From positions 192,001-256,000 of the forward strand of contig JBCCHT010000010.1 of assembly GCA_039028615.1 (NCBI GenBank): DNA of 64,000 nucleotides. The letters run 5' to 3'. This document shows positions 1-64,000 of the stretch, one piece after another; within the stretch, counting starts at the first letter, position 1; the number at the start of each line of letters is the position of its first letter. Origin of the DNA: Myxococcota bacterium (GTDB taxonomy: Bacteria > Myxococcota_A > Polyangia > Nannocystales > Nannocystaceae). The position numbers and the translations under genes were made by a program. The notes under the pieces were generated by a model, which searched no databases, had not been told where the DNA came from, and saw nothing but the letters and a program-made list of their open reading frames with translations.

Positions 1-1485
1 GACCATGGCGAACATGGCGGCCAACGCTGCGTCGTACGCCAGAGAAGAGCTGGTGAGCGCTTCCTCGTCGTTGAAGTTGATCTGGTAGCGGATGTTGAAC
101 GCGGTGAAGTTCTCCGCGTCGAAGATGTTCGGCGAGGTGCCTCGCATCTGCGCCTGCAACAGCGGCCACACCATGGCCAGCTCGGGGATGGCCGCCGCGC
201 TGTTGACGATGTCCTCCATCGTGGGCACCGCACCGTGGGTGACGGTGAACAGGGGGAGCGGCGCGAAGTTGTACAGCTGGCCCCACGCGCTCATGTAGCT
301 GAGGATCAGCGCCTCGGCCTCGGAGGTGCCGATGATGAGCACGTGCGTGTAGTGGTCATCGGCGCTGTCGTAGTCCATCGCCGACGTGGCGATTCCGGCT
401 TGGGCGAGCGCCTGACCGAGCACGGTGCCATACGAGGAGAGCAGCTCTTCCTTGCTCCCGAAGGTCTCGGGACCGGGGTAGTTGGCGAAGTAGACCTCGG
501 CCGGGGCAAGGTCGGTCACCAGGTCGGCCGCGATCTGCTGCTGGAGCTCGTTGCCGTAGGCGTCGTCCTTGTTGAGGACCAGCAGGCGTGCCGGCGCCGG
601 ATCGTAGTCGGCGGTCAGCCGATCGATGAGGGCGTTACCCTGGAACACGTCGTTGGGCGTGATGCGCCAGACGAGGTTGTTGTCCTCGAAGTTCGACAGC
701 GACGCCGCGCTGGCGGTGGGGCTAATGACGAACACGTCGGCCGGGACGGTGATGTTCTCGGCGACCTCGCGGACCGACTCGGAGAACACGGGGCCGACGA
801 TGGCGTTGACGCCGACCGTGTCGACCAGGTGGGTGGCCGCGGCGGAGGCGACCGTGTCGCCGCCGGTCGAGTCACAGCCGACCCAGGCGATCTTCTGGCC
901 ATCCTGCAGCGAAGCGACGTTGTTGAAGTCGTCGACCGCGAGCTCGAACGCGTTCTCCAGCGGCTGCACGAGCTCGTCGAAGGGAGGACTGGTGGGCATG
1001 ATGGAGCCCAGGAACTCGACGTTGTCGCGGCCATCGTCGGGCCACAGCAGGATGTCGCACTCGGCCGAGAGGATGTTCAGGCAGGTGCCTCCGTCGCCGC
1101 AGCGCTGGTCTTCGTTGCAGTCGGAGTTGACCTCGCACTCGGCACCCTCGGTGGTGGTGGTGGTGTCCTCCGGCTCGATGGTCGTGCTGCTGTCGCCGGG
1201 ATCGGTCGTCGTGACCGGCGTGGGGGTCGTCTCTTCGCCGGCCGTCGGGTCGATGTCGGTGTCGGCCGTGTCGTTGGCGGAGCCGCCCGGCGGCACGCAG
1301 AAGCCATCGACGCAGGTCCCCTGACCGTCGGTGTAGACACACTCACTGTCTGCGCTGCACGGTGCAGTGTCGTCGAGGTTGAGCGCGAGGCTACATGCGG
1401 CACCGAGGGGCAGACCCAGGGTGATGCTCGCGATCGTACGCCGTACCATCGTGCCGGCGAATCTATGTTGGGGTTGTTTGGCCAT
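1..1485 (-). CDS. Lipoprotein with Cys-rich N-terminus and type-1 periplasmic-binding-protein (LivJ-like) domain; 3' end runs off the window
   Basis: Manual translation from ATG at 1485 (GAAGGGAAG upstream) is open to position 1: lipobox LGAAC, Cys-rich repeats, then PBP1 features (AFELAVDDFN, NAIVGPVFSESV, ISPTASAASLS, VWRITPNDVFQG, DDAYG). Not in the ORF track because there is no stop in the window. Confidence 0.8.
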   Translation of the reverse strand, partial: MAKQPQHRFAGTMVRRTIASITLGLPLGAACSLALNLDDTAPCSADSECVYTDGQGTCVDGFCVPPGGSANDTADTDIDPTAGEETTPTPVTTTDPGDSSTTIEPEDTTTTTEGAECEVNSDCNEDQRCGDGGTCLNILSAECDILLWPDDGRDNVEFLGSIMPTSPPFDELVQPLENAFELAVDDFNNVASLQDGQKIAWVGCDSTGGDTVASAAATHLVDTVGVNAIVGPVFSESVREVAENITVPADVFVISPTASAASLSNFEDNNLVWRITPNDVFQGNALIDRLTADYDPAPARLLVLNKDDAYGNELQQQIAADLVTDLAPAEVYFANYPGPETFGSKEELLSSYGTVLGQALAQAGIATSAMDYDSADDHYTHVLIIGTSEAEALILSYMSAWGQLYNFAPLPLFTVTHGAVPTMEDIVNSAAAIPELAMVWPLLQAQMRGTSPNIFDAENFTAFNIRYQINFNDEEALTSSSLAYDAALAAMFAMV

Positions 1486-1578
1486 GACTTCCCTTCAATC
1501 CAAGCACCGCCGGGGGGAGGGCGGTACGCACCGTCCATAGTAGCCTAGCCAGGGCCTTCGTGTTCACGAACTGCCCCA

Positions 1579-1616
1579 AACGAACGAAGGCCGGGCATGC
1601 ATGAAATGCCCGGCCT
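1579..1616 (-). terminator. Probable intrinsic terminator after the kinase/TPR genes
   Basis: Perfect 11-bp inverted repeat AGGCCGGGCAT (1588-1598) / ATGCCCGGCCT (1606-1616), followed on the minus strand by TCGTTCGTTT. Confidence 0.65.
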
Positions 1617-1670
1617 CTCGCTCGTTGGGTGGGGGCTGGCGCCCCTTGTCGGTGAACGACTTCGTTGGGT

Positions 1671-2543
1671 CTAGAACCGGTGGGTCAGACCCAAGCCGAC
1701 TTGCCTAGGTCCGAGCACAGGGGACCACACGGTTCGACGTGCGACCGCATCGTCGCCACCCTTGTCCTTCTTGCGATCGAGGGTGGTGAGCACCAGCACC
1801 AAGCCGGCGGTGGCGAGAATGCCCCCGGTGATGAACATGGCGTCGGCGACGGTGGCCTGCCGTTGTGCTCGCTCGGCGAGCGCGAGACGGCGATCGACGA
1901 ACTCGTCGGTCTCTGCGTCGTTGGCGGTGCCTTGGGCGACGCCACCGAAGATGGCTCCGACGATCAGCGCGCCGCCACCGACACCGAGCAACGAGTACCC
2001 GGTGATGCGCAGCGTCTTCTTGCGCTTGGCCGCGGCGTCGTCATCCGTTTCTTCGGGTGGCGTGGTTTCTTCCGGGGGGGTCTCCTCGGGGGGGGTCTCC
2101 TCGGGAGGCGTTTCCTCGGTCTTCATTTGCTCGAGAGCCTCACGCAGGACCTTGAGCCGCTCGGTGGCCGTTTGGCGCGACTCGAGGTCGACCCCAGACT
2201 GACCCACGAAGCGCTGGTAGAAGACGACCGCGTTCTCGAGGTCGCCCTTTTCCTCGTACACGCGACCGATGTTGAACAAGTAGTTCGGCTGCGGGTCGAT
2301 GTCGTAGGCCTTCTCGAAGAGTTCGACGGCTTCGTCGTACTCCTTGGCCTGGAACTTCTTGACGGCTTCGCCGCTCAGAGCCTCCGGGTCACCCGCGGGG
2401 GCCGCCGCTTCACCTTCGTCGGGAGCAACCGCCGCGACCGAAGAAGCGGTGGTGGTAGCGGCCAACACGGGCAGGCTGGGTGCGAGCACCAGAGCCAGCG
2501 CGATGGAGGAGCACAACAAAGAGCGAGGGTGATTCCGAGTCAT
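1671..2543 (-). CDS. Exported TPR protein with EETPP linker and C-terminal hydrophobic helices
   Basis: Signal peptide, TPR pattern (YDEAVELFEKAY...YLFNIGRVYEEKGDLENAVVFYQRF), EETPP repeats, two TM-like segments, C-terminal ...GLGLTHRF. Confidence 0.8.
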   Translation of the reverse strand: MTRNHPRSLLCSSIALALVLAPSLPVLAATTTASSVAAVAPDEGEAAAPAGDPEALSGEAVKKFQAKEYDEAVELFEKAYDIDPQPNYLFNIGRVYEEKGDLENAVVFYQRFVGQSGVDLESRQTATERLKVLREALEQMKTEETPPEETPPEETPPEETTPPEETDDDAAAKRKKTLRITGYSLLGVGGGALIVGAIFGGVAQGTANDAETDEFVDRRLALAERAQRQATVADAMFITGGILATAGLVLVLTTLDRKKDKGGDDAVARRTVWSPVLGPRQVGLGLTHRF

Positions 2544-2570
2544 GGGGAGCTCGCGTGACTTTAGCGTCAT

Positions 2571-4622
2571 TCAGTCCTTCGTGGGCAAGAATGGGTTGCC
2601 AGAGTCCTGCTTCTTTTCCTCTTTTTTCCCGCCCTCGGTCGGCAGGAAGGGGTTCGATTTCTTTTTCTTGTTGTTGGTGGCAGGAGCCGGATCGGGTTTG
2701 CTCGTGGTTGGCTCCGGTGCCGTGGCGGCGGGCTCTGGATCCTTGGACGAACTACCCTTGCTGCTCTTGCCTCGGGCCTTGAGCGTGAACGAGATCGGAG
2801 GAGCTTCTTTTTCCGTGACGGTGATGGTCTCGTTGAAGGCGTAGTAGCCCCGAGCCATCAGGCGCATGGTGTGCTCGCCGACGGTCAGCTTGCCCTCGAA
2901 CGGCGTCGTTCCGGCCGGATTCCCGTCGATATAGACCTTGGACGCGGGACGGGAACTGATGCTCACCTGTCCAAAAATGATGTCCTCCGCTCCCTCGACG
3001 GTCGGCGTCTCGACGTCGAGTCGGGCCAGCGCTTCTCGGGCCGGCATGTGGGACGGGTCGAGCTCCAGGGCGTCCCGATATGCTTCGATCGCGGCGTCGC
3101 GGAGATCGTCGGATTCGAATTTGGAGCCGGCCGCCATCAGTCGCCCGATGGCGATGCGGTGGTCGGTCCGGTCGACCCGACCGGCCAGCGTGGGCAGGGA
3201 CTTGGTGAGACCACGGACCTCGTCGAGGACTCTGGTGGCACCATCGAAGTCTCCCTCGCCGATGAGCCGGTCGGCTTCGGTCAGCGCCGCTTCCACGACG
3301 GCGGGATCAGGTTCGGCAGGAGCAGGCGTCCCAACTGCGGCCGGTTCGGAGCTCGTGCTGGCGACCTCGTCTTTCTTGTCGTCGCCCATCAGCATCCACA
3401 CCGCCAGGCCGCCGCCGAGCACGGCCAGCAGGGCGCCGGCCAGCATGACCATCGCCGTCCTGCCCGTCTGCGGTTGTGGCGGGTACTGCCCCGTATGGGC
3501 CCCGGTGACCGGGTCGATATGGATGGGGGCACTCACCCCCGTGTCCGCATGGACGAGGGGGCTGCCCGCGGCCCGAATGTTGGGGTCGCTGCCCTGCCCG
3601 AGCGCGGGGTCCATCATGTGCTTGGCACTGGGACTGACCTCGGTGCCGAGCAGCTCCATCATGCCCGTGTTGCCGTGCCCCGGAGGCATGGCGGCCGGGA
3701 TGCCGTGGCGCTGGGTCTCGGCTCGCGGCAAGCGGAACATCGCGGCGGGCACCACGTCGATGAGGCCCTCGACGATCTCGTCGGCGTTGGATGGCCGGTC
3801 CTCGCGGTTCTTCTCGAGCAGCGAGTGGATGAGATTGATGAGGCCCTCGGGGATGTCGTGACCCTCGGGCAAGACCTCGTCGAGACGCCGAGGGGGCTCG
3901 TTGATGGTCTTGTAAAAGACGGTGGCGTTGTTCTCTCCCTCGAAGGGGAGGCGCCCGCTGAGCATGTAGTAGAACAGGACGCCGAGGGCGTAGACGTCGA
4001 CGCGCAGGTCGATGTCATCGCCGCGAATCTGCTCGGGGGACAGGTACCCGACCGTACCCATCACGTGCTCTTCGGTAATCGCCTGTTCGCCCTTGGTGAG
4101 CTTGGCGAGGCCGAAATCGAGGATTTTGACGAAGTTGGCCCGACCCTTGCGCTCGCACAACATGATGTTGGCGGGCTTGATGTCGCGCACCATCATCTCG
4201 CGCGAGTGCGCGTGACCGATGCCCTTGAGGATCTGTGCGGCCACGGGCACGAAGGCCTCGAGCGAGAGGCTGCCGTGGCGGTCGACGAACTCGGAGAGCA
4301 GCTCGCCCCGCAGGTACTCCATCACCAAGTACGCACGACGGCCCTCCTTGCCGTAGTCGTACATCGTGACGATGTTGGGGTGCTTGAGTCCGCTCAGGCG
4401 CTTGGCCTCGCGCTCGAAGCGAGCGAGCGCCTCGTCGTCGTTGGCCCAGTTGGGCGCTAGGACCTTGACCACGACCTCGCGGTTGAGGTCGCGTTGATCC
4501 GCGGTGTAGACGAGGCCGACGCCACCGCGCCCGATGAGCTTCTTGATGGTGTACTTGCCGCCCAGCGGATGACCGATCAGAGGGTCTGCGGGTAGCTCAA
4601 GTGCTTTGCTGGTTTGGCTCAT
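2571..4622 (-). CDS. Membrane Ser/Thr protein kinase with extracytoplasmic TPR-like and PEGA domains
   Basis: GRGGVG, VVVK, VRDIKPAN, DFG, GTVGYLSPE, DVYALG; TM helix; C-terminal PEGA-like VSISSRPASKVYIDGNPAGTTP. Start placed at MSQTSK (4622). Confidence 0.92.
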   Translation of the reverse strand: MSQTSKALELPADPLIGHPLGGKYTIKKLIGRGGVGLVYTADQRDLNREVVVKVLAPNWANDDEALARFEREAKRLSGLKHPNIVTMYDYGKEGRRAYLVMEYLRGELLSEFVDRHGSLSLEAFVPVAAQILKGIGHAHSREMMVRDIKPANIMLCERKGRANFVKILDFGLAKLTKGEQAITEEHVMGTVGYLSPEQIRGDDIDLRVDVYALGVLFYYMLSGRLPFEGENNATVFYKTINEPPRRLDEVLPEGHDIPEGLINLIHSLLEKNREDRPSNADEIVEGLIDVVPAAMFRLPRAETQRHGIPAAMPPGHGNTGMMELLGTEVSPSAKHMMDPALGQGSDPNIRAAGSPLVHADTGVSAPIHIDPVTGAHTGQYPPQPQTGRTAMVMLAGALLAVLGGGLAVWMLMGDDKKDEVASTSSEPAAVGTPAPAEPDPAVVEAALTEADRLIGEGDFDGATRVLDEVRGLTKSLPTLAGRVDRTDHRIAIGRLMAAGSKFESDDLRDAAIEAYRDALELDPSHMPAREALARLDVETPTVEGAEDIIFGQVSISSRPASKVYIDGNPAGTTPFEGKLTVGEHTMRLMARGYYAFNETITVTEKEAPPISFTLKARGKSSKGSSSKDPEPAATAPEPTTSKPDPAPATNNKKKKSNPFLPTEGGKKEEKKQDSGNPFLPTKD

Positions 4623-4992
4623 TGCGACTGGGGAGGGTGCTGGGCGAGGGCGAGTTGTTGGTCTGGTTACAGCACCTTCGCTCGCCGATGCAAGACGAGC
4701 CGCTCGGGCCGGGGAGCGCGAGCGGCCAACGCCACTGGCCGGGCAACCACAATAACACCTCGTGCCAGCGTCTTTGGAACTTGTACCCGTTCCACGAGCC
4801 AAACGATCGAGCATGCGCTCTGGGTGTTTTTGGAGCGAGCACTGTCCCGCGACGTGCGCTGTGGTGGGAGAAGGTGACTTACCGGTCGGTCGGTAAGGCC
4901 GAATCCCGGCTGGCAGTGACAAAAAACGGCAGCTCGTGGTGGACGCGTTCGGCCCTGGGAGTACGCGGTGCGGTGGCAGTAGACTCCAGGTC

Positions 4993-5694
4993 GTGGGCTT
5001 GAAGACCTTGGCCTCGGCGAACCTGGCAGCGGGAATCTGCATCGTCTGTGGGTGCCACCCCCCGACCGTTGCGAACGACGAGAGCCCGACTACGGCGCTG
5101 TCCCCACAGGCCGCCGCAAACGACCCTGAAACCATGTTCCGGGATCTGGAGCAGCGACTGGTCGAGGAGCCGCTTCGACTGCGATTCGACGTGACCGCCG
5201 AAGGCGCGGTCGAGGTCGACATCGAAGGCTCGTTGATCGTCGAAGACGAGGTCGAGCTTCGAGCCAAGGGAACCTTTGCGGGGCAACCCCTCGACCTGCG
5301 GCTTTGGTCAGAAGGAGATCACCTACAGGGCGGACCAGTTGGGAACCCTTCGTTCGAACTTCCGCGACCGATGGCGCTGGCCCCCGCGCTCGTATTGGGC
5401 CTCACGCGCATGGGCGTCCTCCACAACATCGCGATGTTGATGGGTGGGGCGCCGCCCGATCACAGCGGTGGTGGGGTCGAAGCCTGGGTACAGACGGTCG
5501 AGCATCGTTCGCCCGGAGGGTCCGACCCTGGCGTCGAGTTCGGTTTGGTCGTCGACGGGACGCCGTCCGGTTCGGCCACGCTGTGGCTCGACGCGGTGGG
5601 GCAACCCCGACTTCGCGAGCAGCGAGTCGACTTTCCCGAGGGCACGATGATCGTCGTCGAGCGCTACGAAGACCTGGGCGGCGCGGGCGAGTAG
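4993..5694 (+). CDS. Hypothetical lipoprotein, possibly LolA-like beta-rich fold
   Basis: Lipobox-like IVCGC; GTG at 4993 lies 7 nt after TAGACT; GC-rich coding pattern. Confidence 0.6.
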   Translation: MGLKTLASANLAAGICIVCGCHPPTVANDESPTTALSPQAAANDPETMFRDLEQRLVEEPLRLRFDVTAEGAVEVDIEGSLIVEDEVELRAKGTFAGQPLDLRLWSEGDHLQGGPVGNPSFELPRPMALAPALVLGLTRMGVLHNIAMLMGGAPPDHSGGGVEAWVQTVEHRSPGGSDPGVEFGLVVDGTPSGSATLWLDAVGQPRLREQRVDFPEGTMIVVERYEDLGGAGE

Positions 5695-5801
5695 CTCGGT
5701 GGTGGCGGGTGCCCGATGGGAGCACATGGTCCGAATCGGCACCGGGATCTCCCGAGGGTCACGCCGCCGCGCGTCCGAGCGGCCGTCGGCCGCAGACGCG
5801 A

Positions 5802-6428
5802 TCAGCTCTTGGGCTCTTCGAGGTTGGCTCGGATCCCAGCCACCCAGCGGTCGAGGTTGTCGAGCGTGCTGCGAAGCTCCGACTGCGAGTCCGAGATTTC
5901 GCTCATGGCGACTTCGAGCATCTCGCGGGCGCGTCGGAGTCGGCTCTTGACCGTGCCCTGTGGAATCTCCATGACCTCGGCGAGCTCACGGGTGCTCATG
6001 CTCTCCCAGTAGTGGAGCTCGAGCACGATCTGCAGCTCGACCGGGATGCGACGCAGCGCCTGCAGCAGGAGTCGTTGCTCCTTGCGACGGGCCAACGCCG
6101 AGCTGGGCGAGGGACCCAGCGCGGCCACCGAGACCAACGAGGGATCGAAGACCTCGCGGCTGCGGTTGTTCTTGCGGATCCATCGGTATAGCTCGTGGCG
6201 CGCGACCACGAACAAGTACGCCCGGAAGCCACACTCCTTGCGGAACGAGTCGCGGCCTCGCACGCACGCCATCATCGTGGCTTGGATGAGGTCGTCGGCG
6301 TGGTCCGCCACCTTGTTGGTGAAGAAGCGGTACAGCGCATCGAAGTGGCGCTTGAGCAACTGGTTGCCCGCTCCCAGATCGCCTCGTCGCCAGCGGTCGA
6401 GCAGCTCGAAGTCGTCCACTGGCCCCAT
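5802..6428 (-). CDS. ECF-type RNA polymerase sigma-70 factor
   Basis: Region 2 (ADDLIQATMM..FRAYLFVVARH) and region 4 (LELHYWESMSTRELAEVMEIPQGTVKSRLRRAR). Confidence 0.9.
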   Translation of the reverse strand: MGPVDDFELLDRWRRGDLGAGNQLLKRHFDALYRFFTNKVADHADDLIQATMMACVRGRDSFRKECGFRAYLFVVARHELYRWIRKNNRSREVFDPSLVSVAALGPSPSSALARRKEQRLLLQALRRIPVELQIVLELHYWESMSTRELAEVMEIPQGTVKSRLRRAREMLEVAMSEISDSQSELRSTLDNLDRWVAGIRANLEEPKS

Positions 6429-6497
6429 GGTAACACCCGCCAACGGGCTCGCTGCCCGCGCTTGTGATGTCCTGCCGAGGGGGGGATGCTATGGGGG

Positions 6498-6752
6498 ATG
6501 TTGATCGTCTTCGAGGCCCACCTGACCCCCTCCCGTTCCGACGACGCGATCCTCAGCGACGAGGTCTTGGCCGAGACGCAGGCTCAGGTGATGACCCCGG
6601 CCGAGGCGCGGGCGATCGGCTTCGAGGGGGTCCCGGACGACCCGAATCTGCGCCTGATCGCGGTCGCGCCCCGCGACAAGGGCTGGATCGAAAAAGCGCT
6701 CGATCGCTCGCCGAGCGTCACCGGCTTTCGAATTCACGAAGTCGACATGTAG
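6498..6752 (+). CDS. Small hypothetical protein (about 84 aa)
   Basis: Typical codon usage; fills the gap between the ECF gene and marR; globular composition. Confidence 0.65.
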   Translation: MLIVFEAHLTPSRSDDAILSDEVLAETQAQVMTPAEARAIGFEGVPDDPNLRLIAVAPRDKGWIEKALDRSPSVTGFRIHEVDM

Positions 6753-6765
6753 CGGCCGATTCGTT

Positions 6766-7248
6766 TCAGGGGGCGTGGTCCGGATTCTCCAGCACGGCGA
6801 GCAGTTCCAGCAGACTGCCGTGCAGACTTCGCATTCGTGACTTGCCCAGTTGGGCCTCGAGCTGGGCCTCGACCTCGCGGAGCACGGCGAGACCTTGCAG
6901 GACCGAGCGCGGGCCTTCGCGGATGAAGCGAATGCGCTTGGCTCGACCGTCCTCGGGATCGGGGCTGCGCTCGACCACACCCATCTGCTCGAGCTCTCCC
7001 ACCAGCTGCCCCGCCGCTTGCTTGGTGATGCCCACGCGGCGGGCCAGATCGGTCAGCCGCGTGCCCTCGAGATCGATGTGGGGGAACAAGGCGGTATGCG
7101 ACGCTCGCAGCGGTACCCCCAGGTGCTCGCGGACCAGCGCCAGGCCGCGCTCGTTCACCAGCCGCGCGCATCGCATCAGCAGCTGCGCCATGCTGGCTCG
7201 CTTCTCGGCCTCGAAGCGGGCGGCGAATTGTTCGGGAGGGGAGCTCAT
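6766..7248 (-). CDS. MarR-family transcriptional regulator
   Basis: wHTH: RLTDLARRVGITKQAAGQLVGELEQMGVVERSPDPEDGRAKRI. Confidence 0.92.
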   Translation of the reverse strand: MSSPPEQFAARFEAEKRASMAQLLMRCARLVNERGLALVREHLGVPLRASHTALFPHIDLEGTRLTDLARRVGITKQAAGQLVGELEQMGVVERSPDPEDGRAKRIRFIREGPRSVLQGLAVLREVEAQLEAQLGKSRMRSLHGSLLELLAVLENPDHAP

Positions 7249-7281
7249 GAAGCGGGTCGGAACCGGGGGGTTGGAATGTTG

Positions 7282-7319
7282 GTCAAGTATACTTGACTAT
7301 TTCGTCAGGTGTGATTGAC
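7282..7319. promoter_or_regulatory. Tandem MarR-type operator (two GTCA-N8-TGAC boxes)
   Basis: Perfect palindrome GTCAAGTATACTTGAC (7282-7297) and GTCAGGTGTGATTGAC (7304-7319) in the AT-richer divergent spacer. Confidence 0.75.
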
Positions 7320-7326
7320 TATCTCC

Positions 7327-8040
7327 ATGCTCGAACCTCTGGCCGAAGGTCTGTGGCACGACCATTTCGATCTCTTCATGCCCGGGCGGGTGCACTTCCG
7401 CGGGCGCATGGTGGTCGCGCGTCTCGGTAGCGGCGGCCTGTGGGTCTGGTCGCCGATTCCCATCTCCGACGAACTCGCGGCGCAGCTGGCCGAGCTGGGC
7501 CCCGTGGAGCACTTGGTGGCGCCCAACGGCTTTCACCACATGCACTTCGAAGGCGCCGCCGAGCGCTACGGGTCGGCCCGCAAGTGGATTAGCCCCGCGT
7601 TGGTCACCAAGCGCCCCGATCTCGCCCACGACGAGCTGCTCACGACCGAAGCTCCGCCCGCCTGGGCGCAGGAGTTCGACCAACACTTGATCGGGGGCAT
7701 GCCCAAGGTCGACGAATTCGTGTTCCTGCATCGACCGTCCAAGTCGTTGCTCGTCACCGACATGGTGTTCAACATCCTCGAGTATCAGGGCTGGGTGTCC
7801 GGGCTCGTGTTCCGCATGGCGGGCACGCACAAGCGCTTCGCCCAGAGCCGCTTGTTCCGCTCGTTCGTCAAGGATCGCGCTGCGGCGGCCCATAGCGCCC
7901 GGCACATCCTCGGCTGGGACTTCGAGCGCGTGGTGATGGCCCACGGCGAGATCGTCGAGCAGGGCGCACGCGAGACGTTGGAAGGCGCGCTCGGCTGGAT
8001 GCTCGCCGGAGCCCCGAGCAGCGATCCGGCCGCGGCGTAG
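7327..8040 (+). CDS. DUF4336-family protein (metallo-beta-lactamase-like fold)
   Basis: RMVVARL..GGLWVWSP, LGPVEHLVAPNGFHH, EFVFLHRPSKSLLVTD, WDFERVVMAHG. Confidence 0.85.
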   Translation: MLEPLAEGLWHDHFDLFMPGRVHFRGRMVVARLGSGGLWVWSPIPISDELAAQLAELGPVEHLVAPNGFHHMHFEGAAERYGSARKWISPALVTKRPDLAHDELLTTEAPPAWAQEFDQHLIGGMPKVDEFVFLHRPSKSLLVTDMVFNILEYQGWVSGLVFRMAGTHKRFAQSRLFRSFVKDRAAAAHSARHILGWDFERVVMAHGEIVEQGARETLEGALGWMLAGAPSSDPAAA

Positions 8041-8532
8041 CTACGGCTGCGCGGGCGTGTCGGCGGCGGGCGGGGTGTCGGCCGGGGGCGTTTCGGCCGA
8101 GGTGTGATCGTGGACGATGGCCCACTTGCCCTGCTCGCGGGCGAACACCAGCGAGAAGATGCCCGTCCCCGCCTGCGGGGTCTCGGTCAGCGTGAAGCGA
8201 CCCAGCGCGATCGCTCCGTCGGCGCCGACCGGGGACAGCTCGACCTCGGTGAACTCGAGGTGCCCCATCTCGCCGTTGTCGCCGTAGCGCTTTTGGTAAG
8301 AGGCGAGGGTCTCCTTCCAGCCGCGGCGGATCTTGGCGCCCGAGGTGAACACGAGGTCGTCGCGCTGGTGATAGCCCTGCATGAAGGCCTCGAGGTCGCC
8401 CGCATTCCAGGCGTCCTTCTGGCGCTCGAGCACGGCGCGAATCTCCTGTTCGTCGTCGGGCGAGGGACGGTCGGCGCGGCACGCCGACAGCAGCAGCGAA
8501 CCCAAGGTCAGGCCGAGCACGATGCGAGACAT
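8041..8532 (-). CDS. NTF2/SnoaL-like (DUF4440) lipoprotein
   Basis: Lipobox LLSAC; AWNAGDLEAFMQGY; WAIVHDHTS. Confidence 0.85.
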   Translation of the reverse strand: MSRIVLGLTLGSLLLSACRADRPSPDDEQEIRAVLERQKDAWNAGDLEAFMQGYHQRDDLVFTSGAKIRRGWKETLASYQKRYGDNGEMGHLEFTEVELSPVGADGAIALGRFTLTETPQAGTGIFSLVFAREQGKWAIVHDHTSAETPPADTPPAADTPAQP

Positions 8533-8582
8533 GCCCCAGGCTCCGCCACGCGGAGCCGGAAGGCAAGCGCCGCGGGGCCGGC

Positions 8583-10073
8583 TCAGGACTCGCTGGCGGT
8601 GTCGAGGCGCACGCGCCAGCGCGAGCCCTCGGGGCCGTCCATGATGATGATGCCCTGGGCGTCGAGGCGGTTGCGGAGTTCGTCGGCCTCGGTCCACTGC
8701 TTGGCTTCGCGCAGGCGAACGCGCTCGGCGATCTGGGCCTCGATGGTGGCGCGGTCGAGCCCGGCCGCGGCGAGTCGCTTGACCTTCACCTCTTCGATGA
8801 AGTCCTGGGTCGGCGAGGCCATGAGACCGATCTGAGCGGCGACGGCGGCAAAGGCCTCGAGCGCGGGCGCGACCACGGGACCGCCTCGCTTCTTGGCCTT
8901 CTTGTGCCCGGCGAAGCGGTTGACCGCGCGCGCGAGCGTGAACAAGTGGCCCAGGACCTGCGAGGTGTTGAAGTCCTCGCGCAGCGAGTCGGCCAGCTGC
9001 TGCGGGAACGCCCGGCCGAGCTTCAGCACGGTGCCCGCGTCCTCGCCCAGCTCCTTGGCGACGTGATCGGCGTCTTCTTGGCCCTTCATCGCCTCGGCCA
9101 CGTCGCGGGCATCGTAGAGCCGGCTGAGCATGGCCAGCGCCTCGGGTAGCGCCTCGGCGTTCCAGGGCAGGGGCGAGCGGTAGTGGCTCTGCAGGTAGTA
9201 CAGGCGCACCGCCTCGGCCGGGAACTGCTCGAGCACGTCCTCGATGTTGACGACGTTGCCGAGGCTCTTGCCCATCTTCTGGCCGCCGCCCATCGTGAGC
9301 AGCCCGTTGTGCATCCAGTACGCGACGTAGCGGTCACCGTTGCTGCACTCGGACTGGGCGACCTCGTTTTCGTGGTGCGGGAACACCAGGTCGAGCCCGC
9401 CGCCGTGGATGTCGATGGTGTTGCCCAGGCACTCGCGGGACATGGCCGAGCACTCGATGTGCCAGCCGGGGCGCCCGGGACCCCAGGGGCTCTCCCACTG
9501 CGGCTCGCCGGGCTTGGCCGCCTTCCACAGGCCAAAGTCGGCGGCGGCGCGCTTGCCCTGCTGCGGCTCGGCGGAGCGCATGTCCTCGACCTTGCGACCG
9601 GACAGCGCGCCGTAGCGATCGAAGCTGTCCACGGCGAACCACACGTTGCCGTCGGCCGGGTAGGCGTGCCCGCCCTCGACCAGCTTGGCGATCATCGCGA
9701 CGATCTGGTCGATGTTCTCGGTGACGCGGGGCTCGGCATCGGGGCGCTGCAGCCCCAGGTTGTCCATGTCCCGATGAAACGCGTCGATCTCGTCCTGCGC
9801 GAGCTGCTCGGCGGTGATGCCGAGCTTGTTCGCGCGCGCAATGATCTTGTCGTCGATGTCGGTGAAGTTGCGGACGAAACGAACTTCCCAGTCCTCGTGG
9901 CGGAGCCAGCGGATGAACGCGTCGAAGATCATCATCGCCCGGGCATGCCCCACGTGCGTGCGGTCGTAGACCGTCATGCCGCAGACGTAGATCCCCACCT
10001 TTCCGGGTGTTTGCGGGACGAAGTCCTCGACGGTGCGAGACGTGGTGTTGTACAGGCGAAAAGGGGTAGGCAT
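8583..10073 (-). CDS. cysS: Cysteinyl-tRNA synthetase
   Basis: [55 protein letters not shown]. Confidence 0.98.
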
Positions 10074-10088
10074 CGCTTAGTTTTCGCG

Positions 10089-10117
10089 ACGCTAGCTGCG
10101 GCCCCTGGGGGTGTCAA
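10089..10117 (-). promoter_or_regulatory. Sigma70-type promoter of cysS
   Basis: TTGACA (10117-10112), 17 nt, TAGCGT (10094-10089), 15 nt upstream of the ATG. Confidence 0.75.
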
Positions 10118-10275
10118 CGGCCCCCACGGATGGGGCCGAGGAGGCCCCAATGAGGCCAGGACGACATTTCTGGCAGATTTCGTGAAAGTACTCGGCGCTC
10201 ATCGGTACTCCTCCATACGCGAGGGGGTTTTCAGACCCAGTGGCTGCAGATGACCCCGATAGGGAGTGTGGACCC

Positions 10276-10656
10276 GTGGACCTCACCCAACAGACTGATG
10301 AGCTTGCCGACCTCTTCGATGCGTATATGCAAAACGCCGGATCGGTTCCCGCCGTGCGTCGGTCCCCACGGTGCGCCCACAGCGGCGCGGCGGCCGAGGC
10401 TCGGCTCCAGCTGCAGGCCCAGCTACGGGCGCTGGAGCAACTGCAAAGCGGTATCCGGGCGTGTCTCGCGGCCGATGCTCACCGATTGATGGGGGACCGG
10501 GTCTTGGCCGACTCTCCCGAAATCCTTCGGCTTCAGGGGGCCATGAGCGACTGGTCGATTGCCATCGGCCTCACCTCGCGCACCACGGAGACGGTCAGCG
10601 AGGTGCTCGAGACGCTGCTCGACGACCTCGGTTCCGATCGCTCCGAGCGCGGCTAA
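10276..10656 (+). CDS. Hypothetical alpha-helical protein
   Basis: AGGGAG upstream of GTG 10276; helical amphipathic sequence; no motif recognised. Confidence 0.5.
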   Translation: MDLTQQTDELADLFDAYMQNAGSVPAVRRSPRCAHSGAAAEARLQLQAQLRALEQLQSGIRACLAADAHRLMGDRVLADSPEILRLQGAMSDWSIAIGLTSRTTETVSEVLETLLDDLGSDRSERG

Positions 10657-10711
10657 CCGGGTCCGGCCGCGGTCGGTGTCGAGGTTATCCCTCGTCGCCG
10701 CTGCCGCGGGC

Positions 10712-12271
10712 TCAAAGGGGCACGGGCGGAAAATCTTCGGGGTGGTCGTCGTCGCCGATGCAGCACACCGGGTCGTGCTCGCAGCGATGGTTCATGGCCT
10801 CGTCGTAGCACTCGTCGGCATGCAAGTAGCCGAGCGCCGCCCGGCCATTATTACCGAAGCAGCGCAGCGTGCCGTCGTCCAACAGCGCGCAGGTATGGTC
10901 CGAGCCGGCCGCGATGGCCACTGCGGTGCCTCCCAGTCGCACCGTGCCGGCCGACATCGGGGTCTCGTCGTCGCCGATGTCTTCGGTGTGCCCATAGCCC
11001 AGAGCCCCGAAGGTGTTGGAGCCCCAGCACTGCACGCTGCCGCCTTCGAGCAGGGCGCAGGTGTGGCTTCGACCCGCGGACAGGGCCACCGCGGGGCCGC
11101 TGAGCTGTAGCGGGGGCACGTCGGCGGGGACCTCGTCGTCACCGATGTCGTCGGTGTGGCCATAGCCGAGCTCACCGCCCGCGTTCGAGCCCCAGCAGCG
11201 GACGTCCCCGCCTTCGAGGATGGCGCAGGTGTGGAAGGCCCCGGCGGAGATGGACGTGGCGGGGCCTCCGAGCGGTACGTCCGACAGCTCGGACCACGTG
11301 GCCTCGTCGTGGCCGACACAGCAGCCCGGGCTGTCGCAGTGGAAGCTCTGGGCGGTGCTGCACGACTTCGCTTCGATGCCCCGGCCGAGGTTTCCAGAGC
11401 GATTGTTGAAGCCCCAGCACTGCACGCCGCCGTCGGCCAGCCGCACGCAGGTATGCGCGCCGCCCAGCGCCAGCTGGGTCACGGCGGCGCGCAAGGCCAG
11501 CGGCTCGAGGGTCTCGGCCGACTCGTCGTCACCGATGATGTCCGCGTGCCCGAAACCCGGGGCGCCGAGCGTTCCGTCGCCCCAGCACAGGACCGTGCCA
11601 TCCGCTCGGCGGGCGCAGGTGTGGCGCCCGTGCCGGGGCTGGTAGCTCGAGCTGCTGCCGCGGCCGCTCGACACCTGCAGCTCGACCACCTCGCCCAGAT
11701 CGAGGGCGGGCACATCGACCGGGAGCTCGTCGTCGCCGATGGTCTCGGTATCGCCGCGGCCGAGCGCCCCCGCGCCGCCGAAGCCCCAGCAGCGCACGGT
11801 GTCGTCTTCGAGCAGGGCGCAGGCGTGATGGGTCCCCATGGAGACGCGGGTGACGGTGCCGCCCAGCGAGACGGAGCGCAGGTCGGCCAGCGGCTCGTCG
11901 TCGGCGAGACAGCACGCGGCGTTGTCGATGCAGTCGCAGCGATCGACGGCGGTGGTCTGCCCCAGCGTGCCGTCTTGCTCCCAGCCCCAGCAGCGCACGG
12001 TGCCGTCCTCGAGCAGGGCGCAGGTCCGGGACAGCCCCGCCGTGACTGCGGTGGCGAGGATGCTCGGCGCGTCGGAGCCACTTCCCGAGCCCTCGCTCTC
12101 TTCGGCGGTGCCGTCGGCTGGATCCGTATCTGCGGTGCTCTCACCCGGGCCCGCGGTGGCGGGCGAGCCATCGCCGGACCCGGTGCCCGCGCTCGTGCCT
12201 ACCGGGTCGTTTCCACAGGCCCACAACCCGAGACCAACCACGGCGGCCAGCCCAACCAAGCGATAATCCAT
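10712..12271 (-). CDS. RCC1-repeat (beta-propeller) lipoprotein with Cys-rich inserts
   Basis: Lipobox LWAC; repeated HTCA(L/I)LEGG.V.CWG.N..G.LGYGH..DIGDDE. Confidence 0.88.
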   Translation of the reverse strand: MDYRLVGLAAVVGLGLWACGNDPVGTSAGTGSGDGSPATAGPGESTADTDPADGTAEESEGSGSGSDAPSILATAVTAGLSRTCALLEDGTVRCWGWEQDGTLGQTTAVDRCDCIDNAACCLADDEPLADLRSVSLGGTVTRVSMGTHHACALLEDDTVRCWGFGGAGALGRGDTETIGDDELPVDVPALDLGEVVELQVSSGRGSSSSYQPRHGRHTCARRADGTVLCWGDGTLGAPGFGHADIIGDDESAETLEPLALRAAVTQLALGGAHTCVRLADGGVQCWGFNNRSGNLGRGIEAKSCSTAQSFHCDSPGCCVGHDEATWSELSDVPLGGPATSISAGAFHTCAILEGGDVRCWGSNAGGELGYGHTDDIGDDEVPADVPPLQLSGPAVALSAGRSHTCALLEGGSVQCWGSNTFGALGYGHTEDIGDDETPMSAGTVRLGGTAVAIAAGSDHTCALLDDGTLRCFGNNGRAALGYLHADECYDEAMNHRCEHDPVCCIGDDDHPEDFPPVPL

Positions 12272-12355
12272 GCTTCGATTGTAGGGGCGTGCCCGCGGAG
12301 CCCACAACGAAACGACCGCCGAGCCGTCCCACGCTCGGGCGGAACTCGGGCGGAA

Positions 12356-13228
12356 TTACGCCAGCGGCAGGCCTTCGTCGCCGCGCTTCTTGTACGCCCC
12401 GCCGTCCTTGAGCTTGCGCGCCGCGGTGAAGACCTGCACGGGCTCGTCGAGCGGAGCCTCGGGCATCTCGCGGCGCAACGTGGCGATGAGCTCGGCCGAC
12501 TGGCTCCGCAAGAAGGGGTTGGTCTGTCGCTCTCGGCCCAGCTGCGAGGGGACGGTGCATCGCCCCTGGGCTCGGGTGGCCCACACTTCGCGAATGCGCT
12601 CGGCCAGGACCGCGTTGCCCGGCTCCAGCGCCCACGCAAAGCGCAGGTTGTCCTGGGTGTACTCGTGCGCGCAGCAGATGCGGGTGTGGTCGGGCAGCGC
12701 GGCCAGCCGCTGCAGGCTGTCGTGCATCTTGGCGGGTGGGCCGTCGAACAGCCGCCCGCAGCCCCCGGCGAAGAGCGTGTCGCCACACAGCAGGATGTCG
12801 TCGAACACGTACGACACGTGCCCGTCGATGTGCCCCTCGGTGAGCATCACGCGGCCTTCGCAGGCGCCCAGCCGCACGGTGTCGCCCTCCGCGACGCCTT
12901 CGGTCAGGCCGGGAATCTCCGCTGCCCGGGCCTGGGCCCCGACCACCCGCAGCTCCGCCAGGCGACCGCGCTTTTCGAGGTCGCGATTGACCCCGATGTG
13001 GTCGGGATGGGTATGCGTGTTGAAGACGGTGGTGAGCGTCAGGCCGTGGGCCTCGCAGTACTCGAGCACGCTGCCCGCTTCGGGCCCGTCGACCACCGCC
13101 GTCTCGCCCGTCTCGTTGCACGTGACCAGCCAGATGAGGTTGTCGATCCACGAGGGGACCTGATGCACGGTGAGCCGTCCATCGCGGGAGGTGAAGGGGG
13201 CATGGGGCTCGGTGACGACGTGTTGCAT
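12356..13228 (-). CDS. gloB: Hydroxyacylglutathione hydrolase (glyoxalase II)
   Basis: THTHPDHIG, GHIDGH, CGDTLFAGGCGRLFDG, CAHEYTQDNLRFA, ERQTNPFLR. Start 13228 or 13234. Confidence 0.9.
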   Translation of the reverse strand: MQHVVTEPHAPFTSRDGRLTVHQVPSWIDNLIWLVTCNETGETAVVDGPEAGSVLEYCEAHGLTLTTVFNTHTHPDHIGVNRDLEKRGRLAELRVVGAQARAAEIPGLTEGVAEGDTVRLGACEGRVMLTEGHIDGHVSYVFDDILLCGDTLFAGGCGRLFDGPPAKMHDSLQRLAALPDHTRICCAHEYTQDNLRFAWALEPGNAVLAERIREVWATRAQGRCTVPSQLGRERQTNPFLRSQSAELIATLRREMPEAPLDEPVQVFTAARKLKDGGAYKKRGDEGLPLA

Positions 13229-13372
13229 GGCCACGGAGAGGCGAGCATACACGCCGGATCGGGACGGCCCGCGGCGGAGCGGGCGCGAATACGCGTTCGG
13301 GGGCTCGGTGGTCGTGCCCGGCGGCGATGATGACCGATGGGGACCCGGCTGCTAGGGTCTGGGCCCCTCGCG

Positions 13373-14155
13373 ATGATCCGTCTGCTCCGCAAGCTCACCG
13401 TCGAACAATGGGCGGCCATCGATCGTGACTACCGCGATCGCGAGCTGCCCGACTCGCGGGTCATGTGGATCCTGCTGACGATCACCCTCTGCCTGGTCCT
13501 GCCGCGCTACTTCGGCAACCCGAGCTTCATCGACAGCATCCCCGCCGCCAAGAAGCTGTTCGCCACGTGGCCGCACCCGACGCTTTGGCCCAAGCTGTAC
13601 TGGGCGGGCTTCAAGTTCATCAACTACCTGCTGGTCCCGATACTCGCCATCAAGTTCCTGCTGAAGGAATCGGTGCTCGACCACGGGCTACGGCCCACCC
13701 GCGAGGGCAAGGTCTGGCTGCTCTACCTGGCGATGTTCTTGGTGGTGGTGCCCATGGCCTACGGGGCCTCGTTCACCGACAGCTTCATCCGCACCTACCC
13801 CAAGTATCGGTACGCGGGGGCGTCGTGGGAGCAGCTCATCGCCTGGGAGTTCGGCTACGGTTTTCAGTTCTTCGCGCTGGAGTTCTTCTTCCGCGGCTTC
13901 TTGCTCTTCGCGCTGGCGCGCTACATCGGCTCGGCCGCGATCTTCGTGATGGTGGTGCCCTACGCGATGATCCACTTCAGCAAGCCGCTGGCGGAGACGC
14001 TGGGCTCGGTGCTGGCCGGCATGGCGCTGGGCACCATCGCGCTGCGCACCCGCTCCATCTACGGGGGCGTGGCCGTGCACTGCGGGGTGGCGTGGGCGAT
14101 GGACCTGTTTGCGATGCTGCGCAAGGGGCAGATTCAGCACCTCTTCGAAGAATGA
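13373..14155 (+). CDS. CPBP-family (Abi/CAAX type II) intramembrane glutamic protease
   Basis: Multiple TM helices; LEFFFRGF, MIHFSKP, RTRSIYGGVAVH. Confidence 0.85.
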   Translation: MIRLLRKLTVEQWAAIDRDYRDRELPDSRVMWILLTITLCLVLPRYFGNPSFIDSIPAAKKLFATWPHPTLWPKLYWAGFKFINYLLVPILAIKFLLKESVLDHGLRPTREGKVWLLYLAMFLVVVPMAYGASFTDSFIRTYPKYRYAGASWEQLIAWEFGYGFQFFALEFFFRGFLLFALARYIGSAAIFVMVVPYAMIHFSKPLAETLGSVLAGMALGTIALRTRSIYGGVAVHCGVAWAMDLFAMLRKGQIQHLFEE

Positions 14156-14290
14156 CTGCGTCGACGCCGGTCGTGATCGCTCCGGGCATGGCATGCGACG
14201 ATCGGTCGTGGTGATGGGCGCGGGGTGTCGAACGCCGCTGATTTTTCGGTCGGTGTTCCGGCCGACGACGCTGGCGCAGATCCCGAGCGC

Positions 14291-14323
14291 AAAAAAAGAC
14301 CGTGACGTCGAAACGCCACGGTC
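14291..14323 (-). terminator. Intrinsic terminator
   Basis: Minus strand GACCGTGGCGT-TTCG-ACGTCACGGTC followed by T7. Confidence 0.85.
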
Positions 14324-14350
14324 GATGCGACCCGGGATCGAGGCGAACGC

Positions 14351-14954
14351 TCAGCGCAGGGCGGCGAGCTTGGCCTCGATCTCCTCGACCTGCTTTTTGG
14401 CCGAGTCGTAGTTGTCCTGGACGATCTTCTCGCGCCGCTTGTAGGTCTCCATCCCTTGGGCGGGATTGTCGGACTGCTCGATGCTGGCCTTCATCTTCGG
14501 CAGGCGCTCGAGGAACTTGGTGCGGTTTTCGAGGTTGAGCTGTGCCTGCTCGAGGCGCTTCTCGTAGAAGGCGATCTTCTCGTCCGTGGTCGCGCTCTCG
14601 GGCGGGTCGGTGGGCGGAGGATCGGGCATGGTCGGAGCCATGCCCTTGGTCTCGGGCAGCTTGATGGCCGGGTTGCGGCGACGGCTGGCGGGCGCGGTGG
14701 CGGCATCGGTGGGTCGTGCTCCCACCCCCGCTCCCTTGGCGCCCGAGCGGCTGCCCGCCGAATCGCGAGCCGCGGCCGCGGCCTTGCCCCCGGTCCGCGC
14801 CTTTTTGACCCTTTTCGTCGTCGTCCGACGGCCAGAAGATAAGTAGTGCGGCCACCGCGAGGATGCCTGCGCCGGCCAGGACGGTCGGAAGGAAGCTCTG
14901 TTCCTCGTCGTCCGCGGGGGCTGCTCCGGGTGCCTTCTCGGTCTCGGTCGTCAT
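14351..14954 (-). pseudogene. Single-TM coiled-coil protein split by a 1-nt frameshift near 14810 (pseudogene or sequencing error)
   Basis: The TM-containing N-terminus (MTTETEK...LLIFWPSDDDEK) is in one frame and VKKARTGGK...IEAKLAALR in the next; removing one G from AAGGGTC joins them. Confidence 0.7.
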
Positions 14955-14979
14955 GGGAAAAAGTACTATACCTCACTCT

Positions 14980-15987
14980 GTGCAAGGCGCCGACCGCGGA
15001 GAAGGCGCGGATTCCCCCGCGCCGGACTGGATCGAGATCCCGATGCCGGTCGATCTCGCCCACGATGGATACCGGGTCGACCGCTTCATCCACGCTCGAA
15101 TCCCGCGGCTGTCGAGGACACGGATTCAGACGATCATCGGCCGCGGACAGGTTCACGACACGCAGGGACCGATCGTTCGGCCTTCCCGCCGCGTGCGTGC
15201 GGGCGAGGTCCTGCTGCTGCTGCGACCGGCGCCTCCCGAGCCCGAGGTGGTGCTCGACTATCGAGAGCTCCACGAGGATGCTCACCTGCTGGTCGTCGAC
15301 AAGCCCGCGGGGCTGCCCGTGCACCCGAGCGCCCGGTATCACCGACACACGCTCACCGCGGTCATGCGCGACCGGTTGGGAGCGGGGCACGGCTGGGAGA
15401 TGGCGCATCGGCTCGACCGCGAGACCTCGGGGGTGATGGTCTTCGGGCGGCACCGCCAAAGCGCCTCGGTGCTCAAGCGCAGCTTTGCCCGCCGCGAGGT
15501 CCAAAAGGAGTACCTGGCGCTGGTGCACGGTGACTGGTCGGAGTCGCGGAGCATCGACATCCCGCTCGGCCCCGCGATGGGCTCGGAGATCCGGGTGAAG
15601 ATGGGCGCGCGCTCCCTCGCCGACGGAGGCCAGCGGGCGTGCACCGAGGTCGAGCCGCTCGGCTCGGGCCGCTTTCGAGGCGAGCCCGTGACCTTGGTTC
15701 GCGCGCGGCCTCGCACTGGTCGGCAGCACCAGATTCGGGTGCACCTGGCGCTGTGCGGGCACGGCATCGTCGGCGACAAGCTCTATGGTCTGGAAGAGTC
15801 GTGGTTTCTCGATGTGGTCGAGCGCGGCCGGCCGCTGGCCGATCTCGACGAGCACCTGGGGCTGCATCGCCATGCCCTGCACGCCTCGCGGATCCAGCTG
15901 GACCACCCCCAAAGCGGCGAGCGGGTGAGATTCGTGGCGCCCTGGCCCGAGGAGCTGCACGCGATCATGCCCGTGCCGCCGGGGTGA
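14980..15987 (+). CDS. RluA/RluD-family 23S rRNA pseudouridine synthase with S4-like domain
   Basis: GYRVDRF..LSRTRIQ, VVDKPAGLPVHP, HRLDRETSG, TGRQHQIRVHL, IVGDKLYG, ALHA. Start uncertain (14980 or 15043). Confidence 0.93.
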   Translation: MQGADRGEGADSPAPDWIEIPMPVDLAHDGYRVDRFIHARIPRLSRTRIQTIIGRGQVHDTQGPIVRPSRRVRAGEVLLLLRPAPPEPEVVLDYRELHEDAHLLVVDKPAGLPVHPSARYHRHTLTAVMRDRLGAGHGWEMAHRLDRETSGVMVFGRHRQSASVLKRSFARREVQKEYLALVHGDWSESRSIDIPLGPAMGSEIRVKMGARSLADGGQRACTEVEPLGSGRFRGEPVTLVRARPRTGRQHQIRVHLALCGHGIVGDKLYGLEESWFLDVVERGRPLADLDEHLGLHRHALHASRIQLDHPQSGERVRFVAPWPEELHAIMPVPPG

Positions 15988-16066
15988 CCGGACCATTCGT
16001 CGCGAGGGGTCGACCGTCGAACGATTCGCGACGGCCGCGGGGCATGGAAGGCTGCATGCTGCGCTC

Positions 16067-17368
16067 ATGCGACGCTCGAAGCGATGCGCGTGGATCCTGG
16101 GGCTCGCCGTCGGGGTCGGCTGTGCGACCAATCCGACGCCCGGGGCCATGTCGGACACCACCGAGGCCGCCCTCGACGACTCCTCGGGCGGGCAGGGCGA
16201 CACCGAAGGTGAGGGCGAAGACGGGGTCGAGGCGCTGCCTCACCAAAGCTGTCTGGAGGACGAGGGCATCATCTCGTCGCTGCCGCCGGGCTCCGACGCC
16301 TACGCGGCGGCCGGGTTCGATCGCTACGCGGAGGTCCTCGCGCCCAACGGCAAGCCGATTCGGCTCTACGCGCAGCCCGGCGTGGAAGCGCTGGCCTTCA
16401 TTCGCGCCCGCAACCTGCTGCGCTTTTTCCTCACCGACGTGGCCGACTCGATGTACGGCACCGACAAGGGCGCGGTCGCCAACGCGATGGCGGACAACGA
16501 CGCGGTGCTGGTCATGCCCGAGGGCGCGCACGAAGAAGGCAACGAGCCCAACGTGCCCGCGCAGCCGCTGTACGAGCACGAGACGCCGGTCGACGGCTCG
16601 GCCTGGTACCTCGACAACGACTTCGAGCACCGCGATGCCGCGCTCGAGGAAATCTTCCACCTCGTGCACGACACGGGCATCGGCACCGACTTCCCCGGGG
16701 CGTTGCCCGACTACCAGGCCGCGCTACTGGCCGAGGCGATGGCCGCGATCGACAGCGGCCGTTGGGGCATCGCCATCGACCCGCAGGTGACCGAGTGGCT
16801 CGAAGAGCTCGCCGCCGAGAACAGCCTGGCGCAGGAGTATATCGCCGCGGTGATCGACAGCTACTACGGCCTGTGGGGGCCGTGGGACGGGGAGGGAGGC
16901 ATGTGGGGGCTGTACATCGCCCGCACCCGCGACGAAGTGCACGCCCTCGACCCAGCCGGGGCCGCGTTGCTCGAGGCCTTCCTGCCGCCGCAGCTCGACT
17001 ACGAGGCCCGCCTCGACCCGAGCCTGAGCGGGACCTTCAGCCTGCGCTTCGACCCCGCGCAGCCCTACACCCACAAGTCGCAGTACCTGGTCCAGGCCAC
17101 GCTCACGGGTGACATGGACTCCAACCTCGAGGGCAATGCCTTCGACAACACGCTGCGGGGCAACGCGGGCGACAACCAGATCGAGGGCGGAGAGGGCTCG
17201 GACTGGGTCGTGTACTGCTCACCGCGGGCCGAGTACACCGTCGACGTACAGGGCGACGAAATCCACATCGAGGGTCCCGACGGCCACGACGTGCTCACCG
17301 GCATCGAGCACGCCGCGTTTGCCGATCGCCAGCTCGACCTCAGCGCGCTGCGGCGTCGAAACCGGTAG
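16067..17368 (+). CDS. Acidic lipoprotein with an EEIFHLVH metal-site-like motif and a C-terminal RTX/serralysin-type Ca-binding segment
   Basis: Lipobox AVGVGC; RDAALEEIFHLVHDTGIG; LEGNAFDNTLRGNAGDNQIEGGEGSD...DGHDVLTGIEHAAFAD. Confidence 0.7.
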   Translation: MRRSKRCAWILGLAVGVGCATNPTPGAMSDTTEAALDDSSGGQGDTEGEGEDGVEALPHQSCLEDEGIISSLPPGSDAYAAAGFDRYAEVLAPNGKPIRLYAQPGVEALAFIRARNLLRFFLTDVADSMYGTDKGAVANAMADNDAVLVMPEGAHEEGNEPNVPAQPLYEHETPVDGSAWYLDNDFEHRDAALEEIFHLVHDTGIGTDFPGALPDYQAALLAEAMAAIDSGRWGIAIDPQVTEWLEELAAENSLAQEYIAAVIDSYYGLWGPWDGEGGMWGLYIARTRDEVHALDPAGAALLEAFLPPQLDYEARLDPSLSGTFSLRFDPAQPYTHKSQYLVQATLTGDMDSNLEGNAFDNTLRGNAGDNQIEGGEGSDWVVYCSPRAEYTVDVQGDEIHIEGPDGHDVLTGIEHAAFADRQLDLSALRRRNR

Positions 17369-17377
17369 CATTGAGCG

Positions 17378-18541
17378 GTGAGCGACACGGGGCGAGCGCG
17401 GATCGGCCTACAGCTGGGCGCCTGGCTCGGGATCTCGGCGATCTACTTCGCCCTCGATCTCGGGGCCCAGGAGGACGCGCGCGTGGCCGAGCTGGTGGTG
17501 CGGGCCGTGGTCTGGGGCGTGTGCGGCTGGCTGGTCAGCATGCTCGCGTGGTGGGGTTGGGCACGAGCGCAGCCCGAGGAGTGGTCGCCCTCCGGCATGG
17601 TCTTCGGCGCGACGCTGGGCGGCCTGGGCTTCGGCACGCTGTGGTTGCTGGTGTTCACCGCGATCGATGCGCTGGTGGAGCTCGAGCCGGGTTTCGTCCC
17701 GCTGCGCGACTGGAGCCTGGACCAAGCGGCGGCGGAGAGCATGGCCTATGCCTTTCCCATGATCGCGTGGCACGGCGTGGCGTTCTCGCTGCGCCAGGTC
17801 GAGCGGCGGGCCGACGACCGGGCGCGCGCGGCCGAGGCCGAGCAGCTCGCCCAGCGGGCCGAGCTCGATGCGCTCCGCTATCAGCTCAACCCCCATCTTT
17901 TGTTCAACGCGCTCAACTCGGCCATGGCGATGATCGACGAAGATCCGCAGCGGGCCGAGGACATGCTGCTGCGGCTCACCTTCTTGCTGCGCTCGACCCT
18001 GCGGGCTCCCCGGGAGGGCACGGTGGGTGAGGAGCTCGAGCGCATCGCCGCCTACCTCGAGCTCGAGGGCGTGCGCTTCGAAGACCGCCTAGACGTACAG
18101 GTCGACGTCGAGCCCGGCCTGGACGAGGTGCCGCTGCCGACCTTGTTGCTCCAGCCGCTGGTGGAGAACGCCATCAAGCACGGCATGCAGTGCTCGTCCA
18201 TGCCGCTGCGCCTGCGCATTCGGGTCTCGCGGAAGGGCCGGGTGCTGACCGCGGTGGTGGCCAACTCCGGGCGCATGGGCAACGGCTTCGGTCGCGACGC
18301 CGAGTCGTCCACCGAGTCGGGTGTGGGTCTGGCCAACGTGCGCGCCCGGGTGGCGGCGCACTACGGCCACGGCGGCACCCTGCGTGTGGCCCAGGTGCAG
18401 CGTGAAGGCGAGCCGTGGGTCGAGGCCGAGCTGTGTCTCGATGGTCGGCGGGCGCGCCTCAAGACCCTGCACGACCCGCCGCCACCGCCGCCGCCCTCGC
18501 CCTTCGCCGATGGGTCCGCGCCCATCCAGGAGCACGCATGA
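17378..18541 (+). CDS. LytS/YehU-type sensor histidine kinase
   Basis: N-terminal TM helices; ELDALRYQLNPHLLFNALN, LQPLVENAIKHG, GVGLANVRAR. Confidence 0.93.
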   Translation: MSDTGRARIGLQLGAWLGISAIYFALDLGAQEDARVAELVVRAVVWGVCGWLVSMLAWWGWARAQPEEWSPSGMVFGATLGGLGFGTLWLLVFTAIDALVELEPGFVPLRDWSLDQAAAESMAYAFPMIAWHGVAFSLRQVERRADDRARAAEAEQLAQRAELDALRYQLNPHLLFNALNSAMAMIDEDPQRAEDMLLRLTFLLRSTLRAPREGTVGEELERIAAYLELEGVRFEDRLDVQVDVEPGLDEVPLPTLLLQPLVENAIKHGMQCSSMPLRLRIRVSRKGRVLTAVVANSGRMGNGFGRDAESSTESGVGLANVRARVAAHYGHGGTLRVAQVQREGEPWVEAELCLDGRRARLKTLHDPPPPPPPSPFADGSAPIQEHA

Positions 18542-19266
18542 CCGCATACCGAGCCCTCCTGGTCGACGACGAGCGACTCGCCCGCCGCCGCCTGGCGAAG
18601 CTGCTGGGGCGCCATCCCGAGATCGAGGTCGCGGCCGAGGCCGAAGACGTCGCGGGCGCGGTGACCGAGCTTCAGGCCGACCCGAGCCTCAATCTCGTGT
18701 TCCTCGACATCCAGATGCCCGGCGGCTCCGGCTTCGAGCTGTTCAGTCGTACTCGGGTGCAAGCCTCCGTGGTGTTCGTGACCGCGTTCGACGAGCACGC
18801 GCTGCGGGCGTTCGAGGTCAACGCGCTGGATTACCTGCTCAAGCCGGTCGATCCCGCGCATCTGCAGCGCGCGGTCGCTCGACTCCCGCCGCCCGGCAAA
18901 GCGGCGACGAGGCCGCCGCTCGACGATCGCATTTGCTTGCCCCTCGGGACCGGCGCTCGTTTCGTCGAACCCGAGGACATCGCGTGTATTCGCGCCGAAG
19001 GCGACTACAGCGAAGTGTGCCTACGTTCAGGTGAGCGCGAATTGGTGCGGGTGACGATGCGACAGTGGGAGCAGCAATTGTCCGCTGAACGTTTTTCCCG
19101 GGTGCATCGATCGGTGATCGTCGGTGTGCATGCCGTCCGCCGCTTGGGCGCGGGCGCGGGCTCGAGCTACCTGGTGGAGGTTGAAGGTGTCAACGAGCCG
19201 CTACCGGTCAGTCGAAGCCAGTTCAGGGCGGTTCGACAGCGGCTCACCGCCGAGCCCGGTCGCTGA
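18538..19266 (+). CDS. LytTR-family response regulator
   Basis: LVDDERLAR, FLDIQMP, FVTAFDEHALRAFEVNALDYLLKP, FSRVHRS, PVSRS; ATGA overlap with the kinase stop. Confidence 0.95.
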   Translation: MTAYRALLVDDERLARRRLAKLLGRHPEIEVAAEAEDVAGAVTELQADPSLNLVFLDIQMPGGSGFELFSRTRVQASVVFVTAFDEHALRAFEVNALDYLLKPVDPAHLQRAVARLPPPGKAATRPPLDDRICLPLGTGARFVEPEDIACIRAEGDYSEVCLRSGERELVRVTMRQWEQQLSAERFSRVHRSVIVGVHAVRRLGAGAGSSYLVEVEGVNEPLPVSRSQFRAVRQRLTAEPGR

Positions 19267-19372
19267 ATGCGTGCCTTCGTCGCATTCGAGGCGACGCCCA
19301 GATCACCAGTAGGCAGAGTCCTACACAGATTGCATCGTAACTACGAATTGCTTTACGAGTATCACTAGCATC

Positions 19373-20092
19373 ATGCGACTTGTTTCCCTCGTTCCCGCAT
19401 TGATCGTCGCGTCTTTGGTGACCGCATGTGACGCCGACATGAACGATGTCGCCGTTCCCGATCACTTCATCGTTCGTGTCGAGAACGTGGGGGACCGTCT
19501 CGTGGCGAGCGATGGTACCGAGTATCTTCCCGCCTTCTCGCCCGGGGTGTGGGCGGTGGCCGACGAGGACACCGCGTTGTTCCTCGAGGGCGAAGCCGCG
19601 TCCCCGGGTCTCGAGACCCAGTGCGAGCAGGGCGATCCTCAGGTCCTGTTTGCCGAGCTGGAGGCGGGAGGGAGCAACGCGGGCTTTTATCCCGTAGAGG
19701 AGATGGGCTCCTACCTCGAAGGCCCCATCCTTCCCGGCGACGTGCGGCAGTTCGAGGTCGTGGCGCAGCCCGGCGAGCACCTGTCGCTAGTGGGCATGTA
19801 CGGGCAGTCCAACGACATCTGCGTCGTGCTCGATCGCATCGCGATGTTCGACCCCGAGGCCATCGATGGCGAGATGACGGGCGAGCTGCGCTACTTCGAC
19901 GCGGGCACCGAGCTCAACGAAGAGCCCGGCATCGGCCCCAACCAGCCCTCGCAGGAGACGACGCCCGGCTCGGGCATGGCCGAGGACGGCACCATGAGCC
20001 CGCTCGAAGGTGACGTCGATGCGGCCGGCCATCGCTACCCCGCGATTACCGAGTACCTGAAGCTCACCGTCGAGCCCGTGTTCGAATCCTAG
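19373..20092 (+). CDS. Spondin-N domain lipoprotein
   Basis: Lipobox LVTAC; FSPGVWAV, LF..G.AASPGLE, SLVGMYGQSND, FDAGTELNE. Confidence 0.8.
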   Translation: MRLVSLVPALIVASLVTACDADMNDVAVPDHFIVRVENVGDRLVASDGTEYLPAFSPGVWAVADEDTALFLEGEAASPGLETQCEQGDPQVLFAELEAGGSNAGFYPVEEMGSYLEGPILPGDVRQFEVVAQPGEHLSLVGMYGQSNDICVVLDRIAMFDPEAIDGEMTGELRYFDAGTELNEEPGIGPNQPSQETTPGSGMAEDGTMSPLEGDVDAAGHRYPAITEYLKLTVEPVFES

Positions 20093-20496
20093 GGGGTCGA
20101 GCCGGGCTCGCGGTCTTTTTGGCGAATCTCCCCGGTCAGCACCTTCAGCGCGACGGTCTCTCCGTTGCGCACGTCGACCTTGATCTGCGCGTTGTCGCAG
20201 CCGGGAGCGAGGGTGACGATGCGGTCGGGGAGCACGATGGCTCGCACCCCGGGCTCTTGCCGGGTGAGGCCGAGCCGGGCCACGCCGGTCGACCAGACCA
20301 TCGCGTTCGGGCGCTTTTCGTCCTCGGCGCCCGCGGCCAGCTCGTAGTGGGGCGTCACCGTCTTGCGCTCGGCCTCGAGGCGCTTCATGTACCAGCGCCC
20401 CGCGAAGCCGGCCGCCACGACCCCCGCGATGATGCCCAGGTAGACCCAGCGACGGACCCGTGAACCGTCGCGGTACCCGGTCAGCGGCCCCACCAC
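20089..20496 (-). CDS. Hypothetical single-TM protein (start uncertain)
   Basis: 3' part of ORF 20089-21810: TM WVYLGIIAGVVAAGFAG followed by a small beta-rich domain; stop overlaps the spondin stop (CTAG). Confidence 0.6.
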   Translation of the reverse strand: MVGPLTGYRDGSRVRRWVYLGIIAGVVAAGFAGRWYMKRLEAERKTVTPHYELAAGAEDEKRPNAMVWSTGVARLGLTRQEPGVRAIVLPDRIVTLAPGCDNAQIKVDVRNGETVALKVLTGEIRQKDREPGSTP

Positions 20497-20582
20497 CTGA
20501 AGATCGGGCGGCGCCTCGAGGAGCTCGTCGAGGTGCCCCTCGGTGGGCTGCTCGCCTTGTTGCTGGCGACGGAATTCGCGTC

Positions 20583-21845
20583 TCACAGCGTTTCGTCGTC
20601 GCGCCCCGCCTCGTCGAGAAGCCGGGCGCCTTCCATCAACAGGTGCGTGGTGGACGACTGCACGGTGTCTTCGACGTCGACGGTGGTGACGCTGAAGCTG
20701 AAGGTGCCGGCCTGCCACGACAGCATGTGATAGATGCACTCGCGTCCGGGCAGGTCGGGCTGGCCATCGATGCGCGCCGACACGACGCGTCCGCCTCGCA
20801 AGAAGACCTGGCCCATCTTGTCGCTGCCCGGCTTCATCAGGCTGAGCACGCCCTGCTTGCGCTCCATCTCCATCATCATGAGGAGGCTGGACAGACCGAG
20901 CTGCTCGAGCTTGCCGTGCAAGCCGGTGGCGCGACGCGGTCGTTGCTTGTTGCTGGGCGGGCGCGGCGTGTGGGGCTCGCTGGGCGGAGGGACGGACCCT
21001 GCGGCGCCCGGGTAGGGCGGAGGCTGTCCCGGTTGGCCTGGCTGCCCCGGTTGCCCGGGCTGACCCGGCGGCGGGTACTGACCGGGATACTGGCCGTACT
21101 GCGGCGGGTACTGGCCCGGATACTGCGGCGGGTACTGGCCCGGATACTGGCCGTACTGCGGCGGGTACTGACCGGGGTACTGCGCGGGCGGGTACGGGTA
21201 CGGAGCCGTGGGCATGGGGTGCACGCCCGAGTTGTGGTTCTGCGGGGGTGCGGGCGGGTAGCCCGGAGGCGGGTGACCACCCGGAGCGCCTTGGCCCGCG
21301 GGCGGGTAGCCCGGCAGCGTGTGCACGCCCGAGTTGTGGTTGGGCGGCGGACCGGGGATGGCATGCACACCCGAGTTGTGGTTCTGCGGGATCTGGTGCA
21401 CGCCCGACGCGTGGGTCTGCGTGGGCACGTTGTGCACGCCCGAGCTCGAGCCGCCCCCATACGCGGGCGGGTTCTGGCGACTGGTGAGCGCCGCGTCGAC
21501 CCGACGCTCGAGGTCTTCGAAGCGGAAGGGCTTGGCCAGGTAGTCCTCTTCCGTCATCCCGAGCGAGCGCAGCTTGGCTTCGTCCTTGCCGAGCGCGGTG
21601 AGGAAGATGACCGGGATGGTCGCGTATCGCGGGTTTTGCCGGAGCTGCTTGATGAACGTCCACCCGTCCATCACCGGCATCATGACGTCGCTGATGATGA
21701 CGTCGGGCGCATGGGCACCCACTCGGTCCAGCGCTTGCCGACCGTCCCTCGCGGTGTCCACGGTGAAGCTCCGCTTCCTCAGAGAGGCGGTGACCATCCG
21801 TAGAATCCACGGGTCATCGTCGACCACCAGGATTCGAGCGCCCAT
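20583..21845 (-). CDS. Response regulator: receiver, P/Q/Y/G-rich linker and DUF4388 domain
   Basis: ILVVDDD, IISDVMMPVMDG, FLTA, YLAKPF; C-terminal LHGKLEQLGLSSLLMMMEMERKQGVL...WQAGTFSF...LLMEGARLLDE. Confidence 0.9.
   Translation of the reverse strand: MGARILVVDDDPWILRMVTASLRKRSFTVDTARDGRQALDRVGAHAPDVIISDVMMPVMDGWTFIKQLRQNPRYATIPVIFLTALGKDEAKLRSLGMTEEDYLAKPFRFEDLERRVDAALTSRQNPPAYGGGSSSGVHNVPTQTHASGVHQIPQNHNSGVHAIPGPPPNHNSGVHTLPGYPPAGQGAPGGHPPPGYPPAPPQNHNSGVHPMPTAPYPYPPAQYPGQYPPQYGQYPGQYPPQYPGQYPPQYGQYPGQYPPPGQPGQPGQPGQPGQPPPYPGAAGSVPPPSEPHTPRPPSNKQRPRRATGLHGKLEQLGLSSLLMMMEMERKQGVLSLMKPGSDKMGQVFLRGGRVVSARIDGQPDLPGRECIYHMLSWQAGTFSFSVTTVDVEDTVQSSTTHLLMEGARLLDEAGRDDETL
21035..21445 (-). repeat. 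Coding low-complexity repeats: SGVHxxP x5, QYP(P/G) arrays, (PGQ)n
   Basis: Recurrent DNA units such as TACTGCGGCGGGTACTG and CAC(G/A)CCCGAGTTGTGGTT are visible on the + strand. Confidence 0.85.
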
Positions 21846-21855
21846 TCGCTTGGCT

Positions 21856-21884
21856 AGCGTAGGCCGCGCCCAATGGGGTGTCAA
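21856..21884 (-). promoter_or_regulatory. Sigma70-type promoter of the REC-DUF4388 gene
   Basis: TTGACA (21884-21879), 17 nt, TACGCT (21861-21856), 10 nt before the ATG. Confidence 0.75.
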
Positions 21885-22061
21885 ACCTACGAGAATGCGC
21901 CCTAGCGGGGATTTCTACCCCACCGAGTTCTCAGGGGAGCATCGGCCGGGGCACCCCGATCTGCAACTTCAGCCGGTCTTGCCGGATCGGAGATCCCCTG
22001 CGGGGCAGCCGGCGTCGCTGCGAGCGCCCGGCCGTAAGTCCCGTAAGGGATCCCCCGGGCT

Positions 22062-23531
22062 TCACGTGGGTTCGATTCGGGTGAGCCAACTAGGCCGTAC
22101 CTGCGCCCACATCACCTCCGCCACTTGCCCCAGCTTGGTTCGCGCGAGGCGGGCAGCACCGCGGGCTCGTCGAACGCGATCGCCCATCGGATACATCGAG
22201 GCGTGACGCGGGACGAAGCTGCTGCCGAGCGCATGGCGAGCGGTCTTGAGGTACTCGGTGAGGAACACGTGGGGCCGTCGCTCCGAGCACGACAGCAGCG
22301 CCATCGAGCGACTGCGGGCCGTGTCGCCGCTGCCCCAGTAGCCGAACAGCGCGCGGCGGATGGCTCGGGTGCCGTCCTCGCCTCCGCGGAAGGCCTCGTA
22401 GATCGCCTTGGCCAGCGCCTGGCGGGTGGGCACGTAGCGGTCGTGCTCCGAGCGATAGCGTCGCAGGGACTCGGCGTCGAACCAGGCCTCGCCCGCGGGC
22501 ACGTGGGAGCGGCGTCGGGCCTGCTCCCCGAGGGTCTCCGCGTCGCGTAGGCCCATGGTCATGCCGCTGGCGGTGATGGGGTGGGAGCACCCCGCCGCAT
22601 CGCCCACGAGCACCAGACCGGGCATGGCGGCCGAGGGCGCGGGCAGGTCGACGGTGGGCGCCATGTGCAGCGGCCCGCGATGCTCGGTGATGGCGGCGGC
22701 GAGCTCGGCCGACAGCGGCGCGGGCACGAAGGGCACGTAGGTGCGGATCAAGTAGTCCTTGAGCGCCTCGCCCTTGGCCGGCAGGTGGTGCGGCAAGTCG
22801 ATGGTGACCCGGGTGATGACCGTGCCATCGTCCTCGCGCAGGATCGGATAGGCCAACACGGGGCCCCAGGCGCCGAGGAACACATGGGCGTAGCCCGGTC
22901 GGGGCAGCGTGGCGTTGCGCAGCTCGACGCCCGCGGTGAAGCCGATGGTCTCGCGCCCTTCGTCGGAAATCCCGGCCATCTTGCGGACCGAGCTGCTCTT
23001 GCCGTCGGCCGCGATCACCAGGTCGGCTCGGACCTCGCACCGAGGGGAGTTCCGATTGTGCAGCGCGACGCCGTCGATGCGGTCGCCGTCGCGGAGCAGG
23101 TCGCCGACCGACCAACCCTCGAGCAGCTCCACATGGTCGCGTCGGATGTCCGCCCGCAGGGTTCGCACCAGCTGCTTGTGGTGTATCGACAGGCCGCGGG
23201 GGCGCTCGTCGGGGACCTTGGCGTAGCTGAGGTCCACGAAGCGGGCGTCGGCGTTCTCGTAGACGGCGAAGCCTCCGACCTCCACGCCCCCCACTGCATG
23301 CAGCGCGGAGAACAGCCCGAGGTCGTCGAGGATCTGGGCACCGCGGGGGTGGATGAGCTCGCCGGAGAAGCGCGGGTGCACGTCGGGGTGACGGTCGACC
23401 ACGAGGATCCGGCGCTGCTTGGCGCTGTCGGCCTGCGCGAGCGCCCGGGCGGTGGCGCAGCCGGCCAGGCCCGCCCCCACGATGATGGCGTCGTAGCGTT
23501 GGTGACGAAGCGGGGGGCGGTTTTCGGTCAT
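22062..23531 (-). CDS. Squalene epoxidase (squalene monooxygenase)-like FAD-dependent monooxygenase
   Basis: GAGLAG; RFSGELIHPRG (compare SQLE GEFLQPGG); ADGKSSSVRK; GPVLAYPI..TRVTID; GDAAGCSHPITASGMTMGLRD (compare [21 protein letters not shown]); LAKAIYEAF..IRRALFGYW. Reference motifs recalled from memory. Confidence 0.85.
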   Translation of the reverse strand: MTENRPPLRHQRYDAIIVGAGLAGCATARALAQADSAKQRRILVVDRHPDVHPRFSGELIHPRGAQILDDLGLFSALHAVGGVEVGGFAVYENADARFVDLSYAKVPDERPRGLSIHHKQLVRTLRADIRRDHVELLEGWSVGDLLRDGDRIDGVALHNRNSPRCEVRADLVIAADGKSSSVRKMAGISDEGRETIGFTAGVELRNATLPRPGYAHVFLGAWGPVLAYPILREDDGTVITRVTIDLPHHLPAKGEALKDYLIRTYVPFVPAPLSAELAAAITEHRGPLHMAPTVDLPAPSAAMPGLVLVGDAAGCSHPITASGMTMGLRDAETLGEQARRRSHVPAGEAWFDAESLRRYRSEHDRYVPTRQALAKAIYEAFRGGEDGTRAIRRALFGYWGSGDTARSRSMALLSCSERRPHVFLTEYLKTARHALGSSFVPRHASMYPMGDRVRRARGAARLARTKLGQVAEVMWAQVRPSWLTRIEPT

Positions 23532-23539
23532 GGCGTCTC

Positions 23540-25525
23540 TCAACGAGTGGTGGCCTGGAGGTAGGCGTCGAGGGCGAGGGCGGCCTCGCGGGGTCCCGCG
23601 CTCGGGTCGAAGCCAGCGGGGCTCAGGCCGAGTCCGCGGGCGACGGGGCGCGACCAGGTCTCGAGCTGGCGCGCGGGGCAGTGCTGGACGTGGTCGGCGA
23701 GCCAGTCGGCGGCGCGCTCGGCCTGGACGTCGGGTCGGCCCAGGGCGAGCAGGCCTCGTAGCGCGTGCGCCGTGTCGGTGCTGGAGCCGAAGCTGCCGTC
23801 CTCGAGCTGGCGCGCGCGGAGGCGTCGGTCCAGCTGTTGGACCAGCGGGTTCGAGGCGGGGCACAGGGCGCCCACGGCTCGGGCGAGCACCGCGGTGGTC
23901 TCCAGGGGGCCGATGGTCGCGTGCTCGTGCAGCTGCGGCACCACGGCGCGCTCGAGCCAACGCAAGCCGCGGGTCACCCGATCGTCGTCGAGGCCGAAGC
24001 CGGCGTCGGCCAGGGTGGCGAGCACGTGGGCGCTCAGGTGTACGTGCTCGGCGTCATTGGGGCGGCCGTAGGCGAGCAGGTCGGCGTCGGACCAGGGCAG
24101 GTGCCGCATGGCCACCGCGGACTCGCCCCGTTCGAAGCGAGCGAAGCGGCCGTCCGACTCCTGCATCGCGAACAGCACGTCGAGCGCACGGCGAGCCGAG
24201 GCCCACGACGCGGTCACCTGCGGGTGATCCTTGGGCAGGGTGGCCAGCGCCTCGAGCACGGCGCAGGTGCTCTGCACGTCGACGTGGTGGGTGGCACCGG
24301 GCTCGTGGGGCCAGCCGCCCGTGGCCGCGTCGGCGCGTGCCTGCCAGGGGCCGCGGGTGGTGAGCTCTTGGTGCAGCAGCCACCCGATCTCGCGGTCGTT
24401 GGCCCCGCAGGCGAGCAGCCGACCGGCGTGGGCGAGCGAGGCTCCGCCGAGCCCCTGCGCGAGGGCGGTCTCTCCCGCGCCGCGCCCCTGAGGCACACGA
24501 ATGCGGCCTCGGCAACGTCGGAGGTGATCGAGGCCACGCCGCAGCCGGAGATCGTGCGACACGACGCCCATCACGCGCAGGGCCACGAGGCTCAGCAGGG
24601 TGGGGCGCAGGGAGAACCATCCGCCGTGGCCTTGCTGGTGCTCGTCGATCCAGGTGAGCTCGCGTCTCGTCGCCAGCTCGGGCAGCGGTCCTCGCGGGAG
24701 CTTGCGGGCCAGCTTCACCGTGCGGTCGAAGGCCTGCAGCAGGTCGCCGGCCAGCCCCGGTCGCGTCAGGCGGGGGGCCATCGGCTCGCCGTCGTTGCGC
24801 GGGAGCAGCAGCGGGGTCGCGTCGGGCAGGTGCAAGAACGCGGGCGCGCGAGCGATGAGCTGGTACGGGGTCAGCACGCCACGGGCCCACGCCGAGAACC
24901 GAGCGGGCGACAGGGCCAGCTGCGGCGGCAGCAGGAACAGCTCGCTGGGGATCGCGGGCAGCCAGCTCCAGGGGATCTGTCCGCCCATCGCGAGCCACAG
25001 CCGCACCGAGAAGCTGGCCCGCTGCGCTCCGCCCAGGCGGTGCACGACCCGGCTGGCTCGCAGCATGGGCTCACTGTCGATGTCGTCGCCCGCGTCGCGC
25101 AGCACCCACCACCCCAAGGTCGTCAGGGACAGATCGGGGTTGCCCTGCGCGTCGAGCCAGGCTCCGCTGTCGTCTTGGGCTCCGCGCACGAACGCGGTGA
25201 GGCCCGTGCGCTCGTCGGGGCGCAGATCGTGGAAGAGACGATCGGCGAGCAGGACCTCGCAGGTCGGGCCGATGTCCGGCACGTGCAGCAGCCACCGCGG
25301 CGTGTCGTCCCGGGTACCCAGACCTGCGCGTTCGCGCCATTGCCCCGCGTGCTCGCGAGCTCGGTCGGCGGCCACCTCGAGAGGAGAGCGGCCGTAGTCG
25401 ACATGGAGAGAGGCGGCGGGTTGCTTGGAATCCAGCATGGAGGAAAGCCAGGTCGGAAGGGAGACGAGCCGAGATCCAGCGGAAGCAGCGCGGGGGCGAT
25501 GCTGCAGATTCGGCTTCATCGCCAC
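23540..25525 (-). CDS. Squalene-hopene cyclase homologue with degenerate catalytic motif (DVQST instead of DXDDT)
   Basis: Collinear with SHC: QDDSGAW..PDLSLT, EPMLRA..GG, RLWLAMGGQIPW..P.EL, FSAWARG, QQGHGGW, GGW...DVQSTCAV, MQESDGRF, SAHVL, QLEDGSFG, TAHAL. Start 25525 or 25519 after AAGGGGG. Confidence 0.85.
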   Translation of the reverse strand: MAMKPNLQHRPRAASAGSRLVSLPTWLSSMLDSKQPAASLHVDYGRSPLEVAADRAREHAGQWRERAGLGTRDDTPRWLLHVPDIGPTCEVLLADRLFHDLRPDERTGLTAFVRGAQDDSGAWLDAQGNPDLSLTTLGWWVLRDAGDDIDSEPMLRASRVVHRLGGAQRASFSVRLWLAMGGQIPWSWLPAIPSELFLLPPQLALSPARFSAWARGVLTPYQLIARAPAFLHLPDATPLLLPRNDGEPMAPRLTRPGLAGDLLQAFDRTVKLARKLPRGPLPELATRRELTWIDEHQQGHGGWFSLRPTLLSLVALRVMGVVSHDLRLRRGLDHLRRCRGRIRVPQGRGAGETALAQGLGGASLAHAGRLLACGANDREIGWLLHQELTTRGPWQARADAATGGWPHEPGATHHVDVQSTCAVLEALATLPKDHPQVTASWASARRALDVLFAMQESDGRFARFERGESAVAMRHLPWSDADLLAYGRPNDAEHVHLSAHVLATLADAGFGLDDDRVTRGLRWLERAVVPQLHEHATIGPLETTAVLARAVGALCPASNPLVQQLDRRLRARQLEDGSFGSSTDTAHALRGLLALGRPDVQAERAADWLADHVQHCPARQLETWSRPVARGLGLSPAGFDPSAGPREAALALDAYLQATTR

Positions 25526-25742
25526 GGTCCCCCTTGCTCCACGGTTGAGCAGTGATCCGCGTCACAAGCCATTTGAACGCTGTTCTTGGCGGAATCGGGG
25601 ATCCGAGGCCAGCGGCGAAGGAGGCTTCCGATGGGGTGTGCAGGCTGGATCGCAGTGATGGCTCCGGGTCGTTGGCGCAGCGGGCAGCGGACCACTTTGC
25701 GCACCTGGACCGACCTTCGTTGCTCGGGGATACTGCAAGGCG

Positions 25743-26375
25743 ATGCTCGTCAAGCTCCTCCGTTCGAAAGCCCTTGCCGCTCTCCCGGTGCTTCTCGTTG
25801 CTCCTCTCGTGACCGGTTGCGACGAAGAGCCCGAGAGCCTCGAGCATGGATTCGTCAACGTCGAGTTCAAGCGGGGGCAGTCGGAGGAGACCAGCCCCTA
25901 CACCGGCACCTCGACGGTCCAGATCACGCTGCTGTATCGCGAGTGCCTGATCGCGTTCTACGACGCCAATCCTCAGTACCAGCAGCTCGGTGAAGACGGC
26001 GAACCGGTGTTCGGCGCCCGTGACCTGGGCGGCGAGGGCTGGTTCGATCGCCTCTGCGACGAGCGGAGCGGTCAGGCGGACTGCACCGTGCTCGAGTTCC
26101 GACAGGAGCTCGACCAGGCGTCGCAGCTCACCATCGAGTACGAGATCAACGGTGACCTCGAGGACCGGGTGCTGCCCTTCGGCCCCATTCCCACCGAGGA
26201 GCTGGCGAGCTGCGCCGCGGGTGGTCAGCCCATCGTGCGCGTCGGCAGCAACGGCGCGGTGCGAGGCCTCGACGCCAACGGCGACGTCGTGTGGGCCACC
26301 GAGGCCTTCGAGCCCTCGGAGGCGGCGACCGGCCAGGGCGCGCCCATCACGATCCGCGCCGGGCGGTCCAACTAG
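25743..26375 (+). CDS. Hypothetical lipoprotein
   Basis: Lipobox LVTGC; acidic beta-rich domain. Confidence 0.75.
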   Translation: MLVKLLRSKALAALPVLLVAPLVTGCDEEPESLEHGFVNVEFKRGQSEETSPYTGTSTVQITLLYRECLIAFYDANPQYQQLGEDGEPVFGARDLGGEGWFDRLCDERSGQADCTVLEFRQELDQASQLTIEYEINGDLEDRVLPFGPIPTEELASCAAGGQPIVRVGSNGAVRGLDANGDVVWATEAFEPSEAATGQGAPITIRAGRSN

Positions 26376-26390
26376 TCGCCGCAAGGCCGC

Positions 26391-27065
26391 ATGGCGGTGC
26401 GTCATCGATCCATTGCGTTCGGGCTGACGCTGGCCGCCTGCTCGCCGCCCAGCACCACCCAAGAAGAAGGCAAGGCTGCGCCCCGGGCCGTGGAGCCCAC
26501 CCCGGAGCCAGCTGCGTGTCTCGAGTCGGGAGCCTCCGAGATCTGGACGAGCTTCGAAGGAGGGCGCTGCGGCTTCGAGCTGCGTGAAGACGAAGAGGCG
26601 GGCGGGCTGTTGCTCGACGACCTCTCCGCGGAGGTGCCCGGCTCCCCCGCGGGCGAGGCTCCCGAGGCCTGTCGCGACCGCACCTGCGTGTACGAGGGCA
26701 TCGCCACCGTGGCCGGCCCCCTCGTGCTCGCGGTCGCGCCGTCTTCCGATAGCGGCATGCCTTCGGGTGTGTTCCTCGGCTACGTGGCGGAGGGGCGGCT
26801 CGTGTTCGTGGACCTGTGGGAGGACGCCGGCGATCCCGTGCAGACCGACTACACGCGGGTGGGGCCTGCTCATGCGCTCGCCCCCTTCGTCTGCGAAGAC
26901 AAACTCGCCGTGCTCGCCGTGCCGCGGCTCGAAGCCGCCCGAGGTCTCGAGCCGCCCCAGCGCTTGCAGGCACGCGAAGGTCGACTGGACGCGGCGGGCT
27001 CGAGCACTGCGCTCGCGCCCGAGGCTCGGGCCGGGTGCGAAGCCGTCGCGCTACCGGTTCCCTGA
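26391..27065 (+). CDS. Hypothetical lipoprotein
   Basis: Lipobox LAAC; several Cys; 15 nt after the previous stop. Confidence 0.7.
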   Translation: MAVRHRSIAFGLTLAACSPPSTTQEEGKAAPRAVEPTPEPAACLESGASEIWTSFEGGRCGFELREDEEAGGLLLDDLSAEVPGSPAGEAPEACRDRTCVYEGIATVAGPLVLAVAPSSDSGMPSGVFLGYVAEGRLVFVDLWEDAGDPVQTDYTRVGPAHALAPFVCEDKLAVLAVPRLEAARGLEPPQRLQAREGRLDAAGSSTALAPEARAGCEAVALPVP

Positions 27066-27080
27066 TACGCTGCCTCCGTC

Positions 27081-27704
27081 GTGCCCGAGTCGACCGATGG
27101 CGAGCTGCTGGCCGGGTGGGCCAACGGTGATCGAGAAGCCGGCGAGCGGTTGGTGGCTCGCCACTTCGAGGCCGTCGTTCGCTTCTTCCACAACAAGATC
27201 GACCGCGATCACGACGACCTGATCCAAAAGACCTTCTTGGGCTGCCTGGAGAGCCGAGCCCGGTATCGTGGCGACGCCAGCTTCCGGGCGTTCCTGTTCG
27301 GGGTCGCGCGCAACGTCTTGGGCAAGCACCTGCGGGGTCGCTACCGCGATCCGGTGCCGCTGGACTTCGCCCACGTGTCCGTGGCCGAGCTCGGCAGCTC
27401 GCCCAGCCAGCTCATCGCCGATGACCAGCGCCAGCAGATGATGCTCACCGCGCTGCGACGGATCCCGCTGGATCACCAGACGGTGCTCGAGCTGCACTAC
27501 TGGGAAGGCATGACCGCCCAAGAGATCGGCCCCATGCTCGGCGTCCCGGTGGGCACGGCCAAGACGAGGCTGCGGCGCGCCAAGCAGCTGTTGTCGGCGG
27601 AGCTGTCCGATCTGGCGGCGGGGGTCAGCGGCGCCGAGCCGACCGAGACGCGGCTGGACACCTGGGCCCGCGGGATTCGGCAGCGACTCGAGCCCTCGGG
27701 CTGA
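27081..27704 (+). CDS. ECF-type sigma-70 factor (paralogue of 5802-6428)
   Basis: HDDLIQKTFL..FRAFLFGVARN; LRRIPLDHQTVLELHYWEGM..EIG..LGVPVGTAKTRLRRAK. Confidence 0.9.
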   Translation: MPESTDGELLAGWANGDREAGERLVARHFEAVVRFFHNKIDRDHDDLIQKTFLGCLESRARYRGDASFRAFLFGVARNVLGKHLRGRYRDPVPLDFAHVSVAELGSSPSQLIADDQRQQMMLTALRRIPLDHQTVLELHYWEGMTAQEIGPMLGVPVGTAKTRLRRAKQLLSAELSDLAAGVSGAEPTETRLDTWARGIRQRLEPSG

Positions 27705-27731
27705 GAGCGTGGCGAAGGCCGGCCCGGTCGT

Positions 27732-28160
27732 TCACCGCTCGGCGCGGCGCGCTTGGCAGACGGCACGGACGCGCTCGGCCGGCACCGCGAGCGCCCGCAG
27801 CAAGTAGCGACGAAACTCCTCTTCATAGGGTTGCTCGGCCGCCGCCTTGGTCATGCACGACATCCAGGCGTCGCGCTCCGCCTCCCCGATGGGAAAGCGG
27901 GCGTGGGCATGGGGGATGCGAATCGAGCCATAGCGCGGTTGGTAGCGCTTGGGCCCGCCGAGCCATCCGCACAAGAAGCGGGCGAGCTTGTCCTTGGACA
28001 CGGTGAGGTCGGCCGGGTGCATGCGGCGGATGACCTGCGCCTCCGGGAGCGTGTCCATGTGGGCGTAGAACGCGTCGACGAGAGCAGTGATGCCGTCGAC
28101 GCCGCCGGCCGCGATGAAGGAGGCGTCGCCCTGTCCGTACTTCGGTGTCGCGTCGGTCAT
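27732..28160 (-). CDS. Group II (O-type) truncated haemoglobin
   Basis: GG..GI..LVDAFY, FLCGWLGGP..Y, HARFPIGEAERDAW. Confidence 0.92.
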   Translation of the reverse strand: MTDATPKYGQGDASFIAAGGVDGITALVDAFYAHMDTLPEAQVIRRMHPADLTVSKDKLARFLCGWLGGPKRYQPRYGSIRIPHAHARFPIGEAERDAWMSCMTKAAAEQPYEEEFRRYLLRALAVPAERVRAVCQARRAER

Positions 28161-28262
28161 GAAGGCCGTGCTCCGCTCGATACCCTACTCGAAACTGGCG
28201 CGCCCGCCGACGAGCGGATCCCGTCGTTCGAGCGTCGATATGTTTGGTCGAGTCGTGACGCT

Positions 28263-28832
28263 ATGACGGTGCCGATGAAGCTTCGTCTGTCGTCCGTCGT
28301 CGTCGCCGTGGTCGCGTGTCTGGGGTGCAGTCCCGCGGTGGGAGCAGGGTCCGCGCCTGCAGCTCCGCCGAGCCCGGCGCTCGAGGCTCCGCCCGAACCC
28401 GAGCCCGAGCCCGAGCCCGCCCCCGAGGTCGCGGCCGTCGGTGGCTTCGACCATGTGGGGCTGACGGTGAGCAATCTCGAGGCGAGCCAGGCGATGTTCG
28501 TCGACGTGCTCGGGTATCAGCTGCGCGGCACCGACCCCAGCTACCCGGCGGCGTTCCTGTCGAACGGTGCGTCCTTCGTGACCCTGTGGCGGGCCGAGGA
28601 TCCAGAGCAGGCGGTCGCCTTCAATCGCCGTCGCAACGTGGGGCTTCATCACATGGCGCTGCAGGTCTCGAGCTTCGAGGCGCTCGAGCAGCTCCACGAG
28701 GCCCTCGTGGCGACCCCGGGCGTGGTCATCGAGTTCCCGCCCGAGCTGGCCTACGGCGGGCCGGCCAAGCACATGATGATTCGCGAGCCGAGCGGCAATC
28801 GAATCGAGCTGATCCACCGACCGCCCCGCTAG
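28263..28832 (+). CDS. VOC/glyoxalase-family protein with lipoprotein signal and (EP)n linker
   Basis: Lipobox CLGC; GFDHVGLTV, GLHHMAL, REPSGNRIEL. Confidence 0.85.
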   Translation: MTVPMKLRLSSVVVAVVACLGCSPAVGAGSAPAAPPSPALEAPPEPEPEPEPAPEVAAVGGFDHVGLTVSNLEASQAMFVDVLGYQLRGTDPSYPAAFLSNGASFVTLWRAEDPEQAVAFNRRRNVGLHHMALQVSSFEALEQLHEALVATPGVVIEFPPELAYGGPAKHMMIREPSGNRIELIHRPPR

Positions 28833-28940
28833 GCGCCGAAAACGAGGCGCTACGGCGCTCTTTTGTGGGATTTTCATTTTTTTCGATCCAGCGCAATCCC
28901 ATCGGCGGGCTCCCGGTACATCAGGCCCGAGTTGATTCTC

Positions 28941-30611
<1,671 letters not shown>

Positions 30612-30620
30612 GGCCCACCC

Positions 30621-31937
30621 TCAGGGCTCGAAGTGGGCGTGCCAGCGGCGGAGCACGTCGACGATGGTGCCGTTCTGCTCGAGGTCGACCGTCATGAGGC
30701 CAAAGGCCAGGATGCTGCCGTCGTCGTAGATGTCGACGGCGGTCGCGAGGTCGTTGTCGAAGATCGGCGCGTCGTTGAGAAAATCGCTGTTGTAGAACTC
30801 GGACCACACCGTCTCGCCATCGGGCGCGAACTTGGCCACCCACGCCTGTCCCAGGTGCTGGTCGCCGGGGCTGCCGAGGCCGGCGACGACGAGGTCGTCG
30901 CAGTGATCGAAGGCCATGCTCCGCGCTCGCCCGAGCCATTCGAAGTCCACCGAACTCAGGTCCCACCGCACGGACCCATCGGCGTTCACCATGTGCAGGT
31001 GGTTCGAGATGTGCGCGCCGTTGGCCATGCGGGTGCTGGAGGCGATGCCCACGTTGCCCTGCGAGTCCGCGGCGAAGCCGGTCACCCGGAGGCGCTCGCC
31101 GCCGGGGTTGGGTAGCTGCGTCGTCCACTGCGGCTCGCCCTCGGCGTCGAATCGGCGGGCGTACACGAAGTGGCCCGAGTTGAAGGCGTTGTAAGCCACG
31201 TGGATGGCGTCGGGAGAGGAGACGCTCAGGTACGTGTACTGGGTGGCGTCGGCGATGCGTCGCCGCCACTGCACGTCGCCGTCGCCAGAGATCCGATATA
31301 GCCACGTCCCGAAGTCGCGTTCGGAGATCTCGTTGCCGGCCACGAGCAGATCGCCGGTGCCATCGCTGGCCACGACGAAGTCTCGATACTGAACGCCGGG
31401 CTCCTGCAGGTCGACGACCCACAGCTGCTCGCCCTGCGGGGAGACTTTGTGGACCCGGACGAAGTCCTCGCTGTTGTCGGGGGTCACGCTGATCGTGCCG
31501 GCGAGCAGCGCATTGCCCTGCGGATCGACGTCGAGCGAGTCGCAGCCCGAGTCGTCGTAGGTCCACTCGGCCAAGCCGTCACCGTCGAGGCGGGAGAGGC
31601 AATCGGCCCCGTCGTAGGTCACGAACAGCGAGTCGCCGTCGCCGGTGGGGTCGATGACCACCGCGTCGACGATCGGCTGGTCGACCATCTTCATGTCCAG
31701 CGGGGCTCCGCGCAGGATGTCGTGCTCGTAGCAGGCGCCCGGCTCCAGGTCGGAGCCCGGGCCGGGAGGGGGCGTGCTCGGGTCGTCGGCCGTGTCGGTG
31801 CCCGAGCCCTCGGAGCCCGAGCCCTCGGAGCCCGCCGAGCCCGAGCCATCCTCGAGCGCCCCGGGTGGGGCCGTTCCACACCCGAGTGCCGCCAGGGACA
31901 CCACGCCTAAATATCGAAGAGTACTAAACCAAGACAT
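30621..31937 (-). CDS. Beta-propeller lipoprotein (SBBP-like repeats)
   Basis: Lipobox ALGC; repeats of D..G...AG / K.SP.GE..W. Confidence 0.75.
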   Translation of the reverse strand: MSWFSTLRYLGVVSLAALGCGTAPPGALEDGSGSAGSEGSGSEGSGTDTADDPSTPPPGPGSDLEPGACYEHDILRGAPLDMKMVDQPIVDAVVIDPTGDGDSLFVTYDGADCLSRLDGDGLAEWTYDDSGCDSLDVDPQGNALLAGTISVTPDNSEDFVRVHKVSPQGEQLWVVDLQEPGVQYRDFVVASDGTGDLLVAGNEISERDFGTWLYRISGDGDVQWRRRIADATQYTYLSVSSPDAIHVAYNAFNSGHFVYARRFDAEGEPQWTTQLPNPGGERLRVTGFAADSQGNVGIASSTRMANGAHISNHLHMVNADGSVRWDLSSVDFEWLGRARSMAFDHCDDLVVAGLGSPGDQHLGQAWVAKFAPDGETVWSEFYNSDFLNDAPIFDNDLATAVDIYDDGSILAFGLMTVDLEQNGTIVDVLRRWHAHFEP

Positions 31938-32037
31938 ATCTCAGCCTAGCAACCCACCACGGCCGAGGCGACCGACATCCCCGAGCGCAGGCACGCCAAT
32001 ACGGGTCGGAGCTCGAGGACCGCGATGGCCGGGCCGA

Positions 32038-32844
32038 TCAGGCGGGCACGAAACAGGCCCCGATGTCCTCGAAGCCGGGCGCGGGCCCCTGGAGGATCTC
32101 GGTGCACGTGGACGGCGAGGCACACAGGTCGTCCTCGGTCACGTCGCACAGCGGCACGCAGCAGTTGTCGGTCATGCAGTCGGGCGCCAGCGAGCCCGGC
32201 ACGCAGACGAAGCCCGGCGCACAGCCGGCGTCGTCGGTGACGGCACAGGGCGAATTCGAACCGCCGACGTCGTTGATGCCGATGAAGGCGCACGAGAAGC
32301 GATTGTCGTTGCGGCGGCACTGCAGCGGAGCCGGGCACAGCGACCCGAAGGGCGAGCAGTCGTCGGCGCAGTAGGGGATGTCGGACTCGCGGGCGGGCAG
32401 GCACTCGCCTTGGGAACAGTCGGAGTGGTTCTCGCACAGGGCGGTGCACAGGCCGTTGTCGCCTTCGTCGGCAAGGCATGCATAGCCCGCGCCGCAGCCG
32501 TCGATGCCATCGGAGTGCGAGGCCACGCAGGGATCGCTGGGGTCGAGGCCGCCGGGATCGGCCACGCACCCGTAGGTGACCACGCCGCCCACGACCAACG
32601 CCGTGCACTTTTCGTCCATCTCGCAGCCGGACTGCGTGACCGGGTCGCATGCGCTGCCACCCTCGCCCGACTCGTCGTTGCTGGGCTCGCCGTCGCCCGT
32701 GTCGTCCTGCGGCAAGAAGGTCCCGCCGCTGGGGGGCGGGGGCGCGCCGCTGCCATCGTCGTCGTCCTCCTCGCCGGGCAAGCGCTGGCAGCCCACGGTA
32801 GGAACGAACAAGGCCAGGGTGAGTAAGGCAGTCCAGCAGCGCAT
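32038..32844 (-). CDS. Cys-rich lipoprotein
   Basis: Lipobox TVGC; CDPVTQSGCEMDEKC...CCVPLCD...IGAC, more than 20 Cys. Confidence 0.8.
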   Translation of the reverse strand: MRCWTALLTLALFVPTVGCQRLPGEEDDDDGSGAPPPPSGGTFLPQDDTGDGEPSNDESGEGGSACDPVTQSGCEMDEKCTALVVGGVVTYGCVADPGGLDPSDPCVASHSDGIDGCGAGYACLADEGDNGLCTALCENHSDCSQGECLPARESDIPYCADDCSPFGSLCPAPLQCRRNDNRFSCAFIGINDVGGSNSPCAVTDDAGCAPGFVCVPGSLAPDCMTDNCCVPLCDVTEDDLCASPSTCTEILQGPAPGFEDIGACFVPA

Positions 32845-32968
32845 GACGAGCAGGCTAGCGCCGCGGTCGAGCCGTGGCGAGCCTCGACCCAACGGGCGAT
32901 TCATCCCAAGCTTACGGTCCGGTTCACGAACGCGCCTTCGGCGGCGCGCCGCACTCCGAGGCCGGGAC

Positions 32969-33487
32969 CTAGTCGCCGGTCGTGGTGCCGCCGGTCGTGC
33001 CGGAGCTGCTGCCGCTCGAATCGGAGGAGCTGCCGCCCGTGCTGGTGCCGCCCGTGGTCGTGCCGTCGGAGCTGCTTCCGCCGTCGGAGCTGCTGCCGCC
33101 GCTGCTGCTTCCACCCGAGCTGCTGGTGCCGCCCGAGTCGCTGGTCAGCGCGTCGGTGTCCGTCTCGGGCTCGGGGTCGGGGGGCGCTCCGGGATCGAAG
33201 TCCCGCCGCGAGCCGAGGTCCATGAAGACCTCGGGCAGCTCGCCGCCGTCTTGGTCGATGCCGGCTTCGTTCGAGTCGACGCACAGGCCCGGGCTCGAGC
33301 CGGGGCCGGTCACCGGGGTGCACTCGCCCGTTTGCAGCACGCGCCCATCGGACACGCACAGCAGGCCCTCGCGGCAATCGTCGGCGCAGATGCAGCGCTC
33401 GCCCTCGCGGGAGCGGCACGCATAAAGGCCCACCGCGAGCGCCAGGAACACGCCCCAAGGGGTACGAGAGGAGCTGGACCGAGCCAT
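32969..33487 (-). CDS. Small Cys-knot lipoprotein with S/G/T-rich tail
   Basis: Lipobox LYAC; GERCICADDCREGLLC; start abuts the greA stop. Confidence 0.7.
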   Translation of the reverse strand: MARSSSSRTPWGVFLALAVGLYACRSREGERCICADDCREGLLCVSDGRVLQTGECTPVTGPGSSPGLCVDSNEAGIDQDGGELPEVFMDLGSRRDFDPGAPPDPEPETDTDALTSDSGGTSSSGGSSSGGSSSDGGSSSDGTTTGGTSTGGSSSDSSGSSSGTTGGTTTGD

Positions 33488-33976
33488 CTACTCGAGTGCC
33501 CGATAGACGACCGAGACGACCTCGAACTCGCGTTGGCCCTTGGGAAGGTTGATGGTGACGTCGTCACCTTCGCGCTTGCCCAGGATGGCGCGGGCGATCG
33601 GGGTCTTGATGGAGATTAAGCCTCGGTCGATGTCGGTCTCGACTTCACCGACCAGCGCGTAGGTCTTCTCTTCGTCGGAGTCCATGTCGAGCAGCGTCAC
33701 GGTTGCGCCGAAGCCCACCGTCTCGCTGTCGAGCTTCGCGGGGTCGATGACCTGCGCGCGCCCGAGCTGATACTCGGCGAGGCGGATCTCGGCATCGATC
33801 TGACCCTGCCGCTCTTTGGCGGCGTGGTACTCGGCGTTCTCCCGCAAGTCGCCGTGCTCGAGCGCGGCCTCGATCTCGCGCACGTTGTCGTGGCGGTCGA
33901 CGTCTCGCAGCTGCTTGAGGCGCTCCCGCAGCTTTTGCTGGCCCGCGGGGGTCATGGGAAAGGTTTCTTCGGCCAT
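33488..33976 (-). CDS. greA: Transcription elongation factor GreA
   Basis: PMTPAG..KL, HGDLRENAEYHAAKE, GFGATV, ISIKTPIARAILGK. Confidence 0.96.
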   Translation of the reverse strand: MAEETFPMTPAGQQKLRERLKQLRDVDRHDNVREIEAALEHGDLRENAEYHAAKERQGQIDAEIRLAEYQLGRAQVIDPAKLDSETVGFGATVTLLDMDSDEEKTYALVGEVETDIDRGLISIKTPIARAILGKREGDDVTINLPKGQREFEVVSVVYRALE

Positions 33977-34185
33977 GGCGAACGGCAACGATAACCCAAC
34001 CGGTGGCCGGGGGCACGGAGTGCGGCGCAGGGGGGCGGGGCGAGGGACGCTTCGGCGCTCCGCCGGTCCGGTCGTCGGCTCGTGAGCTTGCACCACGACG
34101 CGCACGCGAGCGCGACCGGTCGGGTCCATGCCCGACGGGTGGCGGCTTGCTCGTGCCTTTTCGGACTGGGAGGCGGGCGTCGAGC

Positions 34186-34914
34186 TCAGCGGCGGATGAT
34201 CTTGCCGTCGCGGAGCTCGTGCTCACTGCCCACGCGGGGCCGGATGCGGTCGGTGTCCTCGCTGATGTCCCAGCCGTGCGTGGCCAGGCCGTCGAGGATC
34301 TTGGTGCGCAGGCGCATCGAGTCTTCCTCGGGATTGCACAGGCGCTCGACCATCGCCTTTTTGGCCTGGTCCTCGTCGCCGATGTCGATGAGCTGCTCGG
34401 TCGCGAAGTAGCGGATGCCTTCGTCCGCGTCCTCGACGTAGCCCGCCAGGAACTCGGCCACCTTGGGATCATCGATCTCGGCGAGGTGGGTGAGGATCTG
34501 GAGCTTCTTTTTGGGATCGCGCTCGTAGCCGGGCGGGTGCTTTTCGAGCAGCGCGTCGAGGATCTCCCACTCTTGGGTCTCGTCGGCGACGTCCTCGACG
34601 ATGCGCAGCGCCCAGGCCACGTTGTCGTACTCGAGGCAGAAGGTCTTGGTGGCGGGCAGGGCCTTGGTGCCCAAGGCGCTGAGCTGCCGGTAGCACCAGC
34701 CCTTTTCCTCTTCGTCCTCGATGCTCTTGGTCGAGACGATGGTGAAGCGCCGCAGCAGACCCACGAGGGCGACCTCGGAGCCGTCGGCGAGCAGCTGCTC
34801 CATCGCGTGGTAGCGCTCGGCCGACTGGGTGTACGGGTTGGTCGCCGTCTTGATCAGCTTGTCGTGACGCGACTTGGAACGACCGGCGCTGGAGAACAAA
34901 TCCTTGAAACCCAC
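34186..34914 (-). CDS. HEAT-repeat protein
   Basis: Helical repeats (FLAGYVEDADEGIRYFATEQL); GGAAGG upstream of GTG 34914. Confidence 0.8.
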   Translation of the reverse strand: MGFKDLFSSAGRSKSRHDKLIKTATNPYTQSAERYHAMEQLLADGSEVALVGLLRRFTIVSTKSIEDEEEKGWCYRQLSALGTKALPATKTFCLEYDNVAWALRIVEDVADETQEWEILDALLEKHPPGYERDPKKKLQILTHLAEIDDPKVAEFLAGYVEDADEGIRYFATEQLIDIGDEDQAKKAMVERLCNPEEDSMRLRTKILDGLATHGWDISEDTDRIRPRVGSEHELRDGKIIRR

Positions 34915-35026
34915 GAGAGACACCCTTCCGGTGCGGAGTTGGCGCTTTTAGCGTGACATCGAACGGGCATCAAGCTGACCGAGCGCGAGGCGGCCGGTTC
35001 GTGCGATGCCTCGCACGCGGCGGGGC

Positions 35027-35431
35027 TCAGCCGCCGGCTGTCGTGCCCGAATCGCCGGTTGTTTCCATGGCGCCCGAGGAACCCGCGGTGCTGCCGCTGT
35101 CTTCGGAGGAGCCCGCGGCGGTACCGCTGCCCTCCGACTCGCCTGCGGTCGCGCCGCTGTCCCCGGACGATTCGCTGCCGGCGCTGGTGTCGGTGGCGGG
35201 CACGCCTTCGCTGTCGATGGCGCCCGCGAGCTGACACTCGCCCGCGTGCGCCTCGACGTCGGAGCCGTCGAGGTGGCAGCAGCCGTCGGACTGACAGGTG
35301 TAGTCCGGCGGGCACTCGGGCGCGGTGTCCATGTCGCAGCTGAACTGCACCGCGGGGCGGGGCGCGTCGAAGCACGCACCGACGACGAAGCCGAAGCCGA
35401 GAGCCAGGAGCAGGAGACCCGTGCGTTGCAT
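35027..35431 (-). CDS. Small Cys-rich lipoprotein with acidic S/G/T tail
   Basis: Lipobox VVGAC; FSC...CPPDYTCQSDGCCH; TGATG overlap with the upstream gene. Confidence 0.75.
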   Translation of the reverse strand: MQRTGLLLLALGFGFVVGACFDAPRPAVQFSCDMDTAPECPPDYTCQSDGCCHLDGSDVEAHAGECQLAGAIDSEGVPATDTSAGSESSGDSGATAGESEGSGTAAGSSEDSGSTAGSSGAMETTGDSGTTAGG

Positions 35432-36246
35432 CAGAACCGGACCCTCACGTTGCCGGGGCTGATGGAGACCGATGCCCGTGGTGGCTTGCTGGGTTTTTTC
35501 TCGGTGCGTTGGCGACGGGCATCGATCGCGAACAGCGTAATCGATGCGATCGCCGTCACCCCGGCCAAGACGCCGACCCCGATGGCCGCCTTGGCGTACG
35601 CATCGCCGCGCGACAGGTAGCCTTCGTATTCCTCTTGGCGGTCGGCGTAGACCGGCTGGGCCCCGGTGCTGGTGTCGAACAGCGTCGACAGGCGGGTGGC
35701 TCGATCTTCTTGGCGCTCGGCCAAGCCGCCCAAGACCCCGGCCGTGGTGCCCACCGCAAAGGCGCCGAACATGGTCCACCAGGCGGCGGTCTGCATCGGG
35801 CGCAGGGCTTCTCCCTGGGACGGGGGCGGAGGCGCGTCGTCGGCTTCGTCCTCGTCCTCGAGGTCTTCGTCCGCGGCCTCGTCATCGACGGGTGTCCCGT
35901 CGATCTCGTCGTCGCTCGGTTCCGCCTCGGTGGTCTCGGCTTCGTCCGTCGCGGGCTCCGGCTCGGCGGGGGCCTCGGTCGTGGCGGGTGCTGCGGCCTC
36001 GCTCGCGGCTTCGTCCGCGGCCGGCGTCTCGGCGGGTGCCGGCGTCTCGGTTGCGGGCGCGGCTTCGGCCGGGCTCGGCGAGGGAGCGGGTTCGGTCGCG
36101 ACCCGGTCGGCCCCGGCGGTGGCTTCGCTGGCCGTGGCGGCGGTCGGAGCCAGGGCGAGCCCCGCGATCACGAGCAGGGCGATGCCACGGTCCCTGCGTC
36201 GGGCCGGGAGCCCGGCGGGGTGAGCGAGTTGCGCGGCTTGGGCCAT
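35431..36246 (-). CDS. Exported protein with acidic linker and two C-terminal hydrophobic helices
   Basis: Signal peptide, A/E/P-rich linker, TM pair, terminal VRVRF; same C-terminal layout as 1671-2543. Confidence 0.75.
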   Translation of the reverse strand: MAQAAQLAHPAGLPARRRDRGIALLVIAGLALAPTAATASEATAGADRVATEPAPSPSPAEAAPATETPAPAETPAADEAASEAAAPATTEAPAEPEPATDEAETTEAEPSDDEIDGTPVDDEAADEDLEDEDEADDAPPPPSQGEALRPMQTAAWWTMFGAFAVGTTAGVLGGLAERQEDRATRLSTLFDTSTGAQPVYADRQEEYEGYLSRGDAYAKAAIGVGVLAGVTAIASITLFAIDARRQRTEKKPSKPPRASVSISPGNVRVRF

Positions 36247-36320
36247 GAGCAGGCGAGATTGTAGTCGTGGCGAGACGGCAGCGCGAGGGTGGGACCGCTG
36301 CTATAGATGCCCGTCTCGCC

Positions 36321-36836
36321 GTGAGAATCTCGTTCAGGCCCAAGCCCCGCGCCTTCGGGCGACGCCGAGGGCGCGACCGTCGCAGCCTCGGGCGCGGCAC
36401 CGCGTGGTCGGTGGCCACGGGCCTCGCCATGGCGTTGCTCGCTCTCCCTGCGTGCGGCCCGGGGCTCGTCCCCGAGGTGACCCTGCCTCCGGCCGAGAGC
36501 TACGACGTGCCCAGCAACTTCGCCGGGGTCTGGGTCGGCGAGGCGGACGGCGCCGCGGGGACCCTCGAGGTCGAGGCGGTGGGCGAGAGCCAGTATCGCG
36601 GCGTGTACACGGGCGACGACGACGACATCGAGTACACGCTGACGCTCGAGCAGGACATGGTGCCCGCGGGCGAGACCACCATCGCGGGCAACCGAGCAAC
36701 CTTCCATTGGCAAGACGACCAGGGCATCGAGGGCGAGGGCTGGCTGCTCATCAATCGCGAGGACTCCGCGCTCACGGGGGCCTTCGGCGAGCGCGGCATC
36801 CTCGATCGCCCGCTGACCTTCATTCGCGTCGAGTGA
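36321..36836 (+). CDS. Hypothetical lipoprotein (small beta-barrel-like)
   Basis: Lipobox LPAC; FAGVWVG...GTL...YRGVY...LTGAFG. Start uncertain (36321 or 36429). Confidence 0.7.
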   Translation: MRISFRPKPRAFGRRRGRDRRSLGRGTAWSVATGLAMALLALPACGPGLVPEVTLPPAESYDVPSNFAGVWVGEADGAAGTLEVEAVGESQYRGVYTGDDDDIEYTLTLEQDMVPAGETTIAGNRATFHWQDDQGIEGEGWLLINREDSALTGAFGERGILDRPLTFIRVE

Positions 36837-38073
36837 GGGCCCCGAGCACGAGCAACAACGCGAGCGCCGCGGGGCCTCCGCCATTGTCCTCGCCATCGGC
36901 TCGGCACTGACATCCCGTCTCCGGCGTGTCGCCGCCGAAGGTCAACGGGTTCTGGGGCACGCCCGTCGTCAGCGAGGGCGGGTCGGGATCGGGCTCTTCG
37001 CCCGTGCTGCTGCTGCCGCCCGAGGTCGTGTCGCCCGCGACGCCCGTCTCGTCGCCGCCTCCGGTCGACTCACCGCCCGTGCTCGTGCCCACCGGGTCTT
37101 CGCCGCAGGCCGGGAGATCGACGCAGATCGAGATCTCCTCCATCACCTCGTTCATGTCCGCGTCGGTCGCGGTGACGCGCAGGGTCCACGTGCCCTGGGG
37201 GATGCCCTCGAGGTTCCACTCGTAGGGCGGGAACTCGTCGACTACCACCTGCATCGCCTCGACGATCTCCAGCTGCACGGTGAGCCCCCCGAACAGATCG
37301 CCGACCGCGGCGGTGACGGTGATGTTCGGTTCCACCACGCTGTCGTCGGCCGGCGACGTGATGGACACGAAGGGAGGGCCGTCGTCGACGCGGGCGCCGA
37401 TGCGGGCGAGCAGATCGGAGGTGGAGTTCTGCTGCGGATCGGAGCAGCCGGGGTGCTGGCCCAGGCAGTTCTGCGTTCCCGAGATGTTCACGCAGGTATC
37501 CCCGAACTCCAGCGCGCTCGCGGTGTAGCTGCCCATGATCTGGCCCGAGACCGACAGGTTCTCGAGCCCCCAGCCGAAGCCCAGCGCCGCGAACGTGTTG
37601 AACGCCACGCGGTGCATGTCCGTCTGCTGCGTCTCGTTGAGGCAGCCCCAGAACAGAAAGCTGATGTTCTCGACGTTGAGGTCGTCGCAGTCGGCGAGGC
37701 CGATCGCCGCCGAGCAGCCCAGCCCGGGGAAGCGCGCGGCCGCGTCCTCGGCCGTGCCCATCGCGATCATGTCGTAGTTGCCCTCGACCGGCCGCTCGAA
37801 CGTGTAGTTGATGTCGAAGGGGACCGACGCTTCCTTGAGCCAGTACAGGAACTCCTGCTGCTGCTCGTCCGTCAGCGCCGGCCAGCCGCTCACCATGCCC
37901 GGCGTGAACCCGGTGGTGTTGTACGAGTTCTGCGATGGGTCCTGCCCCGCCGTGTTCACGATCTCCACCGGCTCGGTGTTGATGAACACCACGCGCTCCG
38001 CCATCGCCGTGCTCGGGAACGCCAACGTGCCCAAGGCCAGGGTCGACAGCAGCCCTCCATGTCGCCAATCCAT
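36820..38073 (-). CDS. Secreted surface protein: degenerate zincin-like domain, Ig-like domain and MYXO-CTERM sorting signal
   Basis: Signal peptide; PPFVSITSPAD..PPYEW..GTWTLRVTATDA (Big domain); C-terminus GCQCRA...PAALALLLVLGALTRRE. Confidence 0.8.
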   Translation of the reverse strand: MDWRHGGLLSTLALGTLAFPSTAMAERVVFINTEPVEIVNTAGQDPSQNSYNTTGFTPGMVSGWPALTDEQQQEFLYWLKEASVPFDINYTFERPVEGNYDMIAMGTAEDAAARFPGLGCSAAIGLADCDDLNVENISFLFWGCLNETQQTDMHRVAFNTFAALGFGWGLENLSVSGQIMGSYTASALEFGDTCVNISGTQNCLGQHPGCSDPQQNSTSDLLARIGARVDDGPPFVSITSPADDSVVEPNITVTAAVGDLFGGLTVQLEIVEAMQVVVDEFPPYEWNLEGIPQGTWTLRVTATDADMNEVMEEISICVDLPACGEDPVGTSTGGESTGGGDETGVAGDTTSGGSSSTGEEPDPDPPSLTTGVPQNPLTFGGDTPETGCQCRADGEDNGGGPAALALLLVLGALTRRE

Positions 38074-38139
38074 GGCCGAATCCTATCAGCCTTCGTCGGC
38101 TCGATGGCCATGGGGGCGTCTCCCCCCATTGACTCGTCA

Positions 38140-38601
38140 TCAAGCCGACGAGGGATCCGCCCGAACCCCGTGCGAACGCAGGTGCGTGAGCACCCGGGCG
38201 GCCGTCACCGGATCGTCCAGCGCTTCGTCGGCGAGCACCAGGACCCGTGTCGTCAGCAGTTCGCGATGGACGGACGCATGTTCTCCGGTCACCGACATCA
38301 GCCGCAGGCTGGCGGCCGCCATCCGCGTCACCGGCATCAGCACCGGGATCCCGGCCACTGACCCCACCTCGCCGAGCCGACGGCACAGCGTCAGCCCATC
38401 GAGCTGCTCTCCCGCCTCGTCGTGGTGGGCGTGAAAGGGGATGAGCAGCACATCCGGTTGCGCCGCCACGACCGCCGCGATCGCCTCCTCGTCGGACGTG
38501 CCCGTCGCCACCTCAGCCGCTCCATCCGTTCCGATTCCGGCCTGGTGCAGCAGGTTGAAGACCCGCCCCCGCACCCGATGCAGATAGGGGCGGACGATCA
38601 T
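38140..38601 (-). CDS. Atypical (pseudo-)receiver-domain protein
   Basis: EEAIAAV..QPDVLLIP...DGLTLCRRL...IPVLM is receiver-like but lacks the acidic pocket residues. Confidence 0.6.
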   Translation of the reverse strand: MIVRPYLHRVRGRVFNLLHQAGIGTDGAAEVATGTSDEEAIAAVVAAQPDVLLIPFHAHHDEAGEQLDGLTLCRRLGEVGSVAGIPVLMPVTRMAAASLRLMSVTGEHASVHRELLTTRVLVLADEALDDPVTAARVLTHLRSHGVRADPSSA

Positions 38602-38750
38602 GAGCTTCGCCGCTGGCGTGGGGGTCACGGTAAGGGGAGCGTCGTGGTTACCGAAGGCGTTACGCCGCGACGCGGCACGACTCGGGCCACTGTTCGCGGA
38701 CGCCCGAAAACGAGGCCCATCATGGGCTGCTAGCATCCGCTCCGTTGCCC

Positions 38751-39920
38751 ATGGCTCAGCCCTACCTCCTGTATGCCACCGCTTGTTCGCTCTTTTCGGG
38801 CAAGGCACGCGCCTATCTCCGCTTCAAGGGGGTGCCCTTCGAGGAGCGGCTGACCACGATGAAGGCGTACAAGGATGTGATTCGGCCGCGCACGGGCAAG
38901 GCGATGATCCCGGTGATGTTCACGCCCGAGGACATCGCGGTGCAGGACACGACGGACATCATCGATTTCATCGAGCAGCGGCAGCCGGAGGCGTCGGTCT
39001 ATCCCACGACGCCGCTGCAGCGATTGGTGGCGTTGCTGGTGGAGGTCTACGCGGACGAGTGGTTGGTGATGCCGGCGATGCACTACCGCTGGCACTTCAA
39101 GCGCCGCAACCTGCGGTTCATCCTCAAGGAGTTCGGCTCGACCGGGTTTCCGGGCTGGCCCGGGCCGCTGCAGACCTTGGCCGGCATTCCGCCCGCGTTG
39201 ATGTTCGGCGGCGGCTACAAGAAGGTCTTCGGCATCACCAAGCACAACGAGCCGGTCATCGAGCGCTTCACCGAGGCGGTGTTGCGCGAGCTGAACGAGC
39301 ACTTCGGGCAGCACCCGTTCTTGCTGGGGAGTCGACCCTCGGTGGGGGACTACGGGTTGATGGGGCCGCTTTATGCTCACCTTTATCGCGACCCGTACTC
39401 GGGCGAGCTCATGCAGCGCATCGCGCCCGAGGTCGCGCGGTGGGTGGAGCGGATGAACGATCCGAAGCCGGGGAGCGGCGAGTTCCTAGCCGACGATCGA
39501 GTGCCGGAGAGTCTCGACCCGGTGTTGCGGCGGATGTTCGAGCACCAGTGGCCCGTGCTGCGCGACACCATCGATCGTGTGCATCGCTGGGTGGAGGACA
39601 ATCCCGGTCGCCGGGTGTCTCGCTTCATCGGCAAGCATCACTTCCAGATCGACGGGGTCGAAGAAGAGCGCCTGGTCATGCCCTACGCGCAGTGGATGTG
39701 GCAGCGGCCGGCCTCGTACTTCCAGTCGATGACGGGAGCCGAGCGCGAGCGGGTGGCCGCGCGCATGCAGGCCGTCGGCGGGCTCGAGGCGCTGGAGCGG
39801 GAGATCCCCACGGTGCTCAAGCGCGTGGACAACCGGCTGTGGGTGGCCGAGTCTCCGACCGACGGGCGCACCGGGCATCCGCAGGGCGCACCGACCCAAC
39901 CGCACGCTGCCGCGAGCTGA
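38751..39920 (+). CDS. Glutathione S-transferase-family protein
   Basis: SLFSGKARAYLRFKGVPF, IPV, QDTTDIID, FLLGSRPSVGDYGLMGPLYAHL.RDP. Confidence 0.88.
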   Translation: MAQPYLLYATACSLFSGKARAYLRFKGVPFEERLTTMKAYKDVIRPRTGKAMIPVMFTPEDIAVQDTTDIIDFIEQRQPEASVYPTTPLQRLVALLVEVYADEWLVMPAMHYRWHFKRRNLRFILKEFGSTGFPGWPGPLQTLAGIPPALMFGGGYKKVFGITKHNEPVIERFTEAVLRELNEHFGQHPFLLGSRPSVGDYGLMGPLYAHLYRDPYSGELMQRIAPEVARWVERMNDPKPGSGEFLADDRVPESLDPVLRRMFEHQWPVLRDTIDRVHRWVEDNPGRRVSRFIGKHHFQIDGVEEERLVMPYAQWMWQRPASYFQSMTGAERERVAARMQAVGGLEALEREIPTVLKRVDNRLWVAESPTDGRTGHPQGAPTQPHAAAS

Positions 39921-39928
39921 GGCGGGCG

Positions 39929-40591
39929 GTGGGGCTTCACTACTACTTTTGCCTGGAGGAGCGAGACGGCGAGCGGTGGCGTCCGTGCACGCGGGCGCGA
40001 CCGCGCGAAGACTCCGCGTTGGGCAGCCACTCCCCCGCGTATCGGGCGGACTTCACCTGGCTGCATCGTCGTAGCCCGGCGCTGCCGTTGTTCTTCGGTG
40101 AGCTGTTCGAGATGCACGCCACGCTACCGCCCGACGCGGAGCAGTCGAGCTTCTTTGCCCACCACCTTCAGCGCGGCGGCGAGGCGGACTTGGTCGAGAT
40201 GCAGGTGCACTGGATCTCGGTCGCCGACCTGTGCCTCGACGAGTGGCCATCGCTGTCGTTCGTCATGCGCGGTCGGATTGCGGCCGCGGTGGCGGGAGCG
40301 TTCGGCGATGGCCGAGGGGCGCTTCCGATGGCGGCGTTGCGAGCGGCGGGCATCAACGACACACAGATCGACGAGCTCGCCTGGCGGGCCGTGGTGGGGG
40401 CGCCCGCGATCGACCAGCACCATGGCAAGCCGGCGTATGTGCGCCGCGCTGCCGACCCTGAACTGCCGGTCGACGTGACGTGGTCGGCACCGCTTCGAGA
40501 GATTCTCGGCGCCGATCGATTTACGGCGTTCGTCGGACTGCAGACCCTGGCTTCGCCCGAAGACCTGCGCGTGATCGCGTACCTGGGCTAG
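39929..40591 (+). CDS. Hypothetical protein
   Basis: 3' part of ORF 38600-40591 from GTG 39929, 8 nt after the GST stop; natural amino-acid composition. Confidence 0.6.
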   Translation: MGLHYYFCLEERDGERWRPCTRARPREDSALGSHSPAYRADFTWLHRRSPALPLFFGELFEMHATLPPDAEQSSFFAHHLQRGGEADLVEMQVHWISVADLCLDEWPSLSFVMRGRIAAAVAGAFGDGRGALPMAALRAAGINDTQIDELAWRAVVGAPAIDQHHGKPAYVRRAADPELPVDVTWSAPLREILGADRFTAFVGLQTLASPEDLRVIAYLG

Positions 40592-40730
40592 CGCCGTTGA
40601 GCGTTGGTCATCAGGTCGTGGGGCGCCGTCGACACCGTGCTTGGTCCCATCCGCGTCGCGGCTACGCGCGGCAAGAAAAGTCACGGGGTCGCGGTGCGGG
40701 GACGGGGGCCGTGGGCGGTATCGTGAGCGG

Positions 40731-42503
40731 GTGACGACCCTTCGCTTCCTTGCTCGTACGAATCTGTTGGCGTCGGCGGTGTTGCTGCTGGCGTGCGGTG
40801 ACGATGGCGGAGGTGGAGGCGGGACCGGAGGCAGCACGGGCGGCTCCGAGTCCACGGGTACACCGACGGTGGTGGACGACGACGGCACCACGAGCGCGGC
40901 GACCACCGAGGTGGCCGACAGCAGCGACGACGGAGGCTCGAGCGATACGGGCGAAGAGCCGCCCTCGAAGATCTGCCCCGATGGGCTGCCGCGCACGGCC
41001 TTCGACGACACCGCCACCGAGGCGGCCTACGACGACCCCGCCCCCGATTTCACCGTCGAGACCCTGCGGGGCACCTACGACTTCGGCGAGGAGTGGACGG
41101 GCTGCGACAACTACGTGCTGGTCGTCTACAACGCGGGAGCGGGCGGCGGCACCGAGTTCTGGGGCTCCTCGGTCGAGGCCCTGCTCGACGACAGCGACGA
41201 CAACACCGTCTACCTGTTCGCGGTGCGCTCGGACGATGCGCAGGTGCGTGAGACCTTCGTCAACGACGTGGGCGCGCGCATCGAGGGCGGCCTGATGGAG
41301 CGCGGCCAAGAGGTCTACGACGCGTGGACCTGGCGCTTCCGCTACGTGCTCGACGACGCGGCCGACATCCCCGCGCTGGCGATGGCGATCGACACCAATC
41401 CCGGCGAGCGTCACGTCACCGTCGATCGCATGCAGCGGGTCCGCGAGGGCCACAACGTGTCGATCTTCAACGGCACCTGGGTCCCTCAGCTCGCCCAGAC
41501 ACGCTACTGGGCCAAGTACTACAACGGCCAGTACCTGCTCGATCAGCAGCTGGCCGAAGAAGAGGCGCGCGGCGACGTCCTCGTGCATCGCATCGCCGAT
41601 GGCCAGGAGATTCGCGCGCAGGGCTGGGCCGATGGGCACCCCGTCACCGAGCCCCACGAGTGGGAGTTCCCCGATGCCGAGACCATGGCGCAGTACGACA
41701 CGCTGGCCATCGATCTGCACGTGGATTGCCCGGGCGCGGGGCACCCGTACGTGGCGACCTGCGGCGAGTGGGACACGGTGGGGAGCATCTTCCTGTGCAC
41801 CGACGAGGAGTGCACGCCCGCGGAACGCCGCCGCGTGGTCAAGTGGATCACGCCGTATAGCGCCCCTGGTCGGTGGCTCATCGACATCACGCCCGAGCTG
41901 GTCCACCTGCAGCAGGGCGGCACGCTGCGCTTCGTGACCGCGGGCGGTGATAACAACGCGGGGCCCTACACCTATCGCTACACCGCCGACCTTCGCTTCG
42001 GCCACGCCGAGGACGAGTTCGCGCCCATCGGCATGGAAGAGCTGGTGCCGCGCGGCAGCTACGGGTGGAACGACGGCTTCCACGACCAGTGGAACCAGTT
42101 CACGATCAACCCGCCGAAGGGTACGCAGCGGGTCGAGCTGTACGCGCGGATCTCCGGGCACGGGGCGGCGGACGGCAACAACTGCGCGGAGTTCTGTACC
42201 TTCACGCACAACTTTGCCGTCGGCGGCGTGGACTATGCGTACACCTACGAGATGGAGCAGTCGGTCAACCGCTGCGCCGAGCTGGTGTCTGAAGGCGTGA
42301 CGCCCAACCAGGGCGGGACCTGGTTCTTCGATCGCTCGTCGTGGTGCCCCGGCTACACGATCGAGGAGTGGCGCGAGGACATCACCGATGCCGTCGACCT
42401 GACGGGCGGCGAGACGGTCATCGACTACACCTCGACCTTCGGCATGGGCGGCCCCGCGGGTGGCTCGATGGATATGCGGGTCGAGGTCGTCTACTACGGC
42501 TAG
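40731..42503 (+). CDS. Peptide-N-glycosidase F-related lipoprotein
   Basis: Lipobox LLAC; CGEWD, WITPY, ISGHG, CAEFC, NQGGTWFFDRSSWCPG. Confidence 0.85.
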   Translation: MTTLRFLARTNLLASAVLLLACGDDGGGGGGTGGSTGGSESTGTPTVVDDDGTTSAATTEVADSSDDGGSSDTGEEPPSKICPDGLPRTAFDDTATEAAYDDPAPDFTVETLRGTYDFGEEWTGCDNYVLVVYNAGAGGGTEFWGSSVEALLDDSDDNTVYLFAVRSDDAQVRETFVNDVGARIEGGLMERGQEVYDAWTWRFRYVLDDAADIPALAMAIDTNPGERHVTVDRMQRVREGHNVSIFNGTWVPQLAQTRYWAKYYNGQYLLDQQLAEEEARGDVLVHRIADGQEIRAQGWADGHPVTEPHEWEFPDAETMAQYDTLAIDLHVDCPGAGHPYVATCGEWDTVGSIFLCTDEECTPAERRRVVKWITPYSAPGRWLIDITPELVHLQQGGTLRFVTAGGDNNAGPYTYRYTADLRFGHAEDEFAPIGMEELVPRGSYGWNDGFHDQWNQFTINPPKGTQRVELYARISGHGAADGNNCAEFCTFTHNFAVGGVDYAYTYEMEQSVNRCAELVSEGVTPNQGGTWFFDRSSWCPGYTIEEWREDITDAVDLTGGETVIDYTSTFGMGGPAGGSMDMRVEVVYYG

Positions 42504-42559
42504 CGGCTTGTCGAGCCGCTCCAGGCCGAATCTCGGGCGCCACCCTCGGTGCCCCGAGG

Positions 42560-43972
42560 TCAGCCCGGCGGGGTGGTGACGCTCTTGAGCTGGCCGCCGG
42601 TCATGTCGCTGTACACGTAGTGCGTGCCGCTGATGGTGGTCTGTTCCATGGCCGCCACGTTGGCGGGATCGATCTTCCACGCCCAGCCGGACTGGTCGAC
42701 CAACCAGACGTAGCCATCCACGTCGACGCTCACACCGATCGGTGTTCCGCACTGGCTCAGCTGATGGTGTGCCACCACCGTACGGCTCGCCCCATCGATC
42801 TCGACGAGCTCGCACGGGCTGTTGGACGCAACCCAGACGTGGAAGTCATGGTCCACCGCCATACCGCGGTGGCATGCGGACGTCCCGGGAATGGTGACCC
42901 AGGTCGCGGCCGCGACGTCGTAGGTCGATACCGGGCCCGAGCAGCCCGCCATCCATGGGTTGCCGTTTTGGTCCACGGTCATGCCGTACGACTGCACGGA
43001 GCCCGGCTGGGTGAAGCGGGTGACGTCGACCGGGTCGTTGTCGGTGTTGACCCGCACGAGCTCGCCGCGCAGCCCGGTGAACCAGGGACGGTCTTCTGGA
43101 TCCAGCGCGCCGCCATACGGCGCATAGCCGCTGCCCACCCAGCCGGCAACGACCACGTCCTCCTCGACGACGCCCGTGGGTCCGTCGAGTCGGACGAGGT
43201 GCCCCTCGCCGCCGCCACCCAGAAAGCCGACCCAGACTTTTTGGTTGATGAAGGAGCAGGTGGGCTCGTTCCAATCGCCGATCGTCCACGTGATCCCGCG
43301 TGGGCCTGCCGTCTCAGAGCCAGCCCACCCCGCGTGCACGATGCTCCATACGACACACTCGTCGCTCTGCCAGGGCAAGATGTCGGTGGCATTCGCCGAC
43401 GTCGTGATCACGCCATCGCCGTTGGCGTCGATACAATCGTCGATGTTGGTCGCGATCGCGGTCGACCGCCCTGTCCCGCGGCTGTTCACCACGACGTAGC
43501 GACCATCGCCCGAGACGGCCGTACGTGACGCGCTTTCATTGCCACCGCTCGGGCCAATGTTGTAGCGGGCGATCTCGATGAGCGTTCGCGTGTCGATCTT
43601 GGCCACCGTGCCATCGCTGGTGCCGGGGACCCAGATGAAGCTCTCATCGGCTTCGCCGCCACCACCAGCGCCGCCGCAGGCCGCTCCCGGGACGTCGGTG
43701 GGGCCGACATCGAACTTCAGCCCCCCGTCACCCGTCGAGTCGCCCGCGTCCGCCGAAGCCGAACCCGCGGCCGAGCCCGAGCCCTCGGCCCCGCCGCTCG
43801 CCCCATTGTCCGTGCCTTGTGCCGTGCCTTGACTGAGTCCACCGAGCGTCAGCCCATCACCATCACCATCAGCGCTCGCCCGAGACTCTGAACCACCGCA
43901 ACCAATGGCGGCGACGGCAACGAGCAGTGAAGAGATCAGAAGCGTGGGATGCTCGCGTTCAGGCCTACACAT
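42560..43972 (-). CDS. Vgb-like beta-propeller lipoprotein
   Basis: Lipobox AIGC; FIWV...GTVAKIDTRTL.EIARY, SRTAV, YGMTVD..GNPW, YVYSDMTG. Confidence 0.8.
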   Translation of the reverse strand: MCRPEREHPTLLISSLLVAVAAIGCGGSESRASADGDGDGLTLGGLSQGTAQGTDNGASGGAEGSGSAAGSASADAGDSTGDGGLKFDVGPTDVPGAACGGAGGGGEADESFIWVPGTSDGTVAKIDTRTLIEIARYNIGPSGGNESASRTAVSGDGRYVVVNSRGTGRSTAIATNIDDCIDANGDGVITTSANATDILPWQSDECVVWSIVHAGWAGSETAGPRGITWTIGDWNEPTCSFINQKVWVGFLGGGGEGHLVRLDGPTGVVEEDVVVAGWVGSGYAPYGGALDPEDRPWFTGLRGELVRVNTDNDPVDVTRFTQPGSVQSYGMTVDQNGNPWMAGCSGPVSTYDVAAATWVTIPGTSACHRGMAVDHDFHVWVASNSPCELVEIDGASRTVVAHHQLSQCGTPIGVSVDVDGYVWLVDQSGWAWKIDPANVAAMEQTTISGTHYVYSDMTGGQLKSVTTPPG

Positions 43973-44290
43973 AGTCACTTCGACACTCGCTGCCTGAGAT
44001 ACGAAATGCAACTGCATATGCGCGTGGCGAGCGAGTGCACGGTCACGGCCAACGTGGGTATGTGTGCGACAGAACGAGTCCTCGTGCGGCGGTCGGGGAA
44101 AGGAGTGTTCCCTCGGGGCGACTCGTACCTGGGGGCTGCCGGCATCAATTCAGGCGGCCGAGTATCGGGACGCGACACTTACGCATGTCGCTCGTGCGCA
44201 GCAACGGCGGCGAAGCCTAGCGCACCAGAATCACCCATGCGCTCGACGACGTAGTTCTCTGACAGGACGGGAAGCCCTTCCCGCATCGGG

Positions 44291-45688
44291 CTACCCTGCG
44301 AGCCCGAGGTCTTCGGCCGTCGCGACGGGTTGGAGGTTTTCACCCATCGTCTCGGGTTCACGACCTGCGCCGGTACGCCACCCCCAGCAGCGGATCGAGT
44401 CGTCGTCGAGCCATGCACAGCTCCTGCGACCTGCGGTAAAGGAGACGACCGAACGCCCACTACCGACATCGACCGGTAGCAGGTTGTCGCCCATCTCCTC
44501 GGGCCGACCACCACGCGGATCGGGATCCCCCTGTCCCAACTGTCCCGAGTTGTTGGTGCCCCAGCACTTGAGTTCGCCAACGTCGAGGAGGGCACACGTG
44601 GCGGTGCTGTCTCCGTCGAGCGCCACGACCCGGGCATCGGTCCCCAGGTCGACATACGGGAGCCGGTCACCGAGCGGAGCCACGAATGGTTCGTAGTTCC
44701 CCAGTCCCAGCAGGACATTCGGTACTTGCTCTGGAGGCTCGTGCGGCTCCAGCGGGCGCTCGGATGCCCCCCAGCACTTGACGCGACCGGCGACCGTCAA
44801 CGCGCACGTATGGTAGAGGGCGGCCACGGCCTGCTGAACACGGACGCCCTCCCCAAGGTCAACGAACGGCAGCGCATCGCCCATCTCGCCCGCTTCGTCC
44901 CCGTAGATGGTCCCGATCGGCTCGAGCCCGAGCTGCCCAAAGTGGTTGCTGCCCCAGCACTTCAGCGCACCTTCGTCGTTCCACGCACAAGCGTGGCCGC
45001 TCCCCACCGCGAGGCCGGCCGCTACGAACCCCGTGCCGAGATCGACGAAGGGGAGCGCATCGCCCATCTCCTCGGGGTCGTCGCCTCGCACCTGCCGGTC
45101 TTCCAGGCCGAGAAACTCCGGCTCCGAACCCCAGCCCTTGATCCGCCCCTGGTCATCGCGAACGAAGTACCCCTGACTGGGCCGAGCTTCGACCTGCACG
45201 ATCGTCCCCATGGATCCCAGGCTCACGAAAGGGAGCGCATCGCCGCGCTCGTGGGAGTCGTCGCCGAGCCGGAGTGAGAGATCCGCTTGGCCCAGCACAT
45301 AGTGCTTCTCGGGTTGGTCTGGAACCCAGCCGCCGTTGTCTCCCCAGCACCTGACACCGAGCGCTTCGATGACCGCACAGCGTGATGCCTCGCCCGTGGC
45401 CAGTGCAAGCACGCTTGCATCACGGCCGACATCCAGCGGTGGGATGGGGCTCGGTGCAACGAGGGTGTCCCTCAGCATCAGCATCGTGGGCGTCTCGTCG
45501 CTGGAGAATGCACCATCGTAGGCCCAGCAGCGCGCGATACCTTCGTCCACGATGCAGTTGTCGTCCATGCGCTGGACGATTTCCTGCGGACTCGGCCAAG
45601 GCTCGACCGTGGAGTCGTTGCAGCCGATGACCGAGAGCGCCACGGCGGCCCACAGGCCACCGCGACGGGCTCGGGTCAAAGCGTACAT
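44291..45688 (-). CDS. RCC1-repeat lipoprotein
   Basis: Lipobox VIGC; repeats of HTCAL..G.VKCWG.N..GQLG and GD...EMGDALPFVDLG. Confidence 0.85.
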   Translation of the reverse strand: MYALTRARRGGLWAAVALSVIGCNDSTVEPWPSPQEIVQRMDDNCIVDEGIARCWAYDGAFSSDETPTMLMLRDTLVAPSPIPPLDVGRDASVLALATGEASRCAVIEALGVRCWGDNGGWVPDQPEKHYVLGQADLSLRLGDDSHERGDALPFVSLGSMGTIVQVEARPSQGYFVRDDQGRIKGWGSEPEFLGLEDRQVRGDDPEEMGDALPFVDLGTGFVAAGLAVGSGHACAWNDEGALKCWGSNHFGQLGLEPIGTIYGDEAGEMGDALPFVDLGEGVRVQQAVAALYHTCALTVAGRVKCWGASERPLEPHEPPEQVPNVLLGLGNYEPFVAPLGDRLPYVDLGTDARVVALDGDSTATCALLDVGELKCWGTNNSGQLGQGDPDPRGGRPEEMGDNLLPVDVGSGRSVVSFTAGRRSCAWLDDDSIRCWGWRTGAGREPETMGENLQPVATAEDLGLAG

Positions 45689-46075
45689 TCCGCGGCACCC
45701 CATGGACCTCCATGGTGTACCTCGAAGCTCTCGAAGTCGACCACGCTCACACCGATTGATCCCCCCGGCTCCATGGCAAAGAACTCGTTGTCGCGGCCGA
45801 CATGAACTCATTCTAGAAAACCGACACCCAAGGCCCGCTCCCTAATCCAATCTTGCGCATACGCAGCGCCATCCAGGTCATGAACGACCGCGGGCCTCTA
45901 CGCAGAGCGAATTCTGTTCCCACATCGCGTCTGCAAGACACCGCCGCTCTCCCGCGCACTCAGGATTCACTCGAGCTCATTCCTCCCCCGCCGCAACACC
46001 TCGCGAGCCCTCCAAACTTCGTCGAAAAAGACGCAAGCCACGGCGAGGAGAAATCACGGGGCCGTCGCATGACGT

Positions 46076-47653
46076 CTACCGCAGAGCCCCGAGCACCCAA
46101 CGCTGCTGATAGGCGGCGCTAGGATTATCGACCTGCACGGTAATCGTGCCATCGCCAGCCCGCGTATAGGTCTCGACAACCTCACTCCCCGCATGCCCAT
46201 GTCGCTCGATCGGCGCCTCATCGAGGCTCTGCTCCGACCCAGTCAACTCCGCATCGTACGGGATCCGCAGCTCCTGCCACGGCGTCAGGTCTCCGCCCGG
46301 ACGCCCATCGCCAGAAAGTCGCGTGCACTCCAAAAACCGCAGGTGCCCCACGCTATGCACGGGCCGGTAGCGACGCTGCACCACGAGGGTCGACGCGTCG
46401 GTGGGCATGGTGTCCTTGGTGAGGATGGGGTCGAAGACCTTCTCGCGCCCGTCCTCGGCCTCGCGCCAGACGCCGAAGTGGCGGGTGGTGGCCTCGCGGA
46501 CGCGAATGTCGGCGGCAGGATCGGCGGCCACGGCCAGGCCCATGGCGGTCGCAGCGTGGGGCTGGGCGGACAGCTTGATCTTCCGACCAAAGCGCTCGCG
46601 GAGCCGTCGGGCGACGGGCGGGAAGGCAACCGAGCCCCCCACGAGGTACAGCGCGCCGAGCTGGCGCGAGTCCTCGGGGTCGAGGCCGTGCTTGGACACG
46701 CCCGCGAACAGCTCGTCGACGAGATCGATGGTGCGCTGGATCAGCGGGCGGCAGCGCTCGTAGAGGGTGTCGGTGCGTAGCACGACGGGCGCGGCATCGG
46801 GCAGCAGCGCGGCGGGATCGATGATGAGGCGGCGGCTGCTGGGGCGCAGGCCTTCCTTGGCGTCGCGGCACAGCTCGTGGGAGGCCGCGAGCGGGACCGC
46901 CTCGACGGCTTCGCGCGGGGTGCCGGCTTCGATGAGCCCTTCGCTGACCATCTGCCAGATCGTGGCATCGAAGTCGGCGCCGCCGAGCTGGGCGATGCCC
47001 TCGCTCGTGAGCAGATCGAAGCGTCGCCCCTCGAGAGAGACGGCGGCGGTATCGAAGGTCCCGCCGCCGAGGTCGTAGACCACGACGTAGCGCTTGGGGC
47101 TGCGCGGCGACAGAGCGACGGGCTCGCGATAGGCGTACTCGATGGCGGCGGCGGTGGGCTCGTTGACCAGGCCGAGCACGCTGAACCCGGCGCGGTTGAA
47201 GGCCTCGAGGGTGAGGTACCGCTGACGGGTGCTGGCGTTGGCGGGCACGGCCACCATGACGGGCAGCGGTGCGTCGGTGGCCTTGGGCAGCTCGAGGTTG
47301 CAGTGATGGAGGAGCATCTCCCGGACCCAGGTCAGATACGCCTGCAGGAGCGCGAGCGCGGTGCAAGGCTCGGACACGCCTTCGATGGGATCGTCGGGCG
47401 CCATGGTCGAGACCAGGCGCTTGACCGAAGCGATGGCGAACTGCGAGGGCTCGGGCTTCGCGAGCAAGGCCCGTGCTCGTTCACCGAACCACCACTGACC
47501 CTTGGCGTGCACGGCGAGCCCGGGTAGGTGGTCGGAGAAGCAGCCGCCGAGATCGAAGCTCGCCACGGGATAGCGACCGCGGTCGACGGCGACGGCGACG
47601 GTGCGGGTGGTGCCCAAGTCGATGCCGAGGCGGATGGGAGGCGAATCGCTCAT
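46076..47653 (-). CDS. Hsp70-family (DnaK-like ATPase) protein with short atypical C-terminus
   Basis: GIDLGTT, VAVPA, VNEPTAAA, VYDLGGGTFD, LGGADFD, LVGGS. Confidence 0.9.
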   Translation of the reverse strand: MSDSPPIRLGIDLGTTRTVAVAVDRGRYPVASFDLGGCFSDHLPGLAVHAKGQWWFGERARALLAKPEPSQFAIASVKRLVSTMAPDDPIEGVSEPCTALALLQAYLTWVREMLLHHCNLELPKATDAPLPVMVAVPANASTRQRYLTLEAFNRAGFSVLGLVNEPTAAAIEYAYREPVALSPRSPKRYVVVYDLGGGTFDTAAVSLEGRRFDLLTSEGIAQLGGADFDATIWQMVSEGLIEAGTPREAVEAVPLAASHELCRDAKEGLRPSSRRLIIDPAALLPDAAPVVLRTDTLYERCRPLIQRTIDLVDELFAGVSKHGLDPEDSRQLGALYLVGGSVAFPPVARRLRERFGRKIKLSAQPHAATAMGLAVAADPAADIRVREATTRHFGVWREAEDGREKVFDPILTKDTMPTDASTLVVQRRYRPVHSVGHLRFLECTRLSGDGRPGGDLTPWQELRIPYDAELTGSEQSLDEAPIERHGHAGSEVVETYTRAGDGTITVQVDNPSAAYQQRWVLGALR

Positions 47654-47760
47654 CGTCGGGATCGGGACGCTACCCGAAGCGCTGGGTGCCGAGTAGACGG
47701 CAATGCGGCCCGATTGCGGCACGCTCGGTCGCCCGCTATGACCTGCCGAAGAGTTGTCCC

Positions 47761-48321
47761 ATGAACGACGTTGAATCCGCCCGCGCGTTCTCCGTACGAA
47801 ACGAACGACCCGACGACGCCGATGCGGTGCGCCGCGTGGTGACCGACGCGTTCGATCGCCCCGATGAAGCGGCCATCGTCGATGCGCTGCGCGGGTCCGA
47901 GGTCGTGACCTTGGCGTTGGTGGCGGAGCTGGATGGACAATTGGTGGGGCATATCGCGTTTTCTCCCGTAAGCATCGCGACCGAGCAGGGCCAGGTGCTG
48001 GTCGAGGAAGGGCAGGGGGTCGTGGGCTTGGCACCGGTCTCGGTCGTTCCGCTGCACCAGGGCCGGGGCATCGGCGGGCGGCTCATCGAGGAGGGGCTGT
48101 CGCGGCTGCGCGCGCAGGGCCACGGGGCGGTCGTGCTGCTGGGGCACCCGAGCTACTACCCGCGCTTTGGCTTTCGGCCCGCGGCACAACGCGGTCTCCG
48201 CTGGGAAATCCCGTGTCCGCCCGAGGCGTTCATGGTGCAGGAGCTGCGCGCGGGCGCCCTGCCGGAGGGCGGCGGGGTGGTGCGCTACCGGGCCGAGCTC
48301 GGCGGGGGCGAGCACGACTGA
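47761..48321 (+). CDS. GNAT N-acetyltransferase (YhbS-like)
   Basis: EAAIVDALR, VGHIAFSPV, LAPVSV.P.HQGRGIGGRLI, VLLGHPSYYPRFGF. Confidence 0.92.
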   Translation: MNDVESARAFSVRNERPDDADAVRRVVTDAFDRPDEAAIVDALRGSEVVTLALVAELDGQLVGHIAFSPVSIATEQGQVLVEEGQGVVGLAPVSVVPLHQGRGIGGRLIEEGLSRLRAQGHGAVVLLGHPSYYPRFGFRPAAQRGLRWEIPCPPEAFMVQELRAGALPEGGGVVRYRAELGGGEHD

Positions 48322-48365
48322 AGTTCGTGCGACCCCGCGGTACGATGAGCGGGGAGAGCGAGCGG

Positions 48366-49337
48366 ATGAGGCACAACGGATTCGAGCTTCACCACGAGAC
48401 GAGGCGAGCAACAGGCATGGCGCTGCACGGGAGCGTGGTCGCGCTGGCCCTGCTGAGTGCGTGCGCCGAGCCGGCGGGCGGCGACGAGACGAGCCCGGGC
48501 ACCACCACCACGCCACCGCCTGCGACCACGGGAGACACCACCGCCTCGATGCCGGCCGACGACAGCTCGGGGGGTGACCCCAAGCTCGACGTGCTGCCCG
48601 CCACCGACACGCCGAACATCACCGACGGCGGCGACGGCTGTGATCAAGACGTGGACATCGTGTTCGTGATGGACGTGTCGACGACCATGGGCCCCGTGCT
48701 CGACCAGCTGGCGACCGAGATCATCTTCGTCGATGAGGCGCTCGATGGCATGGACCTGCCGGGTGATCCGCACTACGGCTTGGTGGTGTTCGTGGACGAC
48801 GCGGCCCTGCTCAACGCGGGCGTGCCCTACGAGAGCGTGGCGCTGCTGCAGCAGGACTTCAACGAGTGGAGCGCGTTCACGGCCAGCAACCAGCAGGTGG
48901 GCGGCGGCAACCTCAATACCACCTGGCCCGAGAACAGCCTCGACGCCATCTACCTCGCGGCCACCGGGTTTCAGTGGCGTCCGGCCGAGACCACGCTGCG
49001 CCTGGTCATCCACACCACCGACGACACGTTCTGGGACGGCCCCACCACGCAAAACGGGGTGGAGATTCAGCGCGGCTACGCGGAGACGGTGGAGGCCCTG
49101 CAGGCGCGGCAGATCCGGGATTTCTCGTTCGCGGCCACGCTGGGCGGGCAGTGCGAGTGCGAGAACGTCACCCCCGGGTGGTCGACGCCCTATATGGACA
49201 TGGCGCCGATTCCCGAGGCGACCGCGGGCGGGGTCTTCGACATCGACGAAGTCCTGGCCGGGATTACCTCGTTGGCCGACGCCCTCGAGAACGCGGTCGA
49301 GACGACGATGTGCGAGCCCTACCCGCCCGTGGGGTGA
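48366..49337 (+). CDS. von Willebrand factor A domain lipoprotein
   Basis: Lipobox LSAC; DIVFVMDVSTTM (MIDAS-like), PENSLDAI, WRP..RLVIHTTD. Start 48366 or 48417. Confidence 0.82.
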   Translation: MRHNGFELHHETRRATGMALHGSVVALALLSACAEPAGGDETSPGTTTTPPPATTGDTTASMPADDSSGGDPKLDVLPATDTPNITDGGDGCDQDVDIVFVMDVSTTMGPVLDQLATEIIFVDEALDGMDLPGDPHYGLVVFVDDAALLNAGVPYESVALLQQDFNEWSAFTASNQQVGGGNLNTTWPENSLDAIYLAATGFQWRPAETTLRLVIHTTDDTFWDGPTTQNGVEIQRGYAETVEALQARQIRDFSFAATLGGQCECENVTPGWSTPYMDMAPIPEATAGGVFDIDEVLAGITSLADALENAVETTMCEPYPPVG

Positions 49338-49365
49338 GCCCGACGCGGCGTGGCGTGCCGCAGGA

Positions 49366-49545
49366 TCAGTTCTTGGCTTGGTCGCGGAGGAGGCAGCACT
49401 TTTTGTACTTGTTGTTGCTCCCACACCAGCAGGGGTCGTTGCGACCCGGGCGAGCATCCGCGTGGGCCGGTGCGGCGAAAACCTCGCTGCCGTGACAGCA
49501 GCCGCGTTGGCATTGGTCGTGTCCGTCGCTGTCTTGGGCACTCAT
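49366..49545 (-). CDS. Small SEC-C (zinc-binding) motif protein
   Basis: [18 protein letters not shown] plus N-terminal [10 protein letters not shown]. Confidence 0.8.
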
Positions 49546-49579
49546 GAACGAAGCCATACCACGGGGCGCAGGCGACCGG

Positions 49580-50455
49580 TCAAGCTCGGCGGCTTCGTTC
49601 CTCCTCGATGGAGCGTTTTCCCGCGTCCGAGGGAGCCTTCAACGTGAATTGGTTCATGCGGTATCCGCCGCCCATGGACCGGAGGAGACTTCGGGGGGTG
49701 AGGCCGAAGATCAGCCGTAGCGGCCAGGGCATGTCCTTGCGGATGTCGGGCGCCACGTCGGCGAACGAGACGGATTGATCGAGCACCAGGCCCCACGACT
49801 GCAGGGCGGCCGGGTCGTCGCAGGCCCAGCGGAACCAGCTGTCCTTCGACATGACCTTCATCAGCGCGTTTTTGCCCTGTAGCTGGACGGCCTTGGTGGG
49901 GGTGGTGTCCATGACCAACCACGCGCCCGGGAATCGCGTCGCGATCGCCTGCATCGCTCGCTGCACGTCGGGGCTGTCGAGGTAGATCACCACGGCCTCG
50001 GAGACGAAGCAGTAGGGCCCGGGGAGCTCGGCCACCGCGTCGAGCCAGTCGCTGTCCAGCACGCTCCCCGCGTGCATCGTTCGACGCTCGTGATCCTCGA
50101 AGAACCGCCTTCGTAGCGTCATGCTGTCGGGCAGATCGAGTTCGAACCACTGCGCTTGTCCGTTGTCCAGGCGTTCGAAGCGGGTATTGAGCCCCGCGCC
50201 GATCTCCACGATGGTGCCGCGAGGATGGGCGGCCAAGAAGCGGCGGACCTGGCCGTCGAAGATGCGGGCCCGGATACACACGCCGCGAGCCGAGGAACCC
50301 CACTTGGAGAAGTCGTAGTCGAGCGACTCGACGATCTCCACCGCCTTGGGATCGGAGAGCAGTCGCCCGCCCTTCTTCGTCTCCATGGCGCGGCCGAGCA
50401 ACGGGATCAGCAGCGTCTCTTGAGTGGGTCCGAGTTCCACTTCGATTTCATTCAT
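49580..50455 (-). CDS. Class I SAM-dependent methyltransferase (LCM/TcmP-like O-methyltransferase)
   Basis: [55 protein letters not shown]. Confidence 0.9.
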
Positions 50456-53400
50456 GATCGTCCTCGGGGGGCTGGCCCGACCAAACGTTGTCGTCGATGG
50501 AACGCTCGAACGAGGGCCAGTCGTCGAGCACGACCGCGGCCTCGCGATCCAAGGTCGAGCCGCTCGAGACCTTCTCGAGCGTGCCCGAGCGTCGCACGAT
50601 GAACCGAGAGGAAGGGCCTTCGACGGTCCAGCCGCCGTTCGCCCAGCGCCAGCGTTGGCCCACGACCTTGGATTCGGGCTCGACGGAGAGGTCGGAGGCG
50701 AGCGGGGGGCCGAGCAGCGTCAGGGCGGGCTCGATGCTCGAGATGCGCTCGAATGCGTCATGAACCGTGGCTCCGTCGGCAACCGCGGAGACGAACGCAT
50801 TCAGGTCGCGCGCGGCCACATCGAATCCGACCTGGTGAGTCCAGGCCATGACGGCGGCGGGGGCGTACTGCTCGACCCACTCGGCGTCACCATCGGCCGC
50901 GAGTCCTTCGACGGGGGCAACCAGCGCGCCCAGGGCATTGGTGATGTCGTCGGCGCGGCGCGCCATCAGCGACTGCCACGCTTCTTCGCCCTCGGCTCGA
51001 CGCACGCAGCGTAGGGCCAACGCGCCGGAGACCCCGTGCACGACCCAGCGTGAGCCGAGCTGTCGTCGTAGCCGAGCCTCGTCGACCAGCGCGGCCCCGG
51101 CGATCGTCTGCGCGATGACGAAGCGCCGATTGGAGCGCCCGTAGCCTTCGGCTCCGACGTCCCAACCGCGGTCCTCGGGGAGCCATAGCAGGCCGCCCGC
51201 GAGCGCGGGGTCGTGGCCGCGAGGTGCCTGCAGCACGGTGTGGACCGGGTTGCCCAGCCCCGCGATCTCTGCGAGGCATCGCTGCATCTGGTCGAGGTCT
51301 TCGAGGAACTCGCTCGCCGTCGCCCCGTGGCTGCGCCCGTGCCAGATCTCGACCCCGCCGTCCGTGGTGTGCTCCGGGGGCTCGGTCCGCCACGCGATGG
51401 CGAAGTCGAGTGCACCGTCTCGTTCGCCCGAGGAGTGGGTGGTCCATCCGGGAGGCGTTTCGAAGGCCAGGGTCCAGGTGCCCGCGGGGGCGGCTCCGAT
51501 GGGCGAGACGGCCGCTTGCGGCTCGATGAAGGGAGCGCGGGCGGGAAGCTGGTGCGCCGTGCGGTCCCGGGGGGCTCGGAGCCGACGGTCGGGGTCGACG
51601 CCCAGGCGCGGCAGGACATCCTGCGCCCGAACCCAGGCCCCCGTGGCGTGGACCCACGGGGCGGTTTCGTCCGCAGGCCAACCCCGCCAGGTCGCCACGA
51701 TCTGCAGCTCCACCGTGCAGCCCGCGTCGGCGCACGCACCGAGGGGCAGCGCGGCGTGCCCGAGCGAAGTGTCGGGCTGGGCCTCGGCGCCATCCACCGT
51801 GGCGCGTTCGATCTCCACGCCCTCGGGGAGCTCCATGTGCAGCGACCCCGGCTCGGCTCGGACGCCGTCGATCCTCCACACCGAGCGCACGGTGCCTCGC
51901 TCCGGATCGAGTGACACCGACAGATGCCCGCCGTCGAGCCAGAAGCGGCTCGCATGGGGCAGCCACCGTGTCTCCCAGGCTGCGTCCTCGTCCAGCTCGT
52001 GGGCGTGCTCGACGTAGCGGCCGCTGTCGATGAACTGTTGCTGCAGCACGAAGAGCAGGGCGGTGACCGAGAGCGTGGCGGCGCCGATGGCCGCGCCCGC
52101 GGGCCCGCGCAGGCGTGACCACGCCAGCCGTAGTCGCTCGAGGCCAGCCACCACGGTGCGGCGCGGCCAGCCCAACAGCGCGAGGGCGACCGCGAGCGCG
52201 AAGATGGAGACCTTCAGCGCGGCCATCGTGGTGAGCATCGGCAGCCACGGGCCCCACCCCACCAGTTCGCTGAAGCCCACTGGAGCGGGGACGCCCAGCT
52301 TGCCCGGCGGGTAGACGACGAGCGACAGCTCCTGGTTGAGGACCATGATGAACGCGGCCACCATCGTGAGCGCGTGGGCGAGGCCGGGACGACGGATCCA
52401 GGCGTGCACGAGGATGGTCACGCCGCTCAACTCGAGCAACGCGGGTGCAAAGGACAACAACCCGTAGGTGAGGGGAAGCGTCAGCGAGACGCTGTCGCTG
52501 GCGAACAACGCGGTCGCGATGCACCCGGACACGACGGGGATCATCGCCAGGCCGAAGGTGAGGGCGGCCGCCGCCAGGGCTCGGCCTCCCAGGCGAGCCC
52601 ACAACGGAGCCGGCGTCGCGCCGACGATCTCGTCGAAGCCCGGTTGGTGATCGCGGCGCATCATCGTTCCGACGAAGCCCGCGATCACGAACACCATCAC
52701 GAGGTAGACGAAGTCGGCCAAGACGGCGGTCAGCAGCTCGGGGCGCGGGACCAGGGGGCCGCGGGCATGGGCGACCACATGCACCACCGTGCCCGTCACG
52801 CCCATCACGAGCAGCAGGCCGGCGGCGATCCGTAGACCCCACGTGCGAAGGATCTGGCCCGTGTGCCAGGCGGCTTCGGCCCACAGCACGCGGATCCACC
52901 ACGGGCTGGACGGGGGCCCCACGGGGGCGGTGTTCGTCGTCGAGGGGGGACGGGAGGTCCGGTGGTCATCCGCCGCTCCGGCGCGCGTGGCCGCTCCGAG
53001 CACCAGCCGCTCGCGATGCAAGCGGGCGATCTGCCACAGCAGGGCCAGCAGCGGCACTGCGCACCACAAGACCCGGTTGGCGAGTAGCTCGGGCGTAAAT
53101 GCGATGGACCCGGTCATCTTCTCGACCGGTGTCCATGCGTTCGCCTGCGCTTCGACCTCTCCGTAGGCGATGGGGTCGAGCAGAGTCGCGGTGCTGGGGT
53201 CGATCTCTCCGCTGCGGAGAATCACCATGCTCACCATCCACACCAGCATGAGCATCGCCGCGACGCCGAAGGGCCCCGAAGCGTTGCGGGTGCGGATGGC
53301 AGCGAGGACGTAGAGCGCACCCATGCCCACGGCCGAGGGCAGGCACAGCGTGAGCCAGGCGTGCATCATGGCCGCGAGCGGAATGGGTCCCGTCGAGCCC

Positions 53401-53825
53401 GCGGGCAGCATGCCGACGGCCTCCATGGGGCCCACGAACACAAAGCCGACGGTGCTGACCAGCCCCAGCGTCGACGCGACCACCACGACGCCGAGGTAGC
53501 GGCCGAGCAGGAGCGAGGGCAGATGGACCGGCGCGGCCAGGACGAGCTCGTCGAGCTTGGCCTCTCGGTCGCGGCTGATGACCCGCGAAAAGAGCCACGC
53601 CCACGCGAAGAGCAGCCAAAACCCTTGCCCGGCGGTCATGAGGTAGACCAGGTGGGGGCTGTTGCGAGTGATGTCGGCCGCGCCCATCTCCTGCATGTAC
53701 TGGGCGTTGCTCAGCACCAACAGGAGGTAGCCCGTCATGCCGGCCGCCAAGAGAGGAACGAGCGGGCTGCGTAGCGCGACGCGCAGCTCGTGGAGCGCCT
53801 CGCCGAAGATGGTCGCGGGATTCAT
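50448..53825 (-). CDS. ABC-2-type permease fused to a degenerate M1 aminopeptidase-like domain
   Basis: Two TM bundles (SRDRE..LDELV, LLGRYLG, LLANRVLW), then a soluble domain aligning to ABC-M1 fusions but with AQTIA at the HExxH position. Confidence 0.78.
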   Translation of the reverse strand: MNPATIFGEALHELRVALRSPLVPLLAAGMTGYLLLVLSNAQYMQEMGAADITRNSPHLVYLMTAGQGFWLLFAWAWLFSRVISRDREAKLDELVLAAPVHLPSLLLGRYLGVVVVASTLGLVSTVGFVFVGPMEAVGMLPAGSTGPIPLAAMMHAWLTLCLPSAVGMGALYVLAAIRTRNASGPFGVAAMLMLVWMVSMVILRSGEIDPSTATLLDPIAYGEVEAQANAWTPVEKMTGSIAFTPELLANRVLWCAVPLLALLWQIARLHRERLVLGAATRAGAADDHRTSRPPSTTNTAPVGPPSSPWWIRVLWAEAAWHTGQILRTWGLRIAAGLLLVMGVTGTVVHVVAHARGPLVPRPELLTAVLADFVYLVMVFVIAGFVGTMMRRDHQPGFDEIVGATPAPLWARLGGRALAAAALTFGLAMIPVVSGCIATALFASDSVSLTLPLTYGLLSFAPALLELSGVTILVHAWIRRPGLAHALTMVAAFIMVLNQELSLVVYPPGKLGVPAPVGFSELVGWGPWLPMLTTMAALKVSIFALAVALALLGWPRRTVVAGLERLRLAWSRLRGPAGAAIGAATLSVTALLFVLQQQFIDSGRYVEHAHELDEDAAWETRWLPHASRFWLDGGHLSVSLDPERGTVRSVWRIDGVRAEPGSLHMELPEGVEIERATVDGAEAQPDTSLGHAALPLGACADAGCTVELQIVATWRGWPADETAPWVHATGAWVRAQDVLPRLGVDPDRRLRAPRDRTAHQLPARAPFIEPQAAVSPIGAAPAGTWTLAFETPPGWTTHSSGERDGALDFAIAWRTEPPEHTTDGGVEIWHGRSHGATASEFLEDLDQMQRCLAEIAGLGNPVHTVLQAPRGHDPALAGGLLWLPEDRGWDVGAEGYGRSNRRFVIAQTIAGAALVDEARLRRQLGSRWVVHGVSGALALRCVRRAEGEEAWQSLMARRADDITNALGALVAPVEGLAADGDAEWVEQYAPAAVMAWTHQVGFDVAARDLNAFVSAVADGATVHDAFERISSIEPALTLLGPPLASDLSVEPESKVVGQRWRWANGGWTVEGPSSRFIVRRSGTLEKVSSGSTLDREAAVVLDDWPSFERSIDDNVWSGQPPEDDHE

Positions 53826-54694
53826 GCCGCCTGCTCGCTCTGTAGCGCGTGGTAGTAGACGTCTTCGAGCCGCGGGGCGTGGGCCTCGAACGAAGAATCG
53901 GGGCATGCGGGGGCGTGCACGACCACCCGCGTTCCGCCGGGCGCGGCCGTCATCCGCAGGACGTCCTCGGGGAGGTCGCCTTGCCGCGGGATCACGGTGG
54001 TCCACAGCTGGCCCCGGAGTGGAGCCCGAAGCTCCTCGGGCGTACCTTCAGCGACGATCGTTCCCTGATCCATGACGGACAGGCGGCTACACAGGTTCTC
54101 GACGTCCTCGACGATGTGGGTCGAGAGCAACACGACCGCGTCCGCGGCGACGTCGGCCAGCACGCGGTGGAATCGATTTCTCTCCGCGGGATCGAGGCCG
54201 GCCGTCGGCTCGTCGACCACGAGCAAGCGCGGCTGGCCGAGCAACGCCAGCGCGATGCCGAAGCGCCGGAGCATGCCGCCCGAGTAGGTGCTCACCTGCC
54301 GACCCGCGGCCTCGCTCAGGTTGACCTGCTCGAGGAGGCGGTCCGCCTCTCGATCGCGCTCGGCTCGATCGGTGCGGCCCTTGAGCGCGGCGAAGCGCCG
54401 CAGCAGCGAGCGCCCCGTGACCCCGGGATACGCCCCGATCTGCTGCGGGAGGTAGCCCAGGCGTCGACGCAGGCCGTCGGGATCGGTGGAACCGTCGATG
54501 CCGTCGAGCGAGAAGGTCCCGGCATCGGGTTTTTGCAGGGTCGCCAGCGTCCGCATGAGCGTGCTTTTCCCCGCGCCGTTGGGGCCGAGCAGCCCGTACA
54601 TGCCGCTCGGCACGTGCAGATCGACCCCTGCGAGGGCTCGTACGCCCCCTGAATAGGTTTTTGTCAGTCCTTCGACCCGAAGTCCGGCTGTCAT
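53822..54694 (-). CDS. ABC transporter ATP-binding protein
   Basis: GPNGAGKST, GYLPQ, YSGGM, VVDEPTAGLDP, STHIVEDV; ATGA overlap with the permease. Confidence 0.96.
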   Translation of the reverse strand: MTAGLRVEGLTKTYSGGVRALAGVDLHVPSGMYGLLGPNGAGKSTLMRTLATLQKPDAGTFSLDGIDGSTDPDGLRRRLGYLPQQIGAYPGVTGRSLLRRFAALKGRTDRAERDREADRLLEQVNLSEAAGRQVSTYSGGMLRRFGIALALLGQPRLLVVDEPTAGLDPAERNRFHRVLADVAADAVVLLSTHIVEDVENLCSRLSVMDQGTIVAEGTPEELRAPLRGQLWTTVIPRQGDLPEDVLRMTAAPGGTRVVVHAPACPDSSFEAHAPRLEDVYYHALQSEQAA

Positions 54695-54720
54695 CGTCCC
54701 ACCTGCAGTTGATTTGCATA

Positions 54721-54744
54721 TTCATTTAGCACTTGGTAAATGAA
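54721..54744. promoter_or_regulatory. TetR-type operator
   Basis: TTCATTTA-N8-TAAATGAA inverted repeat in the AT-rich 90-bp divergent spacer. Confidence 0.75.
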
Positions 54745-54784
54745 CTGACAAGGAAACTTCTCCGACGCACACTGGGCCTGCTGC

Positions 54785-55459
54785 ATGCCCGTGCACTCAC
54801 CCCGTGCCGACGCGACGCGCCGAAGAATCTTGGAGGCCGCGCTGAACTGCTTCGCGCAAGGGGGGTTTCACGGAACGTCCACGCGCACAATCGCGAAGGC
54901 GGCGAACGTCACCTCGCCTCTGCTCCAACATTATTTCGGCGGTAAGGCGGCGCTCTTCGAAGCGGTGCTCGTCGAGATCATCGAGGACTACCAGCGCGCC
55001 CAGGCCCGACAGTTCGAGCGCCCCGACGACGATCTTCGATTCTTCACCGATGGCCTCCGGGTGATGTTTCGCTGGCTCGGCGCGCATCCACGAGAAGTGC
55101 GACTGATGAACTGGGCCCGATTGCAGGGATGGGTCATCGTGCCCGACTCCGCCGCCGAGCTGAACGCGTTGGTCCAGCACCGCTTCGAAGCGGCGCAACG
55201 CCACGGCTTGGTCCGCACCGACGTCGACGTCTTCGTCGCCCTGACGATGATCGACGCGATGTTCAAGGGGTACTGGTCGCAGCGAGCGGGCTATGAACAC
55301 GACCCCGAGCTGGAGCCCGAGCACGGTCCGCCCGAAGACGCGATGGGCCCCGAGTCGTTTCTCGCCCAGTGCTTGCGGGTGCTCCTCGATGGCTTGCTGA
55401 CGCCTTCGGCGGCGGAGCGAGCCCGCGTGCTCCTCGAGCGGGAACCCGAGCCGAGCTGA
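54785..55459 (+). CDS. TetR/AcrR-family transcriptional regulator
   Basis: TRRRILEAALNCFAQGGFHGTSTRTIAKAANVTSPLLQHYFGGKAALF. Confidence 0.95.
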   Translation: MPVHSPRADATRRRILEAALNCFAQGGFHGTSTRTIAKAANVTSPLLQHYFGGKAALFEAVLVEIIEDYQRAQARQFERPDDDLRFFTDGLRVMFRWLGAHPREVRLMNWARLQGWVIVPDSAAELNALVQHRFEAAQRHGLVRTDVDVFVALTMIDAMFKGYWSQRAGYEHDPELEPEHGPPEDAMGPESFLAQCLRVLLDGLLTPSAAERARVLLEREPEPS

Positions 55460-55483
55460 AGCCGGCCCGGTGCACGCCGTGCC

Positions 55484-57700
55484 TCACTCGACCCAGGCGC
55501 GGGTCTCGGCGTCCCAGACTCGCCAGGTGCCGTCGAAGTCCCGATACATGTCGCGGGAGCGGGGCAGGACTCGGAACCGCTCGGTGCTGAAGGCACTGGC
55601 CACGTTGGGGTCGTCGTAGCGCTCGGACTCGACGACGCTCTCGTCGGCCAAGTGCATCTCGACCACGAGCTGTTCACCGCTGGCCTCGACGACGCAGAAG
55701 CCGTGCTGCCCCGTGTCGGCGAAGCCCATCTGCGGGTTGGCGCCGGCCTGGAGCAGATCGGAGATGCCCAGCGCGAAGGCGTCGATGCCGGGCACCGAGG
55801 CCAGGCTGGGAGTGTTCTCGACCTGTCGCACCAGCAAGGACTGGTACGGGGTGGAGCTCACCGAGCCGGTCACGAACTCCACGATGCGGTTGCCATCGAT
55901 CTCGCGTGGCCAGGCGAAGGGCGTGCACGCGTAGAAGGAGTGGATGTCCCCGGTGACGGCGACGACGTTGTCGACGCTGGCGAGCGCATCGATGAGCAAG
56001 GCCCGGTTGTTCGGGAAGCCGTTCCAGTCCTCGGCCGTCATCTGGAACTGGTGCCGGAACGACTCGGGGAGGAACGAGCCGGTCAGGTCGATGTCGAGCG
56101 GGGTCAGGCAGAACTCGTTGCCCCAGATCTTCCAGGTGCGGGTCGAGCCCTGCATGGTGTCGAGGAACCATTGCTGCTGCTCGAGCCCCATGACCGCTTG
56201 CGCGGCCGGGTCGCCCTGGGCGTCGAGCCAGTTGGCGTAGGCCAAAAAGGGCGGCTGGATCACGAGATAGCGTGCCCCCAGGTTGCCGTAGAGGCCGCTC
56301 TTGAACATCTGGTGGAACGCGATGCCGCGGGGCAGCATGGCGAGCTCTTCTTTGGGGATCGGGGGCAGCATGGACCCCGACTCTTCGATCATCTCGTTGA
56401 TGTACAGCGCGCTGACGTTGCCCTCGATGCGCTCGGGGTCGTAGTCCTCGGCGGCGGCGATGTCCCGCAGCATGGTCCGATAGACGCCATCGGCGTGGTT
56501 GTTCACGTCGACGTAGGGGACACCGAGGCTGTCGTCGTCGGCGACCTCGGCCAGCCCCGCCGAGTCGACGACCACCGCTCCAGGGTACGCGTCCTCGGGC
56601 ACGAGGTGGTCGGGCCGATAGCTCCGCAGGTCGGTCATGACCAGGTGCACGTGCTGCCCGTACTCGATGTCGCGGTAGATGCGAATGTCGTCGGGGGGCG
56701 CGACGGAGGGGTCGTACACGAAGTCGGGGTCGGGGTAGTCGACCGGCATGTACTCGAACCACGCCTGGTCGGCCGCAGCCTTGCGCTCGGGGTCGAACTC
56801 GTCTTGCTGCCCGTCGTAGTAGGTGCCGGTCGAGCCGTGGCTGTCGTCGGAGAACTCGTGGTCGTCCCAGATCGCGACCATGGCCATCCGCTCGTGCACC
56901 GCCTGGAGGGCGGCATCGGTACGCACGGTACGGTACAGCTGGCGGTAGTTGTCGAGGGAGCGGGCGGCAAAGAAGGGCGTGCCTCCGTTGTCGACCATCA
57001 GCGCACCCTCTTCGTCGTCGAACTCGATGAAGCGGTCGCTCTCGCCCTTTTGGAAGGTCTCGTCGCCGGCCGTCTCGTAGATGTAGTCGCCCAGGTGGAC
57101 GAAGAAGTCGAGCGGCTGCTGGAGCATGGCCGCGTAGGTGTTGTAGTAGCGGCCGCCGTAGTCCTGGCAGCTGACGAAGGCGAAGCGCACGGGGACGTCG
57201 GCACCGTCGTCGGGGGCGGTCTTGGTCACGGCGGTGCGGCTGGCGTAGCCGGTCTCGCCTTGGATGTAGATGAAGCGGTAGCTGTACTCGGTGCCCGGCT
57301 GCAGGCCTTCGGCCTTGATCTTCACGCAGTGATCGAAGGTCAGCTCGGAGGTCACCGTGACGACGGTGGGCATGGCCGCCGCGTCCTCGCCTTCGGTCTC
57401 CCAGATCTCGAGCGCGACCTCGTAGTCCTCGTCGGGGAGGTCCGGGTCGGCGACGCGGCCCCACAACACGACGCTGGACGCCCGCGGATCGCCCGAGGCC
57501 ACCGACTGCGGGAAGAACTCCGGTCCATCGACGACCTCGTAGGCCGCCTCGCCCGAGGTCCCCGAGCCTTCACTCCCGGTGTCGTCTACACTCCCCGTGC
57601 TGCCGCCACTCCCTCCACCGCCGTCGCCACGGCAGCCGGACGAGCCCAGCAGGTTGGTGAAAACTAGACTACCCAGCGCAAAGAAAGACCGACGTTTCAT
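55484..57700 (-). CDS. phoD: PhoD-family alkaline phosphatase, Tat-exported lipoprotein
   Basis: KRRSFF twin-Arg and SSGC; FPQSVASGDP, FVSCQ, HLGDYIYE, IWDDHEF, DLRSYR, EDWNGF, TGDIHS. Confidence 0.92.
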   Translation of the reverse strand: MKRRSFFALGSLVFTNLLGSSGCRGDGGGGSGGSTGSVDDTGSEGSGTSGEAAYEVVDGPEFFPQSVASGDPRASSVVLWGRVADPDLPDEDYEVALEIWETEGEDAAAMPTVVTVTSELTFDHCVKIKAEGLQPGTEYSYRFIYIQGETGYASRTAVTKTAPDDGADVPVRFAFVSCQDYGGRYYNTYAAMLQQPLDFFVHLGDYIYETAGDETFQKGESDRFIEFDDEEGALMVDNGGTPFFAARSLDNYRQLYRTVRTDAALQAVHERMAMVAIWDDHEFSDDSHGSTGTYYDGQQDEFDPERKAAADQAWFEYMPVDYPDPDFVYDPSVAPPDDIRIYRDIEYGQHVHLVMTDLRSYRPDHLVPEDAYPGAVVVDSAGLAEVADDDSLGVPYVDVNNHADGVYRTMLRDIAAAEDYDPERIEGNVSALYINEMIEESGSMLPPIPKEELAMLPRGIAFHQMFKSGLYGNLGARYLVIQPPFLAYANWLDAQGDPAAQAVMGLEQQQWFLDTMQGSTRTWKIWGNEFCLTPLDIDLTGSFLPESFRHQFQMTAEDWNGFPNNRALLIDALASVDNVVAVTGDIHSFYACTPFAWPREIDGNRIVEFVTGSVSSTPYQSLLVRQVENTPSLASVPGIDAFALGISDLLQAGANPQMGFADTGQHGFCVVEASGEQLVVEMHLADESVVESERYDDPNVASAFSTERFRVLPRSRDMYRDFDGTWRVWDAETRAWVE

Positions 57701-57814
57701 GCCACGATGCTCGAGTCGAAGCATGCCGCGGCCGGCCAACGGGCGCTACCGGGCTCGTCCCCGTTTCGATGTGAGGGCGTCACGGCGTGCCAAACGCCGT
57801 GCACCCGGCCCCGG

Positions 57815-58282
57815 TCACGCCAAGGTCACGCGCACGTTGCCGGCGGGGTCGATCTGACCCTTGATGTCGGCCTGCACGTTGAGCGTGTGGCTGCAGTAGG
57901 GCGCGGTGGCCTTGCAGTCCGCGGGAATCTCGACGTCGATGGTCAGCGAGTGCTCTTGGCTGGGCTCGATGGTGTGACCGACCTCGACGCGCTTTTCGAG
58001 CACGGCATGGCGCACCCAACCCGCGGTGAGACCCTTGCGGTTGTCCAGCGCCTGCGCATCGCTCTCGCTCACCTGCGCGCCGTCTTCGTTGCGGACCCAG
58101 TGCCGATCGGCCTCGACGATGCGCACGTACAGCGCGTCGACGGTCGCCGTTCGAGTCCCGCCCACGATGGTGATCGAGGCGGTGGTGGTTTCGCCTCGGG
58201 CGACGGCTTGCTCGGGCCCTTGCACCGTGACCCGTGCCCCCTCGGCCCCCAGGCTCTCGCGCATCTTTTCGGAAAAGCCCAT
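57815..58282 (-). CDS. Spo0M/arrestin-N-like protein
   Basis: MGFSEKMRESLGAEGARV...ITIVGG...ADIKGQIDP resembles Spo0M N-terminal and DIxxAxDP motifs; SD GGAG upstream. Confidence 0.6.
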   Translation of the reverse strand: MGFSEKMRESLGAEGARVTVQGPEQAVARGETTTASITIVGGTRTATVDALYVRIVEADRHWVRNEDGAQVSESDAQALDNRKGLTAGWVRHAVLEKRVEVGHTIEPSQEHSLTIDVEIPADCKATAPYCSHTLNVQADIKGQIDPAGNVRVTLA

Positions 58283-58584
58283 GTCGTGATCTCCTCGCGG
58301 GAGGCACGCTATCGCGGTCCTCCCCTTGGAGTGAAGTGGCCCCCTGCGGGACACATGAGCGGCGTGTAGGGTGGTCCTAGAGGGCCGGCCAGCGAGCCCG
58401 AGCGCGGGTTCACGCGATCGAGGTCGCGCGTTCGAATCGGGCATGGAGCATCGTTTCTCGCCGCGGCCGTCGATGGGGAGGGGGATCCCGCATGGAGCAA
58501 CGATGCGAGCGCGCGAGCGCTCGAGGACGAGGGCGGATCGCGCTCTTTGTTCGCGTCGCAAAAAACTCTGTATGCTCCGCGGCA

Positions 58585-60852
58585 ATGCGCTCGAAACGAT
58601 CGTTGTGCGCAGGCGTAAGCCTGTCTGTGGCGTCCCTGCTCGCGTTCTCGACGCTGTCTGGTTGCAGCAAGCTCGAGGAACTCACCGGAGACAAGGAAGA
58701 CAAGAAAGAAGAAACGGCCAAGTCCGACGGTGACGAAGCGAAGGCCGGTGACGACAAGACGAAGGAGGGCGCCGGAGACTCCAAGAAGGAGGGCGGCGGC
58801 GACGAAGCCACGCCGACTCCGGACGGTGACGCGGCGCCGATCGTCGAGCCCATCCCGGTCGAGCCCCTGCACACCGGGCTGGACCTCATGCTCAAGTTCG
58901 TCCCCAAGGGCTCGGACTTCATGATCGCTCGGGACGCCACGGTGGTGGCCGACTACGTCGCCGAGGGCACCCGCTTCCTCGACGGCCCGCTCGAGAAACT
59001 CAAGACGGGCCCCTTTGCCGAGGAGCGCGATCTGAAGGAAGCCGAGGACGCGTTCGACGAGGTCAAGCTCCACACCGACAAGGTCGTGGCGGCGCTGGAA
59101 GGCTCGGGCATCGACCTGGCCGAGGGCGCGGCGATCATCAAGGGCAAGGGCGGGAAGGACTTCCTGATCTTCCACGCGTCCGACCCCAACGCGCTCATCG
59201 AGCTGGGCAAGAACACGGGCGAGGATGAGATCGCCAAGCTCAAGTGCAAGGCGATCGAGGACGTGCCCGGCTTCAACGTCTGCGCCGACTCGCAGAGCCA
59301 CGTCGATGGCTTCAAGGCTGACGGCGACCCGGCCGCGCTGCGCAAGGACATGGAGGAGAACCTGCCCGGCGTCACCCTCGACGACGCCAACCTGGTGGCC
59401 AGCTTCGAGGATGACGACAAGTCGAAGGGCCAGATGTACATGGCCGTGTCGACCATCCCCGGCCAGATCCACATGGCGGTGACCTCGGCGGGCGACCGCG
59501 ACCTCAACGAGGCCATGGACAAGATGCAGCCCGGGCCGGCCAAGACCCTGGCGCAGGTTCAGCCGGGCGCCGGCTTCATCTGGGCCCGCGTGGACCCCAA
59601 GGAGCTCGCCAAGGAGGCCAAGGACGCCAAGGGCACCCCGGCCGAAGGCGCACTGAAGGCGCTGACCGGCGAGTTCGTGCTCGCGGGTTCGGTCGACCCG
59701 GGTGGTCTCATCCTGCAGATGGGCACCAGCGACACGGCCGTCTTCGAGGGGCTGATCGGGCTGGGCTTCACGCTCGGCAAGGACAGCGTGCCGCCCGAGA
59801 TCCCCGACGTTCCCGGCGCGAAGCTGCTGTTCGAGCAGGTGCCCATCGAGGGCGGCGGCAAGACGGCGCAGGCGCTGCACCTGGGCGTCACCGGCCGGCC
59901 CGAGGCGGACATCCTCAAGAGCTACACCGGGGTGCACCTGGACGGCTGGGTCTTCGCGGCCAACGACGTGGTCACGGTGGCGGTCGGCCCCGACACGGCC
60001 AACGTCGGCAAGCTGCTCGACGTGACCGCGGGCGGTCCCAGCTCCGCCACCCTCGACACCCTGCCGCCGCAGCTGGCCGAGGGCCTGCGTCGCGAAGAGG
60101 TGGGCATGGTCATGCACCTGCCCATGGACTTCCTGCACGGCGAGCAGATGCACACTCTTGTGCGCTCCGCTCTCAAGGACGTCCCCGAGGCGTCGCCCGA
60201 GCACGTGCTGGCGCTGACCTCTCTGGCCGCGCCGCTGTCGAGCACCACCATGTGGATCGCGGCGCCTGGCGGCAAGCCGGTCGTGCACCTGGCGGTGCAG
60301 GGCATCGGTAACCTCGCCACCGACGAGGGCCGGGCGGCTCTCGACGCGGCGCACACCGTGGCCGACGGCGGCAACCCGAAGGACGCGTTCTCGAGCTTGG
60401 CCTCGACCTACGCCTCCTCGCCGATGGCCTGGGCCTACAAGACCCGCGCCGGAACCGAGGGACCGGGCTACATGGTCGGCAGTGGTATCGGGGCCGTGCT
60501 GGCCGCGGCCGCGGTGGCCGTGCCCGTCATCACCGGTCACGTCAACGAGAGCCTCGCCGACGACCTCGGCGTGAAGCCGGAGGATCCGGAGCCCGAGCTC
60601 AAGCCCACCACCGTGCCCAAGCGCCCCGTGGTCGAGCCGAAGAAGCCGGAGCCGACCAAGGACGAGCCGAAGAAGCCGGAGCCGACCAAGGACGAGCCGA
60701 AGAAGCCGGAGCCGACCAAGGACGAGCCGAAGAAGGACGACCCGATCGTCGAGCCCACCAAGCCGAGCCGGCCCTTGCCGCCCACGCCCACGCCGGACCC
60801 CGGCAAGGACGAGCCCAAGCGGAAGCGTAAGTTCGGCAAGCGCGGGGGCTGA
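58585..60852 (+). CDS. Large lipoprotein with an internal hydrophobic helix and K/P/E-rich repetitive C-terminus
   Basis: Lipobox LSGC; globular region of about 550 aa; GIGAVLAAAAVAVPVI; (KKPEPTKDEP)x3; basic end KRKRKFGKRGG. Confidence 0.8.
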   Translation: MRSKRSLCAGVSLSVASLLAFSTLSGCSKLEELTGDKEDKKEETAKSDGDEAKAGDDKTKEGAGDSKKEGGGDEATPTPDGDAAPIVEPIPVEPLHTGLDLMLKFVPKGSDFMIARDATVVADYVAEGTRFLDGPLEKLKTGPFAEERDLKEAEDAFDEVKLHTDKVVAALEGSGIDLAEGAAIIKGKGGKDFLIFHASDPNALIELGKNTGEDEIAKLKCKAIEDVPGFNVCADSQSHVDGFKADGDPAALRKDMEENLPGVTLDDANLVASFEDDDKSKGQMYMAVSTIPGQIHMAVTSAGDRDLNEAMDKMQPGPAKTLAQVQPGAGFIWARVDPKELAKEAKDAKGTPAEGALKALTGEFVLAGSVDPGGLILQMGTSDTAVFEGLIGLGFTLGKDSVPPEIPDVPGAKLLFEQVPIEGGGKTAQALHLGVTGRPEADILKSYTGVHLDGWVFAANDVVTVAVGPDTANVGKLLDVTAGGPSSATLDTLPPQLAEGLRREEVGMVMHLPMDFLHGEQMHTLVRSALKDVPEASPEHVLALTSLAAPLSSTTMWIAAPGGKPVVHLAVQGIGNLATDEGRAALDAAHTVADGGNPKDAFSSLASTYASSPMAWAYKTRAGTEGPGYMVGSGIGAVLAAAAVAVPVITGHVNESLADDLGVKPEDPEPELKPTTVPKRPVVEPKKPEPTKDEPKKPEPTKDEPKKPEPTKDEPKKDDPIVEPTKPSRPLPPTPTPDPGKDEPKRKRKFGKRGG
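60634..60735 (+). repeat. Perfect 30-bp coding tandem repeat, 3.4 copies
   Basis: GAGCCGAAGAAGCCGGAGCCGACCAAGGAC at 60634, 60664 and 60694, partial at 60724. Confidence 0.95.
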
Positions 60853-60876
60853 TCCCCGGACCGCATCGCGGTCACG

Positions 60877-60916
60877 AAAACGCGCCGCTCGGGGATGCCC
60901 GGCGGCGCGTTTTTTG
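60877..60916 (+). terminator. Intrinsic terminator
   Basis: AAAACGCGCCGC...GCGGCGCGTTTTTT hairpin about 25 nt after the stop codon. Confidence 0.85.
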
Positions 60917-61004
60917 TGGCGCGGGTGGGTCCTTCGCCCACCAAAATGCAAAAAAACGCTGCTCCGAGCGAACCAAGAGGGCTCCGACCGCAACGTGGTC
61001 GTCG

Positions 61005-61919
61005 ATGCCTCTTCGCCTGTCTCATGCCTTGCTCGTCTTGGGCTTCGGGACCCTCGGGTGCAGCACGGATGCGCCGCCCGAGGACCCCTGGGGTCCCTTC
61101 GTCAGTGATGCGTCGCGGTTGGCGGCGCTCGCTGCCACCCCCGATCTCGACATCGTCCATCGCGATCTCGCCGTCGTCTGCCCGCCGGGCGCGAATCCGA
61201 GCCATCGGGTGGGGACCTCGACGTGCTCGGTCTCGACGATCGACGACCAGGGGCAGCTGACGCCGCTGGGAGTCGAACAGGTCCTGTTCGCGCAGCGGCT
61301 CGACCTCGAGCACATCCTCGTGGGCACCACCGACCTGGGTCTGCGGCGGCTGGCCAACGACGGCACGTCGCACGCGGTGGCGCAGGGCGTGCTCGATCCT
61401 CGGGTGGCCGACGACCGTCGCCACGTCGCATGGGTCGAGCTGGTCGAGCCGGGCACCGGCTATGAAATGGGCGCGGCCACGCAGATCGTGTTGTGGGATG
61501 CCATCGACGACGAGCGCTGGGTGGTCAGCGACGAGTCGTCCGACAGCTCGCCGATTCCAGTGCCCGAGCAACCCGAGGTGGTGCTGGTGTCACGTCGCTC
61601 CGGGCTGGCGAGCTACTGGCTCGTCGGGCCCGAGCGAGAGCCGCTTCAGCTGACCAACGTCGGTCTCGAGCGGCCGGGCGAGGGCTTCGTGCCCCTGCAC
61701 GCGGGCGAATTCATCTGGCTTCCCGACGGGCGTCATGCCGTGTTCTCGGCGGACTACGGGGAGCCCGAGGTGTGGCTGCTCGATCTGGACGACCCGGGCG
61801 CGCGATGGCTGGGTCCCGGTCGGATGCCGACCTTGCGGCGAGGCGGAGGCGTGCTGGCCGTGGTGGGGCAGGGCGATGCGCTGGAGGTCGTCGAGTACGA
61901 GGCGGAGGTGCTGCCGTGA
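61005..61919 (+). CDS. TolB/PD40-like beta-propeller lipoprotein
   Basis: Lipobox TLGC; DPRVADDRRHVAWV, VVLVSRRSG, QLTN, WLPDGRHAVFS. Confidence 0.7.
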   Translation: MPLRLSHALLVLGFGTLGCSTDAPPEDPWGPFVSDASRLAALAATPDLDIVHRDLAVVCPPGANPSHRVGTSTCSVSTIDDQGQLTPLGVEQVLFAQRLDLEHILVGTTDLGLRRLANDGTSHAVAQGVLDPRVADDRRHVAWVELVEPGTGYEMGAATQIVLWDAIDDERWVVSDESSDSSPIPVPEQPEVVLVSRRSGLASYWLVGPEREPLQLTNVGLERPGEGFVPLHAGEFIWLPDGRHAVFSADYGEPEVWLLDLDDPGARWLGPGRMPTLRRGGGVLAVVGQGDALEVVEYEAEVLP

Positions 61920-63697
61920 GACGCTCGGCTCTTCGCGCGGCGCTGTGTCTCGTCCCGCTGCTGGGCCTGACGGTGAGTGCCCGGCCGGGCGCGACCGAGG
62001 GCGTCGACCGCTTCGCGTGGCCCCTGACCGGCTCGCAGGCGACCGGGGCGGGCTTCGATCACGATCGCGACGAGTGCCCCGAAGGCTCGACGAGCTGCGA
62101 CACGTACATCCAAGACAAGGAGTGCGGCTCCGACGGGGCCTACGACCAGCACACGGGGACCGACGCCTACGCGCCCGCGGGGGATCAGAACATCTACGCG
62201 GCAGCGGCCGGCTACGTGGTCTCGTCGATCGACGAGTATGGCACGGGCAAGCTCGGCTCGACCGACGCGTGGGGCTTCGGCAACAACGTCGTCATCTACC
62301 ACGGCGACGGTCTCGCGAGCCTGTACGGCCACATGAAGCAAGACTCGGGGTTGCCCGCGCTCGGGCAGTGGGTCGAGTGTGGCGAGGCCATCGGTGAGCA
62401 GGGCAGCTCGGGCAACTCTTCGGCGCCGCACCTGCACTTCGACGTCCGAACGGGCGTCACCGTCTCGAGCGGAGACCTGGGCGGGTACTTCACGGGCGCA
62501 CGCGTCGATCCGTTTCTCAGCGAGCAGGACGACGACGACGCCTATTGCGGCGCGAGCGAGTCGATGTGGGTCGAGCACACGGGCGACCTGCCGTCCCGCA
62601 CCTGTGACGACGACGACTACGTCAGCGACGGGTGCCACAGCATGAGCCTGGGCATCGACGTCGACGACGGCACCTGCGTCCAGGTCGATTCCTGTGCCTG
62701 GTGGGCCTGCCTGGGCGGGGCCTGGATCGCGCTACCCGAGGAGGATGGCGTGTCGGTCTGCGAGGCCACCAACTACACCAACGACAGCTGCGACCCGGTG
62801 GATTGCAGCGGCTTCGGCGACGAGGACACCTGTGCGGCGTGGGCGGGCAGCTGCGCGTGGTCCTGCGAAGAGGAGGCGTGCCTGTCCGCCGACGACGTCG
62901 ACGAAGGCGACTGCATGTCGATGCCGGCCACCTGCGACGACGAAGAACAAAACGGCGACGAGACCGGGGTCGACTGTGGCGGGCCCGACTGTGCGGGCTG
63001 CGATGGCGACCCGTGCCGCGACGACGACGACTGTGTCGGTGGCTCGTGCTCGGGTGGCCTCTGTCAGGACCCGCCCGCCGCGTGCGACGACGGGGTACAA
63101 AACGGCAGCGAGACCGGCATCGATTGCGGAGGGGATTGCCTCGCCTGCGACGGCGAGCCCTGCCGCGACGACCGGGACTGCATCACCGGGCAGTGCGGCG
63201 GCGACATGCTGTGCGAGACGCCCTTCGACTGCCACACCTACGACGGCGACGCGGAGTCCTGCGGCTTCGCGACGGGCTGCGTCTATCACGAGTGCGCCGA
63301 CTCGTGCTCGCCCAACACCGAGACCGCGTGCGCGGCCGGCTGCCTCGATCAGTGCGGGACCCAGGGCTGCGTCCGCGGATCGCTGACCTACTTCAACTGG
63401 AACGACTGCATCACGGGCACGGCCAGCGGTATCGCCGAGCTTTATCGCGAGCAGCCCGGCGGGGGCTATGTGCTCGACGGCATGGTCGGCATCAACGGCG
63501 ACGGTAGCTTTTGCGCCGACCTCGACGTCGGCGTCTCGTACTACTTGTCGCAATCGGACATGTACAGCGAGACCTGCGGCTACTACACGACCTGCACCCA
63601 CTTCATGGAGGTGGGCGCCACGGGGATCGACGGGGTTTGTGCGGACGCCTCGACCTGCGAAGATCTGGGGGACATCGACTTCGATTGCGGAAGCTGA
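61916..63697 (+). CDS. Secreted M23 peptidase with long Cys/Asp-rich repeat tail
   Basis: Signal peptide; YDQHTGTD, GFGNNVVI.H, YGHM, GNSSAPHLHF; CDD..QNG.ETG.DCGG x2; GTGA overlap with the upstream gene. Confidence 0.88.
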   Translation: MRRSALRAALCLVPLLGLTVSARPGATEGVDRFAWPLTGSQATGAGFDHDRDECPEGSTSCDTYIQDKECGSDGAYDQHTGTDAYAPAGDQNIYAAAAGYVVSSIDEYGTGKLGSTDAWGFGNNVVIYHGDGLASLYGHMKQDSGLPALGQWVECGEAIGEQGSSGNSSAPHLHFDVRTGVTVSSGDLGGYFTGARVDPFLSEQDDDDAYCGASESMWVEHTGDLPSRTCDDDDYVSDGCHSMSLGIDVDDGTCVQVDSCAWWACLGGAWIALPEEDGVSVCEATNYTNDSCDPVDCSGFGDEDTCAAWAGSCAWSCEEEACLSADDVDEGDCMSMPATCDDEEQNGDETGVDCGGPDCAGCDGDPCRDDDDCVGGSCSGGLCQDPPAACDDGVQNGSETGIDCGGDCLACDGEPCRDDRDCITGQCGGDMLCETPFDCHTYDGDAESCGFATGCVYHECADSCSPNTETACAAGCLDQCGTQGCVRGSLTYFNWNDCITGTASGIAELYREQPGGGYVLDGMVGINGDGSFCADLDVGVSYYLSQSDMYSETCGYYTTCTHFMEVGATGIDGVCADASTCEDLGDIDFDCGS

Positions 63698-63701
63698 ACC
63701 C

Positions 63702-64000
63702 ATGACCCTCGCCCCGCCTCGCCCCAAAGTGGCCTACTTCACCGCCGGAACGGTGGGGGCGGGGCACATGGTGCGGGGCGAAGCCATCTACCGTGGGTTG
63801 CAGCGGGCCGGCTTTGCGGGGGAGTACCGTGTGTTCGCCCCGCCCACCGATTTCGACGGCATCGGCCGGGCGCCGCGGACTTCGGTGGCGGTCAAGGCCG
63901 ACCCTCTGCTCGCCGATCCATCTCGGGTTCGCGACTCGGCGCTGGGCCGAGCGCTGCGAACATGGGCCCCCGACCTGTTGATCGTCGACATGTTCTGGGC
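63702..64000 (+). CDS. Probable GT-B glycosyltransferase, N-terminal part (runs off the window)
   Basis: Manual translation MTLAPPRPKVAYFTAGTVGAGHMVRGEAI...WAPDLLIVDMFW shows GxGH..R and PDLLIVD motifs. Confidence 0.65.
   Translation, partial: MTLAPPRPKVAYFTAGTVGAGHMVRGEAIYRGLQRAGFAGEYRVFAPPTDFDGIGRAPRTSVAVKADPLLADPSRVRDSALGRALRTWAPDLLIVDMFW

Follow-up and report, generated by a model that had tools for sequence, protein, structure and literature searches.

Background

Genes resembling squalene-hopene cyclase (SHC) have already been found beside squalene epoxidase (SE) genes in bacteria. In the parts of their papers that treat this pairing, Desmond & Gribaldo (2009, PMC2817430) called it 'puzzling' and proposed relaxed constraint, Santana-Molina (2020, PMC7306690) flagged it again, and both reported that the SHC-like gene is divergent and has lost catalytic residues. 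Both the arrangement and the family are those studied here (the orthologue, with SE directly downstream, occurs in P. pacifica SIR-1 and in three strains of E. salina); those passages offer no function for it, and contain neither a survey across the family nor a test of selection, a joint loss or a complex. The preliminary description of the present DNA, which knew of no described example, was mistaken on this point. Myxobacteria also encode 'OSC-like' proteins which, as far as Hoshino & Gaucher describe them (2021, PMC8237579), are shorter than oxidosqualene cyclase (OSC) and lack XXDC. For human SQLE, the extraction of squalene from the membrane for epoxidation is listed as an open question. 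SQLE requires a lipid-transfer protein for substrate delivery, and supernatant protein factor (SPF, SEC14L2) is proposed to bring squalene to SE as a lipid-binding helper without catalytic activity (PMC6384927).

We analyzed one such gene pair in a window of 64,000 nucleotides (the whole stretch of DNA, to which all positions refer). The pairing itself being known, we propose a function that would explain it: in Nannocystaceae, the SHC-like protein, hereafter the pseudo-cyclase, may have lost catalysis and become a subunit of the squalene epoxidase of the sterol pathway.

The locus and its epoxidase

Table 1. Features of the pseudo-cyclase/epoxidase locus
Feature	Position	Strand	Basis
Pseudo-cyclase (SHC fold), 661 aa from GTG	23540..25525	minus	ORF, Pfam, alignment, AF2 model
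Squalene epoxidase (monooxygenase), 489 aa	22062..23531	minus	Pfam SE; sole PF08491 gene in genome
8-nt spacer, GAGAG across pseudo-cyclase stop	23532..23539	minus	junction read
Response regulator (receiver + DUF4388), downstream syntenic neighbour, outside module	20583..21884	minus	domain search
Degenerate protonation motif DVQST, aa 416-420 (DXDDT in SHC)	24266..24280	minus	alignment
Amphipathic helix region, aa 250-285, SHC membrane plateau equivalent	24671..24778	minus	alignment mapping
QARADAA loop, aa 395-401, predicted epoxidase-binding surface	24323..24343	minus	complex prediction; deleted in G011
Helix aa 432-457 (R445, R446, A453), predicted epoxidase-binding surface	24155..24232	minus	complex prediction
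aa 507-515 (G509, D514, D515), predicted epoxidase-binding, lowest expected error	23981..24007	minus	complex prediction
Epoxidase aa 220-282, predicted pseudo-cyclase contact	22686..22874	minus	complex prediction
Epoxidase aa 441-454, C-terminal helical-domain loop, predicted contact	22170..22211	minus	complex prediction

Re-reading the sequence confirmed the junction as it had been described, with 8 nt from stop to start (TGA-gagacgcc-ATG), as well as the intact 661-codon frame and its GC-rich codons (GC3 of 0.88 and 0.90 for the two genes); a database call starts the pseudo-cyclase at M30, giving 632 aa. Given the short spacing, we infer a single operon, and translational coupling is likely; a 4-nt overlap occurs at 28 of the 88 measurable homologous junctions. 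Neither a sigma-70-like promoter nor a minus-strand terminator was found at the locus, which is uninformative in a genome of 68% GC. The response regulator was considered as a further member of the module and rejected: it lies 3' of the epoxidase at only 30 of 49 informative loci, and persists at loci where the pair is gone.

The 489-aa protein matches PF08491 (SE) and has the FAD motifs GxGxxG, DG and GD. Its model resembles human SQLE (TM 0.82), the alignment to which begins at aa 14, the N-terminal regulatory domain being absent. The human Y195/Q168 pair is replaced by F88/H61, as in 32 of 35 aligned myxobacterial SE rows, OSC-fused ones included. The genome encodes this one SE, squalene synthases, a sterol reductase and the separate DCTAE OSC (G000:C5) whose search had been suggested; the protein is therefore the sterol-pathway epoxidase. 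It presumably epoxidises squalene, by analogy with E. salina and P. pacifica, which produce sterols (PMC4919349). The locus stands at the entry to the known sterol pathway of Nannocystaceae and is not the module for a new triterpenoid product that had been put forward. Among bacterial families, Nannocystaceae have the most eukaryote-like sterol pathway known.

At the 5 loci of the closest SE relatives (38-42% identity), no cyclase lies beside the epoxidase, and the M. capsulatus SMO yields oxidosqualene in E. coli without such a partner (PMC10710732); SEs thus do not as a rule need a pseudo-cyclase, which speaks against the proposed subunit role. The idea that this epoxidase lost a membrane anchor of its own was not supported, since its C-terminal maximum KD19 (0.5-1.2) resembles that of other myxobacterial SEs (0.4-1.9).

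A cyclase fold without its active site

The 661-aa protein matches Pfam SQHop_cyclase_N and SQHop_cyclase_C and has the two alpha-barrel SHC fold with QW repeats; its AF2 model (pLDDT 92.9) has 2SQC as top fold match (TM 0.81). It scores 161 bits with TIGR01507, below the cut-off of 431 bits, and 41 bits with TIGR03463, lacks DCTAE and falls outside the OSC clade. By motif, cut-off and clade, it would thus be neither an active SHC nor an OSC. Alignment of DVQST onto D374-V-D376-D377-T of A. acidocaldarius SHC gives D376 to Q and D377 to S, as the preliminary description had it. At the general-acid position (aa 418), 38 of 121 homologues have Asp, compared with 59 of 59 SHCs, and the equivalents of D377 (aa 419) and D447 are Asp in none of the 121.

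The loss of W312 (now L), F365 (now H), the GRWG/W489-Y495 segment and the C-terminal aromatics, initially noticed by eye, holds in the alignment and across the family. The WDT, GxWGxN and GFPxxF motifs, present in 53, 44 and 28 of 59 intact SHCs, respectively, occur in 0 of 121 family sequences. The aromatic cage of SHC (W312, F365, W489/Y495, F601/F605) is thus gone from the family, as is D447. The retention of H451 is true for this protein (H500) and meaningless, because the position varies among the 121 homologues (R32, L20, M15, Q13, A13). Conservation within the family peaks at aa 250-285 (0.81, compared with 0.38 in SHCs); the corresponding SHC helix has a membrane role. Conservation shows the monotopic membrane plateau and channel entrance of SHC to be retained.

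Distribution and selection

Orthologues of the pseudo-cyclase were identified in 67 of 73 Nannocystaceae genomes, including all 65 that have the cognate SE. In 64 of these 65 the gene lies directly upstream of SE, the remaining pair being split at two contig ends, so homologues are indeed consistently beside epoxidases. P. pacifica SIR-1 and the three E. salina strains show the same order. Two collection scans, sharing genomes with the 73-genome set and thus not independent of it, gave adjacency at 57 of 58 informative loci in one and at 31 of 32 in the other. Both genes are absent together from the syntenic site, between flanking genes that are intact, in each of 5 genomes examined for this. 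Co-occurrence is also seen between the pseudo-cyclase and the native OSC clade of Nannocystaceae, so a link to OSC is possible.

No orthologue was found outside the family in the 401 class and 401 phylum genomes searched. DXDD is intact in 13 of 14 fetched class hits and in 6 of 8 fetched phylum hits (the motif pattern gave no report for L271 and L276), and none of these 8 has an SE hit nearby. One sequence, L146, groups with the family in the tree and was rejected as a member, since it keeps the equivalents of D376, WDT and D447 and its position is a long-branch join. The family itself sits on a long stem branch, which makes its placement within SHC/OSC tentative; the RpoB tree is a quick, single-gene version with open basal forks.

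The median dN/dS of the pseudo-cyclase is 0.17 (38 pairs, range 0.03-0.32), against 0.16 for SE. The catalytic residues are lost, yet the gene is under purifying selection.

Predicted complex and a natural loss

The complex prediction for the pseudo-cyclase, trimmed to 524 residues, and the epoxidase scored 0.83, the best of 3 controls 0.00; of the pairs used to set the mark for this score, 116 of 157 solved ones attain it and 2 of 215 mismatched ones do, counts that apply only roughly to the alignments used here. At least 98% of contacts recur between runs, with partner pLDDT of at least 85. We thus predict a heterocomplex; no cyclase-epoxidase complex was found among the PDB matches of either protein. 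The predicted interface as a whole is no more conserved than the protein average (0.62 vs 0.65; 0.74 vs 0.76 in SE). The epoxidase loop has clade-specific invariants (P441, H443, P448, D451, R454), and the SE interface invariants are mostly missing in stand-alone sister SEs (5/16 shared vs 128/205, p 0.018). Covariation between the proteins (73 pairs, Neff ~28) was too sparse to inform, and the mirror-tree correlation (r 0.93) was set aside because it reflects no more than shared descent.

One genome, G011, has lost the cognate SE and keeps an intact pseudo-cyclase (696 aa, 74% of invariants), which may therefore have a separate role of its own. G011 was absent from the alignment used for complex folding. 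Of the 10 conserved residues in the predicted interface it keeps 2, compared with 95 of 110 elsewhere (p 2e-5), whereas each of the other 58 genomes keeps at least 8 of the 10; the QARADAA loop is cleanly deleted. Channel-entrance residues are likewise reduced (17/38 kept vs at least 34 in the other 58), and the aa 250-285 membrane region is eroded too. This natural loss experiment is a single genome, for which the channel-entrance segments were picked partly after seeing it.

A proposed role and its rivals

The explanation we lean towards, with slightly better than even confidence, is that the pseudo-cyclase serves as a non-catalytic subunit, docking the epoxidase to the membrane and letting squalene or oxidosqualene travel through what was once the cyclase channel. 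Both proteins would come from one operon and assemble into a heterocomplex at the inner membrane, with the substrate-binding and C-terminal domains of the epoxidase predicted to dock on the outside of the pseudo-cyclase beta-barrel. The membrane plateau and channel entrance would both anchor the epoxidase and let lipid move between the bilayer and the enzyme; squalene moving in is the simplest version of the hand-over, and oxidosqualene moving out is possible. By the chemistry of the known pathway, oxidosqualene would then be cyclised by the DCTAE OSC encoded elsewhere. Among the three options offered initially, a pseudo-cyclase working with the epoxidase is thus best supported, by the complex prediction and by the interface and channel erosion in G011. 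More tentatively, and somewhat less likely than not, the hopanoid-cyclase fold may have been repurposed in the family ancestor as the membrane squalene extractor of an obligate two-subunit epoxidase, a bacterial counterpart of SPF.

We rank as main rival, albeit an unlikely one, a regulatory subunit that binds the epoxidase and whose old cavity senses squalene, oxidosqualene or sterol, switching the enzyme on or off in place of the lipid-sensing N-terminal domain of mammalian SQLE. The complex prediction and conservation fit it equally well, bacterial SE has no such domain, and polar family-specific residues (R307, R463, R496) replace SHC residues at cavity-facing positions. Sensing and delivery predict the same data here; no signalling link was seen, the response regulator not being tied to the pair. 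The lipid-sensing regulator suggested early on thus survives only as a subunit of the same epoxidase complex. A purely structural partner, needed for folding, stability or tethering of the epoxidase or linking it to OSC or a reductase with no lipid passage, seems less probable still. It would suit the C-terminal epoxidase helix 449-478, of low confidence when folded alone (pLDDT 55-67), the change of G259 to F304 and the segments deleted relative to SHC, which could close the cavity, and other Polyangia, where SE occurs in fusions with OSC, or with squalene synthase and a QW-repeat fragment. However, channel-entrance segments beyond the predicted interface are conserved, yet eroded in G011 (17/37 kept). 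We find it quite improbable that the pseudo-cyclase is a lipid-binding or membrane protein in its own right, sharing regulation with the epoxidase and not binding it: neighbouring genes can also pass complex prediction (7 of 44 blind neighbours) and G011 keeps the gene alone, but it selectively lost predicted interface residues, loop included.

An enzyme of altered chemistry, which would open the epoxide of oxidosqualene or dioxidosqualene and release acyclic or partly cyclised products, has a marginally smaller chance again. The D374 equivalent, D416, correctly noted as retained, is present in 121 of 121 homologues and E90 in 118, and the acid position is Asp or Glu in 69. Yet D374 is equally invariant in SHCs, the acid position is otherwise L, A, R, V, W, Q, S, K or H, shifting within genera, the D377 and D447 equivalents are lost throughout, and the cation-stabilising aromatics are deleted. 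Epoxide opening, one of the three early options, is made unlikely by the residues found at the acid position, which are Arg in E. salina and P. pacifica and Leu in Nannocystis. We give almost no credence to a decaying SHC relic, under relaxed constraint once sterols replaced hopanoids (as suggested in PMC2817430). The long stem branch and lost catalytic residues fit it, but a dN/dS equal to that of the epoxidase refutes it for the family, and frames are intact across 14 genera, with 55 near-invariant positions specific to the family. The early view that selection rather than decay is at work is borne out: orthologues have neither an intact DXDD nor a dN/dS near 1.

Significance and comparison with known systems

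If the docking and lipid-passing role holds, it would resolve a pairing puzzling since 2009, which the papers found leave unexplained, and suggest, in a structurally tractable system, how squalene leaves the bilayer midplane to reach the epoxidase. For the triterpene-cyclase fold, loss of catalysis followed by use as an enzyme subunit would be a novel fate. The case bears on the recycling of hopanoid machinery when sterol synthesis arose in myxobacteria, and oxidosqualene production in engineered bacteria is a possible use. It is also a warning for annotation: several orthologues carry the name squalene-hopene cyclase in a source annotation, and pseudo-cyclase genes are miscounted as hopanoid cyclases. 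Residue-level tests are feasible in cultured E. salina DSM 15201, P. pacifica SIR-1 and N. exedens DSM 71.

With SHC (1SQC/2SQC), the pseudo-cyclase shares the two-barrel fold, QW repeats, D374, W169 and the membrane helix region; it differs in lacking DXDD, D447, W312, F365, GRWGxNY and the C-terminal aromatics, and in being linked to an epoxidase, not to hpn genes. SEC14L2 has a Sec14-family fold, unrelated to the cyclase fold. The analogy with it is functional only, a soluble helper there and a monotopic cyclase fold with a predicted fixed partner here. The 'OSC-like' proteins are likewise uncharacterised cyclase homologues (PMC8237579); they may include the present family, and the pseudo-cyclase scores far higher as SHC (161 bits) than as OSC (41 bits). 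Bacterial sqmo-osc operons and SE-OSC fusions likewise put the epoxidase next to a triterpene-cyclase fold, or join the two in one protein; in those cases an active (DCTAE) cyclase carries out the following step, whereas here the cyclase appears dead and the OSC is encoded elsewhere.

The pseudo-cyclase gene and its pairing with the epoxidase

The pseudo-cyclase and the epoxidase are encoded by abutting minus-strand ORFs with a stop-to-start gap of 8 nt and GAGAG across the stop, in agreement with the preliminary description. The pseudo-cyclase carries both SQHop_cyclase domains and scores 161 bits against TIGR01507 (cut-off 431). The top match of its AF2 model (pLDDT 92.9) is the squalene-hopene cyclase (SHC) of A. 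acidocaldarius (TM 0.81). The epoxidase has PF08491, and human squalene epoxidase (SQLE) is its best match by sequence and by fold.

Coordinates of the genes and loci discussed (positions without a locus label are those of the window)
Feature	Location	Strand	Length	Basis
SHC-like protein (pseudo-cyclase)	25525-23540	minus	661 aa	ORF
Flavoprotein (squalene epoxidase)	23531-22062	minus	489 aa	ORF
Response regulator	20583-21884	minus		
Lipoprotein-like genes	25743-26375; 26391-27065	plus		
Methyltransferase and LNS2/PITM-domain genes	L034:11381-12160 and 13036-13839			
Orphaned pseudo-cyclase (G011)	L038:7978-10068		696 aa	
Extra SHC (G029)	L037:5889-7898			
OSC of G014	L149:4271-6646			
OSC of G015	L043:7377-9506			
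Divergent cyclase	L146:1845-3806			
ORFs with cyclase-like segments (G034, G015)	L279:3052-6228; L280:334-3531		~1060 aa	ORF
SE-OSC fusions	L044:541-3975 (G034); L119:2483-5983; L122:6653-10108; L124:2192-6373			ORF
Triple fusions	L115-L118; L121; L122:1997-5473; L123			
SE-synthase fusion	L120			

For SHC residues we assumed the roles of general acid, aromatic cage, membrane plateau and channel constriction. In the alignment with the A. acidocaldarius SHC, which provided the SHC numbering for residues 51-535, the DVQST, placed earlier by eye, indeed falls on D374-V-D376-D377-T. Across 121 pseudo-cyclase homologues, 38 have D at the general-acid position, 31 E, 21 L and 10 A, and the others have one of nine further residues; Nannocystis has Leu there, and both E. 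salina and P. pacifica have Arg. The position is D in 59/59 intact SHCs, by construction, as this set was chosen by the DXDD motif. None of the 121 has the D377 and D447 equivalents or the WDT, GxWGxN and GFPxxF motifs. The dN/dS of the pseudo-cyclase, 0.17 (0.03-0.32), equals that of the epoxidase (0.16) in 38 non-independent pairs with identity above 80%, and 55 positions near-invariant across the family are rare in SHCs, which bears out the earlier suggestion of selection rather than decay. Conservation peaks at aa 250-285 (0.81 vs 0.38 in SHCs, a set more diverse overall at 0.50, vs 0.66 for the family), a helix that we take to be the counterpart of the membrane-plateau helix in SHC. Judged from sequence, the pseudo-cyclase appears catalytically dead yet is under selection.

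Genome context

PF13243 matches two genes of the source genome (12.3 Mb, 68% GC, 96.7% complete): the pseudo-cyclase gene and a DCTAE oxidosqualene cyclase (OSC) on another contig; the separate OSC that the preliminary description proposed to look for is thus present. The window epoxidase is the only PF08491 match, and there are five matches to squalene/phytoene synthase, along with an ERG4/ERG24 reductase. Hence, the epoxidase is probably the sterol-pathway enzyme, and its product has a proper cyclase elsewhere. Sterol production is reported for both E. salina and P. pacifica (PMC4919349; PMC10202945), and terbinafine is said to inhibit growth of E. salina (PMC10202945).

The OSC gene is preceded by methyltransferase and LNS2/PITM-domain genes. 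In the window, a response regulator has a long Pro/Gln/Tyr/Gly repeat linker (PGQYPPQY and NHNSGVH units) between its receiver and DUF4388 domains. Two divergently transcribed lipoprotein-like genes have no Pfam match; they are syntenic family-wide and retained where the pair is lost.

Distribution and losses

The family belongs to Nannocystaceae, judging by its named homologues, and a search of 401 genomes of the class and 401 of the phylum found no orthologue outside it. Orthologues, whole or as contig-end pieces, occur in 67 of the 73 family genomes, and an OSC in 69. The cognate epoxidase clade occurs in 65 of the 73, all of which (65/65) have the pseudo-cyclase; the pair is adjacent and co-oriented in 64 and split at two contig ends in the other. 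In G031 (80% complete), the pseudo-cyclase gene lies at a contig end and a squalene epoxidase (SE) match is absent. In two collection scans overlapping the 73-genome set, which retrieved 63 and 48 loci (5 and 16 of these being too short), an SE lies directly downstream in 57/58 and 31/32 informative loci, the sole exception in each being a 39%-identical divergent copy, not counted as independent. Junctions show a 4-nt overlap in 28 of 88 measurable cases.

The orthologue is missing from six family genomes. Five of them (G014, G015, G018, G019, G034) were examined: both genes are absent, and the response regulator and the upstream gene, which otherwise flank the pair, are neighbours. SE and OSC matches are also missing in G018-G020; G014, G015 and G034 have an SE of a different clade and different OSCs, fused in G034. 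In the genome G011, the pseudo-cyclase is still found at the syntenic site, right next to the regulator; the epoxidase is gone and a different SE lies elsewhere. Since a quick RpoB tree grouped G011 and G034 next to a genus in which the pair is intact (SH-aLRT 95), both are losses. In the other two lineages, the absence may be either loss or primary absence. The orphaned G011 gene is intact, with predicted interface and channel entrance eroded; its neighbours diverge no more than in other genera.

The OSCs of G014 and G015 have DCTGE and DCTSE in place of DCTAE. G029 has an extra intact SHC (DNDDTA), a divergent cyclase has DMDSTQ, and one of two long ORFs with cyclase-like segments has DTDDTG. 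Several Polyangia encode single-ORF SE-DCTAE OSC fusions. In triple fusions, SE and squalene synthase are joined through a helical fragment with QW repeats that looks like the end of an OSC barrel (one SE-synthase fusion lacks the middle part); these may be another instance of a cyclase piece without catalytic function being linked to SE.

A predicted complex

Complex prediction with 524 pseudo-cyclase and 475 epoxidase residues scored 0.83, the best of three controls scoring 0.00. This mark is reached by 116/157 solved complexes and 2/215 mismatched pairs, a calibration only rough for the alignments used. Between runs, at least 98% of contacts coincide, and partner pLDDT is at least 85. The predicted interface comprises the pseudo-cyclase beta-barrel exterior (aa 395-401, 432-457 and 507-515, with 201-208 and 466) and SE aa 220-282, 383-386 and 441-454. 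The G011 protein, absent from the folding alignment, keeps 2/10 family-conserved interface residues vs 95/110 outside interface and entrance (p 2e-5), and its loop 395-401 is deleted; each of the 58 other sequences retains 8/10 or more. In channel-entrance segments, picked partly after inspection of G011, it keeps 17/38 conserved residues and the other 58 at least 34. Of the SE interface invariants, 5/16 are common to six stand-alone sister SEs, vs 128/205 elsewhere (p 0.018).

Against the complex count the erosion being known from one genome, mean interface conservation not above average, the intact G011 gene and the sister SEs standing alone. In addition, M. capsulatus SMO needs no such partner to work in E. 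coli (PMC10710732). The prediction is evidence for binding, not proof of it; we consider that the two proteins probably bind. In these sequences, selection appears to act on two surfaces, the predicted docking site and the entrance to the membrane channel, only where the genome also has the cognate epoxidase.

Prior reports and proposed function

The pairing was already known. Desmond & Gribaldo 2009 (PMC2817430) termed the SHC homologue adjoining P. pacifica ERG1 puzzling and proposed relaxed constraint. In Santana-Molina 2020 (PMC7306690), the SQMOs of P. pacifica and E. salina are flagged as lying directly next to an undefined SHC-like enzyme, and among SHC-like proteins only the planctomycete ones are said to keep the critical residues. 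Hoshino & Gaucher 2021 (PMC8237579) described uncharacterised myxobacterial OSC-like proteins without XXDC, which may or may not be this family. In the accessible text, no mention of the pseudo-cyclase was found in McShea 2025 (PMC12414744), and PMC12004948, PMC6226438 and bioRxiv 2025.07.29.667474 add no function for it. A test of the protein or of its complex was not found in the literature covered, which includes few subscription journals.

The feature is real, and its function now has a specific, testable model. Given its dN/dS, a decaying gene is very improbable. Altered catalysis is unlikely for a family missing the D377 and D447 equivalents throughout, and a function unlinked to the epoxidase, which the intact G011 gene would suit, is hardly more likely. 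A plain scaffold and, with a somewhat better chance, a lipid-sensing regulatory subunit are both compatible with the same predicted complex, and we regard each as a minority possibility. The simplest reading, to which we give slightly better than even chances, is that a dead pseudo-cyclase subunit would hold the epoxidase at the membrane and hand over the lipid. Supernatant protein factor has been proposed to serve mammalian SQLE likewise in lipid hand-over (PMC6384927).
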